A stretch of DNA of 64,000 nucleotides, from the NCBI GenBank assembly GCA_963845755.1, contig CAWJTV010000039.1:256001-320000 (forward strand). Reading direction: 5' to 3'. Numbering within the stretch: the stretch's first letter is position 1; every line of letters begins with the position of its first letter. Below, in pieces: positions 1 through 64,000 of the stretch. The notes below the pieces were generated by a model. That model did not search any database. It was not told the origin of the DNA and worked only from the letters and a program-made list of their open reading frames with translations. Both the position numbers and the translations under genes were made by a program. The stretch is from an uncultured Planctomycetota bacterium. GTDB taxonomy: Bacteria; Planctomycetota; Planctomycetia; Isosphaerales; Isosphaeraceae.

Positions 1-2725
1 TCCGGTAATCGGCGGACTCCGGCCGGGCAGTCACGACCTTCTGCGCCAGCCGCAGGGCCCGGGCCGCGTCACGCAAGGAGGGCTCGGGACTCGTCACGAG
101 GAACCAGGCCAGCTCATTGTTAACGACGGGGTCGTCTCCTTCCAGTTCGAGAGCCCTGCGATAAGGCTCGGCCGCTTCGGTCTGCCGGCCGAGCCCGTAA
201 AGCAGACGAGCCAGCTCCAGGTAGCTCAGGACCAGGTTGCGCCGGTGTTCCGTGTCCTCTGCAAATTTGGCCTCGAGCGTCTCGGAAACGTGGATCACAC
301 GACGGCGGAGATCGAGGGCTTCTTGCCAGCGGCCGACGTGCTTGAGCAAATCCGCCAGATGGGGCAACGTCCGCGTCAGGTCGATCCGCGGGTGCACCGA
401 CTCGGGCAATTCCTCCACCAAGCGATCCAGCAGATCCACGGCTTTCCGGTAGGATTGCTCTGCCTCGCGCGCCTGGCCCGCCGCGACGAGGACTCGTCCG
501 AGATTGACGAAATTGCGCGCCGCGTAACGTTCGACCGAGCCCTTCAGATGGCCACCGGCGAGCACCCTTTCGTGAATCTGCACGGCCTCGCGGACAGCGG
601 CCTCGGACTCGGAGACCCGCCCCACATCCAGGAAGAACATCCCCTGGTCCCCTAGCGCGAGGGCTAATTCCGCATTGAAACTCGGGTCGTCCGGCGCGAT
701 GCGGACCCCGGCCCGGTCGAGCTCCACAATGCGGCAGTAAAGGGGATCGAGCTCGTCGGCCTGGGCCGCATTCGAGAGCAAAACGGCCGTGTTGAGCAGA
801 GTATTGGCGAGCCCTAGGTGGTACTGGGGCACCTCGGGAGACCCGCGCAAGAGCGCTTCCTGGAGCTGGGCCGCCCGGTCGTAGGCCTCACGGGCTTCGC
901 GTATCTTGCCAATGTCGCGCAGCGCGTTGCCCCGCCCTCGATGGCTGTTCGCCAGTTCCATCCGCAGCCGCTTGCTGGTCGGTTCTTCTTCCAGCAAGCT
1001 GGTCAGCAGGCTCGCCTGGTGATCCCAGGCTTCGGCCGCCTTGGCCGCCTGGCCGAGGGTGTGGTGAATCCAGGCGACCTGGCCGAAGAGCTGCGCGGCC
1101 TGTCGGCGCACGCTCGGGTCGCTGCCCTCCTCGGGAAACAGCTCCTGGTAGAATCCAAGGGATTCCACCAGTACGGCCTGCCCGGTGCGGTACATCCCCC
1201 GTTGCAGCAAAAGGTCGCTTCCCAGCACCTTCAGCCGGTCCACGTGATCGCGAACGATTTGCAGATGCCGCTCGGCGCGTGCCTTCTCCGATTGCGCCGT
1301 GTCGCGTTCCCGCCGGAAGGCGACGGCGTTTGTGCGGGCAATCTGCCACTGCCAGACAACTCCGGAGGTGCCGGCCAGGAAGACGAGCACCAGCGCGGCG
1401 AGCTGCACCGCGACGCCCGGGTTGCGGCGGCACCAGACGACGACCCGCTCGCCTGTCCCGACCGGCCGGGCCCGGACCGGCTCGCCGGCCCGGAACCGCC
1501 GGAGGTCGTCGGCCAGGTCCCGGGCGGTGGCATAACGGCGGACGGCTTCCTTCCGCAGGCACTTCAGGCAGATGGTTTCGAGGTCGCGCGGCACGGTCGG
1601 CTGGAGGTGTCGCGGCGGCACCGGCTCGTCCTGCCGCACCATGCCCAACGTCGCATCGACCGTCGCCGCCGCGAACGGCGGGCGACCGGTCAAGGCCTCG
1701 TAGAGGATGGCCCCCAGGCCGTAGACGTCCACCGCCGCCGTGACGGGCGCCGACGTGCCCGCCGCCTGCTCCGGGGCCATGTAGCTGGGCGTACCGACCA
1801 TGTCGCCGCTGCACGTCAGGTCGCTGCCGGTCATGAACTTGGCCAGGCCGAAGTCGGTGACCTTGGCACAGAGATCGGCGGACAGAGGAGGCGGCGAAGA
1901 GCATCGCGTGCCGGGCACTCCTGCGGCCTGCCCCTCCCCTTCGAGTCCTGCCCGTTGCAACAGCACGTTCGCCGGCTTCAGGTCGCGATGGATGACCCCT
2001 TGCTGGTGGGCGTAATGGATGGCGTCGGCCAGCGTTTCGACGAGCCGCGCGGCCTCGCCCGGGGGCTGGGGCGAGCTGCGCACCAGGTCCGCCAGGCTTC
2101 CCCCCGACACGTACTCCAGTACCAGGTAAGGCTGGGAAGTGGCCCCGCCCGCGGCGGGCACCTCGCCGAATTCGTGGAGCTGAACCAGGTGCGGGTGACG
2201 GAGCCGGGCGACGGCCCGGGCTTCCTGAAGAAAGCGCTCGCGCTGTCCCGAGTCGGCCAGGTGGGCGTCGCGCAGGAACTTGACCGCCACGTCGCGATCC
2301 AGCGCCACCTGCCGCGCCTTGAAGACCACCGCCATCCCCCCGGAACCCAGAAACTCCACCAGCTCCAGGCCATGGACGCCTGGCCAGTCGACCAGCCACC
2401 CCACGGGGACATCGCCGCGGCGACGCTGGGGGCGAGTGGCGGAGATCGCCATGGCCTCGGCCGCCGCTCCTAGTACGTTGGAGGGTTCGAGCCGAGCCGC
2501 GAGGCTGTAGCGCTCTCGGCAGGCTTGGTCCAGTGCGAGCAACTCCCCGGCGAGGACGGTTCGCTCGGGCCCTTCATAACTTTCGAGATAGCTCGAGACG
2601 CGTGGCGTCGCGGCGCCGGACCGCGCCGCCTTCCACGCCGTCTCGAAGCCATCGCAGACCGCATCGATCCGCGCCGCCGCTTCGAGGGAGAGCTGTTCGT
2701 ACCTGCCAGGCCGCTCGGAGTTCAT
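1..2725 (-). CDS. Hanks-type Ser/Thr protein kinase with TM segment and C-terminal TPR region (runs off window start)
   Basis: Read manually on the minus strand from ATG 2725, which overlaps the sigma factor stop (ATGA). Motifs: LGSGGMAVVFKA, VAVK, HRDLKPANVLL, KVTDFGLAK, GTPSYMAPE, and TPR-like NNELAWFLVT near position 100, all in the same frame. It is absent from the ORF track because there is no stop inside the window. Confidence 0.92.
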   Translation of the reverse strand, partial: MNSERPGRYEQLSLEAAARIDAVCDGFETAWKAARSGAATPRVSSYLESYEGPERTVLAGELLALDQACRERYSLAARLEPSNVLGAAAEAMAISATRPQRRRGDVPVGWLVDWPGVHGLELVEFLGSGGMAVVFKARQVALDRDVAVKFLRDAHLADSGQRERFLQEARAVARLRHPHLVQLHEFGEVPAAGGATSQPYLVLEYVSGGSLADLVRSSPQPPGEAARLVETLADAIHYAHQQGVIHRDLKPANVLLQRAGLEGEGQAAGVPGTRCSSPPPLSADLCAKVTDFGLAKFMTGSDLTCSGDMVGTPSYMAPEQAAGTSAPVTAAVDVYGLGAILYEALTGRPPFAAATVDATLGMVRQDEPVPPRHLQPTVPRDLETICLKCLRKEAVRRYATARDLADDLRRFRAGEPVRARPVGTGERVVVWCRRNPGVAVQLAALVLVFLAGTSGVVWQWQIARTNAVAFRRERDTAQSEKARAERHLQIVRDHVDRLKVLGSDLLLQRGMYRTGQAVLVESLGFYQELFPEEGSDPSVRRQAAQLFGQVAWIHHTLGQAAKAAEAWDHQASLLTSLLEEEPTSKRLRMELANSHRGRGNALRDIGKIREAREAYDRAAQLQEALLRGSPEVPQYHLGLANTLLNTAVLLSNAAQADELDPLYCRIVELDRAGVRIAPDDPSFNAELALALGDQGMFFLDVGRVSESEAAVREAVQIHERVLAGGHLKGSVERYAARNFVNLGRVLVAAGQAREAEQSYRKAVDLLDRLVEELPESVHPRIDLTRTLPHLADLLKHVGRWQEALDLRRRVIHVSETLEAKFAEDTEHRRNLVLSYLELARLLYGLGRQTEAAEPYRRALELEGDDPVVNNELAWFLVTSPEPSLRDAARALRLAQKVVTARPESADYR

Positions 2726-3306
2726 GGACGGCGATCCTCCAGCTCGTGTTTCCAGAGCAGGCGAATGCGGTTTACCTTGCGCTCGATGGTGCGCGGCACG
2801 CAATCCAGCCGGGTCGCGATCTCCTCGTGGGTATAGCCCTCGACTTTCCAGAGTGCGATTTGGCGCAGTTCGGGCTCCTGGAGCGAGTCCAGGAGGCGCC
2901 GGCACTCGTCGGCCAGCTCGGCGGCCTCCTCGGGTGTGGGGTCGCGGGTCAGCAACTGCGTGACGTCCTCGTTACCCGGGACCTCCGCCTGCCGATGTCG
3001 ACGGATCAGATCAATGGCCCGCGAGATGGTCCGTGTGGCCAGAAGCCGCCACAGGTCGTCGCGGTCGGCCAAGTCCAGCGGCCGCGCCTGGTCACGGAGG
3101 CGCTGGTATACGCTGTGGAAAGAGCGCAGAGCCAGATCCTCATCGTAGCCGGCCAAACCCGGCAAGTTCCGGAGCCGCTTGCTGGCCAGTCGGACCAGCC
3201 GGTCGAAGTACGCCGACAGCAGGGGGCGGACCGCCGAGCTGCTGCCGTTCTGCACGGCCCGAATAAGCCGTGTGATCGACTGGCTATCTTCAGCCGAGGA
3301 TGTCAT
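2722..3306 (-). CDS. ECF-type RNA polymerase sigma factor (planctomycete kinase-associated type)
   Basis: 194 aa with sigma2 region (YFDRLVRLA..DEDLALRSF..LWRLLATRT) and sigma4 region (EGYTHEEIATRLDCVPRTIERK); directly upstream of the kinase. Confidence 0.92.
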   Translation of the reverse strand: MTSSAEDSQSITRLIRAVQNGSSSAVRPLLSAYFDRLVRLASKRLRNLPGLAGYDEDLALRSFHSVYQRLRDQARPLDLADRDDLWRLLATRTISRAIDLIRRHRQAEVPGNEDVTQLLTRDPTPEEAAELADECRRLLDSLQEPELRQIALWKVEGYTHEEIATRLDCVPRTIERKVNRIRLLWKHELEDRRP

Positions 3307-3383
3307 GGGTTTGCTCCCCCGCGTGCTTGCCGAGAGCGATTAACGGTTGGGTTGCGCCCATTGGGGCAGGGCTGTCCGCTCTA

Positions 3384-3468
3384 CCAACCCGACGCGCCAG
3401 CGCGGGGAGTGCTCCGGAGCGGCCACCGGCATTGGAGCCGTTCCCCGCGCAGGCGCGTCGGCACTTGG
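3384..3468. repeat. REP-like palindromic element
   Basis: CCGACGCGCCAGCGCGGGGA ... TCCCCGCGCAGGCGCGTCGG imperfect inverted repeat in an intergenic position. Confidence 0.65.
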
Positions 3469-3705
3469 GATCGGGCGTGCGCAAACCGACTGTCACGTGA
3501 TCTAGGCTTAATCATACGGTCGGCGCAGGAAATATGCAGCGCCAAGTCGGGCCAGACGGGAAAAAACGCCTTTTCAGACACCCAGGGCGATCACAGACAT
3601 CCGTGCTTGACGACAGCCCCGACGAGGCCAGGTGCGTGGGTCTCTTGAATGCCCCAGCCGGGATCGGGAACGGAATTGGCGACGGCTGTCGAAGGGACTC
3701 TTCGC

Positions 3706-4716
3706 TTACCCCGCCTGGGGGCTCATGGTCAGGTCGGTCGTGAAGAAATACTCGTCCCGGTGCGTCCCAGTCCGGTCGCGGACGAAGACCCAGAGCACCG
3801 GCACCAAGGGCCGACCACCGCGATACCAGTGACCTCGGCCACTGACTACTTCCACACGGCGTCGTCCCCCTCCGTACCAAGCGACCTTCAGCACCGAGGG
3901 CTGACGGCAGTCGCGCACCACCTGGGCCGGCTTGGGCAGTGCCTTCCCCTTCTTGCGGGGACGATGGGCCGGCCGCTTGCCCGAGACCGGCGGCGACGGC
4001 TCGAACAGATTGGCGTTGGGGTAGAACTTGCTGACGAACGTCAGCCGCTTGGGGTTGGCCGTGGCCAATTCGGCCAGTTCGTGGGTCGCGTAATCGCCGT
4101 CGGCCGTGGCGAGCCACGTTCGCTCCGGGAACCAGCGGATCAGGATGCGGAGCATCTGTGCCAGCAAATCCGCCGGGGTCTTGTGCGCCCGCTTGGTAAC
4201 CCCGTCGGTCGCCTTGTCCTCGGGCCGATACAACGACACCATCAACGGCAAAGCCCAGGGCCGGCGGGAAAACGGCAAGTGGACCAGCAGGGCCAGGACG
4301 ACCCACTTGTGTCCCCAGCGGAAGGCGGTGAACGAGTGAGTGGAACGGACGGGATCGCGGTGACACCCTTTGCCGTAGACCCGGGGCCCGGGATGTTCGG
4401 TGACGGTATCGTCGCCGACCACGGGCACGAGGCCCTGGGGTGCGAATCGCGCCAGCACGGCGGCGATGTATCGCCTCGCCAGGGTGCGGGAGGACCAGCG
4501 GCGCTGGGAGAAGATGCGGTGATAACTACTCGAATGACCGGGGGCCGAGCCGCCGAGGCATCGGAGCAGATTGGAGAGAGTGCGTCCGCCCACCGTGAGG
4601 ATGGCGGCCAGCGCCAGCAGAACCCACCGGCGGTAGACGGTGCGGCGAAAGGCCGGTTGCAGGGGGTCGAAGAGGGCGCGGACCGGCGCGGGGAGTTGGT
4701 CGTGATTGCGGTCGAT
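3706..4716 (-). pseudogene. IS701-like DDE transposase, 3'-truncated and with a MITE at its 5' end
   Basis: Motifs VVGDDTVTEHPG..VYGKGCHRD, WGHKWVVLA, ADGDYA, DEYFFTTD. The frame stops just after TTDLTMSPQ, before the expected RW..E..F region carrying the third catalytic residue. Confidence 0.75.
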
Positions 4717-4839
4717 AGAGTCTGTCCCAGAAGGGCGAGCGGTGGGCGTCAGCCCCCTGTCCGGTGAGCGACGGACCTCCAAGACAGGGGGGCTGACGCC
4801 CCCCGTTCGCACGGACCGGCCCCTTCTGGGACAGACTCT
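4717..4839. mobile_element. MITE (~123 bp) with perfect 19-bp terminal inverted repeats and an internal REP-like hairpin
   Basis: AGAGTCTGTCCCAGAAGGG (4717-4735) and CCCTTCTGGGACAGACTCT (4821-4839); TA/WTA at both junctions; internal GGGCGTCAGCCCCCTGTC...GACAGGGGGGCTGACGCCC. Confidence 0.75.
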
Positions 4840-5071
4840 TACCGTCCCCACTCGCTACCGGGCTCGGCTGAGGTCGCTGATAAATTTTATCATAATATGA
4901 CGATTTTATCGACGGGATCTTTCAACGCGCCGAGTTCAGGTGAGCTGGGTAGCGTGTCAGGCGCATGTAGCGCTGAGCGCGTCGGTCGGATCGACCGACA
5001 GGCCCGACGAGTATTCCCGTGGCCGGACGCCTTTCTACACACTTGTTGCCATCGATTGGTGAACGACTACG

Positions 5072-6050
5072 TTACCGCGTGTATCGCCCGACGAACGCCA
5101 CGGCCTGTCGCAAGAGTTCCTCGACCTTGGCTCGATCGATGTTGCCCAGTCCGTGGCCGCCGTCGGGGACGGAGATGAACTGATGCGGCACGCCGTGCCG
5201 CGTGAGTTCCCGGTCCATGAGGACGGATTGCTCGTGGGGGACGTCCGTGTCCTTGGTCCCGTGGATCAGCAGCGTGGGCGGATGCTCGGGCGACACCCTC
5301 CGCACCGGGCAGAACCGGTCGAAGGCCCGCGGCTCGGTGATCGGGTCCAGGCCGACGACCTCGCGGGGCCAGAGGCCGTTCTGCCGGCAATAGAGGTAGT
5401 ACCGCGCCCGCCGGTTCCCGGGTAGGGGCTCCGCGATGGCGGCCTGACCGACCGTCGCCAGGGCCTCGGATTCGGCGACCAGCGGCTGGCGACGGTAGAA
5501 GGCGTCGGGACGGCTGTACCAGTCGCCGACGATGTCGCCGTATCCCCAGAACGAGACCAGCGCCACCGGACGCGGCTCGATGAGGAATCCGGTGCAGAGG
5601 GTCAGGTAGCCGCCGGCCGAGCCGCCCAGCACGGCGATGCGTTCCGTCCGTCGCGCCGAAGGCTTTTGGCCCTTCCGACCGGATCCAGCCGAAGGCGTCG
5701 CGGACATCGTCGAGGATCCCCGAGAGCTTCGTCTCCGGCGCCAAGCGATAATCGATCGAGACCAGCGCGTGGCCCGCATTGACCAGCTCGTCTCTCAGGG
5801 TCCGATCGATCCCGCGACGATCGCCCATGATCAGCGCCCCGCCGTGGATCCAGACGGCGACCGGCAGACGTTCGCGCGAGTCGCGCCGGATCACATCGGC
5901 CTTGAGGGCGCAATCACCGACCGTCTTGTAGGTGAACGTCTCCCGCCGGATCGCCGCCGCCGTCGACGACCTCAACGTGGATCCGGCCGCCGCCATCCCC
6001 GTTGTGACCGCCCCGCGCAGGAACCCGCGCCTTCCCAGATTCGCTGCCAT
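5072..6050 (-). CDS. Tat-exported alpha/beta hydrolase (HSL/BD-FAE-like esterase); frameshift near 5650
   Basis: RRGFL Tat motif, WIHGGAL, SIDYRLAPE in one frame; GGSAGG nucleophile elbow, HGTKDTDVP and GGHG in the next frame. Confidence 0.85.
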
Positions 6051-6235
6051 GGCCAACTCTCCTGATTTGGGTGGAATATCGGACGCGCTCCAGTCTCACG
6101 TCAACCGTAGCACTGACGGACAATACCTGTGAAGATGGTTCGTCGCTCAGCGGACCAGGAGGGGCGGAAGGCGGATTCCTCCGCTGAGCTTGCGAACTCG
6201 ACCAAGCAGCGGCGCGGGCGAAGTCCCTCGGGAAG

Positions 6236-6315
6236 AGGCCGAAGTCGAGGATCTTGGCGAAGCCGGGGAGGTTGACTCGGCGGACGGCGCAGAGGTTCGC
6301 GGGGGGCAGGTCGCG
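6236..6315 (-). pseudogene. Short relic of a Ser/Thr kinase catalytic loop and DFG region
   Basis: Minus-strand translation RDLPPANLCAVRRVNLPGFAKILDFGL resembles RDxKPAN...KILDFGL with plausible spacing. Confidence 0.45.
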
Positions 6316-6408
6316 GCCCGGCGGGTTGACATGCGAGGATCGCGGCGCGATCTTGTGTAGAGGTTTCACCAACGTTCACCACCCACCACGGAGCCGGGGA
6401 GCAAGCTC

Positions 6409-7864
6409 ATGAATCGGCGCGAATTCCTCCAAGTCGGGGCGGCTTCGAGCGGGTTGGTCCTTTCGGGTTCGGGCGAGCCAGCCCCGGCCGCGGCATTCAC
6501 CGCACCCGGGACGAAGCGAGTCGGGCTGATCGGCTCGGGCTGGTATGGCAAGATCGATCTGCTCCGACTCCTCCAGGTGGCCCCTGTCGAGGTTGTTTCC
6601 CTGTGCGACGTTGACACGAAGATGCTCGCCGAGGCCTCCGAAATCGTCGCGACGCGCCAGGCCTCGAAAAAGAAGCCTCGGACTCATACCGACTACCGCG
6701 AGATGCTCAAGGAGAAGGACCTTGATATCGTCCTGATCGCCACGCCCGACCACTGGCACGCCCTGGCGATGATCGCCGCCGTGGAGGCCGGGGCCGATGT
6801 CTACGTCGAGAAGCCGATCAGCGTGGATGTGGCCGAGGCCCAGGCCATGCTGGCCGCGGCGCGCAAGCATCGGCGGATCGTTCAGGTGGGAACCCAGCGC
6901 CGTAGCACGCCCCACCTGATCGAGGCCCGCGATCGGATCGTCCGAGAAGGCAAGCTCGGGAAGATCGGCCTGGTCGAAATCTATTGCTATTATCACATGC
7001 GTGCTCGAGGCAACCCGCCCGACACCCGTCCGCCCGATTATCTCGATTGGGAGATGTGGACCGGGCCGGCCCCCATGCGGCCGTATAATCCGATCGCCCA
7101 CCCCCGCGGCTGGCTGCGCCTTCATGGAGTACGGCAACGGGATCGTGGGGGACATGTGCATCCACATGTTCGACATGGTTCGCTGGATGCTCGGCCTGGG
7201 GTGGCCTAAGCGGATCAGCTCGACGGGTGGCATCCGGGCGGACAAAGCCAGCAAGGCGAATATCCCCGACACGCAGAGTGTCACGTTCGACTTCGGCGAC
7301 CTGACAGTCAACTGGCAACATCGCACGTGGGGCGCCCCGGCGGATCCGACGTACCCTTGGGGAGCGACGTTCTACGGCGACAAAGGGACGCTCAAGGAGA
7401 GCGTCTTTGGGTATGACTTCATCCCGATGGGTGGGGGCACCCCCATCCACAGGGATGTCACGTACGAGTTGGAGCAGTACCCCGAGGACAAGACCGAGAA
7501 GGACCTGGAGAAACACATCGCGCCGGCGACCCGCGGGCACATGAAGGACTTCCTCGCGGCGATCGCCTCGCGGGGGACTCCGGTGGCCGACATCGCGGAA
7601 GGCTACATCTCCACGACGAGTTGCCTCCTGGCCAACTTGTCGTTGCAGCTCGGCAGGACATTGACCTGGGACCCGCAGGCCGGCAGAGTCCTCGGCGATG
7701 AGGAGGCGAACCGTCGGCTGACCCGCCCTTATCGCTCTCCCTGGACCCATCCCGCCGCGGCAAACGCGGGAGGAGACCGACACCCGAGCGAACGCGGGAG
7801 TCTACGTTTATCAGTCACCCCGGGTGCGGCACCGATGATCGTTGACGGGTCGCATCCGCGCTGA
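6409..7864 (+). CDS. Tat-exported Gfo/Idh/MocA family oxidoreductase; frameshift near 7115
   Basis: NRREFL, GLIGSGWYG, IATPDHWH, YVEKP, QVGTQRRS; continues in the next frame as AFMEYGNGIVGDMCIHMFD. Confidence 0.9.
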
Positions 7865-8145
7865 GCCGCGGATTGGAGGCAAGACGTCGTCCGTTCTCGC
7901 TCGGGTTGCTCCCGACAGCGATCAAGATCGCGTACCCGTTCACAGCCCGAGGGTGGCAGTCCTTCACGATTGAGGTTCGGCAGCATGAAAGCCGGCCCAA
8001 CCGCCTTTGGGCCAGAAGCAACGCCGGAGGGCACGTCGGTGTCGTCGGACGGACTCGCAGCCAACCGGCTGCACGGACCGCCACGGATTGGCGTCAGGGA
8101 GCATTCCGCTGACAGGCGAGACATGCGGGACCGAAGGGGACTCCA

Positions 8146-8511
8146 ATGGCAGCTCAGGCTGACGTTCGCCACATTGCCCTCTCGTTGCCCGAGACCGAAG
8201 AGGCAAAGGACCACTTCGCCTTCTCCGTTCGCAACAAGGGAAAACTGAAGCAATTCGTGTGGGTGTGGATGGAGCGCATCGAGCCGAAGAAGCCCCGCGT
8301 GCCGCAATCGGACGTTATTGCAGTCCGGGTCGCGAGCCTCGCGGAGAAGGACCGCATACTCGCCTCGAACCCGAGAAAGTTCTTCACGGAACCGCACTAT
8401 AACGGGTTTCCTGCGGTTCTTGTTAACCTGCCCGCCGTAACCGTCCGCGAGCTCGAGCCACTCATCACGGAGGCCTGGCGCTGCCAGGCCCCGAAGGATC
8501 TCAACGCATGA
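8146..8511 (+). CDS. MmcQ/YjbR family protein
   Basis: DVRHIALSLPETEE..FAFSVR..FFTEPHYNGFPAVLVNL..ITEAWR. Confidence 0.85.
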   Translation: MAAQADVRHIALSLPETEEAKDHFAFSVRNKGKLKQFVWVWMERIEPKKPRVPQSDVIAVRVASLAEKDRILASNPRKFFTEPHYNGFPAVLVNLPAVTVRELEPLITEAWRCQAPKDLNA

Positions 8512-8683
8512 TCGTCAACAAATCCGTACGATTCGGTGTAGAAGGCAGAAAGTTGATACTTCAAGTTAGAGCGCAGTACCATGCACGAAAGGCCGCGATC
8601 GGCGGTTTCGCCGATCGATGATCGCGATCGTACCGGATCGACCAACGCGGCCCCAATTTGGCGTTCATCCAAGGACGCGAACG

Positions 8684-9687
8684 GTGGAAGAGCAACCGAG
8701 AGTCGCCGGGGGAAGCGATCGGTTAGTCGATCGGCGTTTCCTGCTGAAGGGCGCACTGGCAGCGTGGGCGGGTGTATCTTGCCGGGCGCGGAGCCGGATT
8801 CGTCCCAGTCCCAGGAGGACCAGGAACGGAGGGCTGTCGAGGCCATCGCCGCGAAGGCGAGGCTGCGGGCGTTCGCCACGACCCGAAGCGCGCACTATCT
8901 GGGTATCGGCGATACGTCCGATGCCTTTCGGTCGCAGACGTTGCGCGACTGCGAGGCGGTGGCTGCGGATTATCTGGATCATTTCCAGTCCCGCGGATTC
9001 ACGGTCGCGATGCCGGTGACACGTTTGACGGTGGTCATTCTCACCGATGACCGCTCGCGCGGTGCGTTCAATGTCGGCATCGGAGTGCGAGGGATCCCGA
9101 TCGAGACGACGCAGCTTCTGATCCCCGCCGGCCATTACGAGCCTCAGACGAATCGGATCATTCTCGGCTTGCACGCGAGGGGCAACAGACTCGTCGAGCA
9201 TTTGGACCTGCGGCGTGTCGCCCACGAAGCAACCCATCAACTGACCTTCAACACGGGACTGCTTGACCGCCGCGGTGATGTGCCGCGATCCATCGCCGAA
9301 GGTCTCGCCGAGTACGGTGCGGTCCGCAAGACCGGCCGACAGATCGCGCCGGGGTTCCTCCACGAGGACCTGATGACCTTGCTTAGGGCGCGGCGGTCGG
9401 GTACTCCGTGGTACCCGGTCGCCCAGCTCCTGGCCGATGATCGACCCTTCCTGCTCGATTCCTTCAAGCGGCTTCAGTCGCTCGCCTACGCGCAGGCCTG
9501 GCTGCTGATCCACTGCCTGATGAACGATCGATCGCGGTGCGAGGGTTTTCGGGCCTATCTGGAGGCGATCCGGCCACGCACGGATCCGGAGCATCGACTC
9601 GACGATGCCGAGAAACATCTGGGAGATCTGGACCGTCTGGACAAAGACCTCCTGGCTTACTTTGTGGGACTGAACATGAGCGCGTGA
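8684..9687 (+). CDS. DUF1570-type zincin-like protein, probably Tat-exported; likely frameshift near 8790
   Basis: VAHEATHQLTFNTGLLDR..EGLAEY..AYAQAW. A Tat-like segment DRRFLLKGALAAW lies in the adjacent frame upstream. Start position is uncertain. Confidence 0.75.
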
Positions 9688-10032
9688 CGGAGGCCACCAT
9701 GCAGGATCCGTCCTGCCGGCTCGCTCCGTCGATCATGGTTCAAATTGATCGGTAGCGTCGTCTTCCGTAGGCTCCCTGCGCCATGCGCGCCTCTGGGGAT
9801 TCCGAATTCCGGATTCGAGATTCCGGATTCGAGATTCCCGGATCCTTCCCCTTAGGGAATCCGGAATCTCGAATCGGGAATCCCGATTGAGTTGCGGCCG
9901 AAGGCCGCGTTAGCGTCGTCCTCCGTAGGATCCCTACGCCGTGCGAGCATCTGGGGGATCCGTGATTCCGGATTCCGGATTCGAGATTCCGGATTCGAGA
10001 TTCCGGATTCGAGATTCCGGATTCGAGATTCC

Positions 10033-11263
10033 GGTGGTGTCCTATGGAATTTGAACGCAGTAAGTTCTTCGTGTATCATGGGTTCCTCGACATGACCCCA
10101 TTTGCTCTGGTCCCAGGATCATGGAGGCACTGCCATGGAGGATCTTTCCGGCTTCTGCTGCCAGCGTGCGGATTGCCCCGATTACGGCCTGCGTGGGCTC
10201 GGCAACCTGTCGGTCTGCGGCACCTACGGCCAGGGCCAGCCCATCCGCCAGCTCTACTGTCGCACTTGCAAGGCCCGTTTCTCCGAGCGCAAGGGTACGC
10301 CGCTGTACCGCTCCAGCTTGCCCCGGGAGACGACCATCTCGCTGATCGAACATCTCGCCGATCGCACCGGGGTGCGGGCCACCGCTCGACTCCTCGGTGT
10401 GCACCGCGACACGGTGGTACGTTACCGCCGAGTCCTGGGCGAGCACGCCCGGCAACTCCACGACGAGCTCGTGGCTTTTTCCCCCTCGGACGGAAGAGGT
10501 CCAGTTCGACGAGAAGTGGTCGTTCGTGTTCAAGAAGCAGGAGCACTGCGACCCGGGCAATCCGGCTGATGACCAGCATGGGGATTGGTGGGACCACACC
10601 GCCTACGATCCCGAGCACAAGCTGGTCCTTTGCGTCGTCCCCGGGGCGCGTGGGGCCGAGGAGGTCGAGGCCGTGGTCGCCGCGGCCAAGCAGCGGACAG
10701 GAGACCACCCCGTGAGGCTGATGACCAGCGACGACTACCCGGCGTACAAGGAGGCGATCCTGCGCATCTACGGGAGCGAGGTCACCGCGACGCCGACGGG
10801 CCGCGACAGCAAGCGGATGGTGCCTGAGAAGGTACCGCCGCCGGAGCTGACCTACGCCACGGTCGAGAAGCGGCGGCGGCGGGGTCGGGTGGTGGAGATC
10901 CTGGTCCATCTGATCTTCGGCACGCTGGCGGCGCTGGCCAAGGCGTTGCGGCTCTCGAAGGTGAGCCGACAGGTCAACGTCTCGTTCCTGGAGCGGTACA
11001 ACGCGACCGACCGGCACAAGAACGCCCGGAAGGTGCGGAAGACGTACACGTTCTCGAAGGATTGGCGGGTGCACGAGTCGATGACCTATTTTACGATGTA
11101 CAGCGATAACTTCTGCTGGCCTGTGAGGACGTTGGAATATCGGGACGACGATGGCCGGGTGCGAAAGAGGTCACCGGCGATGGCTGCCGGCCTGGCCGAC
11201 CACGTCTGGACGATGCGTGAGTGGATCACAATGCCATCTGTTCAAATTGCGTAGGACACCACC
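10033..11263 (+). mobile_element. IS1-family insertion sequence, copy 1 (1231 bp)
   Basis: 24-bp terminal IRs GGTGGTGTCCTATGGAATTTGAAC / GTTCAAATTGCGTAGGACACCACC (2 mismatches); 8-bp flanking direct repeat GAGATTCC. Confidence 0.93.
10135..11254 (+). CDS. IS1-family transposase (InsA-like Zn-finger/HTH ORF plus InsB-like DDE ORF joined at a T5C5 site, 10476-10485)
   Basis: CQRADC..CRTC and GVRATARLLGVHRDTV in ORF1; QFDEKW, MTSDDY, FLERYN and RSPAMAAGL in the +1 frame. The stop lies inside the right IR. Confidence 0.88.
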
Positions 11264-11431
11264 GAGATTCCGGATTCGAGATTCCGGATTCGAGATTCCG
11301 GATTCGAGATTCCGGATTCCGGATTTCAGACTCCAGATTCCTGAATCCTTCTTCATCCGGAATCCGGAATCTCGAATCCGGAATCCCTCTCTTAGGTGCG
11401 GCCGAAGGCCGCGTTAGGATAGGGTGTCGAG

Positions 11432-12256
11432 ATGCGAATCCTTGCCCTCGTGCTGACCGTGGTGTTGCTCGTCGCGGCGCCGTACGCGAAAGCCCAGGAC
11501 TCCAGGATCGGGGCGGGCAAGAAAGTGGTGTTCAAGGACCCGACCCATTGCCCCATCGCTGCCAGAAAAGAGCAGGGAACCGAGTCCGTCCCGGTGTTTA
11601 CTGTCAAGCGGGCCAATCGCGACATGCGGTTCCTCGTCGCCGGTCAGGCTGGCTTCTGGGTGCCGTCGCACGAAGTGCTCCTTCCCGAAGAACTGAGCGA
11701 CTACCTCGCGAAGCAAAGGCAGCTCAATTCCCCGCAGCAGAGACGTCCCAATCCCCGCGACGAAACGGCATACTTCGTACGGGCATTATTCCGCCTGGAG
11801 CAGAAGGACTACAATCACGCCATCGCCGACTTCGACGAAGTGCTCAAGCTCAACCCGAAGAACGTCCGGGCGTACTACAGTCGAGGCCAATGCTGGCAGC
11901 GCAAGCGAGAATTCGCCAAGGCGATCGCTGACTTCAACCATGCCGTTCAACTCAATCCCCGGTACTGGGGAGCCTACAACCACCGGGCGTGGATCTGGGC
12001 GACCTGCACCGATGCCACGGTCCGGGACGCATCAAAGGCCATCGAGTCGGCTCGCAGCGCCTGCGAGTTGACCTCGGAGTCAGGAAAGGCCAGTTGTCTG
12101 GCCACCTTGGCGGCGGCTTACGCTGAGGCAGGCAATTTCGCCCAGGCAGTGAAGGCCCAGACCGAGGCAAACGCCCGCTTCAAGACTGATGAGGTGCGCA
12201 AGAGAGGGCAGGCGCGGCTCAGCCTTTACCAGGCGAAAAAGCCTTATCGTGAGTGA
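11432..12256 (+). CDS. Secreted TPR-repeat protein
   Basis: Signal peptide (..PYAKA-Q); TPRs AIADFDEVLKLNP, AIADFNHAVQLNP, AYNHRAWIWAT. Confidence 0.85.
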   Translation: MRILALVLTVVLLVAAPYAKAQDSRIGAGKKVVFKDPTHCPIAARKEQGTESVPVFTVKRANRDMRFLVAGQAGFWVPSHEVLLPEELSDYLAKQRQLNSPQQRRPNPRDETAYFVRALFRLEQKDYNHAIADFDEVLKLNPKNVRAYYSRGQCWQRKREFAKAIADFNHAVQLNPRYWGAYNHRAWIWATCTDATVRDASKAIESARSACELTSESGKASCLATLAAAYAEAGNFAQAVKAQTEANARFKTDEVRKRGQARLSLYQAKKPYRE

Positions 12257-12411
12257 GCTCGCGGAACCGAAGTCTCGCGTGGCCGCGAGCGTACCGCGAA
12301 TAAAGTCGGTGTCAAGAAAGTGAGTCGCTGAAGAGGACCGATCGCCTCGCCCGGCGCCAGTTGGGGGAGGGAAGCTTCCTCCGACAGCGGAACGGTGCGG
12401 GTCCCCTGGTG

Positions 12412-13434
12412 TCAGTCCGTGTCGCGGGCGGCGAAGAGGGCATACCGGCCGTCGGGCGAGATGGCGAGGTCGACGATCGTCCGGCGGGGGGGCTGCTGGC
12501 CCACCGGCTTGGGGCGGGCGCCCTCGCCGGGCTGGATCGAATAAAGCGACGCGCCCGTCGCATCGGCGCCCGAGAAAAGGCAGCGGCGAACGGCGGTCGA
12601 GTAGACCGGGCAGGTCGGCTTGGGGTCGCGATCGTTCGCCCGTTTCCAGAGCACCTGCTTCACGCGGCCCCGGGACGGCGTGCGGATGTCGATCAGGGCG
12701 ATCTGATCGCCAGCGGTGGCCCCGATGATGGCCACGATCGTGCCGTCGTCGGCCCAACTCGGAATCGAGTAGATCTGATTGTCGGGGAGGTTGACGATGC
12801 CGCTCTTCTCTGGGTCGGCGTCCATGATCGTTAATTGCCGCGGCTCGCCGAAGGTGATGATCATCATGTGGCGCCCATCGGGGGACCACTTGGGGATGCC
12901 GTAGTCGCCGAGGTGTCGGCGCCCGGAGCCGTCGGCGTTCATCAGCCAGATGCCGGTCGGGACGCCCTCGGCATTCGACAGGAACGCGATGCGGTCGTCG
13001 GCCAGCGAGAAGGTCGGGCAATTGCCGGTGCCGAGGTCCGTCAGGCTCAACCGGCCCTCGACCAGCTCGATCGACTTCAGCCGCGACACGACCCACTGGT
13101 TCCCTGGCGTGGCGTCGTAGAGGATGCGACGGCCGTCGTGCGACCAGGCCGGCGTGCCGCAATAGGTCAGGCCAGGGGCGGGCTGGTCCGCGATGAGCGT
13201 CACTTCCCCGCTGTTCAGGTCCATCAGATGGAGCCCGAATCGGAGGGGGGCCGGCTTGGGCGGGACGGGATGCCGCTTGAGTTGCTCAACGAGCCGGCCG
13301 ACCGACTCGGCGGGGCCTGCCGGCCTCGTCGACGACGGCTTCTCCGCCCCTCGCTCCTGGGCGCTGGCCGGCCCCCACGCGATTGTCGCGATCGACAACA
13401 CGGAGACGGCTCCGATCATGGCCTTGACGCTCAT
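12412..13434 (-). CDS. Secreted TolB-like (PD40 repeat) beta-propeller protein
   Basis: Signal peptide; PAWSHDG, PTFS..D, PKWSPDG, ISPDG repeats. Confidence 0.85.
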   Translation of the reverse strand: MSVKAMIGAVSVLSIATIAWGPASAQERGAEKPSSTRPAGPAESVGRLVEQLKRHPVPPKPAPLRFGLHLMDLNSGEVTLIADQPAPGLTYCGTPAWSHDGRRILYDATPGNQWVVSRLKSIELVEGRLSLTDLGTGNCPTFSLADDRIAFLSNAEGVPTGIWLMNADGSGRRHLGDYGIPKWSPDGRHMMIITFGEPRQLTIMDADPEKSGIVNLPDNQIYSIPSWADDGTIVAIIGATAGDQIALIDIRTPSRGRVKQVLWKRANDRDPKPTCPVYSTAVRRCLFSGADATGASLYSIQPGEGARPKPVGQQPPRRTIVDLAISPDGRYALFAARDTD

Positions 13435-14010
13435 TGGGCTCCCATCCTTCGGTAAGGACTGTCCCGCGCCGACTCGAGTTGACGGACATGAGGATCTCTT
13501 TCAGACTAACTTAGGGAGGCTTCGTCGAGCCAGCAACCTAGCGGAGAATTCCCAGCCGCCGCCGACCTGGAGGCCGCGTCGCGGACCTTAACCCCGCGCT
13601 CATGGGGGGCACGCCGTCGCTGGGTATTAGCCTGCTTCGGTCGGATCGACCATAGCCATTCTCCCCAGTTGACCTGGGTCTCTTTCCATCGCCATTTTGG
13701 GGCCTTCAAGACTCAAATACCTGTGCTATTGCGATTAACGACTGCCTCCGGTCGCCAAACGTGTCAAGGACGGTTCAAAGGATGTCCTTGGGCTGCCACG
13801 GGTGCCCACGTCCTGCTCGGAGGCATGAACGACGGCCTGAGCACCACCCCGGTAAAAACCCTGGGTGCCGTCGGCAGTCTGGGGTCGGTCGGCAGTAAGG
13901 GCTCCCGACATCTCGTGCATTTCGTGTTCAATATCTCTATCTGCCCGGGTGTCGGAAGGCAGTCGGGGCTCTGCTGATGGTCAACGTGCGGGGAAAGTCT
14001 GGTGATTTCC

Positions 14011-14961
14011 ATGATCCGAAAGTATCGTCGCGAGCTGTCGGTGGCGGCGGCCTATACCGGCTTGCTCCTGGTCCTGGCGCTGGCCACGTGGAACAGGCCG
14101 GGGCCCGGCTTCTTCCACATCGACCAGATCCGTCCTTTGGTGGTGACCAATGCCTCGGTCCTGGTGACGGCGGTGGGAATGACGCTGGTGATCCTCTGCC
14201 GGCACATCGACATCTCGGTCGGCTCGATCTTCAGCATCTGCGCGGTCGTTGCCGGCCTCCTGTCGCGATCGGGGCTTCCGATCGTGCTGGTCGGCCTGGC
14301 GACGATCCTGGCCGGGGGCGGCATGGGGGCGATCAATGGGACGCTGGTGGCACGACTGGGACTGCCGTCGATCGTGGTGACCCTGGCCACGCTGACAATC
14401 GGCCGGGAGTCCCTGCGCTATGCCCTCGAGGGGCAGTTCATCGGCAACCTGCCGCCGTCGTTCCAGTGGTTCGGCGCAGGGCAGGCCGTCGGCCAGTGGG
14501 TGGTCGTGGGCATCGCGCTCCTGGTCTTCGCCGCGTTCGCCTGGGGCCTGAGGCACCTCGCGGCGGGGCGGGCCGTCTATGCGACCGGGTCGGACCTCGA
14601 AGCCGCACGGCTGGCCGGCATCCGCCATCAACGCGTCGTCTTCCTGGTCTTCGTCGTCATGGGCGGCCTGGCCGGCCTGGCCTCCTTGCTCAACGCCGCC
14701 CGCTTCCCGGCCGTGGATCCCAACGCCGGCACCGGCCTCGAGCTCCAGGTCATCGCCGCCGTCGTCGTGGGGGGCGTCGCCATCTCCGGCGGTCGTGGGA
14801 CCCTCTGGGGCACCCTGATCGGTGTCGCCCTGCTCGGCTCGATCGGGCCCGCCCTGGTCTTCCTCCACGCCAAACCCCAGTGGGAGAAGGCCATCCAGGG
14901 ACTAATCATCCTCCTTGCCGTCGCCTCGGATGCTTTCTATCGTGGGGATCGTGCGCAGTAG
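14011..14961 (+). CDS. Sugar ABC transporter permease (RbsC/RhaP-like)
   Basis: IDISVGS, GRAVYATG..EAARLAGI, LELQVIAAVVVGGVAISGGRG. Confidence 0.92.
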   Translation: MIRKYRRELSVAAAYTGLLLVLALATWNRPGPGFFHIDQIRPLVVTNASVLVTAVGMTLVILCRHIDISVGSIFSICAVVAGLLSRSGLPIVLVGLATILAGGGMGAINGTLVARLGLPSIVVTLATLTIGRESLRYALEGQFIGNLPPSFQWFGAGQAVGQWVVVGIALLVFAAFAWGLRHLAAGRAVYATGSDLEAARLAGIRHQRVVFLVFVVMGGLAGLASLLNAARFPAVDPNAGTGLELQVIAAVVVGGVAISGGRGTLWGTLIGVALLGSIGPALVFLHAKPQWEKAIQGLIILLAVASDAFYRGDRAQ

Positions 14962-15075
14962 GCAGTAGGCAGTAGGTAGTAGGCAGTAGGCGGCAGGCAG
15001 TGAAGATCGAGCGGCCACGACCAGGTTGACATGATGCTGCCTATCGCTTACTGCCCACTACCTACTACCTACTGC
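14955..15075. repeat. Heptamer (GCAGTAG)n / (CTACTGC)n inverted-array hairpin between the two permease genes
   Basis: Left arm 14955-15000, right arm 15037-15075; the first repeat supplies the TAG stop of the upstream gene. Confidence 0.85.
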
Positions 15076-15083
15076 TGGGAGGA

Positions 15084-17188
15084 ATGTACGTGACGACCGC
15101 CGCGATCGAGTTCGACGAGCCTCGCGCGAAATTCGAGCCCGCGCTGGCGATCCTGGCGGCGATCCTGGTCGTCGAGGTCGGGGTCTTCTCGGTGATCGGC
15201 ACGAATTTCCTCACGATGGCCAACGCTTTCGAGGTGCTGCGGCTGAGCGTCGAGATCGGCCTGCTGTCCGTGGCGCTGACGCCGGTGATCACCAGTGGGG
15301 GGATCGATCTCTCGGTCGGTTCGCTGATGGGGCTCTCGGCGGTGGTCTTCGGCGAGCTCTCGCGCGACCGGGGGTTCCCGATCGGGCTGGCGGCGGCGGC
15401 GACGCTGGTCGTGGGTGCGCTGGCGGGTGGCTTGAATGGTTTGTTGATCACGCGCGGGCGGATCCCGGCCTTGATCGTGACCCTCGGATCGTTCTCGTTG
15501 TTCCGCGGCCTGGCCGAGGGGTTGACCGAGGGCGTGGACAACTACACGAATTTCCCGGATTCGTTCCTGTTTCTGGGTCAAGGGTATTCGCTGGGCGGGG
15601 TCCCGACCCAACTCCCGATCTTCGTGGCGGTGGCGGCGGCGTTCTGGGTCTTGCTGCACCGGAGCACGATCGGCCGCGGCCTGGTGGCGATCGGCTTCTC
15701 GCCCGAGGGTGCCCGGTATGCGGGATTGCCGGTCAACCGGCTGGTCGGGCTGGTCTATGTGTTGTCGGGCCTGGTCGCGAGCCTGGCGGCGGTGATCTAC
15801 GTGTCCCACCTGGGTCAGGCGAAGGCCGACGCCGGCACCGGCTACGAGCTGGCGGCGATCACGGCGGTCGTGCTGGGGGGCACGTCGATCTTCGGCGGCC
15901 GGGGGAGTGTGCCGGGGACCTTGCTGGGACTCATGACGATCTCGGTGCTTCGCAACGGCCTGCTCCTGGCCGATCTCCCCGGGGAGCTGGCCGGTGTCTT
16001 GACGGGGACGTTGCTCCTGGTGGCGATCGGGCTGGACCATCACGGCAGGCGATCGCGCGCCCGCATCGTCGCGCGATCCGATCTATCTTCGGAGGTGATG
16101 ACTGTGAAGAATTCGCAAGTCGCCGTGATCTGTGGCGCGATCCTGGCCGGTGCCTTGATCAACGCCCTGGGCAACTTTCTCCTGGTCCGATCGCTCGTAC
16201 ACCGGGATGCGACGACCGGACCGGGTTGACCGGGCCCGGGCGTTGCGGGCGTCGAGTCCGAGGGTGGCCCGGTCCCAACTCGTGCCCCGCTGACGCTCGC
16301 CATGATGCCCAAGAGCAAGGGGAACGCCTATTTCGTGGCCTGTCGCAAGGGGGCGGAGGAGGCCGCGGCCCAGCTCGGGGTCAAGCTTATCTGGGACGGA
16401 CCGACCGACCCGGATCCGGCCCGGCAGAACGAGATCATCGACACCTGGATCACCCGCGGGGTGGACGTCATCGCGGTGGCCGTCGAGAACCGGCAGGGGA
16501 TCTCCTCGGTGCTGCGCAAGGCGCGCGAGCGGGGGATCAAGGTCCTCACCTGGGACGCCGACGCCGAGCCCGACTCCCGCGACTTCTTCGTCAACCAGGC
16601 CACGCCCGAGGGGATCGGCCGGACGCTCATGGATAACGCCGCGCGCGTCCTCGGCGGCAAAGGCGAGTTCGCCATCATCACCGCCTCGCTGACCGCGGCC
16701 AACATGATCGAGTGGCAGAAGTGCATCGAGGCGCGCCGGAAGGAGAAATACCCGCAGATCCGGATGGCCGCCCTGCGGCCCTGCGACGACCTCCAGAAGA
16801 AGGCGTTCGACGAGGCCAACACGGTCATGAGCGCCGAACCCGGCGTCAAGCTGTTCATGGCCATCTGCACGCCGGCCGTCCCCGGCTCGGCCGAGGCGGT
16901 CAAGCAGTCCGGCGCAAGGATGTCAAGGTCATCGGCCTGGGCTTGCCCAACGATAATCGCAGTTATGTTCACGAAGGCATCACCGACTGCGTCGTCTTGT
17001 GGAACACCATGGACCTCGGCTATCTGACCGTCCAGGCCGCCCGCGCCCTCCAGGATGGCGGGCTGCACCGCGGCGATACCCGCCTCAAGGCCGGCCGGCT
17101 CGGCTCGGTCGAGATCCAGGGCGACAATATTTTGCTCGGCCAGCCATTCCTGTTCACCAAGGAGAATATTGACAAATTTGACTTCTGA
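15084..17188 (+). CDS. Sugar ABC permease probably fused to a periplasmic sugar-binding domain (RhaQ+RhaS-like); frameshifts near 16225 and 16915
   Basis: Permease motifs (GGIDLSVGS, GYELAAITAVVLGG), an extra TM segment, then the binding domain (MMPKSKGNAYF, VLTWDADA, FFVNQAT, ..VVLWNTMDLGYL..FTKENIDKFDF) with no signal peptide of its own. Confidence 0.75.
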
Positions 17189-17696
17189 CGATTCCGACGG
17201 CTCCGGGCACATGAGCTGACGCAACCCCGGCCTGCCGGGGAAGGTGAGCCTGCCGAATTGCTCGATCGAGACCCCGCCGCCCTGAAGGAGCGGACGCAAC
17301 ATTTCCAGTTCATCCATCCGTGTGCAAAGATCGTAACGATCGCCTCGTCGCTGTCCAGGATGTCCGGCCGAATTCGGAACGGGACCTTATCATTCGGAGT
17401 CAGTCCTTGCGATGGGCGGTCTGTACGCCCGGATCGTCCATTGCCGCGAATGCGGTACCACGTTCTGCCGCGCCGCACATCCTAAATCCACAGGGAGTCG
17501 GTGCCAGCCGGCCACACGTGCCATTCTCGCGACGAGCACGGCGTCCTGCAAGGTAAGTCAGAGCTTCGCGATCGGTCCCCGGATCCCGAGCGGGATCGGC
17601 CACGCCTGCCACCCCAATGATGATTGATCGGAACTCCAGCGGTAAACTGGGGTGAAGTTCCGCGTTTCCGCGGTCCAAGGACCAGGAGAATTCATC

Positions 17697-20600
17697 ATGC
17701 TCGTCGTACTTCGATCGGTCGTTCCGGGAGTGGCCATGCTCGGGCTTGTCTGGGCGGCATCCGCCCTGACGGCGCCGGCCCGCGCGGAGCAGGGGGGAGC
17801 CCCCGCGCCGGCGGGGGCCGGCGGCCTGACCCCGAGTTACCTGCGCACGGAATACCGCACCGATCCCCTGGGCCTGGACGTCAAGTCGCCGCGCCTGAGC
17901 TGGATCGTCGAATCGTCGGGCCGCGGACAGTTGCAGACCGCCTATCAGGTACTGGTCGCCGGAGATGTCGAGACCCTGGGCCGCGACCAGGGAGACCTCT
18001 GGGAGAGCGGCCGGGTCGAGAGCGATGCGACCGCGGCGATCGTCTATGCCGGCAAGGCGCTCCGGTCGCACCAGCCGTGCTTCTGGAAGGTCCGGGTCTG
18101 GGACAAGGACGGCCGACCCTCGGCCTGGAGCCAGCCCGCGAACTGGACCATGGGACTGCTCGAGCCGTCGGATTGGGCCAAGGCGGAGTGGATCGGCTAT
18201 GACAAGTCCCGGCAGGTCGAGCTGCCGGACGCCCCGCTCGACGGGGCCAAGTGGATCTGGCATGCCGGCGACAAGGGCGCCAGCAAGCCCCAGGGCCATC
18301 GCCTGTTCGTCACGACCTCGCGGTTGCCCGATGCGGCCAAGTTCGAGAAGGCCGAGCTGGTCGCGACCGCCGACGACTTCTTCCGGTTCACGATCAATGG
18401 CCATCTCGTCATCGACGGCCAGCCCGGTACGGGGGGTTGGGACCACCCGAAGTCCGCCGACGTTACCGCTCAGCTCAAGCCCGGGGCGGAGAACTCGATC
18501 CGCGTCGAGGTCAATAACGCCGCGGTAAGCCCGGCGGGCCTGCTCGCCAAGCTGACCGTCTCGATGGCCGGCGGCAAGACCATCACGCTGGTGACCGACG
18601 GAAGCTGGAAGACCACCGACAACCCCGGCGCCAACTGGCACGACCGGCCGCTCGACACGCAGAGCTGGCCGGCGGCCGAGGTTCTCGGTGACTACGGCAT
18701 GGCGCCGTGGGGCAAGCTCAAGTTCGCCCATTTGATCCTTCCACCGCCGTCGTATCTTCGCACGAGCTTCCACGTCGCGAAGCCGATTCGACGCGCGACC
18801 TTGTATGCCACGGCGCTGGGGATCTTCGACGTCCATCTGAACGGCCGACGCGTCAGCGACGACGCGTTCAACCCCGGCTGGACGGATTACACCCGGCGCG
18901 TCTATTACCGCGCCCATGACGTGACGAAACTGATGCGCGACGGCGAGAACGCCCTGGGTGCGATCCTCGCCGACGGCTGGTACAGCGGCTATGTCGGCTT
19001 CGGCAAAAAGCGCGATCATTATGGGACCAAGCCGAGGTTCCGCACGCTCTTGCACCTCGAGCTGGCCGATGGGACGACCGCCGATATCGTGACGGGACCC
19101 ACATGGAAGGCGTCGACCGGCCCGATCCTCGAGGCCGACTTCCTCATGGGCGAGACCTACGACGTGCGCAAGGTGTTGACCGGCTGGGACGCGCCGAGAT
19201 TCGTCGACGACGGATGGGGCACGGTCGATCGCGGTGCCGAGGTCCAGCCGGTCATCCAGTGGCATCCCGGCCCGCCGGTGCGTGCGTTTGCCGAGCTCAA
19301 GCCGAAGTCGATCGCCGAGCCCAAACCCGGTACGTTCGTCTTCGACCTGGGACAGAACTTCGCGGGAATCGCCCGGCTCAAGGCCGACGGCGAATCCGGC
19401 CGGGCGATCACGCTACGGTTCGCCGAGCGGCTCAACCCGGACGGGACCATCTACACGACCAACCTCCGCGAGGCTCGCGTCACGGATACCTATATCTGCA
19501 ATGGCCAAGGGGAAGAGACGTGGGAGCCTCGGTTCACCTTCCACGGGTTCCAGTACCTGGAGGTGACCGGGCTGAAGTCTCGGCCGACGGCGGAGACGAT
19601 CACGGGGATTGCCCTGTCGAGCGACACGCCCGTGGTGGGCTCGTTCGCCTGTTCCGACGCGATGCTGAATCAGCTCTTCCGCAACATCTACTGGACGCAG
19701 CGGGCGAACTTCATCGACATCCCGACGGACTGTCCCCAGCGCGACGAGCGACTGGGCTGGACCGGGGACGCGCAGGTCTACATCGGCACGGCGGCCCTGA
19801 TCTGCGACGTCCAGGCGTTCTTCACCAAGTGGCTGGTGGACCTGACCGACGGCCAGCGCACCGACGGCCAGTTCCCGATGGTCGCGCCGGTGAAGGTGGC
19901 CGGCGACGACGGCGGCCCCGCCTGGGCCGACGCCGGGGTCATCTGTCCCTGGACAATCTTCCAGGTCTACGGCGACCGCCGGCTGCTGGAGCGGCAGTAT
20001 CCCGCGATGGTCAAGTTCGTCGAGTTCTGCCGCAAGCGGAGCACGCCCGAGATGCTGCCGCCCCGGCAATTCCACTGCTTCGGCGACTGGCTGAGCATCA
20101 ACGCCGACACGCCCAAGGACGTCATCTACACCGCTTACTTCGCCCACAGCACCCTGCTGACGGCCCACGCCGCCGCCGCGCTGGGGAAGACGGACGACGC
20201 GGTCAAGTACTGGGAACTGTTTCACAAGATCAAGTCGGCATTTATCCGGACTTATGTCGGCCCCGACGGCCGGATCAAGGGGAACACGCAGGCCAGCTAC
20301 GTCCTGGCGATCGCCATGGACCTGGTCACTCCCCGGGACATCAAGCCGGTCTTGCCCGACCCGTCCGACGGCAAGAACTTCGAGCACGTGGCACAATACC
20401 TCGTCGAGGACATCGAGAAGCGCGGCAATCACCTCTCGACCGGCTTCATCGGCACGAAATCGCTGATGCATGCGCTCTCGATGACCGGCCGCCAGGACGT
20501 GGCGTTCCGCCTGCTGCACAACGATACGTTCCCTTCCTGGGGCTTCTCGATCAAGCAGGGGGCGACCAGCATCTGGGAGCGCTGGGACGGCTGGACGCCC

Positions 20601-21071
20601 GAGAAGGGCTTCCAGGATCCCGGGATGAACTCGTTCGCCCATTATTCGTTCGGTGCCGTCTATCAATGGATGGTCGAGAACATCGGCGGGATCAAGAACG
20701 GTTACACGACAGACGAGGGCCGAACCTATATTGACAACTACAAACAGATCCTGATCGCACCCCATCTCGACCCGAAGTTGAGCTGGGCGACGACCTCGTA
20801 CAAGAGCATCCGCGGCACGATCGCGACCACCTGGAAGCGGGACGGCGACCGTCTCGAACTCGAGCTGACGGTCCCGGCCAACACGACGGCGATCGTGTGG
20901 CTGCCGACGGCCAACGCCCAGGGCATCACCGAGAGCGGCCGCCCTCTGGCCGAGGCCGAGGGTGTGAAAGGCCCGATGCTGTCCCATCAGGATCATCCCG
21001 GTCTTGATGGCGATCGCGTCATGCTGACGGTCGGCTCGGGGACGTACCGGTTCAGCATGTCGCGAAAGTGA
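17697..21071 (+). CDS. Alpha-L-rhamnosidase, glycoside hydrolase family 78
   Basis: Signal peptide; DLGQNFAG, FTFHGFQY, PTDCPQRDERLGWTGD, GATSIWERW, MNSFAHY. Confidence 0.95.
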   Translation: MLVVLRSVVPGVAMLGLVWAASALTAPARAEQGGAPAPAGAGGLTPSYLRTEYRTDPLGLDVKSPRLSWIVESSGRGQLQTAYQVLVAGDVETLGRDQGDLWESGRVESDATAAIVYAGKALRSHQPCFWKVRVWDKDGRPSAWSQPANWTMGLLEPSDWAKAEWIGYDKSRQVELPDAPLDGAKWIWHAGDKGASKPQGHRLFVTTSRLPDAAKFEKAELVATADDFFRFTINGHLVIDGQPGTGGWDHPKSADVTAQLKPGAENSIRVEVNNAAVSPAGLLAKLTVSMAGGKTITLVTDGSWKTTDNPGANWHDRPLDTQSWPAAEVLGDYGMAPWGKLKFAHLILPPPSYLRTSFHVAKPIRRATLYATALGIFDVHLNGRRVSDDAFNPGWTDYTRRVYYRAHDVTKLMRDGENALGAILADGWYSGYVGFGKKRDHYGTKPRFRTLLHLELADGTTADIVTGPTWKASTGPILEADFLMGETYDVRKVLTGWDAPRFVDDGWGTVDRGAEVQPVIQWHPGPPVRAFAELKPKSIAEPKPGTFVFDLGQNFAGIARLKADGESGRAITLRFAERLNPDGTIYTTNLREARVTDTYICNGQGEETWEPRFTFHGFQYLEVTGLKSRPTAETITGIALSSDTPVVGSFACSDAMLNQLFRNIYWTQRANFIDIPTDCPQRDERLGWTGDAQVYIGTAALICDVQAFFTKWLVDLTDGQRTDGQFPMVAPVKVAGDDGGPAWADAGVICPWTIFQVYGDRRLLERQYPAMVKFVEFCRKRSTPEMLPPRQFHCFGDWLSINADTPKDVIYTAYFAHSTLLTAHAAAALGKTDDAVKYWELFHKIKSAFIRTYVGPDGRIKGNTQASYVLAIAMDLVTPRDIKPVLPDPSDGKNFEHVAQYLVEDIEKRGNHLSTGFIGTKSLMHALSMTGRQDVAFRLLHNDTFPSWGFSIKQGATSIWERWDGWTPEKGFQDPGMNSFAHYSFGAVYQWMVENIGGIKNGYTTDEGRTYIDNYKQILIAPHLDPKLSWATTSYKSIRGTIATTWKRDGDRLELELTVPANTTAIVWLPTANAQGITESGRPLAEAEGVKGPMLSHQDHPGLDGDRVMLTVGSGTYRFSMSRK

Positions 21072-21138
21072 GAGGAGCCTCACGCCGAGCACTCCCGGAG
21101 ACCCTCGGCAGACGAAGTCTGAGCGATCGCCGATGGCC

Positions 21139-21943
21139 TCACTCCCCATCCTGGGGCGGTATCGGCTCTCGCACCCAGGCAGCATTTGCGTCTTGCCTGA
21201 ATGCCTTCCACCCTTCGGGGAGATCGGCCAGCCCGGCAAGGCTGGGATCGCGGTCGACCATCTCGCCGAGACAGACGGTGAGACCATCTTCCGGCAGATT
21301 GGTGCTACCACAGAGGAACTGCCAGTCTCCATCCGCATCGTGGCTGACGAGGGAGATCGGATGATTCTCGTGGATGACCGGCTTGGTCGTGAACGCGGCC
21401 CGATTCTTGCCCTCGTGGAACGGCCATGAGCGATCGTCGGAGAGCACCGGCTGGAGTTCTTCGAGGCCCGCGACGAACTGGGGATGCCACGGATATCGGC
21501 CTCCCGCATCCGGCCAGACGCACTGGAGGACGGGGAACTCGTCGCCCTGGTAGAACCAGCGCAAAGCCGAAATGGTCCCGGTAGTGCTTTCGCTCCACCT
21601 TGCGGAAGCAGACGGCATAACCTTCCAGGATGATACTGGACTCGTGCCAATCTTCGAATCGGTTGCCATCCTTGATCTGCTGGCCGATCTCGGTGACGAT
21701 CGCGAACATCACCTTCACGTCCAGGCCGAAGACGATGACCTCGGGATGGCCGAAGGAATGGTACAGGCCGATGGTGTAGCCGAACTGCGGATACTCCTCG
21801 CCGGCACCCACCCCAAGGACGTGCCAGCCGTACTCCCGGACGTCGGCCAGCAGCTTCCGCTCGGGGTCGTCTTGGGGGATCGGCAAGGCGCGGTCATGTC
21901 TTCTCGAGGCATTTCCGGTCGGAACGCTGGGATTCTTCGTCAC
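21139..21943 (-). CDS. DUF4262 domain fused to a DUF2185/Imm33-like domain; frameshift near 21560
   Basis: GWHVLGV..FGYTIGL..HPEVIVFGL and LQCVWPDAGGRYPW (DUF4262-like), then VSHDADGDWQFLCG..DPSLAGLADLPEGW. Confidence 0.7.
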
Positions 21944-22773
21944 GGTTCTTGTTCCTCCGATTCTGCCGGGAACAGCGGCTGCTGGAAGATGAACCGCCAG
22001 TTCTCCAGGATCTGCGGACGAAGCTTGGGATCATCAAGGAAGGCTTTGCCGTCGGTGAGTAGCCGGTGCCGGGCAGTTTCCCGGTCCAGCGCGAGAGCCA
22101 GGACGCGCAGGTCGCTCTGGTGCTTCTCCTTCTTGCTAGACAGCTTGCTGACGAAGATGTCGTATTCATCAACGACATAGACGCGGAGTCCGCCGAAGTC
22201 GCCAAGCCATTGCCGCCGATCTTGCCAGCGAGCGGGGAGATAGTGGGACTGGACATGGGTTAGCTTCAGACCGAATTCGGTCTCGATCTTGTGTAAGACG
22301 TCCTGCTGACGGCGGATTTCCTCGGGAACCTCGTTGACCAGGTCGATATCAATGGTCGGCCGGGCCGTCAATCCTTTGATTAGGGTGGGGATCGAGCCGG
22401 CGATGTGGACTTCGATTCGGCCCTGAATCCCACGGCCAAGCATATCGAAGATCTGGCCGAGCTGGGTCGAGTCGATGCGGTTCACGAGTCGTCTCCCGAT
22501 TGTGGAGAAGCCCGGCTCTCCGAGGTCTTCGTCCAGGATCTGGCGGATGCGCGGGCCGACGGGGCTCGCCTGAAGCCATTGCGAGAATTTCCGGGATCCC
22601 CAGTACGAGCGCATCGCCACCGCGGCGTCACGGACCAGGAGTCGGGTGCGGAAGTCGGGGCTGCCGTCGCGCTGGAGGTCCTGCTCGATGGCCGCGGCCA
22701 GGGTCCGGCTGTCGATATAGGGCTGGCCCCATACGAGCCGCCAGGGGTCGAGGTTGGGCAGAGATTGACTCAT
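21940..22773 (-). CDS. DUF6036-like nucleotidyltransferase with an extra N-terminal helical domain
   Basis: IAGSI..RPTIDIDLV nucleotidyltransferase motif, YLPARWQDR, DIFVSKL..KHQSDL. Confidence 0.75.
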   Translation of the reverse strand: MSQSLPNLDPWRLVWGQPYIDSRTLAAAIEQDLQRDGSPDFRTRLLVRDAAVAMRSYWGSRKFSQWLQASPVGPRIRQILDEDLGEPGFSTIGRRLVNRIDSTQLGQIFDMLGRGIQGRIEVHIAGSIPTLIKGLTARPTIDIDLVNEVPEEIRRQQDVLHKIETEFGLKLTHVQSHYLPARWQDRRQWLGDFGGLRVYVVDEYDIFVSKLSSKKEKHQSDLRVLALALDRETARHRLLTDGKAFLDDPKLRPQILENWRFIFQQPLFPAESEEQEP

Positions 22774-22892
22774 CGAAGCAGACTCCGGATCCGGTCGAAG
22801 CCGGCCCGAGATTGCGAGAGATCGTCACGCCGGGCAGAATGGCCGATGCGGGGCGTGTTTCCCTCTTCGGATTCCTCGATGGCGATTGTACC

Positions 22893-24940
22893 ATGCGGCG
22901 GATTCTCTCGCTCCCGGGGTTGGCGATCGCGGTCTGGGCGTCGAGCCTGGCGTTCCTTGGACTGCTGGGAATCATGACGGCTGTTCTTGCCTGGCACCCG
23001 CACTTCCTCCCGTTGACTTCGCTGCTGGCCCTGGTGATCATCGCGGGCCTGGCCCTGATCGGCGGTGCCTTGTGGCGGATCGTCCGGGGGCCGGCTCGTC
23101 TCGAGGCCCTATCGTGGCTGCTGGTGGGCTCGGCACCGCTGTTGTTCCTGGCCGGCTACTTCCTTTACGGCCTGGCGGTCGGCTACGGACGGACGATCCC
23201 GCTGAATCTCCCGATCAAGATGCTGGCCCCGCTAGGCGAGTCGATGATGGACCTCGAAGCTCGGTTCCGTTATCCCCAGCGGACTGTGGGTGAGAAGGTC
23301 GTCATGATCTCGACGCCGATGCCCGCCGATGAAGCCCGCGCCCAGGTGGCTGCGATGGACCGGCACGTCCGCGCCCTGGAGGAGCGGCTGGGCCGGACGA
23401 CCGCGGGGACCATTCACTGGGTTCGGGGGCGGTTGCTGGGTATCGATCGCCACGCCGTCTTCGGCCTGTGCCTGGGAAGCCGGCCGGGCCAGGACCCTCC
23501 GGATTCCGAGGGCCTGGCTGCAGTCGATCGTCATGAAGTCGCCCATTGTGTGCTGACCAGCCATTGTCCGCCCGCTTCGATCCGCCCGCCGTCCTGACCG
23601 AGGGCTGGGCCGAGGCCAATCAAGGCACCGACCTGGTCGATCAGGCCGCCCGCGCCTGGGATCAACAGATGCAAGGTAACGACTTGAGCCTCCGCGAGCT
23701 CATCGCGCCGGAATGGTACGACCGCCACGAGTATCCCGCTTATGTCCAGGGTGCCGCGCTGGTCAACTTCCTCCTGATGACTTTCGGGCCGGAACGGTTC
23801 CTCGAGCTCTACACCACCTGCACCCGTTCGAGTTTCGAGGCGGATTGCCGGCGCATCCTCGGCCGGGACCTCGATCGTCTCGATGCGAGCTTACGGGCCG
23901 ACATCGAGCGGCTCGCGGAACCTCAGAGGTCACCGGCTGGGCGGCTCCGACGCCTCGCGACCGGCCCGAAGGTCGCGCGCTCGGCCTGGGAGGCGTTCCT
24001 GGATCATTACGTTCCCGAGGCCGAACGCCTCCTCCAGCCCGGCCGGGATGTCCGCATGACGATCATCTCTCAAAAGGCGAGTACGAGACCGAGCGGGAAA
24101 ACGATCGAGTTCTCCGAGCGAATCGAATCCCAACGGACCGGCGAATGGTGCAGCCTGCACGTCTGGTCGAACGAAGGCGAGGCGGTTTATCTCGCCCACC
24201 CGCGCGGCTCGTTCGTCGCCCGCCGCAAGACTGCGGCCGATGCCTGGGAGATCCGGGAGTCCCGCGGGATGACTCCGGAGCGCTCGTACCGGCGAATCCT
24301 CTCGGAGATCGGCCATCGCGAGTTGTTGACCGACATGGCCGGCGGCCTCCTGACGGTGGCCAAGGGGCTACGAGATCGCGAGGACCCGTCGACCATGGCG
24401 GTTGTCGAGCTCACCCCGTTCGTCGAGGACGACCGCCGTTTCATCCGGGTCCGGCTGGAAGACCGAACGGCATCCGTTCCCCCCTGGCGTGAATACACGG
24501 TGGTCCTGGCGGCTGACGACCACTTCGCGGTGCGGTCCGATGAGATCGATCTCTCCACCGGGATGAAACTCACGGGCGAGTTCCTCCATGACCGGCACGG
24601 GGAGCTGCCCGTCATCCACTCGATACTCAGTTCGGGCCTCTGGGCCGACGGCACGCGGACCACGAGCCGTCTCACCGTCCTCGAGCGACGATTCGAGCCG
24701 ACGCTGGAGGCCGAGTTCGCCCGGGAGCATCTCCTGGCCGGTGCCCCGGTCCACACGATCACCGCGCCCGGCCCATACGACGGGGAACCCTCGGTGCTCA
24801 TGAGATGGTACCGATTGCCGTTCGCCGCCGGTGCAGTCGGCCTGTTGCTTGGCGCGGCCTTGCGGCTGCGCAGCGGACGCAGTCCTGGCAAGTCCTCGGC
24901 GGAACCACCGGGTGAGGTTTCGCCGGAGCCTATCGGCTAA
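22893..24940 (+). CDS. Membrane-anchored zincin-like protein; frameshift near 23567
   Basis: Three N-terminal TM helices, DRHEVAHC then LTEGWAE (HExxH plus E), and a C-terminal TM helix. Confidence 0.65.
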
Positions 24941-25050
24941 GAGCCTGTTCGAGAGCCCAGTAGGGTGGGTGAAACCCACCGAGAATCGGCCTCCTCGATC
25001 CTGGTGGGTTTCACCCACCCTACAAAGGCCGGATGCCGTTCTCAGACCAC
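24941..25050. repeat. REP doublet (GTAGGGTGGGTGAAACCCACC...GGTGGGTTTCACCCACCCTAC) inside a MITE-like shell
   Basis: GTAG-type REP inverted pair at 24960-25023, preceded by GAGCCTGTTCGAGA; homologous to the inverted copy near 50075-50176. Confidence 0.8.
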
Positions 25051-25111
25051 GTGCAGAATTTTCTGCACATGTCTCTTGACGCTCGGCGCCAAAGTGCAGT
25101 ACGATCTGCAT
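25051..25111 (+). promoter_or_regulatory. sigma70-like promoter overlapped by two TGCAG-N6-CTGCA palindromes (putative BlaI-family operators)
   Basis: GTGCAGAATTTTCTGCAC at 25051-25068; TTGACG at 25076-25081; GTGCAGTACGATCTGCAT at 25094-25111, centred on the -10 TACGAT (18-nt spacer). Confidence 0.75.
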
Positions 25112-25144
25112 GTTGGTCGATTACGAGGAGCGGAGGACGTCGTC

Positions 25145-25537
25145 ATGTCGCGATTTACGCCGGGGGAGCTCAAGGTCATGCGGTTGTTGTGGGAGCACGG
25201 CGAGCTGAAGCCGGCCGAGCTCCAGGAGCGGTTCCCCGAGCCGATCAAGAACCCCGCGCTCCGGTCGTATCTGACGACCCTGGTCGACAAGGGGCACGTC
25301 ACGCGGCGCCGGGTGGGCAAGGCGTTCTATTACAAGGCGGTGACGCGCTCGCGGTCGGCGTTCCGGACGATGCTCGGCGAGCTGGTGGATGCCTACTGCG
25401 GCGGTTCGGTCCAGGCTCTGGTCATGAACATCATCAAGTCGGAGCGGCTCAGTGCGGACGAGCTGATCGAGCTCAAACGGCTGGCCGACGGCGGGACTCC
25501 CGGGCCATCACTCTCTGAAAAGAGGGGCCGAAAATGA
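25145..25537 (+). CDS. BlaI/MecI/CopY family transcriptional repressor
   Basis: ELKVMRLLWEHG..LTTLVDKGHVTR..GKAFYY..LVDAYCGGSVQALV; GGAGG ribosome-binding site. Confidence 0.92.
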   Translation: MSRFTPGELKVMRLLWEHGELKPAELQERFPEPIKNPALRSYLTTLVDKGHVTRRRVGKAFYYKAVTRSRSAFRTMLGELVDAYCGGSVQALVMNIIKSERLSADELIELKRLADGGTPGPSLSEKRGRK

Positions 25538-28500
25538 ACGGGTTCGCTTCCACGCTGGATTCATCGATCGGGCTCATGCTCACGATCAAGTGGACCGTGG
25601 TTCTGGCCCTGGCCTGGCTGGCGCATGCGTTGCTCGCGCGGCGGAACCCACGATGGCGCGTTGCGCTCTGGCGGACGGCCATGGTCGGGCTGTTGCTGGT
25701 GGCCATGCTTTCTGAGGTTCCTCCGATTGTCACTTATCGGCTTGTGCCCCGCGTTCAGCCCTTGATCGAGGCCGTGCCGACTGTGTCACCCGTTGCGGTC
25801 CGTGTCACTCCGGAGGTCAGCACGATTGGAGTGCAGCCGGGAATCGCCCAGGGGCGCCGCCCTTCGGGCGCCGAGGCTGGTCAGATCAGGTCGGACCCGC
25901 CGGCTGGGGTCGCAGCCAGCGAGGCCGGCAAGCCGCAAGGAGTACCGCGCCACGATTCAGCGACCAGGAAAGCTCAAGGAACTCAATGGGGAGCCGGGAT
26001 CGTCTCGGGGTTGTGGTCGATCTGGCTGGCTGGTGTCCTGGTGCTGACGGCCCGGCTGATCCTGGCAGGTCTGAGCCTGGCCCGGCTGGTTCGGCGGTCG
26101 TCGGAAGCTCCCGAGGCGATCGTCCGCGAATGTCGGGAGATCGCCGCACGGCTGGGATGTCGTGGGCCGGTCCGGGCTGCGCCGGACGCCGGAAATCGCG
26201 ACGCCCTGCCTGGCTGGGCTCTGGTGTCCCGTACTGCTGTTGCCGGAGCGGGAATGTGAAGACGGACGGCCCGACGACTTGCGGGCGATCCTCGCCCATG
26301 AGCTGGCTCATGCGCGGAATCACGACGTTGCCTGGAACTTCGTTGCCCACTTCGCCTCGATCCTGCTCTGGTTCCACCCGCTCGTCTGGCGAATTCGTGC
26401 GGTGCATGTGGCAGCGTGTGACGCCGTCTGCGATGCCGTGGCCGCCGACCTGCTCGGCGACGTCATCTCGTACCGCCGGACGCTCGCGCGGCTGGCGGTG
26501 CGAGCGGCCGGGCCGGCGCATGGGCTGGCCATGGCCCGGACGTCGGACGTGCGCCGCCGCCTCGATGCCCTGAATCGGATGGTCTTCCGAACCCCGCTTT
26601 CCTGGAGGCGTGTCGTGCCTGCGTTCCTCGTTGGGAGCCTTCTCCTGGTGCTCATCGGCGGCTTCGGCTTCACGCGGGCCGAACAGGCCGCACCCACGCC
26701 CAGGACCGGCGACACGGCCAAACCGGCGGACCCGACGAGGGCAGGGAAGATGACGATCCGCGCCGTCTCGGTGGAGACCCGTGAACCGATCGAGGGCGTA
26801 TCCATCGTCCATCGGAGGAGCCGCCCGGACGGGAAGAACGAGAAGGCGACCGTCGCGACCGGCAAGGACGGGACGGCGACGATCGAATATCCACCGAGCT
26901 TCAAGACGGGGTACTTCGAGATCACCGCCCGCACCCCGAGACTTGTGCCCATTTATCTCCTCTGGGACGACAAGCGGCACCCATTGCATTTGCCTTCCAC
27001 GAAGGAGCTGCGATTCGAGCCTGGCACGACCATCGGCGGGATCGTCAAGGACGAGGCCGGCCAGCCGATCGAAGGCGCCGCGGTCGGCGTCTATGCGCCA
27101 CCGACCGAGTACGAAGGGACGAGTCACGTCTTCTCCCTCGGGGAGCTCAAGACGGACGCACAGGGCCGTTGGCGTCTGGACGTGGCGCCTCGGCACCTCG
27201 GCGGGGTCTCGTTGTCCGTTGAGCACCCGCACTATCGGAGAAACAGCGGCATCGTGTCTCGCAACCTCGACAGTGCGATCGTTCTCACGAAGGGACTGAC
27301 GGTGACCGGTCGGGTCGTCGACGCCGCGGGCCGGCCGGTACGAGGAGCCCGGGCCATCATCGGAGATTCTCTTGTCCCCAACCGTCCGAGCGGGACGACG
27401 AACGAGCGGGGCGAGTTCACCCTGGAGAACTGCGACCTCGGCCCGACGATCGTCACGGTCCAGGCCGAGGGGTTCGCGCCTCGGATTCAGGAGGTCCGTG
27501 TCGAGGATCGGACCTTGCCCGTCGAGATTCGACTGACGGAGCCGGGATCGGTGCTCCGCGGCAAGGTCGTCGACATCGAAGGCAAGCCGGTCGCCGGGGC
27601 GTGGTTCGTCGCCGGCACCTGGCACGGGCACACGTCGATTCAGTTCCGGGTTGATACCGATCAGGACGGCCGATTTGAATGGAAAAGCGCACCCAAGGAC
27701 GTGGTGCTCTACGGCACCGGGAAGCTCGGCTACATGTCGAGCTCTCCTGTCCCGTTGACCGCGGCGGACCGGGAGCAGGTTGTCACCCTCTACCCCGAGC
27801 TAGTGATTACCGGCCGCGTCACGGACGCCGAGACCGGCCGGCCGGTGCCCAAGTTCCACCTGATCCGGGGCCAGAGGGTCGAGGGGCGGCAGGAGACCGA
27901 CTGGGCTGAGATGGAGAAGGTGGAAATCACGGGCGGTCGATATACCACCCGGTTCAGCGAGCCGTGGGGGCTCGCCTTCGTCCGGGTCGAGGCCCCGGGT
28001 TACCAGCCGGCCGACTCGCGCGCCTTCCGGTTGACCGAGGGTAACCAGACGTTCGACTTCCCCCTCCGGCGCGGCAAGGAGCCCGTATCCGGCGTCGTCC
28101 TGCTCTCCGATGGCCAGCCCGCTGCGGGAGTCGAGGTCGTGCTGGACACGCGGACGCTGGGCTTCTTGATGCAGCCGGGACGATTTGATCGCAACGCGAA
28201 TGTCCCGAGAGTTACGACCGGGCCCGACGGCCGGTTCGCTCTGACCCGGCCCGACGATCCGTTCCTCCTGATCGCGATGGGTGATGCCGGATATGCCGAT
28301 GCCTCGCCCGAGGAGATTGCGAGGTCCGGCAAGATGATGTTGCGACCGTGGGGGAAGATCGAGGGTGAGATCCGGATCGGCCGACAGCCGGCGCCTTACC
28401 AGCAGGTCGAGTTCCAACCCGCCCCATTCGAGCGCGGGGGACGGCCTTACGTCTTCACCAGCGGCTACACCACCGTGACCGACCCGCAGGGCCGGTTCGC

Positions 28501-30449
28501 ATTCGACCGAGTGGTCCCCGGCCCTGGGATCGTACGACGGTATGTCGCGAACACCGCCGCACCACTCGGGCTTCCGGCGTGGGGCTGGCAGGAGCCCGTC
28601 GAGGTCAAGTCCAATCAGACGGCCCGGGTAACCGTCGGCGGCAAAGGGCGGCCGGTGATCGGCCGGATGGTGATCGACGGCACGCCGGAGGCGCCGGTGG
28701 ACTGGACGAAGAACCAGCCGGTGGCGATCCGGCTCCCGGTCGATGAGCTGAAGGATCCTCTCGGCGGGCGTCGGTTCGCCGGGCACATCGACAAGGACGG
28801 CCGGTTCCGCATCGAGGACGTCCCGCCGGGCAACTATGTGCTGGAAGTCGCCGTGGACGCAACGTCCTATCCCCCAGTCGTGGGCGCGGTGACCGAGATT
28901 GGCGAGGCGAAGAGGCCCGTCACCGTGCCCGAGGCCCCGGCCGGCCGGCCCGACGTCCCGCACGACCTGGGGACGATCACGGCCAAGCTCTTCGAGACGC
29001 TCAAGGTCGGCGACCGGGCGCCGGACTTCGCCGTGCCGCGGATCATCGGCAAAGGACGAGGCGATCAACTCAGGCTCAGCGATTACCGGGGTCAGCTCGT
29101 TCTCCTCGACTTTTGGGCCACGTGGTGTCCACCTTTCCTGATCGACACGCCCACGTTCCAGGACATCCAGAAGACCTTCGGCAACGATGCGCGGTTCCAG
29201 CTCATCGGCCTGTCCTGCGACGAGACAGCCGGGGTGGCCGAGCAGTACATCAAGCAGAATGGTCTGATCTGGACGCAGGGATTTGCCGGCCACCTCCTGG
29301 CCGGAGTGAATGCGGGTAAGGAATACAAGCTCCGGGCGATCCCGGCGACATTTCTCATCGGCCCGGATGGTCGCATCCTGGCGAAGAACCTGCGCGGGGC
29401 CGAACTGAAAGAAGCGGTTCGTCGGGCGCTCCAAGGCAACAAGGTATTCTCCAAATCGCCGATTGCGACACGTCCACTGCGATTCCCGATCACGCGTTTC
29501 GATGCGCCCGACGAGAAGCCGGCCGCGGCGCCCTCGGTCGTCGTCCTCGACGACTGCGATGCAGACTTCGAGGAGAAGCGTCCCCATCATGACGCACTTC
29601 GCATCCTGTTCAAGACCGATAGCGGTGTTCATGCCAAGTTACTCCGAGAATTCAACACTGCCCAGACGGTCGGGGCGACCCATGGCGTCGCCCTTGACGC
29701 GGCCCGGGGCCGAATCTATCTGTGCGAGCTGGTGAGCCATGGTGTGACTGCGGTGGATTTCCGCGGCCGAAAACTCTGGCAGGTCGCCCAGATCCAGGCG
29801 GATGCCCTGGCGGTCGATCCCCGAACGGGGAACCTGTGGTGTTCCGTGGGCGAGGACCTTGCCCACGGTGAAACGGTCGTGCTCGACCCAACGGGTCAAG
29901 AGATCGCGAGCTTTCCATTTCGGGGGATCGACATCGCCTACGACCGGCGCACCGACGGGTTCTGGCTGGTCGGCTACGGGATCGCGAAGCTGAACCACGA
30001 AGGCAAGGTCCTTTTCCAGAAACCGCACGAAGGCTGGGCCTGCGTCTCGGTCGCGGTGAATCCGGGCGATGGCAGTATCTGGATCGTCGAGCGCAGCGCA
30101 TCCCAATGTGGCGCAGAGCGTCAATCGGCTCTGGTATCTCGACGCCAACGGAGCCAAGATCAATTCGTGGGATCTGAGAGCGAAGCTCATCTTCGGCGTC
30201 GCCTGCGAGCCGAAGACGGGCACGGCCTGGGTCGTGTCCCTCAGGTCCGATGTCCTCCGCTTCACGGCGGACGGCCGCGAGCTGCCGCCTCTTCCCGTTC
30301 AGGCCCGTGCCATCGCCATCAGTCCGACAACTGGAGAGGTCTGGGTGACGACGGACACGGAAATCCTGCGGCTCGATGCATCCGGCCAACCGAAGACTTT
30401 CTCTCGATTCGAATCCAATTCCGGGCAGTCCTGGCTGGCGGCATTCTGA
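25534..30449 (+). CDS. BlaR1/M56 peptidase fused to carboxypeptidase-regulatory-like repeats, a TlpA-like thioredoxin fold and a C-terminal beta-propeller; frameshifts near 26175 and 30097
   Basis: ILAHELAHARNHD..LWFHPLVW; repeated G.V.D..G.P..GA / TD..GRF modules; APDF..LLDFWATWCPPF..IPATFLIGPDG; VAVDP/VAVNP propeller blades. ATGA overlap with the repressor gene. Confidence 0.85.
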
Positions 30450-30507
30450 ATCACCAGGCATATCACGCGAGAATCGGGGCTGTGTGCGCCCTGGCAAGTA
30501 CCGGTTG

Positions 30508-30567
30508 CCGGGGAGTTGATCTGGACGGTTGGTCCGCCGATGATGATGGCGATAGCCGGGCGGCGGC
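30508..30567. repeat. ~60-bp direct repeat, copy 1
   Basis: CCGGGGAGTTGATCTGGAC-GGTTG-GTCCGCCGATGATGATGGCGATAGCCGGGCGG. Confidence 0.8.
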
Positions 30568-30587
30568 CTCTGACGCACGGGTTGGAC

Positions 30588-33489
30588 ATGGCCCGATCGT
30601 CGGATGTGCGCCGCATCGATGCCGTGAACCGGATGGTCTTCTGGACCCCACTTTCCTGGAGGCATGTGATGCCTGCGCTCTTCGCCCTGAGCGTGCTCTG
30701 GGTGCTCATCGGCGGCTTAGGCTTCCCGCGCCGAGCAGGCCGCTGAGGCGTCGCGAAAACTGACGCTCCGGGCTGTCGCCGCCGAGAGCAATGAACCGAT
30801 CGAGGGTGTATCCATCGCGTATACGGCTCGCATCGACGATGGGAAGTTCCTGGAAGCGACCGTGCTGACCGGTGACGACGGTACGGCGGCGATCGAGTGG
30901 GCGGCGACTGCGAAAGTCCACAAGCTATGGTTTACGGCCCGCTCGCCGAAGCGCGTTCCGATCCACATCGCCTGGGATGACAATCGGCATCCGATCAAAC
31001 TCCCGCCCGAGAAGGAGCTGCGGTTCGAGCCGGGGACCACGATCGGCGGGGTCGTCAAGGACGAGGCTGGCCGGCCGATCGAAGGTGCCACGGTCGACGT
31101 CCACGCACCGCCGACCGAGTCCGATCAGACCAATTCCGTCTTCAACCTGGGGACTGTCAGGACCGATGCTCAGGGCCGCTGGCGGCTGGACACCGCGCCG
31201 AAGAACCTGGCCGAGGTCTGGGCGCGGGTCGAACATCCTCATTACAAGGGGGACGGTACGCCCGTATCGCGCGACCTCAACCGTGAGATGATCCTCAAGA
31301 AGGGGCTGACCGTCGCCGGACGAGTCATTGACGTCTCCGGCCGGCCGGTGAGAGGAGCCAGGGCCATCTTCGGCCCCGAGCACCTGGGGACGCCTGGTCC
31401 GCCGAGAGGGACGACGAACGAGGCGCGGTGAGTTCACGTTGGAGAACTGTGATCCCGGTCCGTCGATCATCACGGTCCAGGCCGAGGGCTTCGCGCCCGG
31501 ATCGAAGACGTCCGAGTCGAGGAGAAGACTGCGCCCGTCGAGATCCGGATGACCGAGCCCGGTTCGATCCTGCGTGTGCGGGTCGTCAACGTCCAGGGCA
31601 AGTCGATCGCCGGAGCCGTCGTCGCTACCAATACCTGGCATGGACATCAGTCGATCGAGTTCCGGGCCGAGACCGACCAGGATGGCCGCGTCGCATGGCG
31701 TAGCGCCCCCCGGGACGTCGTGCGCTACAGCATCGGCAAGGAAGATTACATGTGGATCAATCCCTCGTTGACCGCATCCGAGCGCGAGCAGACCGTCACC
31801 CTGTACCCGAGGCTGGTGGTCAGGGGTCGCGTGACCGACGCCGAGACGGGTCGGCCGGTTTTGAAGTTCCGCGTCGTCCATGGGATGAAGCGCGATCGTC
31901 CGGGCCGGAGGGAGTGGGACTGGTCCGAGGTCCAGGCGGTGGAGGTCACGGACGGTCGATACACGGTCCCGATCGACCGGACGGGCGAAGGCGCGTATCT
32001 CCGGATCGATGCGCCGGACTACAAGTCAGCCATCTCGCGGGCCTTTCAACCGACTGAGGGTTCGCAGACGTTCGACTTCGCGCTCCGGACGGCCAAGGGG
32101 CTTTCCGGGATCGTCCTGCTCCCGGACGGAAAACCTGCGGAAGACGTCGAGGTCGTGCTGGCGACCAGTCCGAATCAGTTGACTTTGCGGTCGGGCCGCT
32201 TCCATAGCGTTGTGAACTCTCCAAAGACGGTGACCGGCCCCGACGGCCGGTTTGACTTCCCGGCGCAGCAGGGCTGGTTTTCCCTCATCGCCCTGAGCGA
32301 TGCCGGTTATGCCGACGCTTCGTCCGACGCGTTCGCGAAAACCGGCAAGCTCGCGCTGCAACCGTGGGGAAAGATCGAGGGCGGGGTGCGGATCGGCGCG
32401 CGGTTCGGAACGGACCAGGAAGTGAGCTTCCGTCCGATCCGGTCCGAGCGTCGGGCCGGAATCCTCGACTACGGCTACTCGACGCGGACCGACGCGCGGG
32501 GCCTGTTCCAGTTCGACCGGGTCATCCCGGGGCGAGGGGTCGTCACCCGGAGTGTGATCACGGAATACGCCGGGGGCCTCACGTCTCACATGCCATGCTG
32601 GCCGGAAGAGGTCGAGGTCAAACCGGGCCAGACGGCCCGGGTGACGGTCGGCGGCAAGGGCCGGCCGGTAATCGGCCGGGTCGTCCTCGATGGGACACCC
32701 GAATCGCCGGTCGACTGGACGCAGAACGAGCCAGTGACGATCTACGCTCCCACCGGTTGGTTTGCGGCGCACATCGACAAAGACGGCCGGTTCCGGATCG
32801 ACGACGTCACGCCAGGTTTTCACAATCTGGAACTCCGCGTCAACCCACCTCCGAATGTCCGCTCTGGCGGTCCGGGGAAGATGATCGGACGATTGAAAAA
32901 GACCTTTACCATGCCCGAGATCCCCGGCGGCCGGTCGAACGACCCGTTCGACCTGGGGACGATCACCGCCAAGCTCTTCGCGGCGATCAAGGTCGGTGAG
33001 CTTGCCCCCGATTTCGACGTCGAGCGGATCGGCGTCAAGGAGAATGGTCTGAGAGTCAAGCTGGGCGCCTATCGTGGAAAGCTGGTCCTGCTCCACTTCT
33101 GGCAAGCCTGGGAGGGACAGAATGATATGTCCATACTCGAGGAAGTCCAGGCGACCTTCGGCAAGGACACGCGGTTCGCGCTGATCAGCCTCGCCTGCGA
33201 TAAGGACGCCAGGCAGGCCGAAAAGACGATCGGAGAAAAGAGGCTGGGCTGGACGCACGGTCTTGCCGGCGAGCTCCCTTTCGGGGTCAGCGGTCGCTAC
33301 AAGATCGAAGGGATTCCGAACGCGTCCGTCTATGGCCCCAACCAGAAGTGGCGGCGGGTGCCCCTGACGTTTCTGATCGGCCCCGATGGGCGAGTGCTGG
33401 GGCACGACCTGAGCGGGCGCGACCTGGAGGCCGTCCGCAAGGCGCTGGAGGATCCCAAGCTCTTCGCAACCAGGTCGGGTTCTCTGTAA
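30588..33489 (+). CDS. Paralogue of the BlaR1-fusion ectodomain lacking the M56 protease domain (gene or silent cassette); frameshifts near 30730, 31425 and 31500
   Basis: Begins MARSSDVRR..NRMVF.TPLSWR, matching 26531 onward; shares KELRFEPGTTIGG, TARVTVGGKGRPVIGR and DLGTITAKLF; its thioredoxin fold lacks CxxC (HFWQAWEGQN). Confidence 0.75.
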
Positions 33490-33505
33490 GGACGAACAAG
33501 AGCGA

Positions 33506-33566
33506 CCGGGGAGTTGATCTGGACACGAAGTCCGCCGATGATGGTGGCGATGGCCGGGCGGTCGGC
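33506..33566. repeat. ~60-bp direct repeat, copy 2
   Basis: CCGGGGAGTTGATCTGGAC-ACGAA-GTCCGCCGATGATGGTGGCGATGGCCGGGCGG. Confidence 0.8.
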
Positions 33567-33618
33567 GCCGCCGATGAGCCTCCACAGTCAACCATCCTCG
33601 ATATGAGAGATCGACATC

Positions 33619-34946
33619 ATGTACAGGCGGTTTTCCAGCGCACTCGTTGTCGGACTGGCCATGGTCGCCGCGGCGGCTGCCGCGCCGGGCCGGGCGGAAA
33701 AGGCGTCTTCCAACGGGGACTTCGTCACCCTTTTCAACGGTAAGGACCTCTCCGGCTGGCATGGCGTGGAGACCATGGACCCGCGCAAGTTCGAGGCGAT
33801 GAGCGCCGAGGAGAAGGCGAAGGCCCTGGAGAAAGGCGCCGCGGATGTGAAGAAGCACTGGCGCGTCGAGGATGACGCGATCGTCAACGACGGCCAGGGC
33901 GCCTATCTGACAGCGGACAAGGACTACGGCGACATCGAGCTGAAGGTCAACTTCAAGATCGGGCCCAAAGGGGATAGCGGGGTGTATCTCCGCGGGAATC
34001 CGCAGGTCCAGATCTGGGACTTCACCGAGAAGTCCTACGGCAAAATGGGAGCCCTGAAGGGCTCGGGCGGTTTGTGGAACAACAGCGCCGGGCGCCCGGC
34101 AAGGATCCCTCGGTCCTGGCCGACAAGCCCATTGGCGAGTGGAACACGTTCCGGATCATCCAGGTCGGCGAGCGAACCACGGTTTATCTCAACGACAAGA
34201 AGGTCGTCGACCACGCGCGCTGGGAGAACTTCTGGACTCGCAAGCTGCCACTGGTTGCTCGCGGCCCGATCCAGCTCCAGACCCACAATCACCCGATCTA
34301 CTGGCGGAATATCTCCGTCCGCGAGATCCCCCCGGACGAAGCCGGCAAGATCCTCGCCGAGCATGGCGCCGAGGGCTTCCGCTCGATATTCAACGGTGAG
34401 AACCTCTCCCAGTTTGCCGGGCCGATCGAGAACTACGAGGTGGTCTCCGGTGTCCTGAAATGCAAGCCGCACAAGGGGGGGACGATCTACTTCAATCAAG
34501 AGCTCACCGACTTCGCAGCGCGGGTCGAGTTCAAGCTACCCCCCGGCGGCAACAACGGCCTGGCGATCCGATACCCCGGCGGTCATGCCGACACCGCCTA
34601 CCACGGCATGTGCGAACTCCAGATCCTCGACGACGGCGCCCCGCAGTACGCCAGGTCGCTCGACAAACGCCAGGCGCACGGCTCGGCCTATGGCATGGTC
34701 GCCGCCCACAGGGGTTACCTCCGCCCGGTCGGCCAGTGGAACTTCCAGGAAGTCACCGTCAAGGGCTCGAAGATCAAGGTCGAGCTCAACGGCACCGTGA
34801 TCCTCGATGCCGATCTGAGCCAGGTGAAGGAGTTCATGGCGAACTCGCCCCATCCGGGCAAGGATCGGTCTTCCGGATACTTCGGCTTCGCCGGTCACAG
34901 CGATCCGGTCGAGTTCCGGAACGTATCGATCAAGACCCTGGATTGA
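33619..34946 (+). CDS. Secreted tandem DUF1080 (3-keto-disaccharide hydrolase-like) protein; frameshift near 34095
   Basis: LFNGKDLSGW, GDSGVYLRG, GEWN, IQLQTH; second domain IFNG, GGNNGLAIR, ELQILD, GFAGH..VEFRNV. Confidence 0.9.
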
Positions 34947-35085
34947 AGCGCCCAAACGGTTTGACGATCTTCATTCCGACGACAACAGCCGGGAGCGGTC
35001 CCGGTCATAACGGGACCGCCCCCCGACGGCACACGAGCTGCCGAGCCAATCCTGGCTGGCTGCTTCGGCGTGTTTCTGCGATTCC

Positions 35086-38000
35086 TCACTTCCGCCGATG
35101 CCCCATAGGCACCCCGCGTCTCGGATGGAGGGATATCGTCAGGTCCCTGAGACGGTCCTGAGCGAGCAGGGCATCGATCAAAGCCGGGTGCGCCGGCTTT
35201 CGCGCTTCGGTCGATCGGCCCGCGCTGGCCAGGTCCGTCCGAGCGTTGCCGGCGACCTGGAGCTGGACCCGTTTCGAGAGGGCGAAGGGTTTGCTCGGAG
35301 TCAGGATGACCGTATCATCCGCCGAGTCGTAGACCACCGAGCGGAGTGCGATCGTCTTGACGTTTCGGGCGGAGGACGAACTTCCCTTTGCGCGGACGTC
35401 AGGCGATAGAGACTCACTTGCTGGGCTTCGGTCGCATCGACCGGGCCGCTGAAGGTCACGAGGATCTGGCTCACGAGGTTCCGCTTGTTGAGGATCGCCT
35501 GGACGTCGGTTGTGGACGCCAGGACCGGAGAAGGGGGCACGCTGACCGTCGCGGTGGTGCTGTCGCTGACGGTATTCCCCTGGTTGTCTGACAAGCTGAT
35601 CGAGATCGGGAACGTCCCCGGGTTTGCGTAAACATGCGACCCGAAGACCTCGAAGGTTCCTCCGCCCTCGGGTTGGAGCGTTCCGCTGGATCTCTGGCCG
35701 TCGCCCCAGCCGATCGTCGCGGTGAAGTCGGCGGCCGTGGCTTGCTGAACCGTGGTGTGGATCGTGGCGACCGGAACCGTGAAGGCGCTGCCCGCGGTCG
35801 CCTTGACCGCAAGGGGAGGATCGGTCAGCACGGGGACGGTCATGTCGACGAAGTCGGCGACGACGGCGGAACTGCCGGTCGGCGTGTCGATGGTGACCGT
35901 GGCCTGAAACGCCTGGAAGACGTCCGTGACGTTGCTGTAGGTGTGGCTGCCGGTGACCACGAAGACCGTGCCCGCAGGCGAAGTCCCTTCGTAGCTCACC
36001 GTGCCGTCATCGGGGCCGGTTGAATCGCCCCAGTCGATCGAGGCCTCCGTCCCCCCGGCGAAGTCCTCGGGATCCGCGATCGGGGCGGTGTCCGTGAACG
36101 TCGCGACCACAACATCACTCAAGGGCTCGCCCTGGGTCCCGGAGATGGGCGCGGATTGCGCGATCAAGGGTGCTGCGCTGACGCTGGCGCTCCCCGCGTC
36201 GGCGGTGGGGCTATACCCTGGCGTGCTCACGGCGACGCTGAACGTATGGGACCCCGGCTCGTCGTAGGTGTGGGTGCCGAGGACGAAGAAGGTGGGGTTG
36301 CCTGCGGAGTCGTTGGCCCCTTGAACGATCGTGCCGGCCGACAGGGAGCCGTCGCCCCAACTGATCGTGGCCGAGAAGTCGCAGTCGCAGCCGGTCTCCG
36401 AGCTGTCGTCGCCCGAGAATTTCGCCACCTCCACGCTGAACGAGTTGCCCGCGGTGATGACCGGCGAGGTTCCGAGATTGAAGATCGTGATCGAACTGGG
36501 GGGCGTGGGCGTAGGCGTAGGCGTTGGCGTGGGTGTGGGCGTCGGGCTCGTCGGGTGGACGGTCATCAGGGCCAGGTCGTCGACGACGGCGGCACTGCCG
36601 TCCGGCGTCTCGATCGTGACCGTGACCTGATACTCTTCGGCGGCACCGTCGCTATCGCTGTAAGTGTGCGTGCCCGTGACCTCGAAGTCCGTGCCCAGGG
36701 GCGAGGTGCCCTGGTACTGCACCGTACCGGTGTCGGGGCCGGTGTCGTCGCCCCACTCGATCGTGGCCGTGGACCCGGAGGCGAACTCCGCGGGGTCGTC
36801 CATGAACTCGGGGTCCGTGAAGGTGGCGACCACCGTGCCGTCGGGCGTGTTCGCGGGCAAAGGCTGGCCCAGCGTACCCGCGATCGGCGCCGGTTCCGTG
36901 AGGAGGGCCGGGGCGTAGGCGATGGCGATGCCGCTCGCCGAGATCGGGGCATCCCCCTGGGCGCTCACGTAGACCGTGAACGTGAACTCGGGATTCGACT
37001 CGCCGTTCGCTTCGTCGTAGATATGGGTCCCGACGACGTAGAACGTGGGGTCCCCGCTCGTGGGGTCATCGGCCCCCTGGATGATCTCCCCGGCTGTCAT
37101 GTCCGGGCCCGACGCGCCCCCGTCACCCCAGTCGATCGTGGCGCCGAAGTCGGCGGGCGTTGCGTTCGGGTCGTCGCTTTGGAACTCGCCCATCTGGTCG
37201 GTGAACGACTGGCCCGCGGTGATGAAGTCTCCGTCTTTCTTGTCCAGGGCCTTGGCATTCTTCGCATCCGGCTTCTGGGAAACCGTGACGGTTCCCTCGG
37301 CCATGGCGGATTCGAGCAAGGGTGCGCCCTGGGTGGCGGTGCCCGCCTTGGAGATGTTGACCGTGACGACATAGGGCGACGTGCCCGTCGTCGCTTTGGC
37401 GTAGTCGTGGCCGCCGGCATCGGTGACGATGAAGCTCTGACCGGACTGGTTGGCCAAAGTGATGGTGCCCGCGGAGAAGGTACCGTCCCCCCAGCTAATG
37501 GTGGCCGCGTAGTCGCCGACATTGGGATCGGGTGCGTCGTCGGTGAAGGTCGCCACGGGTCCGGGGTACGCTACGCCCACGATCGCCGTGAACCTGCTGA
37601 ATGTCGCGTGCAGCGTGGGATTGGAGACCGCGACGTTGCCAGCCACCATCGCCGATTCGAGCAAGGGTGCGCCCTGGGTGGCAGTAGCGAACTTGGCGAT
37701 GGTAACCGTGACGACATAGGGCGACTGGCCGGTCGTCGCGGTGGCATAAACGTGCCGCCGGCATCGGTGACGATGAAGCCCTGACCGGATTGGTTGGCCA
37801 GGGCGATGGTGCCGGCGGAGAAGGTGCCGTCCCCCCAGCTTATGGTGGCGGCGTAGTCGCCAAGGATGGGGTCAGGGGCATCGTCAGTGAAGGTGGCGAC
37901 GACTCCGGCATAGGGCACGCCCACGATCGCCGTGATGCTGCTGAGGGTGGCGTGGAGTGTGGGATCGGAGACCGCGACGTTGCCGGCCACCATCGCCGAT

Positions 38001-41000
38001 TCGAGCAAGGGTGCGCCCTGGGTGGCAGTGCCCGTTTTGGTGATGTTGACCGTGACGACAAAAGGCGACTGGCCGGTCGTCGCGGTGGTATAAACGTGCG
38101 CGCCGGCATCGGTAACGATGAAGCCCTGACCGGATTGGTTGGCCAGGGCGATGGTGCCGGCGGAGAAGGTGCCGTCTCCCCAACTAATGGTGGCGGCGTA
38201 GTCGCCAAGGATGGGGTCAGGGGCATCGTCGGTGAAGGTGGCAACGGTCCCGGCATAGGGCACGCCCACGATCGCCGTGATGCTGCTGAGGGTGGCGTGG
38301 AGTGTGGGATCGGAGACCGCGACGTTGCCGGCCACCGTGGCCGTTTCCAGCAAGGGTGCGCCCTGGGTGGCGGTAGCGGTCTTGGCGATGGTGACCGTGA
38401 CGACAAAAGGCGACTGGCCGGTCGTCGCGGTGGTATAAACGTGCGCGCCGGCATCGGTGACGATGAAGCCCTGACCGGATTGGTTAGCCAGGGCAATGGT
38501 GCCGGCAGAGAAGGTGCCGTCCCCCCAACCAATGGTGGCGGCGTAGTCGCCAAGGATGGGGTCGGGAGCATCGTCAGTGAAGGTCGCGACGACCCCGGCG
38601 TAGGGCACGCCCACGATCGCCGTGATGCTGCTGAGGGTGGCGTGGAGTGTAGGGTCGGAGACCGCGACATTGCCGGCCACCGTGGCGGTTTCGATCAGGG
38701 GTGTACCCTGGGTGGCCGTGGCCGTCTTGGTGATCGTGACCGTGACGACAAAAGGCGATTGGCCCGTCGTCGCGGTGGTATAAACGTGCGCGCCGGCATC
38801 GGTGACGATGAAGCCCTGACCGGATTGGTTAGCCAGGGCAATGGTGCCGGCGGAGAAGGTGCCGTCCCCCCAGCTAATCGTGGCCGCGTAGTCGCCGATG
38901 GTGGGGTCGGGGGCATCGTCGGTGAAGGTGGCGACGGTCCCGGCATAGGGCACCCCCACGATCGCCGTGATGCTGCTGAGGGTGGCGTGGAGTGTGGGAT
39001 CGGAGACCGCGACGTTGCCGGCCACCGTGGCGGCTTCGACCAAGGGGTTGCCCTGGGTGTCGTTGGCCGTCTTGTTGATCGTGACCGTGACGACATAAGG
39101 CGCCTGGCCCGTGGTGGCGCTGGTGTAGAGGTGTCCGCCGGCATCGGTGACGATGTACTGCTGACCGGACTGGTTGGCCAGGGCGATGGCGCCAATGGTC
39201 GTGGTCCCATCGCCCCAATTGATGGTGGCCGCGTAGTCATTGAGATTGGGGTCGGGTGCGTCGTCGGTGAAGGTGGCGACGGCCCCGGCATAGGGCACAC
39301 CCACGATCGCCGTGATACTGCTGAGGGTGACGTGGAGCGTGGGGTCGGAGACCACGACGTTGCCGGCCACTGTGGCGGCTTCGACCAAAGGGTTGCCCTG
39401 GGTGTCCGTGGCGGTCTTGATGATGGTGACCGTGACGACATAGGGCGCCTGGCCGGTGGTGGCGCCGGTGTAAACGTGCCCGCCAGAATCAGTGATGATA
39501 TATTGCTGACCAGATTGGTTGGCCAGGGCGATGGCGCCAATGGTCGTGGTCCCATCGCCCCAATTGATGGTGGCCGCGTAGTCATTGAGGTTGGGGTCGG
39601 GAGCATCGTCGGTGAAGGTCGCGACGACCCCGGCGTAGGGCACCCCCACGATCGCCGTGATGCTGCTGAGGGTGGCGTGCAGCGCGGGGTTGGCAACCGC
39701 AACGTTCCCTTCGGCTTCACCAGATTCATCCAAGGGGTTGCCCTGACTGTCCGTGGCCGTCTTGGTGATCGTGACCGTGACGACATAAGGCGCCTGGCCG
39801 GTGGTGGCGCTGGTGTAGAGGTGGCCGCCGGCATCGGTCACGACGTAGCCCTGTCCAGCCTGGTTGGCCAGGCTGATCCGGCCGGAGGTCACATCCGGAT
39901 TGGTCGGCGTCCCGTCTCCCCAGTTGATCGTCGCCGAGTAGTCGCCCAGGTTGGAGTCCGGGGCGTCATCAGTGAAGGTGGCGACGGCCCCAGCGTAAGG
40001 CTCGTCCACGATCGCCGTGATGCCACTGAGCGTCACGTGCAGCGTGGGATTGGAAATCGTCGCGGTCCCTTGCACGGTGACGGTATTACTCGTGCCGTTC
40101 TGGGTGATCGTGACCGACAGGATGTCGGGGGGCTGACCCGTTGTGGGGGTGAAGTACGTGTGGATCCCCGTGACGAGGTATGTGGTCCCGGTCGCGTTGG
40201 TCTTGGTGATCGTGACGGTGCCCGTGCCGTCGGAGGAGGTGTTCGAGCTCCCATCACCCCAATCGACGGTCGCCGTGAAATCGCCGGCAACCAGCGGGGT
40301 GTTCGTGTCCGTGAAGGTGGCGACGACGCCGTTGAACGGCTGCGTGGCGAACCCGGTGATGTTGGTGATGGTGGCGGTCACCGGGGCTGGGATGACGGTC
40401 ACCGACTCGGATGTGGCCGAAAGGCTGCCGATCAGGCCGCTCGTGCCGCCGTCGGGCGCCGCGGTGAATTCCAGGAACTCCCCGGTGGAGGCGGTGAATA
40501 AGAGACCGTGGAGGCCATCGTTCACGAGCACCGCTCCGGTGTTGTCGGCAAGGGCACCGAGGAACTGGCCGGTCGTCGGATCGAAGGCGTCGATCTGGCC
40601 GTTGCCCGTGTTGGCCACGATCAGGTCGCCGCCGTACGGGCCAAAGTCGCTCGGGGCCAGGGCCAGGCCCCAGGGTGCATCCAGCGGCGACCCCTTGATG
40701 AGCTGCTGGATCAAGGTCCCGTCGGGCGTGAACTCGTCCACGAAGCCGTCGCCGAGCTGGGCCAGTGCCGTACCTGCGGTCGCCCCTGGCTTGGCGAACG
40801 TCACATACAGATTGCCGCCGATGTTCTGGACATTGTAAGGTGCGAAGCCGGCCGGTAGGTTGGGGTCCGTGAAGGTATTGGTCAATAGGGTCCAGTCCGG
40901 GTCGTTGGATGTGCTCACCGGCTGGAATTGACCGTTGTAAACTTCAATCTGCCCACTGTGGAAGTTCGCCACGTACAGCAATTCCTGATTGCCGTCGTCG

Positions 41001-42655
41001 GCGATCGCCAGGCCGGTGTAGACGGCGTCCGACGTCGCGTGATTCAGCGCGATGACCGCAGTGGGAGAGCCGGAGCCGGGGAACTGGCCATTCCAGCCGG
41101 AGATGGTCCCATCGAGGGTTGCGAACAGGAAGGCGCTCGGCTGGCCCTTGATGGCGAAGCGGGACGTGGTGTTGGAAACGATTCCGGTGGGTGAGCCCGT
41201 TCCCTTTCCCGACGCGGGCGGGATGACGACCGGCGGCTCCTGGGGCGTGGTGCCGTTGGGGCTGGCGTACGAGGTGACCACCCCGGATTCTTCGTCCGCG
41301 ACCCAGGCCAACCCCAGCTCGCCCGCGGTAATTCCCCAGGGGTTCACCAGGTGGGAATCCGTGCCCTCGGCGCTGATCGACGAGTTGTTCGAGACGAGGT
41401 TGACCTGGGCGACGCTGCCGGTCGTCAGGCCACCGCCGCCGACATCCGAAATCGTCACCGCGATTCCCGAGATGGAGTACGTGTCGGTCGTGCCGAGGTC
41501 GGTGATGGTGGTCACCACCGAGTAGGAGCCGGCCTGTGCGTAGGTATGAGTCCCGTTCACCTGGAACTGGCCGACGCCGTCCGCGGTAATCGTGCCGGCC
41601 GTTGGTGTCGTCCCATCGCCCCAGTCGATCGTCGCGACGAAGTTGGCCGGCTTCGCCTGAGAGTCGTCGTCGGCGAAGGTGGTGGTGGCGTAGGTGAACG
41701 CCGTGCCGGTCGTCGGAGTGGCGCCCGTCGAGGTCGTGACCGTCTGGCTCACCTGGGTGAGGGGTTGATCGGCCTCGTTGGAGACGTTGACGGCCAGGAA
41801 ATTCGAATAATGGATCGGTGCATTGCTGCCGATCGCGATCGTTCCCGACCCGGTGGCCGAACCGCCCGTCACGCTGACTGGTCCCTGGTCGTTGGCGTTG
41901 ACGTTGAGCGTCCCCAGGGCATTGCCGCCCGTGATCGTCAGCGACGAGAGGTTCGCCGCTCCGAAGAGGATGAGCGATGGCTCCAGGTTGGCGATCTGCG
42001 TGCCCGAGACGAAAACCGTCCTGGGACTCGTGTCGCCCGAGTCATTCACGGTCAGCGCCGTCGTGCCGGCCGTATTGGTGATCGACAGGTTTCCGGAGAT
42101 ACCCTGAGCCCCGCCCGAACCGCCCAGCGTGACGGCATCGGCGTTCCCCGGCTTGTTGTTGAAGATCAAGCTGGTCGAGGCCCCGACGCTCGAGATCGTG
42201 GCTGTATCGTTGCCGGACTGGAGAGTGATACTGACTGAAGAGACATATGAGGTTGTCGTTGACATTTTGATCGAACCCGGGCCAGTGACCGCGGTCGTAC
42301 CGCTGCCGGTCCAACCGTCCGCGATTGCGCCCGGTCCCAGAGTGATCGTCTCGTTCGCATCGCTGGTGAACGTGTACATCAGCGTGCTGAAACCGTCGGC
42401 GCCGTCGGTGATGACGGTCGAAGTCTTGACGGTCAGGCCGTCGGTCACGGCGGCAGAGCCCGTATAGGTCAGCAAGCCCTTGGTCGGGCTGCCGGCAGTG
42501 TTGTTGATGTCCAGGAGCGCCGTCGCGGCCAGCAGCGTCCGATCCTCGAGGGGGTCGAAGAACAACGAACGTCGTTTCCGGGGATTCGGGCCGTGGCCCA
42601 TCCAGCGACGGAGTCTGGGCTTCACGGCGGCGCGGTACGTGGGTGTGTGCATCAT
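35086..42655 (-). CDS. Giant extracellular protein (~2500 aa): LEDRTLL N-terminus, TIGR03118-like domain, many WGDG Ig/PKD-like modules; frameshifts near 37752 and 35385
   Basis: DPLEDRTLLA; LVNPWGI..PTGIV..FATLDGTISGW..GFAPYNVQ..APWGL..G.INA/IDAFD; repeated ATI.WGDG modules; PT-rich linker near 36500-36555. Confidence 0.85.
37280..40045 (-). repeat. Eight tandem 345-bp (115-aa) intragenic repeats
   Basis: Equivalent positions at 37427, 37771, 38116, 38461, 38806, 39151, 39496, 39841. Spacing is 345 bp, with one 344-bp interval marking the 1-bp deletion. Confidence 0.9.
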
Positions 42656-43088
42656 CATTTCTCCGTTTCGAGGAACCGAGTAGTCAAACCCGTTGAGAAC
42701 GACGCGGTCCGTGTCGCGCGCGGCGCGCTTGATCCTCGGCCTCGGTCCGATCGAGGAACGCTGTGAGATTGGCTGGTTGTTGCGCGGCGTCCGGGGCCCG
42801 GCCGAGGTCATCGCGCCGGCCGCGTGAAGGTACGCTCTCCCTGGGGTAAGCTCCCTTTGCGCCGGATGTGTGACAGGGCGAAAGGGAATTTATTCCAGGA
42901 TGGCACATCGGACTGGAGATCGCATCGGACCCCAGCGGGCTGTTCCGTTCCGGCCGGTGAATCCGTGGGAGAACGACCGTTCCAGCCGCCGAACGGCTTC
43001 ACTGGCAGGCGGAGCCGGCCCGGTTCCATCCACCAGTTCGGATGGTCACCCACGTCGATTGGCGCACAGTCCCGCTGATCTCACGGCG

Positions 43089-43784
43089 TCATGAGCGCGC
43101 ATGCGACGGGTTGCGTTTTTTCAGGTCGCGCCTGATCCCGTGGCTGATTCTACGCCGCCAGAGGGAGAAGCCGAACCACGAACTCGCCAGGCCGACGGCC
43201 AGAATGAACCAACTCGACGGTTCGGGCACGGAGGCAAATGTGATGTTATCGAAGACCAGTTGGAGGTTCCCGCCAGTGAAGACCACCGATTGGGCGGTGC
43301 CGGAAAAGAGCAAGGTTTCCGCGCCGGAGAAGAACTCGTTCGATGGCGGAAGCAGCGGTAGCGTTTCCTGGGCCAGCAGGGTCCCCGTGCCGTCGAGCCC
43401 GCTGTAGATGTTGACTGTCGCGGTCCGGCCGATGGCGATGTCATAAAAGACGAGTCCGGTCGAGAAGCCGCCGGAGACATCCATCGTCATGGACAAGGGC
43501 TGGCCGGCCCCGATTCCTGTGTTGCCGAGCAAGAGCACCGTCGGCGGCGAGGGATCGCCGGGGAAGGGTGTCTGTCGTACCAGCGCCAGGGCATTCGAGG
43601 AGAAGGTGATCCCGTAATTCGGACCGGGACCGCTCCCCAAACTGCCGGAACCGCCGTTGTAGTAGTCATCCACTTGTTCGAGATTCCGGAGCCCTTCGAA
43701 CGTGAGCACGGGCTCCGCCATGGCATTCCCGGACCCGAGAAGCCATGCCAAGGCGACCAGGATGTATCTTCTCATAGCGTTCAT
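43089..43784 (-). CDS. PEP-CTERM sorting domain protein
   Basis: Signal peptide; C-terminal VPEPSS, TM helix, then WRRR. Confidence 0.88.
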   Translation of the reverse strand: MNAMRRYILVALAWLLGSGNAMAEPVLTFEGLRNLEQVDDYYNGGSGSLGSGPGPNYGITFSSNALALVRQTPFPGDPSPPTVLLLGNTGIGAGQPLSMTMDVSGGFSTGLVFYDIAIGRTATVNIYSGLDGTGTLLAQETLPLLPPSNEFFSGAETLLFSGTAQSVVFTGGNLQLVFDNITFASVPEPSSWFILAVGLASSWFGFSLWRRRISHGIRRDLKKRNPSHARS

Positions 43785-44104
43785 CCCTGTGTCCCCGCGA
43801 TTCCCAAACTGGAGATGAGACGGATCGTCGTAGAACCTGGGAGGTGTCTCATCGCGGATTCGGAAGCTTCTACGATGGTCCAGGCGCTGTTGTGACGATC
43901 GTTTGTCTTCAATCTATCCCGGTGAGATCCCGAATTCCCTCAACACCATCCTGGGATTTAGCGTAACCCGCATGCGCGATTCAACTACGGATCGGCAGCA
44001 TTCCGAACGATCTGCGAACCAAATATCATCATGTCGATGGCGATAATCGAGGCACGCCGAATCGCGCAATCCCTTAGGTGAGACGCCCGCATCACAAGAA
44101 TGCC

Positions 44105-44992
44105 TCACCCCAGCCCGATCGACCGTAGATACTCATGCGTCCGCCGGGCGATCGGCAACGGCTTGTCGAAGGGGGCCGGGTACATGTCCTGCTCGACGGT
44201 CGCCCAGCCGTCGTAATCCGCCTCGCGGAGTGCGTCGCGGAAGGCGATGAAGTCCACGGTGCCGTGATCCGGCTCGCAGAACATGTCGTTGCCCACGGCG
44301 ATGGCGAACGGGATCCGCTCGCGCTCGACCCATTGCTGCTTCTGCGGGTTGACGCTCTTCAGGTGCAGGTAGCGGATGCGGGCGTGATGCCGGCGGAAGA
44401 AGGCGACCGGGTCGCCTCCGCGATAGGCGTGATGTCCCGTGTCGAAGCAGAGCGAGACACGCCCCGGGTCGGTCTGTTCGAGGAATGCCTCGATCTGGTC
44501 CTCGTACTCGACGTGTGTCTCGGCGTGCGGGTGATAGACCAGTTGCAGACCGAGTCGGCTTGCGGCGAGGTCGGCCGCGCGATGGGTGGTGTCGATCAAT
44601 CGTTTCCAGCCGTCGTCATCGAGTCGCGACGTCCGGGTGGGTTCACCGGTGAACAGGTTGGAATACGTGTCGTCAATCAGCACCATGAACCGGCCGCCCA
44701 GCGCGGCGGCGAGCTCACCGCCGCCGAGCATTTGCCGCTGAAGCTCGGGCCAGACGGCGGGGTCTTCCAGGTGGACCATGGTGAAGGCGGCGGTCACCTT
44801 GAGCCCGCGCCGATCGAGCTCGGCGAGGAGGTTATTCGGGTCCGTGGGCATATAGCCGTACGGGCCCAGCTCGGTCCACTCATAGCCGGCCTCGGCGATC
44901 TCGTCGAGGAACCGCTGCCAGGGTGTCTGCTTGGGATCGCTGGGGAACCAGACGCCCCAGGAGTCCGGCGCGCTGCCAATTCGGATGTTCAT
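44105..44992 (-). CDS. IolE-like sugar phosphate isomerase/epimerase (probable 2-keto-myo-inositol dehydratase)
   Basis: GSAPDSWGVWF, ELGPYGY, YHPHAETHVE, FDTGH, HLKSV, VEQD; downstream of iolD. Confidence 0.8.
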   Translation of the reverse strand: MNIRIGSAPDSWGVWFPSDPKQTPWQRFLDEIAEAGYEWTELGPYGYMPTDPNNLLAELDRRGLKVTAAFTMVHLEDPAVWPELQRQMLGGGELAAALGGRFMVLIDDTYSNLFTGEPTRTSRLDDDGWKRLIDTTHRAADLAASRLGLQLVYHPHAETHVEYEDQIEAFLEQTDPGRVSLCFDTGHHAYRGGDPVAFFRRHHARIRYLHLKSVNPQKQQWVERERIPFAIAVGNDMFCEPDHGTVDFIAFRDALREADYDGWATVEQDMYPAPFDKPLPIARRTHEYLRSIGLG

Positions 44993-45094
44993 GATTGGGA
45001 ATTCCTAAGAAAATCGAGAATCTTGAACACGAAATACACGAAAAATGCAAAGAAAAAGAATTATTAAATTCGCTACAATCAATTTGAATTTTTC

Positions 45095-46325
45095 GGTGGT
45101 GTCCTATGGAATTTGAACGCAGTAAGTTCTTCGTGTATCATGGGTTCCTCGACATGACCCCATTTGCTCTGGTCCCAGGATCATGGAGGCACTGCCATGG
45201 AGGATCTTTCCGGCTTCTGCTGCCAGCGTGCGGATTGCCCCGATTACGGCCTGCGTGGGCTCGGCAACCTGTCGGTCTGCGGCACCTACGGCCAGGGCCA
45301 GCCCATCCGCCAGCTCTACTGTCGCACTTGCAAGGCCCGTTTCTCCGAGCGCAAGGGTACGCCGCTGTACCGCTCCAGCTTGCCCCGGGAGACGACCATC
45401 TCGCTGATCGAACATCTCGCCGATCGCACCGGGGTGCGGGCCACCGCTCGACTCCTCGGTGTGCACCGCGACACGGTGGTACGTTACCGCCGAGTCCTGG
45501 GCGAGCACGCCCGGCAACTCCACGACGAGCTCGTGGCTTTTTCCCCCTCGGACGGAAGAGGTCCAGTTCGACGAGAAGTGGTCGTTCGTGTTCAAGAAGC
45601 AGGAGCACTGCGACCCGGGCAATCCGGCTGATGACCAGCATGGGGATTGGTGGGACCACACCGCCTACGATCCCGAGCACAAGCTGGTCCTTTGCGTCGT
45701 CCCCGGGGCGCGTGGGGCCGAGGAGGTCGAGGCCGTGGTCGCCGCGGCCAAGCAGCGGACAGGAGACCACCCCGTGAGGCTGATGACCAGCGACGACTAC
45801 CCGGCGTACAAGGAGGCGATCCTGCGCATCTACGGGAGCGAGGTCACCGCGACGCCGACGGGCCGCGACAGCAAGCGGATGGTGCCTGAGAAGGTACCGC
45901 CGCCGGAGCTGACCTACGCCACGGTCGAGAAGCGGCGGCGGCGGGGTCGGGTGGTGGAGATCCTGGTCCATCTGATCTTCGGCACGCTGGCGGCGCTGGC
46001 CAAGGCGTTGCGGCTCTCGAAGGTGAGCCGACAGGTCAACGTCTCGTTCCTGGAGCGGTACAACGCGACCGACCGGCACAAGAACGCCCGGAAGGTGCGG
46101 AAGACGTACACGTTCTCGAAGGATTGGCGGGTGCACGAGTCGATGACCTATTTTACGATGTACAGCGATAACTTCTGCTGGCCTGTGAGGACGTTGGAAT
46201 ATCGGGACGACGATGGCCGGGTGCGAAAGAGGTCACCGGCGATGGCTGCCGGCCTGGCCGACCACGTCTGGACGATGCGTGAGTGGATCACAATGCCATC
46301 TGTTCAAATTGCGTAGGACACCACC
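45095..46325 (+). mobile_element. IS1-family insertion sequence, copy 2 (1231 bp, apparently identical to copy 1)
   Basis: Same IRs; unambiguous 8-bp target duplication AATTTTTC (45087-45094 and 46326-46333); all internal ORFs identical at a constant offset of 35062. Confidence 0.95.
45197..46316 (+). CDS. IS1-family transposase (two ORFs joined at T5C5, 45538-45547)
   Basis: Identical to 10135-11254. Confidence 0.88.
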
Positions 46326-46374
46326 AATTTTTCGTGTATTTCGTTTATTTCGTGTTCAATTCCCGGTGTTTTTT

Positions 46375-48271
46375 TCAGTAATAATACCGCTGGACCCGCC
46401 GGCGATCGCGTTCGAACTCCGCCCGTAGCTCGCGGGTCTTGGCGTCCTGGCTGACCTCGGCCGGAGCCACGTCCCACCACGCTCCACCACCCGGCAGGAA
46501 CCGGTGCTTCTCGGCTTCGACAACGATCACACAGGTCCGCGGCTCGGCGCGAGCCTCGTGTAGGGCCTGGCGGAGCTGCGCGGGCGTCTCGACGTGCCAG
46601 GTTCGGGCTCCGAAGCTCGCGGCGTTCGCGGCCAGGTCGATCGGCAGGTATCCTCCTTCGAGTCGGTTGGTCTCCGGATCGCGGCGCCGGAACTCGTTGC
46701 CGAAGCTGACCCCCGTGCGCCACATCTGGAGCCGGCGGATGCACTGATATCCGTGGTTCTCGGCGAGGACGATCGTGAGCTTGAGACCCTCTTGCACGGC
46801 GGTTACGATCTCGGTCGGGTTCATGAGATACGTGCCGTCGCCGATGAGGACGTAGACCTCGCCTTCGGGTTGGGCCAGGCGGACGCCCAAGCCGGCAGGG
46901 ATCTCGTAACCCATGCACGAGTAGCCGAACTCGATGTGGCAATCGCGTCCGCCGGTGGAGTCCCACAGCTTGAGCAAGTCACCCGGCGGTCCGCCCGCGG
47001 CGCCAATGACGGTGTCGCCGGCCGTCGCTTCGCCGTTGAGCACTCCGATCAGTTCGCCCTGACTCATCGCCTCGCCTTCGTGATGCGTGTAGACCTCGCT
47101 CTGCATCTTCTCGGCCCAGGCACGGCGGGCGGCGGCGACCTCGTCGCGGTAAGCTGGCCGCGGCCGAATCCCGGCCCCAGCGGCGGCCTGGTTCAGGGCT
47201 CGCAAGGCTTCGCGGGCATCGGCGAGGATCGGCAAAGCCGCTTGCTTGTACGCATCGTGGCCGCAGACGTTGATGCTGACGAACCGGACGCCCGGGTACT
47301 GGAAGCACGATTGCGACCCAGTGATGAAGTCGGTCAAGTCGGGTGCCGACGCAGATCACCAGATCGGCCTGCGCCACGATCGTCGCCGAGGCGCCCGTCC
47401 CCTCCAGGCCGTGGCCGCCCAGCGCCATCGGCGAAGCCTCCTTCATCGCCCCCTTGCCGGCAAAGGTCTCGCCCACGGGAATGCCGAGCGCCTCGGCAAA
47501 CTCCTGAAGCTTGCGCCAGGCTTCCGAATAATGCACGCCGCCGCCGGCGATGATCACCGGCCGCTTAGACTCGGCAATCAGCCCGACCGCCTCGCGAATC
47601 CGCTCGGCATCGGGCGGCCGGCGCTCGACCCGCCATCGACGTTCGCGGAAAAAGTGGGCGGGATAGTCGTAGGCGTGCGCCTGGATGTCTTGCGGCAGCG
47701 CGATCGTGACCGCGCCGGTCTCGGCCGGGTCGGTCAGCACGCGCATGGCCTCGGGCAAGGCGGTCAGGATCTGCTCGGGCCGCGTGATCCGGTCGAAGAA
47801 CCGGCTGACGGGGCGGAAGCAGTCGTTGACGCTGAGATCGGCCGAGACCGGGTGCTCGAGCTGCTGCAACACCGGACCCTGGTGCCGGGTGGCGTAGTAA
47901 TCGGAGGGGAACAACAACACCGGCAGGCGATTGATGGTTGCCGCCGCGGCCCCCGTGATCATGTTGGTCGAGCCGGGCCCGATCGACGCCGTGCAGGCCA
48001 GCGTGGCCAGCCGACGGTTCGCCTTGGCGAAGCCGATCGCGGTGTGGACCATCGACTGCTCGTTGCACGGCTGGTAATAGGGGAGATCCTGACCGCACTC
48101 CTCCAGCGCCTGGCCCATGCCGCAGACGTTGCCGTGGCCGAAGATCCCGAACATCGCGGGGATCAGGCGGCGGGTTCGCCCGTCGCGCTCGCTGTACTGC
48201 GATTGAAGGTACTTCACCACCGCCTGCGACATCGTGAGGCGGATCGTTTCGGGGATGGGAGAGGTGATCAT
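46375..48271 (-). CDS. iolD: 3D-(3,5/4)-trihydroxycyclohexane-1,2-dione acylhydrolase; frameshift near 47340
   Basis: TIRLTMSQA, IFGHGNV, NEQSMVH, SIGPGSTNM, ALPQDIQA, EFGYSCMGYEI, IGDGTYLM, AWWDV. Confidence 0.92.
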
Positions 48272-48320
48272 GGTGTCGTACTCCGTTTGCAGTCTGGTGC
48301 GTGTAGCATGCCTCGGTTTT

Positions 48321-48794
48321 CTATGACCTTTCGCTTGCTCGGCTATAGTACCCCTTGATCCCGATGCCGATTGAGTTGAAGTACCGCCCATCGGGGTCAT
48401 CCTCCGACTCGGGCAACACCGGGCGCCAAAGGCTCAATTCGAGGGCCGGGAAGATGTATGAGAAGCCCAGTTCCGGATCAGTCTCGTCGAAGGGAGCCTC
48501 CTGGACGACGAAGGCCACCAGATCGGTCGCAGAAGTATCGAAGACATCCTTGCCGCGATGGAATGCCTTGAAATCGCCTCCGTCTCCTAATTCGATGTAC
48601 TCGACTCGGGGATCGTCGCCCTCGTAGAAGATTTGAAACTGGTTCTTGTGAAAGGCGTCGGTCTCGTAACGGGATGTGCCTCCCTTGCTGAAACAGAACG
48701 GCTCACGGCCCATCGCGCTGCGAGCCTCATCGCGGGACATGCCCAGGCGGACTGGACCGACACCCACTCCGGGTACCACATCATAATTCGTCAT
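48321..48794 (-). CDS. Hypothetical acidic protein (VVPGVGVGPVRLGM N-terminus, GIKGYY C-terminus)
   Basis: Own GAGGAG RBS and ATG at 48794; joined to the upstream enzyme in the ORF track only through a frameshift. Confidence 0.7.
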   Translation of the reverse strand: MTNYDVVPGVGVGPVRLGMSRDEARSAMGREPFCFSKGGTSRYETDAFHKNQFQIFYEGDDPRVEYIELGDGGDFKAFHRGKDVFDTSATDLVAFVVQEAPFDETDPELGFSYIFPALELSLWRPVLPESEDDPDGRYFNSIGIGIKGYYSRASERS

Positions 48795-48817
48795 GGCTGA
48801 CGTCTCCTCATTGCCGA

Positions 48818-50021
48818 TCAGGTCTCGGATGTCAACCCGCCGGAAACCCGCCGGTGCAAATCCGCCCGTGCCAGCACATCTGGCCGCAATTTCACCCCGA
48901 GGCCCGGTCCCAGTTCGAAGGTCGGCGCGACCTTCGCGGATCGGCAGTGGTCGATCGAGCAACTCCAGGTAATAGCCTTCATAAAAGCCCCGCACCGTCT
49001 CCTGGATCATGACGTTCTGGACCGCGGCGCAGAGGTGCAGCGACGCAAACACGTTGATCGGCCCGGTGCAGTCGTGGGGGGTGATCGAAAGGTGATACGT
49101 ATCGGCAAGGGTGGCGATCTTGAGCGCCTCGGTGATCCCTCCGGTCCAGACCACGTCCAGCATGACGATGTGGGCGGCCTGCCGCTGGAGGATCTCGCGA
49201 TAGGCGTATCGCGTCATCCGACGCTCGCTCACGGCCTGCGGGATGCGGCTTTCGCGCACCAGGCGGGCCAGGTCGTCGGCGCTATCGGGCTGGAGGAAGT
49301 CTTCCATCCAGACCACGTCATACGGCTCGAGGGCCCGGGCGATCCGCAGGGCACAGTTCAGGTCCCAGCGCGAGTGGCCCTCGATGGCGATCTGCATCCG
49401 ATCGCCGACGGTCTCGCGGACCTCCTTGACCACCCACAGGCCGGCGTACAGATCGTCCGGCGAGAGGTAATTGCCGGGCGGACCGACGGCCGCCCAACCG
49501 GCCGGTCCGGTGTCGTGGGCCAGCCGCAACTGCGGGGCGAACCGGTCCCAGGGCCAGACCTTCATCTGCCGGATGCCTTGATCTAGCAGCGAGCGCACCA
49601 GCTCGCCGGGCCGCTCGAGGAACGCGTCCTGGTCGGCGTACTTCGGCGTGTTGACGCAGGTGTTGTAAATCGGGATCGAATCCCGGCAGCGCCCGCCAAT
49701 CAGGTTATAGATCGGCTGGCCCAGGTGCTTGCCTAGCAAGTCCCAGAGCGCGATATCCAGGGCCGAGAGCGCGCGCATCTCAGCCCCGGCGAAGCCGAAG
49801 AAGTTGGCGTAGGCGAAGAAGGTCTGCCAGTGCCGCTCGCGGTCGAATGCCGATTGACCTAATAGCAGCGGTGCGACGTAATCGTGGATGACCGCCTCGA
49901 CGGCGCCGGGGACGTGATACGTCTCGCCCAGCCCGACCAGGCCGTCGGACGTATGGATCTGCACCCAGATCAATTGAGGGTGCTCGGGGAGCCGAATCGT
50001 CTCGAGCCGGGTGATCTTCAT
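48818..50021 (-). CDS. Mandelate racemase/muconate lactonizing (enolase superfamily) dehydratase; frameshift near 48915
   Basis: GLVGLGET, ALDIALWDLLGK..QPIYNLIGG, WMED, GGITEALKIA, PHDCTGP; the natural end GPGLGVKL lies in the next frame. Confidence 0.88.
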
Positions 50022-50074
50022 GGCGCCTCCTGACGAACGAATACGGCTTGCTCGCGGACGAGGCCAAGACGCGA

Positions 50075-50176
50075 TGCGCGAACAGCGTTCGGCCTTTGTA
50101 GGGTGGGTGAAACCCACCAGGATCGGCCCACGTCTCGGTGGGTTTCACCCATCCTGCCCGGATCTCGGGCAGTCTC
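50075..50176. repeat. Second REP doublet in a MITE-like shell (inverted relative to 24941-25050)
   Basis: GGCCTTTGTAGGGTGGGTGAAACCCACCAGGATC...TCTCGGTGGGTTTCACCCATCCTGC..TCTCGGGCAGTCTC. Confidence 0.75.
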
Positions 50177-50930
50177 GAATCGTCTGGACCGCCGCCCGGA
50201 GCATCAGGCTGAGATCGCCGCCCATCGACAGCCAGTTTACGCCGCGCGCGACCCAGTCCGCCAGGATCTCGGGATCTTCGCCGACGCTGGTCCCGACCGG
50301 GACGCCGGCATCCCGGCATCGGGCGATCACCGAATCGATGACGCCGAGTACGTCCGGGTGCCGGGGTTGGCCGGTCAATCCCATCGAGCCGGCCAGGTCG
50401 TTCGGGCCGAAGGCGATGCTCGCCAGCCCCGGCACGGCGAGGATTTGATCGATGTTCGCGACGGCGTCGATGTGTTCGACCTGCACGATCGGCAGGACGC
50501 GCGCATTCGCCTCGCGGCAGAACTCGGGACCGCCCAGCCGGCCGTATTGCGAGGGACGCCTCGGCCCAAACCCGCGGATCCCCTCGGGCGGATAGAGGCA
50601 CGCGGCCACGGCGCGGCGGACGTCCTCCGCCGTGCGGACCATCGGCACGATCACCCCCGCCGCGCCCAGGTCCAGCACCGGCTTGATCAGCACCGGATCG
50701 TTCCACGGCACCCGCACCAGGGGAGCCGCGCCGGTCGCCCGCGTCGCCATGACGTGCCCCTGAACGGCCTCCAGGCTCAGGACGCTATGCTCCATGTCGA
50801 TCCAGAAGAAATCGAACAACGGGCCGAGTGCCTCGGTGATGGTCGGATCCGTCAGCGAGATGACGGTGCCCAGGCAGAGCCTCCCCTGGCGGAGCTTGTC
50901 GCGGAAGGTTTCGGCATGATCCCATGACAT
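50145..50930 (-). CDS. HpcH/HpaI family aldolase
   Basis: WIDMEH, LVRVP, VLDLGAAGVIVPMV, YPPEGIRG, QVEH, GPNDL. Confidence 0.9.
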   Translation of the reverse strand: MSWDHAETFRDKLRQGRLCLGTVISLTDPTITEALGPLFDFFWIDMEHSVLSLEAVQGHVMATRATGAAPLVRVPWNDPVLIKPVLDLGAAGVIVPMVRTAEDVRRAVAACLYPPEGIRGFGPRRPSQYGRLGGPEFCREANARVLPIVQVEHIDAVANIDQILAVPGLASIAFGPNDLAGSMGLTGQPRHPDVLGVIDSVIARCRDAGVPVGTSVGEDPEILADWVARGVNWLSMGGDLSLMLRAAVQTIRDCPRSGQDG

Positions 50931-50973
50931 GGGATGGACTCCATGTTGAGACTCGTAGCCTGGCACGCTCGCT

Positions 50974-51354
50974 TTAGACCTCGGGGATCTGCTGTTTCCC
51001 CTGATCGCTCCTCCAACGCTCCATCAGTCTTGCGAGCCCATCCGCATAGTAGGCAACGCGACGGTCGTCGCATCCGGCCAACGACGAGTTGTTCCAACGT
51101 ATTGCAAGTGGCAATAGCAATAAAACGTACGATGAAATCGCGGCCATCATCATCCCGATCGCAGCGATTCCAATGAAACACGCGAACGACAGGAGGCCTG
51201 GGGGAGGCCCCAGGATTGCCTCGGGCCCCCATACCGTAACGAAGAATCCGACTGCCGCGAATATGCCGAAAAGAAGGCACGCGACGAAGAACGGACAACC
51301 GAGCGTCATGATCAAGACGATCGATAGCAGGAGCCTCTTGCGTCCCCTCGACAT
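50974..51354 (-). CDS. Small hypothetical membrane protein
   Basis: GAGG RBS, two long hydrophobic segments, co-oriented with its neighbours. Confidence 0.55.
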   Translation of the reverse strand: MSRGRKRLLLSIVLIMTLGCPFFVACLLFGIFAAVGFFVTVWGPEAILGPPPGLLSFACFIGIAAIGMMMAAISSYVLLLLPLAIRWNNSSLAGCDDRRVAYYADGLARLMERWRSDQGKQQIPEV

Positions 51355-51437
51355 GTTTCCACCTCGATTGATGTACGAAGCCTCGTCCTCCGACACGGAT
51401 CATCGGATCGCCGGGCTGAGCACCGCGGCCGGTAACA

Positions 51438-51920
51438 TCAATCCCAGCGCGCCTGCGGCTTCTGCTTCCACAACCAGATGATCCAATCCACGTTCTTCGG
51501 CTCACCGCCGAAATCCTTGAGCCGGGTCATGCACTGGCCGCGATGGTGCTGGGTGTGCATCGCCACCTGGACCATCGCCTCGGCCACCGTGATGACGCAG
51601 GGCGGATCGGGAAACCAGGGGATCCGAACGGTCCGCGACAGCGCCTCGGCATCCAGGCTCGCCGCGTAGTCGCGCAGCCCGGCGTGAGACGTCCTGGCGC
51701 GCTCCTTCAACGCCTCGAAGGAATCGGGCGGACCGCTCGGCGGACGCCCGGGCTCCTCGCCGCGCAGGATTGACAGGAATCCTTGCTGCACCCCAATGAT
51801 GTGGCCGACGCGCTGGCGCATCTCCTCATGGTCCCGCGCCGGAGACTTCTCCCAGGCATGGAAGAACACGTCGTTGGCCCATTCCGCGTGGTCCACGATC
51901 TCGCGCAGAAACGTAAGCAT
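51438..51920 (-). CDS. DinB family protein
   Basis: HAEWAN..GHI..QVAMHTQHHRGQ histidine triad. Confidence 0.88.
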   Translation of the reverse strand: MLTFLREIVDHAEWANDVFFHAWEKSPARDHEEMRQRVGHIIGVQQGFLSILRGEEPGRPPSGPPDSFEALKERARTSHAGLRDYAASLDAEALSRTVRIPWFPDPPCVITVAEAMVQVAMHTQHHRGQCMTRLKDFGGEPKNVDWIIWLWKQKPQARWD

Positions 51921-52027
51921 AGAAGAGCTCCTTGTATCCCGAACGCAACGCACCGACGTCGTCCACCAAGACGGTCGGGTCGTCTCAGCAGGATCGTCTG
52001 CTCCAACACCCATCGACGATCGGCCGG

Positions 52028-53156
52028 TCAAAGCCGCTTCACGAATTCCTTCATCTTGCCTCGCGTATCGGGCAAGCCGAACTTGTGGAACAGGAAGGTC
52101 ACATTCCCCCAGGTCCACGCCGGGCCGCAATGGGCCAGACGTCGGAGGACGTCCTTCTGGAACTCGGTGAGCTCGCTCGCCTGGCGAGGTCCCTTCGGCT
52201 CGTCGAAGGCGAGGTAGAGGATCGCGCCCACCATCGTGATGCTGCCGCTATCGCCCCCTTGCAGCCGACCCAGGCGCATCGAGCATCCGTGGGACCGTCG
52301 TCTTGGCCGCCGAGGCGCCGAGCCGGGCCAATGCGGCGGTCACGGCCGCGACGACGCTCTCGCCGTCCGACCAGGGAATCTGAAGATACACCTCATCGAT
52401 CGGTCCCGGGTCGGCGATCGCTTCCATGAGCCGATCGACGGCCGCTTCCGGTGTGCGTTGTCCGGCGATGCGCGCCAGCGCAATCGCCGCCGCGATGCGG
52501 ACCGGACGCGCGTGGACGGGATCGAGGTAACGCTCGACCAGAGGGCCGACATCACCCCCGCCCGCGCAGGGCAAGCTCAGGAGGATGCTCGCCTTGACGC
52601 GATCGTCCGCCTCGACTTTCAGGCGTTCTTCCACGCGAGGAACGATCTCCGCGGCACGATCGCGGCCCAAAGCTAGCGTGTAGGCGGCGGAGAATCGGAT
52701 TTCCGGTCGGGGATCATCGAGCAACTTCAAGTAAACCGGAGTGCCCGCCACGACGGCCAGCCGGGCCGATTCCACCCATCCCAGCTCCTCTCGGAGTCGC
52801 TCGTCCCATTCGGATCGTTTCCTCTCGTCTTCGAAGGCCGACGCCTTTTCGAGCAAGGGTCCGTGGACATCGAGATAGGAATTTCCACAGGCGAGCGCCG
52901 CGACGTAGACCAGAAGTTCGGCCTTGTCTTGCACGGTCGCCGATTCCAGCAACTCGATCAAGAAGGGGACGGCATGAGACGTCGCCGAATAGACGGTGCC
53001 CTGATGGATGACATTGCTCCACAACGCCGAGCGCGCCTGCTCGCGAGTCCCAGCCTCGTCCGAGGCCAGGTCGCGAATCAGGTCGGGCACATCTTCCGCG
53101 GGACCATAGGCGTGCTCCAGGCTTGACCAATCGATGCGATCGAGTCCTTCCAGCAT
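52028..53156 (-). CDS. HEAT-repeat protein; frameshift near 52285
   Basis: LDRIDWSSLEHAYGPAEDVP..HQGTVYSAT..VPFLIELL; LLDDPRPEIRFSAAYTL. Confidence 0.8.
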
Positions 53157-53530
53157 GGCAGCCTCCACCAGAAAGTCGTCCGATCCGCGATCCGAAGTCG
53201 TGCCACGTCCCACCGATCATGTTAACACGTACAGGCATTCTGCCGATCATGGCGACGCTTTGCAAGGGATTGGAAACCCCGGCCACCGACCTGAGAGGGG
53301 TTTACCAGAGCCCCAGGAGTAGCGGGCCCCGGCTTCTTCCGGTGCCGGCCCGCGAAAAGCACCCGTTATGGAGAGATGGCGGACTTTTGGAGGTGGATTC
53401 AAGTCTGCCGATCGCGATGACGATATGAATTGCAGGGGCGTTTCTGCTTGGTACTTGCGAGGACTCGGCACGGACGTGAAGCGGATGATCGGCGAACGGA
53501 TGGACAGAGGGATCGCGCATGCCCCTAGCG

Positions 53531-54910
53531 ATGATCGATGGGAGTAATCGGACTCCAGATCGTCGAGGCGGGAGGGGTGGACAGAGCACGCTCATTCTCC
53601 TGATGGCGGCATGTCTCTCGTCGGGCTGTGCGAGTTTATCCCCGTTGGTCCCGGCCGCGCCGGAGGCTCCTCGGCCACTGGCGATGGGCACGCCGGAGGA
53701 GGGGCCCGACCGAAACGATCGCGCGGTCGCCGATCGGGATGGATCGGTGATCAAGGCGTCGATGAGCGAGGCGGCGGTGTCCGAGGCTGTCCAGCCTCCG
53801 TCCGAGGCGGTCGAGGAGTCGGCTGCCGCCGCGTTTCCGGATGGGATGAGCGACGACGACGGTCCGCTCTATCGCTACGACCCGATGCGTGGAGCGGCAA
53901 CCTCGCGGGAGCCGCCACCGAACCGCAACCTGACCCTCCGCGAACTGCTCGGGCTCGGCCGTTCGGACATCGCCGACAAGCCCGACATCGTCGACGTGCC
54001 CCGATACCCGCGGCTGCACGACGACCCCCTGGCCCGGTCGCCCGTACCCAGGGCGGAGCGTGACCGCCTGTTCTTTCCGCCCCTGTCGAACCTCATCTTC
54101 GAGCACAATGACGAGCTGAGCGACGAGGGCGAAGACCTCCGTCTCGAGTCCCTCCGCCGCCGGTCGAACTACGACATCACCATGCCCGGCCCCGACACCG
54201 CCAACTTCCCCAACAGCCCGTACACGCTGCCCAAGGGCCGGATCTACATCGAGAACTCGCCCGCGTCGTTCTACGGCAAGTCGCTGGTCTCGGCGGCCCA
54301 GTATAACTGGGAATTCCTGGTCCGATACGGCCTGACCGACAACCTCGAGTTCCGGCTGTTCTCCAGCGGCTATAGTGCCACCATCGGTAAACCTCCGACG
54401 GCGGGCTTCAGCCCGCTTGCCTTCGACCTGAAGTACCACTTCTGGGACGAGAATCGCGAGAAGCACATCCCTGCCGCCGGGGCCGAGATATACATCTTGA
54501 CCCCCTTCGGTTCCCCGTACTTCAATGGCGGGACCCAGCCCTCGATCTCGCTGCTGCTCGACCACTCGCTTCCCTTCGACGTGATGCTGGAACACAACTT
54601 CGGCCTGACCGGCCTCGAGGATACCTTCGGCGGCGCCGTCTATGTGTTCAGCTACCAGTGGTCGCTCCAGCGCCAGGTTTTCAAGGATTTCGCGGTATTT
54701 ACCCACGGCTTCCTGAACTCCGCCGCTCTGCCCCGGCTGCCGATCTTCCAGCGCGACATCCACACGTTCAAACCCAGCGCGGTCGTCGTCGGGGGCGGAT
54801 TCCAGTGGAACCTGTCAAGACGCCTGGCCCTCTTCGGGAGTTACAACGCCGGACTCACCGTGTTCTCCCCGTCGATCGTCGGCCTGCTCGGGTTTGCCGT
54901 TGCTCTTTGA
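53531..54910 (+). CDS. Putative outer-membrane transporter (MetA-pathway/phenol-degradation-like barrel) with a lipoprotein-like signal
   Basis: LSSG-C lipobox-like motif; PGPDTANFPNSPYTLPKGRIYIE; LVRYGLTDNLEFRL; alternating beta-strand pattern. Start position is uncertain. Confidence 0.7.
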   Translation: MIDGSNRTPDRRGGRGGQSTLILLMAACLSSGCASLSPLVPAAPEAPRPLAMGTPEEGPDRNDRAVADRDGSVIKASMSEAAVSEAVQPPSEAVEESAAAAFPDGMSDDDGPLYRYDPMRGAATSREPPPNRNLTLRELLGLGRSDIADKPDIVDVPRYPRLHDDPLARSPVPRAERDRLFFPPLSNLIFEHNDELSDEGEDLRLESLRRRSNYDITMPGPDTANFPNSPYTLPKGRIYIENSPASFYGKSLVSAAQYNWEFLVRYGLTDNLEFRLFSSGYSATIGKPPTAGFSPLAFDLKYHFWDENREKHIPAAGAEIYILTPFGSPYFNGGTQPSISLLLDHSLPFDVMLEHNFGLTGLEDTFGGAVYVFSYQWSLQRQVFKDFAVFTHGFLNSAALPRLPIFQRDIHTFKPSAVVVGGGFQWNLSRRLALFGSYNAGLTVFSPSIVGLLGFAVAL

Positions 54911-54973
54911 GCGGTCGAACGAGGTAAGATGTTTTCCGCAGACCGTGCCGTCCCCGCTCCTGGAAAGTGCTGA

Positions 54974-56233
54974 ATGTCCGCCACCAGTCACCCGCCCGAT
55001 CCGACCGACGATTCGACATCGCTGCTATCCCGCCGGCCGTATGCGCTGTTCCTGGCCGGTCGGTTCCTGGGCACACTGGCCACCGGCTCTCAGTCGGTCG
55101 TCATCGCATGGGAGGTCTACGAGCTCGCTCGAGAGACTATGTCCCTCGCGGAGGCCGCTTTCGCCGTCGGGATGATCGGCCTGGCCCAGTTCCTGCCGCT
55201 GTTCGCCCTCACGCTCGTCGCCGGTGAGACGGCCGACCGGCACGACCGCCGCCGCATCCTCACGCTCTGCTACGTGGCCCAGGTCCTGATCTCGGTGGGG
55301 CTCGCATTCCGGTCGGCACTCGGGGGCGGGCTGTGGCCGATCTTCGTCGTGGCCGCCCTGTTCGGCTGTGCGCGGTCGTTCTTCCAGCCGACGGCGAGCG
55401 CCCTGGGCCCCATGCTGGTGCCGCTCCGATTACTGCCCCGGGCGATCGCGACCAATTCGCTGGCCGCCCAACTGGCGAGCATCCTCGGCCCCGCGCTCGG
55501 CGGGCTGCTCTGCGTGGTGTCGCCGGTCCTCGGCTACGCGGTCAGCGCCGGGCTATACGCGGCGGCCGCGTCCTGCGCCCTCTTGATTCGGGCCGACACC
55601 CGGCCTCCGATCGAGGCGGCCCGGTCGCGGGTCGCCCAGATCCGGGAAGGGCTCGTGTACCTGTGGGGGAACCAGCTCGTGCTCGGGGCCATCTCGCTGG
55701 ACCTATTCGCCGTCCTGCTCGGCGGCGCGACCGGCTTGCTCCCGGTGTTCGCCCGGGACGTGCTCGCGGTCGGTCCGCAGGGGTTCGGCATCCTCCGCGC
55801 GTCACCGGCGGTCGGCGCCGTCTTGATGGCCACGTATCTGGCCCACCGGCCGATCCGCACACGCGCGGGCATGAAGATGCTCCTGGCCGTTGGCCTGTTT
55901 GGGCTGATGACTGTGGTGTTCGCCTTCTCCCGATGGCTTCCGCTGTCGGTGTTCGCCCTGGCGGTGCTCGGCGGGGCGGACATGGTGTCGGTGTTCACAC
56001 GGCAGAGCCTGGTGCAGATCGCCACTCCAGACCGGATGCGCGGTCGTGTGTCGGCGGTGGCGACGCTGTTCATCGGGGCGTCGAACGAGTTGGGGGAATT
56101 CGAGAGCGGAGTCACGGCCCGGGTCCTGGGGCCCGTCGGCGCGGTGGCGTTCGGCGGGGTCGGGGCGACGGCCGTGACGGCGGTCTGGGGCTGGCTGTTC
56201 CCCCGGCTGCGGACGGCCGATCGGCTGGTTTGA
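54974..56233 (+). CDS. MFS transporter (EntS/DUF894-like)
   Basis: About 12 TM helices; GETADRHDRR, ISLDLFAVLLGG, TPDRMRGRV, SNELGEFESG. Confidence 0.92.
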   Translation: MSATSHPPDPTDDSTSLLSRRPYALFLAGRFLGTLATGSQSVVIAWEVYELARETMSLAEAAFAVGMIGLAQFLPLFALTLVAGETADRHDRRRILTLCYVAQVLISVGLAFRSALGGGLWPIFVVAALFGCARSFFQPTASALGPMLVPLRLLPRAIATNSLAAQLASILGPALGGLLCVVSPVLGYAVSAGLYAAAASCALLIRADTRPPIEAARSRVAQIREGLVYLWGNQLVLGAISLDLFAVLLGGATGLLPVFARDVLAVGPQGFGILRASPAVGAVLMATYLAHRPIRTRAGMKMLLAVGLFGLMTVVFAFSRWLPLSVFALAVLGGADMVSVFTRQSLVQIATPDRMRGRVSAVATLFIGASNELGEFESGVTARVLGPVGAVAFGGVGATAVTAVWGWLFPRLRTADRLV

Positions 56234-56443
56234 GAACGGATTCCCACGTCCTTCTCTGCGACTAATCCTAAAAGAAATATTTATTTTAACATTTTAAAAT
56301 AATAATATATTATGTATTGGCGTTCCGAGGGGGAACCTTGGGAAAAACCGAACCAGGGAAGACACCGAAAGGCACGTCCGTTTTTCGTGCCCCTGTTCAC
56401 CTTCCCGGAGTCTCCCAACGATCGGGGTATGACCGTGCGGTGC

Positions 56444-57830
56444 TCAGCGTCGCCGCCGCGCCTGGTCGCGCAGGATGTTCTTCTGATTCTGCTTCACCAG
56501 GATCTCGAAGAGGTCGTCCCTCTCGCCGGGGCGGGTCAGGTCCTGGCCCGTCTTCACCACCCCGATGTAGGCCACGCACATCTCGTCGGTCACGTCGGGG
56601 CCATGCTTGACGAGTTGGGGCGGTCGGTGGGGGTTGGCGCGTGCGGCGAGTTGTCGTAGTGGGCCACGATCTTGACGACCGACCCCTTCGGCAGGCGGAT
56701 CGGCTGCTCGAAGGAGTAGGTGTTCTGCCAGGAGGGGTCCCAGTCGGCGATGTGGAGGAGGTCCTGGTTGCGACCGTTCGGGTACGTGACCGACATGCGG
56801 AACTCGCGCCGAGCTGGTGCATGTGAGGGGCGAGTGCGATCGCCTCGAGGTTGACGGGGACGAACCAGGTCGCGCGGACCTCGACGTTCGCGTTGCCGGG
56901 CGCGAGCTTGAAGGTGGAATTCGACACGTTCGCCCACTCGAGCATCCGCTTGACCGGCTTGCGGGCGAAGTGAAGCCCCAATCGCGTGCGGTTGACCTCG
57001 GGCTTCCCGTTGGGGTGGTAGTGGACCTGGAGGATCACGTCGGCCCGGCGGGGCAAGGAGCGGCCGATGCCGTCGGGGAGGTGCATGGCCTCGTTCCCCG
57101 CGGCCCAGCCGCCCAGGTCGCCGGCGATCTCGATGCCGGGCCCCGAGTACGAGATGTAGCCCGGCCCCGGCTCGGCCGTGTCGCGATGCCGGCCGTACGC
57201 GTGGGTGTTGACGAACGCCATCATATGGTGCACCACGCGGCGGTTCCCCGGCCGGTACTCGACCGCCGAGATCGACACGTCGCGCGGGAGGTCCGTGGGG
57301 ATCACGAAGCACCGGTAGATGTCCGGGCCCGAGGCGGGGACCCGGAAATCCTCCGCCATCTCGAGCACGAGGTCCGGCGGGCCCAGCGCCCATCCCTCGG
57401 GGAACCGGGCCGGGGCCGGCATATGCGCCGGCTCGCCCCGCGGGGCGCCCGCATCGGCCCACGCCTCGAGTACGGCGATCTCCTTCGCCGTCAACGAGCG
57501 GTCGTGCTTGAGCTTGGGCCCTACCCCGGCTGTGGGCTTCCAGGGGGGCATCGAGAGGTCTGCGGCCACCGCGGCGATGTCCGAAGCGCGCTTCCGAGCC
57601 TGCTCATATGTCTCCAACGCAAACGGCCCGATCTGGTCGCGGCGGTGACAGCCCTGGCATCTCTGCTGGAGGATCGGTGCCACGTCCTTGGTGAATGTCG
57701 GCGCCCCGACCACTCGAGTCGGTTCTTTGCCCTGACTCACGGGGGTGCCCAGCCAAAGGATCCCTGCTGCGAACCCAATACCTGCAAACCCGGTCCGTCT
57801 TACGGCCGCCCCGATGTGTCGAAACCTCAT
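56444..57830 (-). CDS. Secreted cytochrome c / copper type II ascorbate-dependent monooxygenase-like protein; frameshifts near 56805 and 56640
   Basis: CQGCH haem motif, VVHHM, APHMH, DWDPSWQ, DEMC. Confidence 0.82.
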
Positions 57831-58477
57831 TCAGATGGGCCCCCGGCAAGGTGCGGAGAAGTTGCGTCGGACGCGTAGACGACGCAGCCCCTCGGCGGCA
57901 TACCGCCCTCCAACCCCGGCTCGTCGGGTCGGAACTGGGCGCGGCGGCGCGGGCGGATCGTCTCAGCTAAGCTTCGAGTACAAGAAGAGATATCGAATCC
58001 AAATTCCGTGAGCGATCGATCCCTCGGTTCCTTCGCTCCACGCCGTCGAATTCGATAGCGGACGGGCGAACGGACACGGTGGTCAGTAGAGATTAGGTTG
58101 GGAAGGACAGGAGAAGCCCCATGCTAGCATCCCCATCCCAGAGAATCAAATGAATAATCCGTTTTTTTCGCGACCGGCCGAGCTGGCTAGAGAGTCGCCC
58201 TTGGGCGGCTCGTCCGGCCGACAGAGGAGTTCGGGAGCCAATTTTGTGCCGAGGCCATCGCCGGTACTAGCAATATGTATAATAGTATTTACAGATAAAA
58301 ATAATTATTTATGAAATTCTCCGCCTGGCAGAAATGGTTAACACTGGCCCGAGTTCGGGAGGGGATGGAGGGCGTGCTCTTGAGGGCATCTCGGCGCGTC
58401 TTTTGCATTTCCTCGCAGACGGCACGTGAGCGGGCCGATGGTTTCCAATTCGAGCAATGTTCAAGGAGATCTCGATC

Positions 58478-58702
58478 ATGTCGGACAAATCCTGGGGACT
58501 CTGCAAGGACTGCAAATGGTGGCAGATCGAGCCGGATGCCGCGGTGAATAACCTGACACTAGGACTCTGCATCGACGAAAAGCTCCAACCCTACGTCTTG
58601 CGGGTTTCGGGGATCAGCGGCTGCAATCGGTTCCAACCCGGCAAACCGGCCAGGGCCGAAGGGTCGGCGGAGGCGCCGCCGCGTGCGAAGCCGACGCGTT
58701 AG
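58478..58702 (+). CDS. Small four-cysteine protein (CxxC-x18-C-x17-C)
   Basis: AAGGAG RBS, protein-like composition, AT-rich upstream region. Confidence 0.7.
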   Translation: MSDKSWGLCKDCKWWQIEPDAAVNNLTLGLCIDEKLQPYVLRVSGISGCNRFQPGKPARAEGSAEAPPRAKPTR

Positions 58703-58759
58703 CCGCCATTTCTCACTTCGGAGACCGCGAAACCGACGGGGAAACGGATCGGACCGATT

Positions 58760-58906
58760 CACCACAGAGTCACAGAGCACACAGAGAAGGTCCAGATGCG
58801 TCGTGACGTGAGAGAACGGCCAATCGCCCGCTTCCGGCGGATCGGACCGAAACCCAGAATGATTTCTTATTTCTGTATTCTCCGTGTTCTCTGTGGCTCT
58901 GTGGTG
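58760..58906. repeat. 9-bp periodic inverted-array hairpin (CACAGAG-NN)n / (NN-CTCTGTG)n between convergent genes
   Basis: CACCACAGAGTCACAGAGCACACAGAG ... CTCCGTGTTCTCTGTGGCTCTGTGGTG. Confidence 0.8.
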
Positions 58907-60808
58907 CGAAAGCCGGGTTCGTGATTTTTTCTCCGCCAGACCTCGACGTGGCCGAATCGAGCCTCGGGCACGTAGTCGCGTCGGATGATCCCGATCACAT
59001 TTTCGAGCTTCATGGCCGGGATAACGTCGCGCTGGCGTGGTTCCCAGACCACAACCGAATCCGCGGTCGCTTCGAGCTGTCTGGCGAATTCGGGGTCGAG
59101 ATCGAGATTGACCCATTGCAACCAGCAGATCCCCGATTCGGCAAGGAAGGGGGAGAGGCGGCCTGTCGGACCATTGAGCGACTCCATCGGGTACCGGTTC
59201 AAGACGTTGGCAACGAAGGTTTCGGGTTGGGTGGAATCGCGGAGATAGCCCAACACCAGACAGTAGGTCTCCCAGGGCGAGAGAGGGTGTGATGCGCCCT
59301 GGAAAGCCTGGAAGCAGCCGGGCGGGGGGTTCGCCGGCATCTTACCGAGGACCAGGGACCGCACCGCCTGGGCGCTGCGATCCAGGTGGCACATCCACGG
59401 TCTCTGGGGCACGACCTCGTAGGCCAGCAAGGCGACGGCAACGACGTGCACCGGCCTGCGCCAACCCACGCAAGGAAATCAACAGGTAGGCGGGGAAAGC
59501 CCAGGTGATCGAGCCAACCACGAAGAGCGGGTGAATGAGATACGTGTGCGGGACCGGGTGAATCGGCCGATAGACGAGTGCCGCGACCCACGCCAACAGC
59601 CAGGTGCGCGCGGTCCCCGTCAACCGCGACGTGCGGCTCAGCGCGAAGATCAGGGTGGTGGCGAGCGGGACATCCGTTCGCCAGTCCGAGCCTTGTTCGA
59701 GGAACATCCTCATCGCACCGGCCGGCGTAACCCGGCTGTAAGGCCCGCCGTAGGCGACCACGCGTAATCCACGAATCCAATCGTCAGTGATCCCCGAGAA
59801 AATCACCGGTGTAAATGCTACCAACGAGAAGAGGCCGGCCCACCCGGCCCACTCGATGACGGTCCATGCTCTTGCCGACCGGCTCGTCCCCGGGGCCGGC
59901 CCGGGTTCGGCGATCGCCGAGGCCAGTGCGGGGAGGAACAGCACGGCATTCGGCCGGATCGCGAACGCCATCGCGGTCGTGAGGGCCGATGCCATCCGGG
60001 ACCAACGACCGGGCCAGGATTGGGACACCATCAGGCCCAGGGCCACCAGGAACGCCACGTGCCAATCGCGCTCGCCGGTGGTCTCGAACGGCTGGCTCAG
60101 GTAGAACTTCAAGAAGGCCAGATAGCCGATCAGCCCCGGCACGGCACCGTCGAGCCTCCGACGGCTCCAGCAGACCAGCACGATCCCCAGGAGCACGACG
60201 CAGCCCGCGTCGAACGCATAGAAGGGTGTGGTCCGACCCCAGCCGAAGATCTTGCCCAGCATCCAGAAGATGTAAGTCTCGCCCGGGAAGTTGTAGGCCC
60301 TGATGTCGCGGTAGGGGAGAATCCCCCGATCCCACGACATGGCGAGCACGGCGAAGGTGTCCTCGTCGCGGCTCCAGGGCCAGGTCAGGTAGTGGGGAAC
60401 CCAGGCCGCCAGGAAGACGCCGCACGTGACCCCCAAGGCCATCGACAACCCTCGGTCCCAGGCGAATTCGGCGAGCGCGTTCATCCCTGTCAGGCCCCGC
60501 CCGGCGCGTCTCCGAAGGTCCCAGGGTCCGATGTTCGATGTGGCGAGTTGCCTGGTGAGGAAGTAGGCCGCGACGAGGGCCGATGCCATGGCTTCGACCC
60601 AACACGCGCGGAGGGGAGCGGGCGTCAACCTCCAGAGCAACCTCGACAGATCCGGGAGGATTAGCAGGACGAAGAGAGCGGCCGTACCCAGGAAGGCGAC
60701 CGGGAGGACCCTTCTCAATCGCGGTCCGGACGTGAGCGGCATGAGCGGCCACCGATGACTTGTCGATCCGACGGCCTCGTGCACCGGGACGCATCCCGCG
60801 AGGGCCAT
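58867..60808 (-). CDS. Polytopic membrane protein, GT-C (ArnT/PMT-like) glycosyltransferase-like; frameshift near 59460
   Basis: SRDEDTF..GILPYRD..NFPG luminal loop, many TM helices, GERDW, IRP. The start may be 60742. Confidence 0.65.
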
Positions 60809-60975
60809 GAACGCGAGCCGTCAACCCTTTCAGCCGATCCGAAGACAAGCGTTTCGACGCGTCTCGTCCCTCGATTCTTTCACGGGGCCTCCGGGTGTGT
60901 CAACCGGAGCGAGATCCACGACGTTCGGCCATTTCGACCCACCCGACAACAGGCCTCTCGTAGACCCCCTGAGCC

Positions 60976-61683
60976 TCATTGGAGACGGGCCGTTTCGGGG
61001 GCATTGGCGAGCCAGTGCGACATCAGCATCACGAGGTGGGTGCCGCACGCGAGAATCTCGCCCGGTTCGGGGTTATCCGGAGAGGGTCCGTCGTACCTCG
61101 GAATGTGGATGAAACCGCGACAGGCCACGCGGTCGCCGAGCTCGTGCATGGCGCGGTAGAAGACGTAGTTGCAGACGTACACGCCCGCGTCGCGCCAGGC
61201 CATGACGTCCGTGACCCGCCCTTGGCCGCGAGCGGACAAATACTCGCGGCGACTCTTCAACCCTTCGTAGAACCAGGGCAGGGGGAGGGTCGTCTCATGG
61301 ATTCCGGGTCCTCCCTCGACGACCTGCTGCGCCGGCAGCGGCGGGGGTAGCTCGCCGATCGCGTCGGGAGAGGGCACGGCCAGGTTCCGCGCGACCAGCT
61401 CGAGGCGGACGAACGGATGGGGGGCCGCGCCGAGCATGAGGAGGGCGTCGGGCGCCCGCTCTTCCACGGCGTCGCGGATCGAGGGCCAGGCGTACCGCCA
61501 GGTCGTATCGAGCCGAAGGCCGACGACCCGGACCCCGGCGATCTCCTTCCCGTGGACGAGGTTCGCCACGTCGTCCGTGGGATTGTTGAAGCAGTCCTCG
61601 AACGGCCCGAACCCGGTCACGAGCAGGGTCTGCAGACGCCCCGCCCGCCCAGGACCGTCGGACGATGTCACCTCGTCATCCAT
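60976..61683 (-). CDS. Pyroglutamyl-peptidase I (C15) family cysteine peptidase
   Basis: LLVTGFGPF..NP, LELVARN (Glu), DAGVYVCN (Cys), GFIHIP (His); the ATG overlaps the upstream gene's last codons. Confidence 0.88.
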   Translation of the reverse strand: MDDEVTSSDGPGRAGRLQTLLVTGFGPFEDCFNNPTDDVANLVHGKEIAGVRVVGLRLDTTWRYAWPSIRDAVEERAPDALLMLGAAPHPFVRLELVARNLAVPSPDAIGELPPPLPAQQVVEGGPGIHETTLPLPWFYEGLKSRREYLSARGQGRVTDVMAWRDAGVYVCNYVFYRAMHELGDRVACRGFIHIPRYDGPSPDNPEPGEILACGTHLVMLMSHWLANAPETARLQ

Positions 61684-63969
61684 GGTTCGGTGTCCCCTCA
61701 CGCTTCGGCTGGCTGTAGACGGAGGTAAAATAGTGCCGCTTCCGAGCCTGGATCTGACGCTCGAACCAGGCCGTCATCGCGGCCTCGCTCGCCACGTCCT
61801 CCGGTTTGTAGATCGCCAGGATGGTCCCCTTGATATCCGCGGCGACCTTCTCGGAGGTGGCGAGGTCGCACAGGATCAGTGTCCCCTGGGGGTCCTTCGC
61901 GATCATCAGGCCGAGCTCGATCATGACATTGGGGTTGTAGCCCGAAACGTCGGCGATGAACCGGCGGCTGGTGGTGACGTGGTCGCGGACGTTCTTGAAC
62001 AGGTTCTCGTCGAGGATGTTCTCGTCGGCCCGGACCACCTCCCAGGAGTACGGATCCCGGCCAAGGATCGACTCGATCGCCTTGTAGACGGTGTCGAACG
62101 GCGCACGAAACGGGAGTGCAACAAAGCACTTGGCACGGCCTCTGGTCGATGGGGGCGGTGCCGACTTCGGCCTACGTTCGATCCCTTCGTAGAGGAAATC
62201 GATCAGGTTCCCGATCAGAGGCTCGGCGATTTTCGTGACGGCCCGGGGGAACGGCGACCCGATGATCGCGATGTGCAAGAGCGTCTCGGCTGCCGTGGTC
62301 AAGGTATCGTTCGTGAGATCGTCGGCCCGGGCGGCGAGATGCTCGATCACGGGATGGGCGATGTTGATCAGGAGAGCGTCGGCACTGATGCTGGGCTCGT
62401 TGTTCTCGTCGTCGTCCCGCCCGTCCAGCCCGAGAGCCGGCGCCGACTCCTTGATCAACAGTGCCGCCGGAGGGCCCTCGACGCCCAGCGTGGTCGACGG
62501 GAGAATGCGGAGGTTGCTCTGACTCTTGAGCGCCCGGCCGAGTCGGTTGATGAGCCGGCGGAATGGGTCTGGGATTGGGGGGACGGGCAGCGGATTCTGG
62601 GATTCGTCCTCGGTGACCGGGTTGATGATCGTGACTTGGTCGTCGGCTGCCAACTGCTCGAGCAGGGCCTTCTCCTCGACCCCCTCGCCGACCACGATCA
62701 GCTTATCGAGTCCGCTGGTCTGGCCCATCTGGTACTGACGGGACGACGTAGATGACCCGTTTCCCCGCCGGGTCGTCGCTGGAGTCCGCAAGCCGGATGA
62801 TGTCCGGCCAGGCGTGCTGGCCCGCGGTGGTCTCGAAGCGGTAGTGATCGCGAAAGAGCTGGCGGAGTCGTGGAGAATACTTGGCGTGGACGAGCAGGAG
62901 CGTACGGTGGGTCCGCAAGATCTCCTCCATCAGCCTCGGCTTCTCGCGGCCGACTGTCTCGAGGAAGTCGACGACGTGCCCCTCGGCTTGCTTGCGGATC
63001 TCTTGATAGGCCGCGTCGCGCCGAACCGCTCGCGGTTGATCTGGAGGAGGAAGTGGGGGCTGTCGACCAGGGAGACGATCAAGGACAGGTTCTCGGGAAG
63101 GAAGTCCGGGCGCTGGCAGTCGAGGAAGACTCCCTTGGAGAAGAACGCGATCTTCTGGTTGTAGACATCCTTCAGCTCCTGCCGGGGGATTCCGAGGATC
63201 AGCCGCGTCCGCTTCTCGTCGGGGCCGTCCTTGGGGGCGTCGTCGAGAAGGACGGTGTAGGCCGCGAGTGTGTCCTGGGACTGTGAATTTCTTGAGGAGC
63301 TCCCGCGCCGTCGGGTCGAAGAGCAGCCGCCCTTCTCCCTCCGATTGGGATAGGGCGGCGAGCCAGCGGTGGTGGACATTGACCGCCGGGGCATTGACGC
63401 CGACCGAGATGGGCACCGACAGGAGGGCGAAGTTCTTGCTAATGTATTCGCGGAGCACGGCGTTCTGCGCCGAGGGTCATCGCGGCGTCATCGTCCGGGT
63501 CGAGGTGGAGGACGGCGAGCGTGCCGACCTCGGTGCGGGGGCACCTCGAGAGGTGGTAGGTCGTCGCGTCGCGGTGCCACACGATCCTCCAGCCTTGCTC
63601 ATCCGATGCGGAACGAGTCTCGACGATGATCTTCTTGGCGATCATGAAGGCGCTGAGGACACCGACCCCGAACTGGCCGATGGTCTCCGCTTCTGCGGCG
63701 GGGTTGGGGACGTGGCCGCCGATCTGGGTGAATCCGTTGACGATCACCGATTCGTCCATTCCGCAGCCGTTATCGAGGAAACTGATGGTCTGGCCGTCGG
63801 ACCAGACCGAGATCCGCGGCTCGGTCACGCCCCGGGTGGCGTCGCGCGCGTTGGATACGAACTCGCGGATCGGCGTCTCGGGATCGTCGCTGACGTGCCT
63901 GCGGAAGAGGTAGAGGATCTGCTCGACGTTCGGGATGACTTCCCTCACAGAGGTCCCTGGTTCACCCAA
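61676..63969 (-). CDS. Divergent Hsp90/HtpG-like GHKL ATPase fused to a C-terminal nucleoside deoxyribosyltransferase/TIR-like domain; about 4 frameshifts (near 63460, 63280, 63022, 62742)
   Basis: AAGGAGG RBS plus TTG; IREFVSNARDA, DNGCGM, GQFGVG, LPENL..VDSP..INRE, LLINIAHPVI; then CFVALPF..VRADE..IADVSGYNPNVMIELG. Confidence 0.8.
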
Positions 63970-64000
63970 TCCTCACCTCCTTCGTTATGGGGGCTTCGTC

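Follow-up and report, generated by a model that had tools for sequence, protein, structure and literature searches.

What role could a full Hsp90 have when it carries a TIR/NDT-superfamily enzyme at its C-terminus and is followed directly by a peptidase gene? In bacteria the known role of Hsp90 is that of a general chaperone. A preliminary description, made from the letters alone, had read the right end of the window (the whole 64,000-nucleotide stretch of DNA that was analysed) as a candidate two-gene defence or conflict system made of such a fusion and a pyroglutamyl peptidase. The pair is real, but the unit to which it belongs has seven genes, among them one for a TPR protein and four for proteins predicted to be exported. 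The features within the window are as follows.

63970–64000, minus strand: ribosome site AAGGAGGTG (63982–63974) and spacer, upstream of the fusion TTG
63969–61676, minus strand: Hsp90 fusion gene, start TTG at 63969, stop at 61678–61676
63471–63969, minus strand: GHKL ATPase N-domain (motifs REFVSNARD, DNGCGM and GQFGVG)
62733–63470, minus strand: Hsp90 middle domain in three frame-shifted pieces, holding the conserved Arg of LQINRE
62141–62737, minus strand: end of the Hsp90 middle domain and C-terminal (dimerisation-type) domain (motif LLINIAHPVI)
61676–62140, minus strand: NDT/DNPH1/TIR-fold (DrHyd-type) glycohydrolase domain forming the C-terminus of the fusion (motif N-P-N-V-M-I-E-L-G with the invariant Glu)
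60976–61683, minus strand: pyroglutamyl peptidase I (C15) of ~235 aa, likely ATG at 61683 (ORF-finder start GTG at 61701)

Three-frame translation and a profile scan resolve the fusion gene into five consecutive minus-strand pieces, which together cover a 745-position profile of intact relatives; the frame changes four times between them, and no large gap remains.

63948–63490, minus strand: piece 1, profile positions 7–159
63470–63282, minus strand: piece 2, profile positions 163–224
63226–63011, minus strand: piece 3, profile positions 234–305
63026–62733, minus strand: piece 4, profile positions 301–400
62692–61736, minus strand: piece 5, profile positions 418–731

The end of the Hsp90 part (62141–62737) and the glycohydrolase domain share one reading frame, and the same Hsp90 and C-terminal domain are found in 24 uninterrupted relatives (28–48% identical to the first), in agreement with the single protein that had been stitched from ORF fragments; the motifs CFVALPF, RADE and ADVSGYNPNVMIELG occur in the translation exactly as first reported. 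The breaks are most likely sequencing errors because rpoB and rpoC of the same assembly are also frameshifted, and we consider it very improbable that this genome's copy is a decaying pseudogene with a loosely attached C15 gene; real frameshifts were one of the outcomes that the preliminary description had named as fatal to its proposal. Decay would fit the density of frame changes (four in 2.3 kb versus one in rpoB and two in rpoC over ~8 kb for both genes together), and three of the four breaks are not bridged by independent contigs. However, the aligned pieces contain no in-frame stops, their catalytic motifs are intact, and a C15 gene follows the fusion at two other loci; moreover, the intact relatives would be unaffected even if this copy were decaying. 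At the fourth break, moreover, the one extra base is missing from a short-read contig. One short-read contig also covers the fusion/C15 junction (61632–62061) without gaps.

The GHKL, Hsp90 middle and C-terminal motifs noticed at the outset are borne out by several comparisons. Pfam matches the fusion pieces with HATPase_c_3 (6e-11) and HSP90 (0.003), and fusion profile positions 12–536 match positions 11–582 of an E. coli-type HtpG (2iop) at 7e-42. The ATPase residues E35, N39, D42, D65, G67 and G69, as well as the middle-domain Arg R298, are kept in at least 90% of the 24 aligned relatives. The fusion thus has the Glu, Asn, Asp and glycine motifs of the GHKL N-domain together with the middle and C-terminal domains of the Hsp90 superfamily, and Foldseek of the P0001 model agrees. 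With HtpG, Hsp90 and TRAP1 it shares the N-M-C domains, catalytic Glu, Asn and Asp, middle-domain Arg and overall fold, although identity is ~20% in structural alignments and, unlike these proteins, it has a C-terminal enzyme domain and a dedicated operon. It is not the housekeeping HtpG (NF003555): the family forms a long-branch clade of 27 sequences (support 1.0) that leaves out the HtpG of this genome, which is encoded by an intact HtpG-like gene on contig C17, and its members carry the extra enzyme domain. None of ten Hsp90 open frames from relatives of genome G401 has the tail domain.

The tail had been called NDT/TIR-like; the fold is upheld, but NDT/DNPH1/BcTpr-type glycohydrolases are nearer to the domain than the Thoeris TIR is. 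Pfam CAP12-PCTIR_TIR matches the fusion pieces at 0.003, under its cut-off. Modelled with AF2 (pLDDT 86.6), the tail from the window itself is predicted to have a flavodoxin-like five-strand fold and matches TIR-STING, TIR-APAZ, DNPH1 and NDT. A 19-sequence tail profile matches NDT (1e-5) and Rcl (3e-5), and an 8-sequence profile gave no meaningful match to a solved structure. The Glu of the E-L-G helix is invariant in two alignments (24/24 and 45/45) and aligns with the nucleophile Glu in ELG/EVG of Rcl and NDT; the Asn four residues ahead of it is kept in 21 of the 24 relatives. The window tail reads NPNVMIE, corresponding to the BcTpr-type motif N-P-N-x-x-x-E, and from this motif we infer that it is probably an active N-glycohydrolase.

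Fold and nucleophile Glu are common to the tail and to NDT, DNPH1/Rcl and MilB (DrHyd superfamily, Pfam PF05014), but the tail has a hydrophobic residue at the Asp position of Rcl/DNPH1 (helix 2, DNPH1 D80) and a Phe in its first strand. D80 is the catalytic Asp of deoxy-specific NDT/DNPH1 enzymes, and the hydrophobic residue sets the tail apart from that class; deoxy-specific NDTs carry a Tyr in the first strand, so the Phe fits a ribosyl substrate. Related tail domains elsewhere are fused to protein kinases (in 5 of 13 loci scanned), to a receiver domain and to Hsp70, and one Hsp90 fusion (P0042) carries EAD1. Several clades contain Hsp90 fusions with this tail, which suggests repeated recruitment or repeated loss.

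The fusion stop (61678–61676) overlaps the likely peptidase ATG (61683), and the Glu (RLE), Cys (YVCN) and His (FIHIP) motifs are all present and kept in 3/3 aligned proteins, so that both the overlap and the intact triad of the preliminary description hold. Pfam Peptidase_C15 matches 60976–61701 at 6e-18 (66 bits against a cut-off of 22.7), the match stays under NCBIfam equivalog cut-offs, and a 3-sequence profile finds this peptidase as the sole C15 match in the genome. The downstream gene is visible in four loci only; it is a C15 gene in three, so that the linkage, which had been expected to recur in other genomes if it was meaningful, is found at two other loci. The fourth (L018) has a caspase and SLOG-like pair, and the peptidase slot is therefore interchangeable. 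The three C15 proteins may have been recruited separately, since they are just 26–32% identical to one another. Pyroglutamyl peptidases are narrow omega-peptidases and are not known to act as killers.

The L018 caspase gene lies directly after the fusion and its product is 47% and 46% identical to caspases encoded behind TIR genes on two plasmids; identity to its best 12 plasmid matches is 41–47%, and the two inspected follow a TIR gene. Next comes the SLOG-like gene, which shares 41% identity with gene three of the TIR-caspase operon on B. subtilis pBS72. Because the plasmid homologues of this pair follow a TIR gene, the fusion holds the TIR position. The L018 fusion has a Ser where the BcTpr N82 equivalent would be. 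Independent insertion of the caspase pair is conceivable, given that this locus lies on two separate contigs and contains frame errors.

The ribosome site at the window edge had suggested that further genes precede the fusion. The cassette indeed runs on past position 64000 on the same strand, in the order repeat protein, three predicted exported proteins, TPR protein, Hsp90 fusion and peptidase; the upstream genes, in L001 coordinates, are listed here.

10858–10298, same strand as the fusion: repeat gene R, predicted exported
10054–8144, same strand as the fusion: large gene A, predicted exported
8147–7680, same strand as the fusion: small gene B, predicted exported
7680–7297, same strand as the fusion: small gene C, predicted exported
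7223–6024, same strand as the fusion: TPR-like gene

Five of five loci carry the TPR gene and both small exported-protein genes upstream of the fusion, and A, B, C and TPR are kept at all loci of sufficient length. R, a Gln-rich repeat protein, occurs at each of the two loci whose upstream sequence reaches far enough, with a Gln directly after an A-x-A-type site and in every repeat of either copy. Assignment of protein B at L017 is based on BLASTP and an in-frame match, the B profile having included one out-of-frame L017 row. A word-based search, itself weak, with the alignment of protein A gives no homologues at E ≤ 0.001; the ESM Atlas gives it no usable match, its model has low confidence, and neither protein A nor the TPR protein has a match on plasmids. 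Protein C has Atlas matches at 0.84–0.85 (a lead only), the nearest named cluster having DUF5818 on 21% of its members. No TIR gene is found within the cassette.

The fusion is spread patchily: two phylum samples of 401 genomes each contain it once, in both cases in the centre genome itself. No RNA data set is listed among the sequencing runs searched. Viral contigs yielded 14 loci with matches to the ATPase only and the tail in none, and 77 of the 80 loci listed from a metagenome scan are other GHKL proteins lacking cassette genes and tail, with 65 further confirmed stretches outside that list. Evidence for enrichment in defence islands is mixed. The genes flanking L021 encode a TIR-WD40 protein and a serine recombinase, and a distant fusion on a Pseudanabaena plasmid adjoins a ThsB-type TIR/PDC-M50 pair. 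ORF inspection of parts of the window and of L019 reveals transport and metabolic genes and no evident defence island, and PADLOC gives weak domain-level matches only.

Three described systems are comparable, as far as the available text of each report extends. BcTir/Tpr of Bacillus cereus is an anti-phage system in which a MilB-like glycosidase with TPR cleaves NAD+ and makes a cADPR isomer, and substitutions N82A and E86A in the motif N80-P81-N82...E86 of BcTpr impair NAD+ depletion and abolish phage defence (10.1101/2023.05.26.542521). Both systems have a glycosidase-type domain with N-P-N-x-x-x-E tied to TPR, the motifs being compared from the paper's text and not from the BcTpr sequence. 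However, BcTpr is a TPR-glycosidase fusion with a partner TIR protein, whereas here the domain is on a full Hsp90, TPR is a separate gene and no TIR partner is found; the peptidase and four predicted exported proteins are absent from BcTir/Tpr as described there.

Type IV Thoeris has a TIR-caspase layout with signal-activated proteolysis (available text of 10.1101/2024.10.24.620036) and, like the cassette, places a gene of the Rossmannoid NAD+-cleaving type immediately before one for a cysteine protease, but its upstream gene encodes a ThsB-type TIR and not an NDT/DrHyd-like enzyme fused to Hsp90. The tail profile scores plasmid TIRs at 1.4 and 0.4 bits, the window's fusion pieces have no ThsB match, and the window has C15, with the caspase in L018 only; a plain Thoeris TIR is rejected. 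In the available text of 10.64898/2026.09.30.754977, Tiamat (DUF3684 and a PD-(D/E)xK nuclease) has a GHKL/Hsp90-like ATPase as proposed gate of a fused immune effector, and Hsp90 defence proteins with HD or calcineurin effectors carry these at the N-terminus. An Hsp90-like ATPase with a fused effector is common to these and the fusion, but those descriptions mention no NDT/TIR tail, exported partners or C15. Tiamat (TmtA) is rejected, the TmtA matches being weak and at the ATPase level and DUF3684 and PD-(D/E)xK being absent by Pfam. A literature search found no published description of this cassette; supplementary tables may list Hsp90-DrHyd fusions, and the Hsp90-like NTPases replacing STAND domains (available text of 10.64898/2026.10.19.760177, refs 29, 31) may include them.

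Judged from its sequences, the cassette is likely an undescribed ATP-gated alarm or immune module, and a role in conflict or immunity is moderately probable; that the chaperone-like part senses foreign proteins, as the preliminary description proposed, is conjectural. What the sequences establish is the architecture, the conservation of catalytic-type residues in the Hsp90 part and the tail, the order of the genes and the replacement of C15 by a caspase and SLOG-like pair, and for the mechanism we tentatively propose, as somewhat short of probable, an Hsp90-gated NAD+/nucleotide glycohydrolase signalling to a swappable protease in a conflict system. The fusion would be an ATP-gated switch in which the Hsp90 part, by dimerising and cycling through ATP, brings two tail domains into position and controls when they are active, as general knowledge of Hsp90 and NDT/TIR proteins suggests. 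The predicted reaction of the tail is cleavage of NAD+ or a related ribonucleotide, and the product would signal to the peptidase encoded next door; activation of that peptidase is doubtful as a general step, plausible for the caspase version and weakest for C15. The TPR protein would be a dedicated adaptor or sensor, R, A, B and C would give envelope-side input, and the response would be a conflict response, probably anti-phage. The proposal gains from the conserved residues, from the fold and BcTpr-type motif of the tail, from the caspase and SLOG-like pair of L018, from the patchy spread, from the other proteins to which related tails are fused and from the genes around L021 and the plasmid fusion. 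It loses from the small number of loci with a readable downstream gene, the narrow specificity and divergence of the C15 proteins, the Ser and the split locus of L018, the hydrophobic residue at the Rcl/DNPH1 Asp position, the weak PADLOC matches and surroundings free of an evident defence island.

Having four predicted exported proteins would be atypical of abortive infection in the cytoplasm and counts against it. These proteins could instead be the output of an envelope or peptide-processing module, with Hsp90 and TPR in folding or quality control, the tail a regulatory nucleotide-binding domain and C15 trimming pyroglutamate from Gln-rich R peptides. Conservation of A, B, C and TPR wherever loci are long enough agrees with this, as do the Gln positions in both R copies and the surroundings of the window and L019, free of an evident defence island. 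However, a crude rule applied to this genome puts a Gln behind a predicted signal site in 43 of 215 ORFs, which makes the R evidence weak, and C15 has no signal peptide; such a module would also leave the TIR-type caspase and SLOG-like pair in the same slot and the patchy distribution unexplained, and we consider it rather unlikely. Also unlikely is a toxin-antitoxin logic in which the tail kills by NAD+ depletion, TPR restrains it and the peptidase, as regulator, trims or removes a component. The similar BcTpr domain depletes NAD+ directly (available text of 10.1101/2023.05.26.542521), the tail family behaves as a mobile effector joined to many switches, and annotated genes adjacent to the distant plasmid fusion include no cysteine peptidase; against this, the L018 caspase is of a type that follows TIR genes, and the type IV Thoeris layout is one of signal-activated proteolysis (available text of 10.1101/2024.10.24.620036).

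An extended form of the protease-signalling proposal is decidedly unlikely: trans-envelope immune or stress signalling in which the exported proteins, including a Gln-repeat peptide precursor, would report surface damage, TPR would relay this to the Hsp90 clamp, and an NAD+-derived messenger from the tail would license C15 or caspase. If true, both a signal-activated C15 peptidase and an Hsp90-gated second-messenger synthase would, to our knowledge, be firsts. A full Hsp90 bearing a TIR/NDT-superfamily enzyme, and holding in one genome the TIR's place of TIR-caspase operons, raises the questions of whether synthesis of a second messenger can be gated by the ATP cycle of an Hsp90, whether proteases receive signals made by NDT/DrHyd domains, and whether immunity can involve a pyroglutamyl peptidase.

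The Hsp90-type fusion gene of the window and its neighbours are encoded on one strand:

Window 63969–61676, minus strand: fusion, in five reading-frame pieces with four frame changes relative to a profile of intact relatives
Window 61683–60976, minus strand: C15 pyroglutamyl peptidase, the next gene; its likely start overlaps the fusion's stop
L001 (host locus extended past the window edge) 7223–6024, fusion strand: TPR-like gene
L001 7680–7297, fusion strand: small gene C, signal-peptide-like N-terminus by eye
L001 8147–7680, fusion strand: small gene B, signal-peptide-like N-terminus by eye
L001 10054–8144, fusion strand: large gene A, signal-peptide-like N-terminus by eye
L001 10858–10298, fusion strand: repeat gene R

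The host assembly comprises 14.3 Mb in 49 contigs, and the window corresponds to G000:C39:256001–320000. The five fusion pieces tile positions 7 to 731 of the 745 in the profile. Pfam identifies the N-terminal piece as a GHKL ATPase (6e-11), with HtpG and 'HSP90 family protein' as its best NCBIfam matches, far under the whole-protein cut-offs; the middle pieces have weak HSP90 matches, and the last contains a terminal domain with a weak CAP12/Pycsar TIR match. The fusion and its overlap with C15, as given in the preliminary description, are confirmed.

The frame changes are probably not real. Uninterrupted relatives of 680–789 aa were returned by searches, the assembly also splits rpoB into two pieces and shifts the frame of rpoC twice, and frame slips are also present in the upstream TPR gene and repeat gene. 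Two neighbouring genes, encoding a multi-pass membrane protein (58867–60808) and a predicted exported enzyme (56397–57830), are apparently split by frame changes, in agreement with assembly-wide indel errors. One short-read contig matches 62739–62878 with an 11-letter loose end equal to 62727–62737 and is therefore without base 62738, a loss that agrees in size with the fourth frame change, although the contig has a depth of 3.7, the difference is close to its end, and the sequencing run may come from the source sample; short-read contigs do not bridge the remaining three breaks. A slim chance is left that this genome's copy is in decay, because four breaks in 2.3 kb are more than the rpo genes contain.

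The family was searched with a profile against 1.84 billion representatives (best 150 matches), and 24 close relatives, full-length or nearly so, were aligned; fragments were set aside, as were three shorter proteins. These are 28–48% identical to the first sequence, with the ATPase motifs and middle-domain Arg kept in at least 90% of them and the tail Glu invariant across the 24. With a profile of six sequences, the match to HtpG extends over the N, M and C domains (7e-42), and an AF2 model of the family protein P0001 (pLDDT 83.3) matches Hsp90 and TRAP1 structures. In a midpoint-rooted FastTree phylogeny of 134 Hsp90 parts, with labels set beforehand by score, the 27 close sequences form a single long-branch clade (support 1.0) separate from the genome's own HtpG, and wider-family tail fusions are spread over several clades, intermingled with tail-less proteins. 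The same tail is on 90 of 92 stored proteins of at least 700 aa, a count biased because the tail was in the query and four rows belong to one cluster. Relatives of genome G401 contain divergent tail-less Hsp90-like open frames (L110:2456–5068 and L114:7380–9149) that outscore ordinary HtpG against the family profile.

The NDT/TIR-like assignment of the tail is upheld by both structure and profile comparisons. The window tail is modelled (pLDDT 86.6) as a five-strand flavodoxin-like fold, with TIR-STING, TIR-APAZ, DNPH1 and NDT as top Foldseek ranks (E about 1e-4), and a 19-sequence tail profile matches nucleoside 2-deoxyribosyltransferase (2a0k, 1e-5) and Rcl/DNPH1 (3e-5), and more weakly Cap12, PycTIR and CMP N-glycosidase. 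The tail Glu aligns with the ELG nucleophile, and the Rcl Asp position is hydrophobic. BcTpr is the closest tested enzyme found; its MilB-like domain contains N80-P81-N82 and E86, and in the N82A and E86A mutants NAD+ depletion and formation of the cADPR isomer are impaired and defence is lost (10.1101/2023.05.26.542521). The window motif NPNVMIE shares this N-P-N...E by motif comparison rather than alignment, and 21 of the 24 relatives retain its second Asn. Thirteen host-phylum loci with a related domain, out of 14 foreign loci, all match PF05014, mostly under cut-off. Among these relatives (L003–L016), five loci have the NDT-like domain on Ser/Thr kinases, L007 has it on Hsp70 and L013 on a receiver domain, with the rest on unannotated partners.

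The expectation of more genes beyond position 64000 is borne out by R, A, B, C and the TPR gene. Scans gave four more close-family loci: L017/L018, which are a pair of contigs from a single Deltaproteobacteria MAG (2 of 35 stretches), and L019, L020 and L021 (3 of 80 loci kept). The TPR gene, C and B are upstream of the fusion in all five loci (C is interrupted by an in-frame stop in L017, and L020 has B and A as one fused gene), A in all four with sufficient DNA, and R in two of two. The TPR gene is always directly upstream, ~55 bases before the fusion in the host locus. R (L001:10298–10858; L020:1096–1488) is a predicted exported protein with about 16 and 7–8 copies, respectively, of an x-x-A-G-Q-V hexapeptide; a Pfam collagen match is probably compositional, and the tails after the repeats have no apparent conservation. 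R is predicted to begin with Gln, the source of pyroglutamate, and Gln recurs after small residues. Across the host genome, 43 of 215 ORFs have Gln after a predicted signal site, and the host C15 has no signal peptide; as a pyroglutamate source for C15, the Gln-rich R sequence is an intriguing if weak lead.

The downstream gene is readable in the window, L018, L019 and L021. The C15 linkage recurs outside the host, with C15 next to the fusion in the window, L019 and L021 and starting within 16 bases of the fusion stop. In L018 the fusion is followed by a caspase and then a 162-aa gene, SLOG-like by eye and with no family match in scans. The ~70 bases between fusion and caspase leave no space for a TIR gene. 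Plasmids yield 50 matches to the caspase at E ≤ 1e-20; the top two, examined in context, are each preceded by a TIR gene, so the fusion occupies the TIR position of TIR-caspase operons. After the B. subtilis caspase, one of these two, comes a 162-aa gene with 41% identity to the SLOG-like gene of L018. Type IV Thoeris has the same TIR-caspase layout, with a TIR-made molecule activating the caspase; the portion of its preprint available does not mention a third SLOG-like gene, which is present (162 aa) in the TIR-caspase operon of B. subtilis plasmid pBS72 (L135:1585–3439). Beyond the SLOG-like gene, L018:2276–6828 encodes a 3D/PG-binding/NlpC-P60 cell-wall hydrolase and a winged-helix AAA ATPase.

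Hsp90 proteins dimerise via the C-domain, and oligomerisation is a requirement of both NDT and TIR enzymes, so cycling of the clamp could control the activity of the tail. From the observed architecture, conserved residues, gene order and peptidase exchange we tentatively propose, at a little below even confidence, a conflict response in which an Hsp90-gated NAD+/ribonucleotide glycohydrolase would signal to a swappable peptidase. The TPR protein is a putative natural adaptor, the predicted exported proteins suggest envelope-side input, and the C15 step is the weakest part. The earlier interpretation of a chaperone-like sensor, nucleotide-cleaving domain and peptidase is partly supported, and is extended by the TPR protein, the predicted exported proteins and the exchangeable peptidase.

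Full-text searches found no paper on an Hsp90-NDT/TIR fusion with C15 or on this cassette, although subscription papers or supplements may list the fusion. The text of PMC8195603 names DrHyd as a conflict effector and does not mention HSP90. In systems of this kind, the switch role of STAND domains can be taken over by Hsp90-like NTPases (bioRxiv 10.64898/2026.10.19.760177), and the Tiamat preprint mentions HD or calcineurin effectors at the N-terminus of Hsp90-like defence proteins; the principle is therefore anticipated, this composition not being found in these sources. The cassette would fall within NTPase-gated nucleotide-signalling conflict systems.

The close family is present in 1 of 401 genomes in the host phylum and, among the matches listed, 1 of 401 in the MAG's phylum, in each case the centre genome. 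Among plasmid records, none spans 80% of a close relative, and the tail is on none of the viral loci. Transport and metabolic genes in window 52000–64000, the 14 kb upstream and L019 count against a defence setting. The flanks of L021 carry a TIR-WD40 gene and a serine recombinase. On Pseudanabaena plasmid ABRG53a, the wider-family fusion WP_126390531.1 adjoins a ThsB-type TIR/PDC-M50 pair, an SNF2-type helicase and a TPR gene. This 877-aa fusion (L134; Pseudanabaena sp. ABRG5-3 plasmid NZ_AP017561.1, 18854–21487) is from a cultured cyanobacterium and is an accessible test case; its neighbours also include a 232-aa gene without assignment and a vWA and AAA pair.
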